From: Amoeboradix gromovi X-113
Lineage: Eukaryota; Fungi; Sanchytriomycota
Assembly (NCBI GenBank): GCA_018985225.1
Contig: JADGIF010000204.1
Location: forward strand, 1 to 14,836
Reading direction: 5' to 3'
Length of the DNA stretch: 14,836 nt
Made by a program: the position numbers and the translations under genes. This document shows positions 1 to 14,836 of the stretch, piece after piece. Numbering within the stretch: the first letter of the stretch is position 1; each line of letters opens with the position of its first letter. A model generated the notes under the pieces. That model was not told the origin of the DNA. It ran no database searches and saw nothing but the letters and a program-made list of their open reading frames with translations.

Positions 1-147
1 TAGTGATATTTTATTTGAAATAAAGATTGGATGAAAGAGTAAGAGAATAGCTGTACAGAATATTTATTCTCCTTTTACACTCGTCAACTCCGCAGCTAGC
101 TGAATGTCCACTCGCCTCTTGAATCCATAAAATTAATAAAGCTAAAA

Positions 148-203
148 TAATGTTCCAAGTTGTTACAGAAAGTTAGTCCAGTTTTTATATTTGATGTCCC
201 AAT
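148..203. repeat. Solo right end (TIR plus subterminal sequence) of the MITE family seen at 6490-6858
   Basis: 176-203 GTCCAGTTTTTATATTTGATGTCCCAAT matches the 6831-6858 TIR at 26/28; similarity continues ~28 nt inward (taatgttccaagttgttacagaaagtta vs taatggttcagattatttcagaaattta). The partner end would lie left of the window. Confidence 0.7.
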
Positions 204-1174
204 TGGAAGTACTTGAAATAATAAAGGCATTACGCCTTTCATAGCATCATAAAAGCCTTCGGATTAATGCTTTCTGCCGAGATTGAGAGTCGTAATGTCT
301 CGCTTTACTAGAATCGTCGTTGTAACAAGGCTTGGTTGTTCAATTGAAATCTTGTCCAATTCATCAGCGCGACCTTATTGGTTAACACTGAGTGTTATTG
401 ATTTTATTGATATATTCAATACCCTCGCTGTCGGTGCACAACTGGTTGTACAACTGTTTGCACAATGGCAATCATTTGATCTAATTGTTTAAAATGATAT
501 GTCGCTCCTGGCAAAATCTGATGAAAGCAAATAAAATTAAAGCATTTGTTGAATGTTTATTGGATATTTGTCCATAATTCATGGAAAAAATCCAAATGTA
601 CATAAAACCGGAATATTCAAGTTTCCTCTATAATTAATGTGACTTCTATTCAAGCCATTAGTTCAGGTGTTAATCAAGCTTACAGATGTGTCTTTGCTTA
701 TATCCATCATATCATTTAACCATTCGTATTTATAACAGCATTTCCTGGAAAAAATCTTTTGAGCACTTGTTAAATATCGTTCCGATACGCAATTTGATTA
801 CCATTTGACGGCGGGAGCATATTTATAGGAAATTTTCAAGAAAATTTAAACGTTATTAATGAATTTGATACTTTTAAAACATCATTGCTGTGAAGAGTAT
901 CAGTCCTTATGAGCGTCGGAACTCTATCATTTTTAGGTCTTATATCAAAACCACTACCTGAAGTAACCAAACAATTCTATCATGTTTATGGTAAATTACC
1001 AATTTAAGAGGTGTCCCTTCATGACACGATATTGATTGTATATCAGCACTACTGTTTAATAGTATTAAAAATCTCAATAAAGTCATTGAATCATGTTATG
1101 TGTAATGGTGCGAAGAACGAAGAATCTAAAACATGTACATTTGTAACACCAACTAGTGAACTTCAACGTTGACA

Positions 1175-1510
1175 TCATTTATTAAATCTTTGAGCTTGGT
1201 TTGCTACACCGTTTTTTAATGTTCTTAATACTGATTCAAGTTCTTTGAATAATGTTGTTTCGGCCTTAAGGTGATCTCGTGTTTTCTTGAGTCTTTCTAT
1301 ATCGTCTACCTTGCTTACTATGATGCTGTCCCCACCAATTCGTGCAAAGTCAGAATTTAATTTTGCAATTTGCGCTCTTAAACTTGCAATTTTCCTAGAT
1401 TCAGGGGTTTCATTGTTTTGACCTTGTCTTGAAGGTCCTAATGGAAGATTTCTTTTCCAAACTAGAGCAGGCAATGCGTAGGCTAGTATTAAATAAAATG
1501 TGATTTTCAT
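1175..1510 (-). CDS. Small putatively secreted protein (111 aa) with coiled-coil-like C-terminal half
   Basis: ATG to TGA ORF; N-terminus MKITFYLILAYALPALV resembles a signal peptide, followed by a dibasic KR; heptad-like segment IASLRAQIAKLNSDF...LKKTRDHLKAE. No family recognised. Confidence 0.55.
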   Translation of the reverse strand: MKITFYLILAYALPALVWKRNLPLGPSRQGQNNETPESRKIASLRAQIAKLNSDFARIGGDSIIVSKVDDIERLKKTRDHLKAETTLFKELESVLRTLKNGVANQAQRFNK

Positions 1511-2215
1511 TTGAAGCTTTTCTGTCTTGATATTAAATTCTGTTTTACAGGAATGCTAGGCGTGTTTGATTCGAAAACATTTTCTCTCTCAGGAATTTCA
1601 AGACTTTTTGACTGAGCCAGTTGAACACAATCTACATAATCCATACATCTTTCAAAACAGAGTTCACAAAGATAGACCTACACAGACAGAAAGTTGCATT
1701 TTGTATCGAATATATTCTCGGAGTTTTGTTGCCGATCAGATCTTCCGTTGAAAAACAGCTTTGGAATGACTTAAAAATTGCAAAATGCATTCACATTTAA
1801 AACCGTAATACATTGCAGTAACTAGATACCATCGAGTTTAGCGAGTAAAGTAGAAAATAAAAGGACTGTCTCAATATTACTTCAAAGAGCGCTTGAGTAC
1901 CACATAAAACAAAAGGAAAGACATTGGTGAATATGGCGAGCATTTCCTCAGCAAAGTCTTAAAGGTGTGGTACTTAGAAGAAAACAATCAGCAGACTGCA
2001 ATTGCACGATCTTCAATTTGAAAGTAGCTAGACACCACATGGCAACAGGGAACACATACTTGAATTATGTTCATGCTTTTCAATTACGCCTCAGAATAGT
2101 GGAAGCTTGGGTAACCACCTGAAAGGAGTGACTGGCGCTATTACTTCCTGTGGAAATTCTTGATTTTATAGTTAACCAGGACTTTTAGCTAGGAGATTTA
2201 TTAATAGCTGATATG

Positions 2216-3505
2216 TTAGCCCGACATGGTATCATCTTGATCATCTTCAGCGGGGTGAATATACAAAACCTCTTCAATTATCTTTCGGTCCAAATGCTTC
2301 CTACGAATAAAAGTACCATTTGCATAATCCAAAAAGTTTGATCTATTCAACGGCTTGTCCGATATTTGATCTAACTCATATAGACTTAAAATATCATCGC
2401 AATCCAGGTCAAATATGTTAAACCAATAATTCTGAGCTGTCGGATGGTTGAAATCGAATGAAAAGACGAACCAGCAGTATTCTTCAAAGGGTAAAGATGG
2501 CTCATGACTATTCAGGAATGCAGCACCGTTAAACACTCTATTCTTGGTGGCCTCGTTTATTCCCAAGTCATAGTGATATGGCACATTCCATGGCACATTA
2601 AATACCTTGAAATCACTAAATAGGTCATGAAATATCAAAAATCCGTACCAATTTGGATTGTTTAAGAATTCGTCTTTGTTCGAGACCAAATCGACTTGGT
2701 CCAGTACTTTATTCAAATCGCGCTGTTTTACTGTCTGCTTAAAATTATTCAACTCAAAGAATGTCTTTTGGCAGCAATAAGAAACATAGTATTCTCTGCA
2801 ATCCCCAAAAATTGGAAATATAAAATGCTCATAGTGATCATAGATACTGCCAAATAATAAGCAAAGAATTCTTAAAGACACTCTATTATTCGATTCCATG
2901 TAAAAGTCTGACTTGTTAATATGCATCCATATCATGGTGAAAATAAATTCTTTAAAATTCCAACAAGTCTCATCGTCATTACTGGTATAAAAAGAATCCT
3001 CATCAGCAACTTCCACCATTTGCAATTGAGACGCTCTACTCGTAGAATAGTCCAAATTACATGGAATCAAGCAGCTTTCCCACTCTAGGCCAAACAGTTC
3101 ATCTAGTGGATTAGAAGTTATGTTTAACTGTCTGAGAATAAGACACACAATTAAATTAGTAAATATACTCTGATCAAACAGATGAAGGAGTTTTGATATT
3201 TCTGCGGTGCTCAAGACATTGCCATTTGCATGAAATATTCGTTGCACTTTCTGCATTGACTCATTAAAATAATCTGGAATGTTATACTTTTGGGATATGC
3301 TCATTGGCTCTGCTATTATTTCGTCAATGGTATCTGAGTGGAATTCGTATTTGGAATCATGCTTGCTCATTTTTGATATATTCAAATGGCCTGTTGGAAT
3401 TTCTCTATTGATGTGATTCTCGTCGTCTATCTCGTCTATTAGAATCTTGCTACCCATGATATTTATAACGAATTTAGTTTTTAGTAAATTCAAAAGCGAA
3501 TCCAT
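2216..3505 (-). CDS. Divergent PP2A regulatory subunit B'' (PR72/PPP2R3 family, EF-hand)
   Basis: C-terminal RVFNGA...FEEYCWFVFS...HPTAQNYWFNIFDLDCDDILSLYEL matches the B'' signature (RIFSGA...YADFVWFLIS...TPTSIEYWFRCMDLDGDGALSMFEL). The true start may be ATG 3592, via a 21-nt intron at 3558-3578. Confidence 0.75.
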   Translation of the reverse strand: MDSLLNLLKTKFVINIMGSKILIDEIDDENHINREIPTGHLNISKMSKHDSKYEFHSDTIDEIIAEPMSISQKYNIPDYFNESMQKVQRIFHANGNVLSTAEISKLLHLFDQSIFTNLIVCLILRQLNITSNPLDELFGLEWESCLIPCNLDYSTSRASQLQMVEVADEDSFYTSNDDETCWNFKEFIFTMIWMHINKSDFYMESNNRVSLRILCLLFGSIYDHYEHFIFPIFGDCREYYVSYCCQKTFFELNNFKQTVKQRDLNKVLDQVDLVSNKDEFLNNPNWYGFLIFHDLFSDFKVFNVPWNVPYHYDLGINEATKNRVFNGAAFLNSHEPSLPFEEYCWFVFSFDFNHPTAQNYWFNIFDLDCDDILSLYELDQISDKPLNRSNFLDYANGTFIRRKHLDRKIIEEVLYIHPAEDDQDDTMSG

Positions 3506-3557
3506 GTTAATCGATACGTCGAGTGATTCCGACCAATTAACATAGCCAAATTCTAGG

Positions 3558-3578
3558 CTAGCGTAATTTATAATTTAC
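3558..3578 (-). other. Candidate 21-nt GT-AG intron near the 5' end of the B'' gene
   Basis: Minus strand GTAAATTATAAATTACGCTAG; removal joins ATG 3592 (MTAAA) in frame to LEFGYVNW...MDSLL of the 429-aa ORF and removes an in-frame TAA. No homology support. Confidence 0.4.
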
Positions 3579-4364
3579 GCTGCTGCAGTCATCGATTTTA
3601 ACTGTGTAACCATTTAATATCATTGCTTGAACTCTATCATTTGAGCATTCTCTCTTTCTAGAATTTTGTAACAAAATAAAAATTTGATGTGCTTTTTCTT
3701 CATCAATGGCAGATGACTGCGAATCAATATAGCCAGAAGATGTCGGAATTAAAAACATTACTAATGGATGCGGAGCATGTTCTTGTATGGGCCTGTCTAA
3801 TCGCCTCTCAGTGCCAGGAAACAACCTCTTATAATACTTAGAGATATAAGTGAGACGTTAAATATTTCCACATCTTTCCGAAAGAGTTAGGACTGTATGC
3901 AAGAGTGTTATCCCAAAAATCAGGAAGACAATTGTTTTGATAAAAGTTTGCTCCCAAACATGATATACAATGATGGAAAAAGTGAAATAAGGGAAATTTT
4001 ATTTACTATGCTTTGAGCGGGTGAAATTGTTATTTCTTGTTCCTCAACATTGGATGAAAGGAGAATAAATAGCAACAATCAATGGTCTCCTAAGTTGAAT
4101 GATAAAATATGGCATCTCCATACTTGAAAAGTGAAAATTTAAACCCAACTAGCAGCATCACGAACAAATTTCTCACAGTAATAAATTATGAAGAATCCAT
4201 GGTAGTTGACAAGCATAAGGCCAACAGAGTCCGATACAAAGCAAAATTAAGGTTCTACAATACTCTGTGCTCATAAAACTAATTTCTGCGGCGGAACTCA
4301 AAGAAGCTACGCAATCATATTCACTAGGCAGAAATTCAACATAGATTCGATGCCTTGATGTAAG

Positions 4365-6116
4365 TTATTTCATTTCAATGTTTTCGACACTCTCTTCGTG
4401 CATCGAATGAATGAAATCTACTCCACAATCCAGAATCAGCTTTATCGAAGTGCTATTTATATTTATTACATCAAAGGTTTTGCTCATTTTTGAATATTTG
4501 ATATACATGTCATTGATTGCTTTCACCGCACTATAATCCAAGCAATTACATTCTTTCATATCCAAAATGACATTATCCGGATCTCTAAAAACATCGAACT
4601 TGTCATTGAACAAATGCACAGATCCGAAATAAAGTGGCCCTTGACAGATGTAAACTTTGTCTTGTTTATTGTTTACAGTTATTTTTAATAACTTACTGGA
4701 TCCCCAACTGTTACAGAGTGCTGCCAAGACTACGCCTGCAAACACCGCTGTGGCCAAGTTGTACATAACAGCCAATACGGTGACTAATACAATAACCATT
4801 GAATCCTGCACTGGTATTTTGAACAGCAAGAAGAATGATCTCCAATAAAATGTTTTAAACACAATTACCCACAATACACCTGATAAGCAAGCTACAGGGG
4901 CCAGCTTAATTACAAAGGGCAAGCCAGTTATAAATATTAGTACACTGAATCCCACAGATATTCCGCTTAATCTGTTCTTGCCTCCATTATAAACGTTAGC
5001 CATTGCTTGAGCAATCATAGCACCTCCCCCTTGAGTCTTAAATAAGCCACATACCAAATTTGCCAAGCCCTGCGCAAATGATTCTTGAATAGCCATCTGT
5101 GACGTGGTTGTAATTTGCAATTTTTCACTTACGGTAACCAGTGTCATTATTGATTCACAAAGTCCAATTAACGCCAACATCGCTGCATACAGCAATGCTA
5201 CATTCCATCTAATGTTAGATATGTTAGGTAAGCCGGGCACAGGGAAATTTCCAGTAATGTTGGAAATATCACCAACAGTTCTAACTGCTTGATGTATTAG
5301 AGTTCTGTTTATCAAATGCTCCCACATGGTAGTAAAGCACAGTGCTACAAGAGTGTTCGGTAGTATTTTGCCTATTCTGGGCACCATAGGAAACAGCACC
5401 ATGATTATCACCGTTTGAAAAACGCAAAGTATAGTCAACCACAGCTCTAGAGAGTTTGTATCCATATAATACAATTTATTTTGAATAGAGCATTCTGTAA
5501 ATGTACCGGAATCACATGTTTTGAATATTGTTAGTTGAGTAATAAATATTAAAATGCTAAGGCCATTTAAAAATCCAATCATTGCAGTCTCTGGTATTAG
5601 CTTGATAAATTTTGCCAACTTGAATAAGCCAACTAGCATTTGAAGTATACCTACGAATATGATCGTTAACCACACATATTCACGTCGTTCTTTAACAGGC
5701 AAATCGCCAAGCGGACCCAAGTTGTCCATTAGTTCTTTAGTCACAACTGCCAGTGCACCTGCTGCACCATTAGCCATTCCACCAACACTAGTGAATAGGC
5801 TAGCTATAACTGCCATAAAAACTGTAGCAAACAAACCATCTTCAGGTTCTAGATGAGCAGCATAACTGAATGCTACAACTTCAGGAACCATTAGTGTGCT
5901 GACGCATAAACCAGAAAGAACTTCCTTTATAAGCACATCGTTGTTGTTGTAATAATACTGAATGCTATGTAATGAAAAGTGAAATATTTTTATTGGCCAC
6001 TTGGTGATAACAGTTAAACTTTCTATCTCATTAATCAGCGATGACCTAATAGAGAGATAGCAGGTGTTGATATCTTTAAGCAAATTGTTAAAATCATTAA
6101 AAACTGATGATTTCAT
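4365..6116 (-). CDS. SulP/SLC26 family inorganic anion transporter with C-terminal STAS domain, bacterial-like subfamily
   Basis: Motifs EVLSGLCVSTLMVPEVVAFS, GMANGAAGALAVV, ESFAQGLANLVCGLF..GGGAMIAQ and STAS GPLYFGS..DPDNVILD..LDYSAVKAI; many TM segments. First ATG is at 6116 (the ORF track starts at TTG 6119). Confidence 0.93.
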   Translation of the reverse strand: MKSSVFNDFNNLLKDINTCYLSIRSSLINEIESLTVITKWPIKIFHFSLHSIQYYYNNNDVLIKEVLSGLCVSTLMVPEVVAFSYAAHLEPEDGLFATVFMAVIASLFTSVGGMANGAAGALAVVTKELMDNLGPLGDLPVKERREYVWLTIIFVGILQMLVGLFKLAKFIKLIPETAMIGFLNGLSILIFITQLTIFKTCDSGTFTECSIQNKLYYMDTNSLELWLTILCVFQTVIIMVLFPMVPRIGKILPNTLVALCFTTMWEHLINRTLIHQAVRTVGDISNITGNFPVPGLPNISNIRWNVALLYAAMLALIGLCESIMTLVTVSEKLQITTTSQMAIQESFAQGLANLVCGLFKTQGGGAMIAQAMANVYNGGKNRLSGISVGFSVLIFITGLPFVIKLAPVACLSGVLWVIVFKTFYWRSFFLLFKIPVQDSMVIVLVTVLAVMYNLATAVFAGVVLAALCNSWGSSKLLKITVNNKQDKVYICQGPLYFGSVHLFNDKFDVFRDPDNVILDMKECNCLDYSAVKAINDMYIKYSKMSKTFDVININSTSIKLILDCGVDFIHSMHEESVENIEMK

Positions 6117-6158
6117 CAAGTATTATGATTTGTAAATGTTTTAAGGGTTTGTGACAAA

Positions 6159-6205
6159 CGCCCACATTAAATACGAATAAATTCGACATCTCTCAAGTGT
6201 AGGCA
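6159..6205 (-). ncRNA. Putative omegaRNA scaffold 3' hairpin, copy A (shortened apical stem)
   Basis: TGCCTACA pairs with TGTGGGCG; AGATG(T)CGAA pairs with TTCGTATTT; same architecture as copies B-D. Confidence 0.5.
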
Positions 6206-6310
6206 ACTTGGTAATTCCTAACTATATAGATAATAGGGTGCCTGGATTAAAATCTCTATGATCTTGGTAACCACAAGATGAACATCTAAACCAACCACCT
6301 ATGAAAATTT
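6159..6310 (-). mobile_element. Fanzor/TnpB relic A (3' fragment: zinc-finger half, RuvC-III, conserved right end)
   Basis: Minus-strand translation from 6296: GWFRCSSCGYQDHRDFNPG...TKLPTLERC, homologous to relics B-D; ends in ATTCGTATTTAATGTGGGCG (6178-6159). Confidence 0.75.
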
Positions 6311-6489
6311 TGATTCCTAGTGCAGTTTTTAGGTTATCCTCCTACTTAAAAATGAGGACATTTTTTCAGAATGGGTCTCATATATCAAATGCATTCAGTT
6401 AATTCAGCATCCTGCGTGTGCAGGAAACAATATGAAGTGACTTATTGTTCGATATTCATCGTATTTTTCCTTTCTTCAAGTATGTATTA

Positions 6490-6858
6490 AGTGGGACACC
6501 AAATATAAAAACTAGACCAAGTCTTTTTTAAAGCAAGTGCTCCGTAAGGAGAAAGTATTATTAATAAAAGCCCTTCTTCTTTCAAACCAATTTTCTTTCA
6601 TTAATGTCATTCCCCTCTTTAAAATGTAACAAGATGTCCATTTCTTTATCTTCTTACCACCTTTCGTATAACTTATTTGTTGTTTTCTCTTCTTCTTATT
6701 AATCATTGTTTCTAAGACTCTGATGGATGAAAAACTATTATACTAGAATAATTTACTTGAACAGATTAATTTAATTTACTATCGGTTAATACACACTTGA
6801 AGTAATGGTTCAGATTATTTCAGAAATTTAGTCTAGTTTTTATATTTGATGTCCCACT
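6490..6858. mobile_element. MITE / non-autonomous DNA transposon, 369 bp, 28-bp terminal inverted repeats
   Basis: 6490-6517 AGTGGGACACCAAATATAAAAACTAGAC vs reverse complement of 6831-6858 AGTGGGACATCAAATATAAAAACTAGAC (27/28); third TIR copy at 176-203. No clean target-site duplication seen. Confidence 0.8.
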
Positions 6859-7090
6859 CGTTTATTAGCTATTTCTTTAGAACTTAATGAATTTCAATAG
6901 ATGAATACAAAGAATATCCAATTTTCATGCCACTGGGCGAATCCGCTGAAAGAATTATTGTGCAATATAAGTGACGCAGTCTATATGAATGTCTTATTTA
7001 ACCTAAACCAATGACTGATTTCATGATCACGATCTGATGTAATATTAAATGATCAGGAGTTGCTTCAATAACTCCTAGATTAAAATCAAA

Positions 7091-8227
7091 ATGATTGCGC
7101 TTGCATCTATTTTCGGGTTCCTTCTGCACGATGAGGTTGACAGCTTATTTTTACCCTTGCACAATTTCGTAACATCATTTAAACCTGGTGACGACCTTAC
7201 AAGTTCGGCTTTCGCTGAAGTGCACAAAAATACGCATCCTCTTCTAGATTGTAATTGGAAAAATTCCATCAAACCTAAAGATCATGCGAGAAATATGAAC
7301 TGCAGGATGTTGGTAAATTCTATCAAAGATCCTTCACTGGTAGGAAATTTTTTAGATTCTAAGTTAGGTTGCCGCACTACCTTGTCTTATTTTATAGATA
7401 ATGAATCGAATTACAGTTTCAAGTATCTTGCGGCACTGTGGCCTTATATGCTGAAATTTGATATCGGATTTGGATTTGAGTACAAATTTAATCGATTCAT
7501 TGAAAAGCAACAAGATGCAATCGATTATATCAAGACTGGTGTTAGTGCGGAAACACCTGACTTTAGAATATATGTTTCTTATGTGGTGTTCTGTAAGACG
7601 AAAGTGGAGCAAAGAACAAGAAAATTATTTGAAACTGTTAACAATCCTGACCAGTGGCTCTATTTCATATCAGTGACACAATTGTCTGATAGTTTCTCAC
7701 TTAAACAAGAATTAAGAGAGATTTTGACTTTGGATTTTATTAAGCGAAGTACAACCGCAATAAACCTTACTTGGTCATTTTCCATGAACATGGATGATTT
7801 TCTACAATACGATAACTGGTACCTTGTTTTGAAAGAAGTTTTTAGTCTGGAAAAAGATACCAAAGCTTTATCCTTTCTCTGTTTACGCTTCGCAAGAACA
7901 AACGACTTTGGTATATTTCAGGATTTATACGAGGATATACCTTATACTGATGAGCCAGCACTTGCAGCACTGTATAAGCTACATGGCATCGATCACGAGC
8001 AAGTAACCAATCTTGCGTTACAAAAACTGTCTAGCAAGACTACTTCAATTAAGCTTCGTAATATGTATTTAATAGTGTTATACATTATGATTGAAAATTT
8101 TACGCCGCAGAATCCAACTCTATACAGAAGTATTGAAAGTACTATGTATTTGGACCAGATACAGAAATACCCCCAACATAATTATGTGCTATATAAAGAA
8201 CTCGTTTCTAACTCGGGCACGTCTTGA
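7091..8227 (+). CDS. Hypothetical protein, 378 aa, possible N-terminal signal peptide, probably helical
   Basis: Long uninterrupted ATG to TGA ORF in AT-rich DNA; hydrophobic N-terminus MIALASIFGFLL; no family recognised. Confidence 0.75.
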   Translation: MIALASIFGFLLHDEVDSLFLPLHNFVTSFKPGDDLTSSAFAEVHKNTHPLLDCNWKNSIKPKDHARNMNCRMLVNSIKDPSLVGNFLDSKLGCRTTLSYFIDNESNYSFKYLAALWPYMLKFDIGFGFEYKFNRFIEKQQDAIDYIKTGVSAETPDFRIYVSYVVFCKTKVEQRTRKLFETVNNPDQWLYFISVTQLSDSFSLKQELREILTLDFIKRSTTAINLTWSFSMNMDDFLQYDNWYLVLKEVFSLEKDTKALSFLCLRFARTNDFGIFQDLYEDIPYTDEPALAALYKLHGIDHEQVTNLALQKLSSKTTSIKLRNMYLIVLYIMIENFTPQNPTLYRSIESTMYLDQIQKYPQHNYVLYKELVSNSGTS

Positions 8228-8246
8228 TTAATCAGTATTTGTTTGC

Positions 8247-8302
8247 CGCCTACGTTAAATGTGAAGAAACAAATCAGAGTTCACATTTCTCAAGTGTAGA
8301 CA
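8247..8302 (-). ncRNA. Putative omegaRNA scaffold 3' hairpin, copy B
   Basis: TGTCTAC/GTAGGCG outer stem and perfect AAATGTGAA/TTCACATTT middle stem, overlapping the last codons of the nuclease frame. Confidence 0.55.
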
Positions 8303-8759
8303 GCTTGGGTAGCTATCTCTCAGACACATTTTTGCCTGGATTGATACCTCAATGGTATTTGTGACCGCAATTGTAGCATTTGAGCCTTCTCGAATGTACG
8401 CTTTCTCTCGATTAATGATTATATTTAAAACACACAATGGTCGAATACGCCCTGTTTATAATAAATAGTTTCTGGTTCTGTAACTTGCATTTAGGGGATA
8501 GTCTTTGCTTAAAGGTATAGCGTCTAAGAGGCTACATCTCTCTGTTTTCATGTCTAGTAAGATTTTTAATTATTTATCGTGTTGCCATTTCTGGCAATAA
8601 GATCACTGGGTGCTTGCACAGAGAGTTTATCGTTTCATAATTCATTGTGGTAGCGAAATCTTCTATTTTTTGGTACCATCACGTTTTCTTTTTTGAAGTG
8701 TTACCGCGTTTCCTGACGTTCACAAACTCTGTATTGTACTGAAACCAGAGCAAAAACAT
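8247..8759 (-). pseudogene. Fanzor2/IS607-TnpB-like nuclease pseudogene, relic B (RuvC-II region, zinc finger, RuvC-III, right end)
   Basis: One frame 8759-8274 with 6 internal stops: ...WYQKIEDFATTMNYETINSLCKHPVILLPEMATR*IIKNLTRHENREM*PLRRYTFKQRLSPKCKLQNQKLFIINRAYSTIVCFKYNH*SRESVHSRRLKCYNCGHKYH*GINPGKNV...LSTLEKCEL*. This follows the Fanzor2-type order KI.N...LH.KTINYL...Y.VILLP / L.HY.FKQRL..KC / I.E.YTS..C..C / C..CG...RD.N. Ends in CTTCACATTTAACGTAGGCG (8266-8247). Confidence 0.85.
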
Positions 8760-10134
8760 TTGGCATTAAGGCTAAATTCTACAAGATGCATGAGACCTGA
8801 TATGACATTTTGGCCTCATCGATATTCAAACAGTCTGCTCATATATCAATAAATACTTTTTCTTAAATGCTATTACAATATGGCACGAATCTTAATGCTC
8901 CTATTCTTTATGAGCGACCCAAAATAGTACAACTTGTAATAATTTGTTGTAGCATCTGCAAGAAACCTAGATGGAAGGGTATGAATTTAGATGCTGCGAT
9001 TCATTTGGCATACCTATTATATACATCAATAAAGAACTCTATTGAGTGTAGTTATGCCAGTTTCTTGTTGCATCTCTCATGATAAAGTTTAGCAACTCCG
9101 AAATTTGGAAATTTCTACCTTCTATAAAATAAGCGCTCCCAAGACATTTCTATTTTGTTCAAATACGAGCAAGTCGATCGAAATCAGAAATTGAAATGAG
9201 ATGAAATCAGCATCAAGTAGGGACATTACTTGTGAAAACTTGTATAATTAATTTCATCATTTACTGATTTCAAGAAACAATTTTGACCATTGTGGATATG
9301 TTAAGGTTTTTAGCGTCTCATGACGCCATTTCTTGAAAAAACAGACATCATCGTCACCGTTGATATTTGGCATTTCCATTTCTATTAATTTAGCACACTC
9401 CAATGCCAAATACAGCTGCAAATATGGTTGTGATCTGAACAGATGCATTTATTTGTTACTAAACCAGTTTTAAATTAGTGACCTAAACGCCATTCTTAGA
9501 ATCAACCACTTGCTTTACTGGCAATTCTTTTAAATAATAGACAACATGCCTGTGGGATATTCTTCTCATCAAGAATGTGATCTGAATCCTCTGGTGCCAC
9601 GCTTATTCCGTTAAGCATTGTTTGTAATGATATGGGTGGATTAGCCCACGCAATTGAATCTGATCTTTTTAAATATACTTTATATAATCAAAATCACCGG
9701 CGTTTTCATTAGATTTCTCGTGCTTGTTTAGATTTCCAATATCAAATACAATAGGTAGCATATTACCATAAATCCTGATCATGGCCCTGTTAACATCGAT
9801 GGCTCCTAAAAGTTTTTCTTTTTATCTTTTGCTTTTGTTTTCCCATTATCTCACCATTGACAGCTTCAAACAAAAATAACTGTGGTAAGTGGTCCATGAA
9901 TTTCTTTTTAAAATATTCAAGTCTTTGGATTCATTTACTGAGGTCATCATCCCTGTCCAAGTGTTGATTTTTGCGCTTGTGTTCTGCAAACTTTTCTGCC
10001 GTAAACCCAAATGTGAATTTCTTAAATAAATCATAGTTCTCTTCAATTTTATTGGCGTATTTTATAAAACATTTATGGAAGATGGTTCAAATGTAATGCG
10101 TGTGGTCACGAAGATCATAGAGATATTAATCCAG

Positions 10135-10154
10135 GTATTGTTTTATTAATGTAG
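10135..10154 (+). other. 20-nt GT-AG intron within the RuvC-III motif of relic C
   Basis: CCAG|GTATTGTTTTATTAATGTAG|GGAAAAATATG; exact removal restores NPGKNM, collinear with intronless relics B and D. Confidence 0.72.
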
Positions 10155-10187
10155 GGAAAAATATGCTTAAATGGCACTTACCCAAGT

Positions 10188-10250
10188 TGTCTACACTGAA
10201 GGAGTGTGGGATCTCGAAGTAATTTGAGAGCTTCGCATTTAACGTAGGCG
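10188..10250 (+). ncRNA. Putative omegaRNA scaffold 3' hairpin, copy C
   Basis: TGTCTAC/GTAGGCG; GAGTGTGGG/TTCGCATTT (several G-U pairs); apical TCTCGAA-GTAA-TTTGAGA closed by a GNRA tetraloop. Confidence 0.6.
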
Positions 10251-10540
10251 TTAACACTGATACATATTTGAAGAATGTTTCAGGATCTTTGAAAGAAGCA
10301 TTATCAAATAAAATTATGAAAATAAACTAGAAAGATCGATACTATTCACCTGGCTATGTTTTCTAACTCTTTAACCGGAAAAGTAGGAGGTGTCGCCTTA
10401 CATGTTGAAGATGCTTATGAGACAACATTGCAAAACATGGAGAAATGATTATATGATTAGTAAAATGCATTGCTAAAACTCTGTTTATTACAGTAAAGAA
10501 CACTTCTACTTGAAACAGAATTTGTTGAATTGCCTTCAGC

Positions 10541-12100
10541 TTATGGACTGGCTCCCCATCCAGGTTGTTCCACTGGTTCATTTTCTCCAGTGCTGAGATT
10601 GCTCTTGGATTTTTGGATGTTTGAGTTGCTGGATATATCGTTTTTCACTAAAATGTTTGGTGAAGACTCCTTTTTTTGTATCTTGTAAGAGGTATCGAAC
10701 TTTATACCGTGAAACACTTTAGCTGCCAGGGCTGATTTGCGCTTCTTTTTTTTGGGAAATGACTGGGGAAATTCACGCGGAGGTTTTTCAGCAGCATGTT
10801 TATCAGCTATAGGTCTCCGTTGCGATATTAACTGTATATCATTTTTAATCACGTCTTGATACTTGCGCTTGATTTTATTGATCGTTGTTTGTGCAGGTGG
10901 GACTAGTAGACTAGGACTGGTATCAACTTGAGATCTATCAGGACTGGCACCCCAATTAGATGGTTCGTTAGATGCCTGGATAGATAGCTTGTTATCATAA
11001 TTAAGCAGAGGACTAGCACCCCATTCTGAGTAATTTTGTTTAGCAACAGTTGGAGACGTGACTACAGTTGGTAAATTGACATTAACATCAGGACTGGGTC
11101 CCCACATAGATGCTGATTCAGATGGTTGGATTCTCTTATCAGCGCTTTTATCATTAACATCAGGACTGGGTCCCCACATAGATTCTGATTTAGATGGTTG
11201 GGTTCTCTTCTCAGCGCTTTTATCATTAACATCAGGACTGGGTCCCCAGCCGACGTCTATAGAATCTGGAGTGGCACCTTCAATTTCTGGTGACTGGCCC
11301 CATTGAAAGATGGGCTTGCTATTGACCTCGGGTGAAGCAACCGGTTCCTCTTGATGTTCTCTTAATATTGCTTCTTCCCCTGACTCAGTGTGTTCCGGAG
11401 CTGTAAATCTAGGAGTCTCTTTATACGCAGTAATGACAATAACAGGTTGCGTATGAAACGGGCAGGGACCCAAATTTAGTTCCCTGTGCACTTCTTTGGA
11501 GTCAGGAAAGAGATATGAGTTCCAAATATTAGCATAACGGTTGGTAATTACACCAGCCTGGTTAACTCCATCTCTAGACAGAATACTGCGTAGCACCTTT
11601 TTATCGTAGAAATCTACTTCATACATCCATGGTTTATTGCCCACTGCATCCTCTTCTAAATAAATTAATTTAAGATAAAAAGTATCACAAAGCTTCATTT
11701 CGTTTAGATACGAATAGATCTCATCTACATCAATCAAGTTGTCTACTATTGTATATTGCGATACCTTGGCAAAGCTTTTGTCCTTCTCTTTGAATGAACC
11801 AACAACAAGTGAATCTATTTTTTTAACTGCGAAAGTATATTCCTTAAAACCAGTACATTCGCTGGGACAAAAACAAGTAAAGTTATTTGCTGACGTATCG
11901 TTATTGATGATAGTATCTGGCAGTCTTTGAGCAGGTTCATTTAATCTAATCTCGCCTGGCTCTGGTAAAGACAAGTCAATTGTGCTCTTGGTTAAAGGTT
12001 TGAAGTTTTTATTCCTTTCAGAATGAAAATGCACTCTCTCAGCAAACTCGCATGGGGTTTTGTTACAGTGATCGTGTGGTTCATTGTAATTTAAAATCAT
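10541..12100 (-). CDS. Hypothetical protein (519 aa or more): globular N-terminal region (possibly SPOC-like) plus disordered tail with seven WG-x-SP motifs and a basic NLS-like stretch
   Basis: Long ORF; WGQSP, WGPSP x3, WGASP x3; PKKKKRK. The 5' end is uncertain because more exons may lie in 12100-12660. Confidence 0.8.
   Translation of the reverse strand: MILNYNEPHDHCNKTPCEFAERVHFHSERNKNFKPLTKSTIDLSLPEPGEIRLNEPAQRLPDTIINNDTSANNFTCFCPSECTGFKEYTFAVKKIDSLVVGSFKEKDKSFAKVSQYTIVDNLIDVDEIYSYLNEMKLCDTFYLKLIYLEEDAVGNKPWMYEVDFYDKKVLRSILSRDGVNQAGVITNRYANIWNSYLFPDSKEVHRELNLGPCPFHTQPVIVITAYKETPRFTAPEHTESGEEAILREHQEEPVASPEVNSKPIFQWGQSPEIEGATPDSIDVGWGPSPDVNDKSAEKRTQPSKSESMWGPSPDVNDKSADKRIQPSESASMWGPSPDVNVNLPTVVTSPTVAKQNYSEWGASPLLNYDNKLSIQASNEPSNWGASPDRSQVDTSPSLLVPPAQTTINKIKRKYQDVIKNDIQLISQRRPIADKHAAEKPPREFPQSFPKKKKRKSALAAKVFHGIKFDTSYKIQKKESSPNILVKNDISSNSNIQKSKSNLSTGENEPVEQPGWGASP
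11080..11248. repeat. Coding tandem repeat, 72-bp unit, about 2.3 copies
   Basis: Unit CATTAACATCAGGACTGGGTCCCCA... starts at 11080, 11152 and 11224; encodes the 24-aa WGPSPDVNDKSA.KR.QPS.S.SM repeat. Confidence 0.92.
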
Positions 12101-12700
12101 GGATAATTACGAACTCCAATCTCCTTGTAATAGTGGACTCCTCTTGAAAAGTCTTGGCTGGCATAGAATCAAGAATTTTTACAGGGAAACTTACAGAACC
12201 AATTGATCCATTGCATTAGTAACTGATATCATTGGAACTCTGAGGCAGCATTGAGTAAGGGTGTACATTTCAAGTAAATGCACCTTGCTGCAATATGTTA
12301 TACATAATTCCAAATGACAATTTATACATAGCGATCTCTCCAACTTGCTTTTCTTTAGAATTATACGCCTTGTATAATCTTGACTAATAAATTCTTGATT
12401 AAAATGTACAATTTTTCTTTCTGTCTCTTGGAAAACAATTTAGTTATCAAGGGATTTTACGGGTGTAAAAGAGTGTATTTTATATCACTCGGTGACTTCC
12501 TTGGACTCTGTATAGTCCTGTCTAAGATAATTTGAACAGGAATACCATGTGAAAGAATGATTACTCTGTTTTTCTTTCATTGGGAATTATAGTAAACGCG
12601 AATGTTATAACGATAAAACTAATCTGCTCAAGACAAAAGGTACATTTAGCGAAAACCATTTCCTGTTTTGGTAGATTCCAAGGATTATTTTTAGAAACTT

Positions 12701-13778
12701 ATGCTATTTGTTGTAATTGCTAGCGCCGTTCAAGTTCTAGTAAGTAAATTGCCGAAGGTTTTTGAGAAATACCATCAGATTAACGAGGTTATTCCTTATT
12801 ATGATGGCATTGAATCGGATGACAACTTGATTGTCATCGATGGCCTTGTAAAAGACGCAAATCATCTAGTACACAATTCAGCTCATCAAAACATGGTTAT
12901 TTTCACTTCAGAAAACAAGGTCATTAAGCAGTTTGTCACTGAATTAGGTATTGAATATGTTAGTCCCACAAGTATGAAAATAAATCATGACAATTACCAC
13001 AGTAGTTCGAGTACTATTCTGGGAAACAAAACACCTTCTTTCGATTACAAAGGACCATTATTGCACGGTACTAATAATATTTTGAGTTTTCCTTTGATTA
13101 CAGGTTATGTTGAAGACATTAAAGATCAGTATGTAGGCAGCCAATTGGAGCTTATTAGACTCGTGCAAACCCGAATAAACACCAGAATTGCTGTGCTACC
13201 AAAAGAGCTTCTAGATATACCAGAAGCAGCGCCTGTGATTAGTAAAGTTTTGGATTGGACTTTTAAACTGATTAATGTTTTAAAGATTAAGGTAGAGCAT
13301 TTCAAAGTAGATGATTCTGGCAATAAGATAAGTAATCAGCTGAAAGAATATAAAATTAAGGACAAAATTGTAGTTTTAACTAACTTAGCAAATAAATGCT
13401 GAATTGAGTAATTTAGACAAGCCATTCAAAATCGATGACTTGCAAGTTGAACTGATTATGCTGGACCCTTATATTCGCACCACTTTTGAATACAAAGAAA
13501 GCACATCCTCAACTGCCAAGTACTCTAAAATATTAACTCTGCCTGATCGCTATGGCTACTTTACGTTGCGAGTTTCTTATAAAAGATACGGATTCACATA
13601 TGCTGAGCACAAGGAACTTATTGTAATAAGACATTTAGCACACGATGAATATGAAAGATTTATTCCAAAAGCTGGCCCGTATTATTCTACCTATTTTGGA
13701 TTAACTGCAAGTTTGGTAGTTGTGTGCTTCTTTTGGTTATTCAAATTACCAGAAAACGCAACAAAAAAGAATCAGTAA
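12701..13778 (+). CDS. WBP1: Oligosaccharyltransferase beta subunit WBP1/OST48 (DDOST); join(12701..13369,13389..13778), 352 aa
   Basis: DDLQVELIMLDPYIRTT, LPDRYGYFTLRVSYKRYGFT, IRHLAHDEYERFIPKAGPYYS, C-terminal TM helix and KKxx ER-retrieval signal (KKNQ), N-terminal signal peptide. The two ORFs are joined in frame by removing a 19-nt intron (EYKIKDKI|QINAELSNLDKPF). Confidence 0.93.
13370..13388 (+). other. 19-nt spliceosomal intron in WBP1
   Basis: GTAGTTTTAACTAACTTAG: GT donor, CTAAC branch point, TAG acceptor; removal restores the reading frame of a conserved gene. Confidence 0.85.
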
Positions 13779-13864
13779 ACGATTTTTCTTTTATTAATAG
13801 AGTATAATTAAAGGTTTCGAAAAAAAACAATTCTTAACAAAACGTGTAACACTTACTCTTTTTT

Positions 13865-14328
13865 ATGTACACTATGCAATGGAAAGAGCTGTGAACCTTT
13901 GTTAATTTTGAGTTGAAAACATAATGCAGTGGTATTGTGCGAAATGGAAAGAATTCAAAATTTATCAGAGTTGCTTCAGTCAAGAAGGAATTCGATGTTT
14001 CTGACACGCATCCACGTTAGAATTTTGGTCTGCGTAGATTGCTGGTGTTTAAACATCCCATTTTGGCGCAACATCATCCATGGCTCAAGGATATGCCTGT
14101 AGAGTTCGTGATGCTGCATACATGGATTTCCAAAGAATGCCTCAGATGCAATCAACAATCAAGAGAAAGCGTACATTCAAGACGATTACAATGCATTGAA
14201 TGCGGTCATGAAAACCAAAGAGACATCAATCCAGGCAAGAATATGCTTAAATGGTGTCTCCACGAGTTGTCTACGCTTAAGAAATGTGAACTCTGAACTG
14301 TTTTAGATCTTCGCATTTAACATAGACG
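13865..14328 (+). pseudogene. Fanzor/TnpB relic D (frameshifted RuvC-II region, zinc finger, RuvC-III, right end)
   Basis: ORF 14039-14296 contains WISKECLRC...RRLQCIECGHENQRDINPGKNML (CxxC...CxxC plus RDxN). Upstream frames give TMQWK/AVNLC/KHNAVVLCEM/LTRIHVR, aligning with relic B TMNYE/TINSLC/KHPVILLPEM/LTRHENR. Ends in CTTCGCATTTAACATAGACG (14309-14328). Confidence 0.87.
14268..14328 (+). ncRNA. Putative omegaRNA scaffold 3' hairpin, copy D
   Basis: TGTCTA/TAGACG; AAATGTGAA/TTCGCATTT; apical TCTGAA/TTTAGA. Confidence 0.58.
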
Positions 14329-14836
14329 TAAGTTACTTAATTGGAACCATTGCTTCCTAAATAATCAGGAGTTTTCTCGGAGAGACTAACATGTCAATTG
14401 CTCTGTTACAATAGTTGCCCACTCTTCCGCACCCTAAAGCAAGATTTACTGCCTTGCAAATGGTACAGGAACTCCTCCTATAGGACAGTTCATGCGGAAG
14501 AGTATGTTCTTGATTGCTTCTTGAGGTATTTATGTTTAATATTCCAGTTGAGATGGTTTAGACATTTGCCAAGATAGAAAAATTAGATTTTTATGCAACT
14601 AGTAACTCTATAAGAAATTATGTTCAGGCGAAAGATTTCGTTTAATTATAATGTATCCTTTTATTCAATTAAGTACGATGGCTTTTGCTAAGTGTATTCT
14701 GGAAAGAATTTCAAAAACTTTGGGAAATAATCAAAACAATTTACTGAGAACTCCAAGACATCGCCTTAATGATGCTGATCATTATGTGTTTGCAAGATCA
14801 TGCTTGGCGTATAGGGTGATGACGCTATGCCGCTTA

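Follow-up and report, generated by a model that had tools for sequence, protein, structure and literature searches.

The window analysed here, a stretch of 14,836 nucleotides from Amoeboradix gromovi, very probably contains four insertions, all dead and each of independent origin, from a single IS607-type transposon family whose complete form carries a serine-recombinase gene (tnpA) and an overlapping Fanzor2-type TnpB gene. The sequence-only reading had correctly assigned the four segments to the Fanzor/TnpB family, but had missed that they belong to an IS607-type element with a TnpA. By analogy to IS607, the serine recombinase would move the element by recombining both ends with the target; such recombination at the element ends would leave all copies stopping at the same base, with unrelated DNA beyond. 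We infer from this pattern that the copies in the window arrived by transposition, and most probably they now lie inert between the genes of a compact genome.

Four copies with a common right end

The four segments, referred to as A to D, are homologous, and their similarity stops at a common boundary (...TTCGCATTTAACGTAGGCG), after which the sequences diverge. Their alignment ends at ...TTCG/ACATTTAAC/TG/ATAGG/ACG with unrelated DNA following, and a repeat finder links them pairwise (repeats D4, D8, D10 and D13, as well as I1 with 154 nt at 75% identity, I2 with 72 nt at 75% and I13 with 20 nt at 95%). The boundary is equally sharp in 31 distinct copies from other contigs. A covariance model built from the last 140 nt of the right end (R1) recognizes at least 148 right ends in the 10.5-Mb genome, each reaching the last position of the model; many contigs of the fragmented assembly start or stop within such a match. 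Both the shared right end and the high copy number proposed from the sequence alone are therefore borne out. The features are located as follows:

6159-6310, minus strand: copy A, a short, strongly diverged relic, recognized from alignments, translation and R1 (80.5 bits over 6160-6288)
8247-8759, minus strand: copy B, the 3' half of a TnpB gene (R1, 134.5 bits)
9999-10250, plus strand: copy C, a miniature element of 252 nt with both ends kept (R1, 123.1 bits)
10135-10154, plus strand: intron of 20 nt in copy C (GT..AG), splitting the INPG|GKNM codons of RuvC-III
13784-14328, plus strand: copy D, a derivative of ~545 nt with two internal deletions (R1, 147.5 bits; PF07282, 27.5 bits)
14256-14328, plus strand: compound hairpin in copy D, present in all four copies, formed by the last ~75 nt in the consensus fold of 20 copies
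14329-14348 (D, plus strand), 6139-6158 (A, minus strand), 8227-8246 (B, minus strand) and 10251-10270 (C, plus strand): the 20 nt past each right end, mutually unrelated

The limits given earlier hold for copy A, whereas copy C begins at 9999 and copy D probably at ~13784, and the family homology of copy B fades between 8714 and 8759. The four flanks were rightly described as different, since each copy is a separate insertion. The density that had been called striking is also unusual by count: at least 148 right ends per 10.55 Mb predict ~0.115 per 8.2 kb, and four were observed (Poisson P(>=4) ~7e-6), so the clustering of four copies in 8 kb exceeds random scatter even for this genome. The position of the copies in four neighbouring spacers might be taken as a sign that they belong to a family of host genes or arose by duplication of a local segment, but this can practically be dismissed in view of the at least 148 copies elsewhere, the unrelated flanks, the homology to TnpB and IS607 TnpA, the occupation of both strands, the stops throughout and a mutual identity of 70-77% with closer relatives on other contigs.

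That degree of likeness (~70-77%) places the four copies in different subfamilies. Between subfamilies, the 3' end is much better conserved than the rest, and relatives with a protein identity of 42-52% still have a terminal 20-mer that is nearly the same. All four segments encode the C..CG...NPG motif noted before. The peptide of D, 85 amino acids long, reads C..C...C..CGHENQRDINPGKNMLKW...LSTLKKC and passes the Pfam cut-off for PF07282 (27.5 versus 26.3 bits); that of B reads likewise, but with five stops, while those of C and A read ...CGH/YE/QDHRDI/FNPG, followed by an insert of 20 nt and then by (G)KNMLKW.

Copy A is an old stump that retains the region of zinc finger and RuvC-III (..CSSCGYQDHRDFNPG), a decayed intron-like insert of 20 nt and the right end (...TGTGGGCG), located 40 nt before the start of the coding sequence of a sulfate permease (4365-6119, minus strand). 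On its left, A borders on another repeat (6301-6402), of which there are at least 38 copies. Copy B is a stop-ridden 3' half with five in-frame stops, starting near residue 250 of TnpB (..FATTMNYETINSLCKHPVILLPE..) and extending as far as the right end; positions 8592-8714 match the family, 8248-8693 are 75% identical to the copy on contig C459, and the right end lies 20 nt past the stop codon of an ORF at 7091-8227. In copy C, the left end (CCGTAAACCC..., 9999-10075) is fused directly to the last ~175 nt, comprising zinc finger, RuvC-III and right end. Over positions 10001-10075, copy C shares 98.7% identity with the sequence preceding tnpA in a long copy on contig C373, with the likeness starting exactly at C(C/T)GTAAACCC; the copies in the window are ~75% alike, yet C has this near-identical relative on another contig, as expected from independent copies.

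Copy D begins a few bases past the stop codon of OST48 (13778) and is a mosaic of weak left-end likeness (~13784-13937), a segment with the paired starts of tnpA and of the +1 ORF (13937-14010; the ATG of tnpA is changed to GTG, and the ATG of the +1 frame stands at 13944), a fragment of the TnpB N-terminal region (~13991-14104) and the TnpB C-terminus with the right end (14146-14328). Its identity to the family amounts to 88% over 13938-14010 and 83% over 14146-14321. A left-end profile applied to the window detected the left end significantly in none of A, B and D, its match in D reaching only E=3.7 (13805-13837); the left end of the element is probably retained in D. Copy C, and probably also D, are thus internal-deletion derivatives with both ends, and the previous description of the segments as 5'-eroded fails for C and probably for D, both of which keep 5' sequence. 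Many other copies of the family are likewise two-ended internal-deletion derivatives.

Element identity and relation to known systems

The reconstructed element has a size of ~2 kb and consists of a left end starting with CCG, tnpA, the overlapping Fanzor2-type TnpB gene and the right end (...TTCGCATTTAACGTAGG-CG). In the copy on contig C459, tnpA (L031:1135-1749) lies directly upstream of TnpB and matches the Resolvase profile (3e-17), preceded by weak matches to a MerR helix-turn-helix; the start of tnpA is also kept in copy D of the window. The assignment as TnpB/Fanzor relics is confirmed by PF07282, which matches the C459 copy (1.9e-15) as well as the D peptide, and by the NCBIfam profile guided_TnpB, which covers both halves of the protein. 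The nearest solved structure is the mimivirus TnpB-like protein L79 (1.2e-7, or 5.8e-15 with the intact metagenome relative P0002). P0002 shares 52% identity, the same gene order with tnpA upstream and the same terminal 20-mer; a metagenome scan with a single protein found nothing, whereas an alignment-based scan recovered such loci.

Fanzor2 and pro-Fanzor proteins are characterized by a DPG motif in RuvC-I and by a catalytic Glu that precedes the zinc finger by six residues ('Ealt'; PMC10711439, PMC13565253). The RuvC residues of the C459 copy and of P0002 read ALDPG (ALDPGV), NEAYST and HRDINPG, and the Glu stands six residues before the zinc finger (E-AYSTIE-C and E-SYSTKT-C). The CxxC..CxxC zinc finger can be read in D, B, C and A, while RuvC-III is the only RuvC motif common to all four copies in the window; B also keeps the NRAYST position, and none of the four contains a complete gene. 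The in-frame stop of the C459 copy (ILLP*F) was considered as a loss of the catalytic Glu, but this was rejected because of the position of the Glu relative to the zinc finger; the motif interrupted by the stop is conserved, but is not a proven catalytic site.

As judged from these motifs and the gene order, the elements are further members of the known IS607/Fanzor2 type, which combines a serine-recombinase TnpA with Fanzor2 as in ISvMimi with mimivirus L79 (ApmFNuc), the Acanthamoeba elements ACa-1/2 and 'IS607EU' (PMC3627910, PMC10530073). Terminal inverted repeats and target duplications, which IS607EU and the giant-virus Fanzor2 elements lack (PMC3627910, PMC10530073), were not seen in 8 left and 31 right junctions of the present family. 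Its members share with the giant-virus proteins the DPG motif, the shifted Glu and a conserved 3' end in the region where the guide RNA is encoded. Unlike the giant-virus and amoeba elements, they reside in a fungus-like cellular genome of 10.5 Mb with at least 148 right ends, all copies read are decayed, and one subfamily carries an ultra-short spliceosomal intron in RuvC-III. Moreover, only ~31 nt separate the stop codon from the right end, while the non-coding 3' conservation reported for ApmFNuc extends over ~200 nt.

The layout with the nuclease in the +1 frame of tnpA is also the same as in the bacterial IS607 or 'pro-Fanzor' TnpBs (ISXfa1; cyanobacteria, Poribacteria and Chloroflexota), the proteins of which are 23-30% identical to the family described here, and the base just past the right end is fixed as in IS607 (PMC10711439). 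As in bacterial IS607, recombination is expected at a dinucleotide shared by both ends. H. pylori IS607 uses GG (PMC6188088), while CG is common to both junctions of the present elements (left ..C-CG-TTGA; right ..TAGG-CG); the CG of the right end and of the left CCG is probably the crossover dinucleotide. The left boundary at CCG is preceded by unrelated DNA in 8 copies, the flanks of which contain no readable conserved TAM, and taking CCG itself as the TAM would be speculation.

Decay, residual activity and the guide-donor question

All copies of the family that were read are broken by stops, frameshifts or deletions; copies on further contigs were judged from search tables. Stops or frameshifts occur in B, in the copies on contigs C459, C426 and C392 and in the remaining long copies. 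No intact nuclease of this family, such as had been suggested as a possibility from the sequence alone, was found in the assembly, the best copy containing one in-frame stop. Two-ended deletion copies are present on contigs C1081, C766, C757, C473, C420 and C404, each with a different breakpoint. These copies, C and probably D resemble MITE-like derivatives in being short and two-ended with differing breakpoints, and could be mobilised in trans. In contrast to the MITEs of DNA transposons, their ends show no inverted repeats, the mobilisation would be effected by a serine recombinase, and a single amplified deletion form is not demonstrated for this family. When the genome was searched for the Fanzor C-terminal domain, 560 candidates emerged at first look; 150 of these were scored, and every one lies above the cut-off. 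Among the proteins of this type, an apparently intact, open Fanzor2 of a second family is encoded on contig C542, with ~28% identity and the C-terminal motif DRDHLAARNI.

One subfamily has acquired a spliceosomal intron of only 19-20 nt within the RuvC-III motif, as indicated by the restoration of the reading frame when the 20-nt insert is removed from copy C. GT..AG inserts of 19 nt occur at the same site in the copies on contigs C426 and C392, and the site is empty in the C459-type copies and in the metagenome relatives. The other frame breaks of the C426 and C392 copies were rejected as introns, that of C392 being a frameshifting deletion and C426 also containing an in-frame stop.

It has to be considered whether the family is still active, an autonomous copy being present in unassembled sequence and its TnpA moving miniatures like C in trans, with the cluster in the window resulting from recent local hopping. 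Subfamily C looks young, as judged from the 98.7% identity of the left-end segments and from 1-2 differences over the last 70 nt between copies on different contigs; the best copy has a single stop, metagenomes hold intact relatives, and an intact copy could be hidden in a fragmented assembly with many contigs breaking inside the right end. Nevertheless, each long copy examined is broken and the copies in the window are mutually old (~75% alike), so we regard continued activity as unlikely.

Even less probable is the earlier proposal that the relics are kept as guide donors, their right-end omegaRNAs programming an intact Fanzor encoded elsewhere. It draws on the right end with its hairpin, which is the best-conserved part of the element. 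The hairpin pairs GTCTAC with GTAGGC (GTAGAC in D) and AAATGTGAA with TTCGCATTT, with an inner stem CTCTGA/TCAGA which subfamily C keeps with different letters (CTCGAA/TTTGAG). In an alignment of 26 copies, 88% of the cells are paired in this structure, compared to 16-52% for slid registers, and folding of single sequences gives z ~-2. The covariation in the same 26 copies is not above that of column shuffles, and RNAalifold recovers almost nothing from their alignment; the hairpin is therefore a property of the master sequence rather than a proven RNA structure. It presumably represents the TnpA-bound end together with the 3' scaffold of an omegaRNA. A scan of the window against Rfam (E<=0.1) gave no match, and a tRNA scan of the window found none.

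Fanzor2 omegaRNAs extend 14-15 nt past the element end (PMC13565253). For the 20-mers flanking the four copies to serve as guides, the ends would have to be transcribed and a cognate nuclease be available. The apparently intact Fanzor2 on C542 might be thought to fill this role, but at ~28% identity and with its deviating DRDHLAARNI motif it is unlikely to recognize the scaffold of this family, whose own intact nuclease is missing from the assembly. In the genome, the flanks of B, C and D (72 nt each) have no match other than themselves, and the scaffold regions of B, C and A contain mutations or the intron-like insert. In known TnpB biology the guide corresponds to the element's own empty site, which renders an extra function superfluous.

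The conservation of the right end can be accommodated by four dead insertions as well. In the 3' 140-200 nt, the codons for zinc finger and RuvC-III coincide with the end presumably bound by the recombinase and with the presumed omegaRNA scaffold, and this combination would have made it the most strongly constrained segment as long as the family remained active. Some of the surplus of 3' ends, from which a preferentially kept RNA-encoding end had been proposed, is an effect of detection, since this end is the better conserved one between subfamilies.

A nuclease frame across tnpA and its implications

Relative to tnpA, TnpB/Fanzor2 occupies the +1 frame in most loci, and in many of them this frame runs without a stop through all ~200 codons of tnpA. 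Among 35 distinct viral, metagenomic and own-genome loci, the +1 relation holds for 32; 27 contain no stop in the +1 frame and none is free of stops in the +2 frame, while a permutation of synonymous codons predicts ~3.5 open loci. The respective values for 40 bacterial loci are 37 with the +1 relation, 15 without +1 stops and 0 without +2 stops (permutation, ~2.5). The open +1 frame across tnpA in bacteria, viruses and this genome is therefore far beyond chance. In many copies, the ATG of the +1 ORF follows that of tnpA by 4-16 nt, as seen in copy D of the window (13944 versus 13937), and one relative without tnpA still carries the extension inside its nuclease ORF. Domain searches with the +1 frame of the C459 element (L031:1136-1746) gave no family matches, and the +1 peptide is only weakly conserved beyond what tnpA itself imposes (three pairs, P = 0.19, 0.035 and 0.004); the overlap is argued from the avoidance of stops, the relation of the frames and the position of the starts.

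On balance, we lean towards the view that in this clade of IS607 elements, made up of bacterial pro-Fanzors as well as giant-virus and eukaryotic Fanzor2, the gene for the nuclease overprints that for the transposase. The nuclease would thereby gain an N-terminal extension of ~200 amino acids that includes a cluster of basic residues (KRK) and the conserved block KSWF...SVMSLL, and in eukaryotic hosts both proteins could be produced from one mRNA by leaky scanning. The ORFs of IS607 are known to 'often overlap' (PMC6188088); a literature search revealed no description of a full-length overlap of tnpA and the nuclease gene.

The four loci themselves are dead pieces of a transposon, and regarding them as a reservoir of guide RNAs is an over-reading. 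The compact, fast-evolving genome of ~10.5 Mb in which they lie is among the densest Fanzor graveyards available to study, offering a series of deletion derivatives, an intron gain in a Fanzor gene and an apparently open Fanzor2 of a second family. If the +1 overlap is translated, the annotated starts of Fanzor2 and TnpB in this clade would be wrong, and their expression and regulation would have to be rethought. This overlap, conserved from bacteria to eukaryotes, may matter most for the field.

Identity and boundaries of the element

The sequence-only reading had described four homologous segments with one common end and unlike flanks, and these are real: in the window, in which long ORFs are separated by spacers of 0.3-2 kb, a repeat finder connects segments A-D mutually on both strands (D4, D8, D10, D13, I1, I2, I13), and in a four-way alignment their similarity continues to ...TTCGCATTTAACGTAGGCG, with none beyond. 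The proposed C-terminal peptide motif is recovered in the translations of all four, and its assignment to TnpB/Fanzor holds, as the 85-aa peptide of copy D scores above the PF07282 cut-off.

Copies of the element in the window and their parts
A, 6159-6310, minus: short old stump, adjoining an unrelated repeat of at least 38 copies
B, 8247-8759, minus: TnpB 3' half with five stops
C, 9999-10250, plus: 252-nt miniature, left-end segment immediately followed by the final ~175 nt
C, 10135-10154: intron-like insert inside RuvC-III and the presumed omegaRNA scaffold region
D, probably from about 13784 to 14328, plus: copy with the following parts
D, 13937-14010: tnpA start region
D, 13937-13946: start of the tnpA/nuclease overlap
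D, about 13991-14104: TnpB N-terminal fragment
D, 14146-14328: TnpB C-terminus and right end

Copy D has 44 matches in the Amoeboradix gromovi assembly (10,549,678 bases in 1319 contigs), including a nearly full-length one on contig C459. The tnpA product of the latter matches Resolvase (3e-17), preceded by weak MerR HTH matches, which is the domain order of IS607, while its TnpB matches PF07282 (1.9e-15), HTH_OrfB_IS605 (weakly) and the NCBIfam model guided_TnpB across both halves. The Fanzor hallmarks as defined previously (PMC10711439; PMC13565253) are present as ALDPG (RuvC-I), CxxC..CxxC and HRD, with a Glu six residues ahead of the zinc finger (NEAYSTIEC), and the best match among solved structures is the mimivirus TnpB-like L79, a Fanzor2. 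The window family is a Fanzor2 within an IS607-type element, a type already known (PMC3627910).

The boundary also extends to other genomic copies: 31 distinct ones whose flanks are unrelated stop at the identical base, and about three quarters of these have G directly after ...GTAGGC. With a covariance model built on the last 140 nt, at least 148 places in the genome are detected, all extending to the final model position; this number is a lower bound, as scoring covered 150 candidates and many contigs break off within the repeat. The left end starts with CCG(T/C)TGA..., ~170 nt ahead of the tnpA ATG, and the DNA upstream is unrelated in eight copies. Both junctions share CG (left ..C-CG-TTGA.., right ..TAGG-CG), which, in analogy to GG in IS607 (PMC6188088), probably represents the crossover dinucleotide. 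In metagenome relatives with 42-52% protein identity the terminal ...TT(C/T)GC(A/G)ATTTAACGTAGGCG is kept and the terminal 20-mer is near-identical, and TTTAACGTAGGCG is retained in the right end at 39% protein identity, implying strong constraint on the end itself (L091:2090-2110 and the 3' ends of L092, L094 and L093).

The last ~75 nt form a compound hairpin (GTCTAC/GTAGGC, AAATGTGAA/TTCGCATTT, CTCTGA/TCAGA), whose pairing is realized in 88% of cells in 26 copies, compared to 16-52% in slid registers, and whose inner stem is retained in subfamily C with different letters. Single-sequence z-scores are about -2, no measure exceeds column shuffles in these 26 copies, and a comparison of the window with Rfam gives no match. 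The hairpin is consistent with a recombinase site in the master copies, an omegaRNA scaffold or both, which does not imply a present function.

Relics, deletion derivatives and the question of guide donors

Copies A-D are only ~70-77% alike, and sequences far more similar to copy C lie on other contigs, indicating separate insertions of different subfamilies rather than a local duplication. The first 76 nt of copy C match the left-end region in a long copy on C373 at 98.7% identity, with the similarity beginning exactly at the CCGT boundary; the left end of copy D is only weakly recognisable. Further internal-deletion derivatives with unlike breakpoints occur on C1081, C766, C757, C473, C420 and C404. 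The view of the copies as 5'-eroded is therefore only partly upheld: the number of fragments covering each part of the element follows a U shape that is higher on the 3' side (5' end 10-13, middle 5-8, 3' end 24-29), but copy C and others are internal-deletion derivatives, and the 3' excess is partly a detection effect because conservation between subfamilies is much stronger at this end.

As in the window, groups of two or more family copies, spaced by anything from a few hundred bases to a few kb, are frequent (C404, C528, C1028, C689, C545, C392, C454), which may reflect nested or local insertion. The repeat directly abutting copy A (~75-100 nt, 6301-6402) is dispersed genome-wide. A separate element of ~370 nt (6489-6858) is bounded by 31-nt inverted repeats (94% complementary), with a third copy of the arm at 173-204, and other contigs have its sequence beside Fanzor relics as well (L023, L056). 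An ORF at 10541-12100 (minus, 519 aa, without Pfam family) contains three 72-nt tandem repeat units of 94-100% identity (10930-11250).

The best copy, on C459, carries a single in-frame TAA inside the conserved ILLPEF motif, where B, C426 and relatives have Glu; C392, C426, C1028, C689 and others show stops, frameshifts or deletions. A PF07282 search of the genome gives 560 first-look candidates, with all 150 scored above the cut-off, and reveals a second, more abundant Fanzor family with the C-terminal motif DRDH(M/L)AA(K/R)NI, many copies of which have a recurring open frame of 144-145 aa (L083 on C974, L088/L073 on C542, L031:509-769). Its copy on C542 contains one apparently open TnpB next to a tnpA with one stop at a conserved Trp; this TnpB is ~28% identical to the window family and differs in the C-terminal motif. 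The suggestion that the relic right ends supply guides to an intact nuclease elsewhere is thus unsupported, since the family copies examined are broken, the C542 protein is so distant, and the 72-nt flanks of B, C and D have no other match in the genome. Copies A-D are the ordinary, dead remains of an element type already known, IS607-type Fanzor2, which is unusually abundant in this genome. The paper on the A. gromovi genome (PMC8371127; G+C 36% versus ~35% in the window) does not mention transposons, and no link between Fanzor and sanchytrids was found in the literature searched.

Overlapping frames of tnpA and the nuclease

On C459 the nuclease frame is open over the whole of tnpA, forming a 495-aa ORF with an ATG 7 nt past that of tnpA (L031:1135-2944); the same applies to C542 (671 aa) and to an intact metagenome relative (627 aa, ATG likewise 7 nt past). 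With the TnpA protein held fixed, ~12 stops are expected in the +1 frame of C459 from host codon usage, and 3.6 if the gene's own synonymous codons are permuted (P(0) ~0.005).

Frames across tnpA in distinct loci
Viral, metagenomic and own (selected by TnpB similarity only): 35 loci; nuclease in +1, 32; zero +1 stops, 27 (~3.5 by permutation); zero +2 stops, 0
Bacterial (Poribacteria, Caldilineaceae, cyanobacteria, Thiomargarita): 40 loci; nuclease in +1, 37; zero +1 stops, 15 (~2.5 by permutation); zero +2 stops, 0

Selection for an open +1 frame across tnpA appears well supported. The first +1 ATG lies 4-16 nt past the tnpA ATG in ~19 of the 35 loci of the first set, and in a relative that has lost tnpA the block KSWF...SVMSLL of the extension persists within the nuclease ORF; we infer translation from the upstream ATG. 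The N-terminal extension belongs to no Pfam family; its basic KRK clusters agree with reports that Fanzor N-termini are disordered and bear an NLS (PMC10530073). An open +1 frame over the whole of tnpA occurs in most members of this IS607 clade, much more frequently than expected from the permutation of synonymous codons; on the IS607 ORFs the literature searched says only that they 'often overlap' (PMC6188088).

Ultra-short introns

An insert of 19-20 nt with GT..AG ends splits INPG|GKNM of RuvC-III in copies C and A and in the C426 (L035), C392 (L036), C373 and C528 lineages, and its removal restores the frame. Neither C459-type copies nor metagenome relatives have it, indicating a gain by one Fanzor2 subfamily within the A. 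gromovi genome; about 45 of the at least 148 right-end model matches contain an extra 20-28 nt. The host gene for OST48 has an intron of the same kind (19 nt, GT..AG, window 13370-13388, CTAAC ahead of AG), which connects the ORFs 12701-13402 and 13404-13778. The intron gain and the conserved overprinting of tnpA and the nuclease represent the most interesting results on this family.
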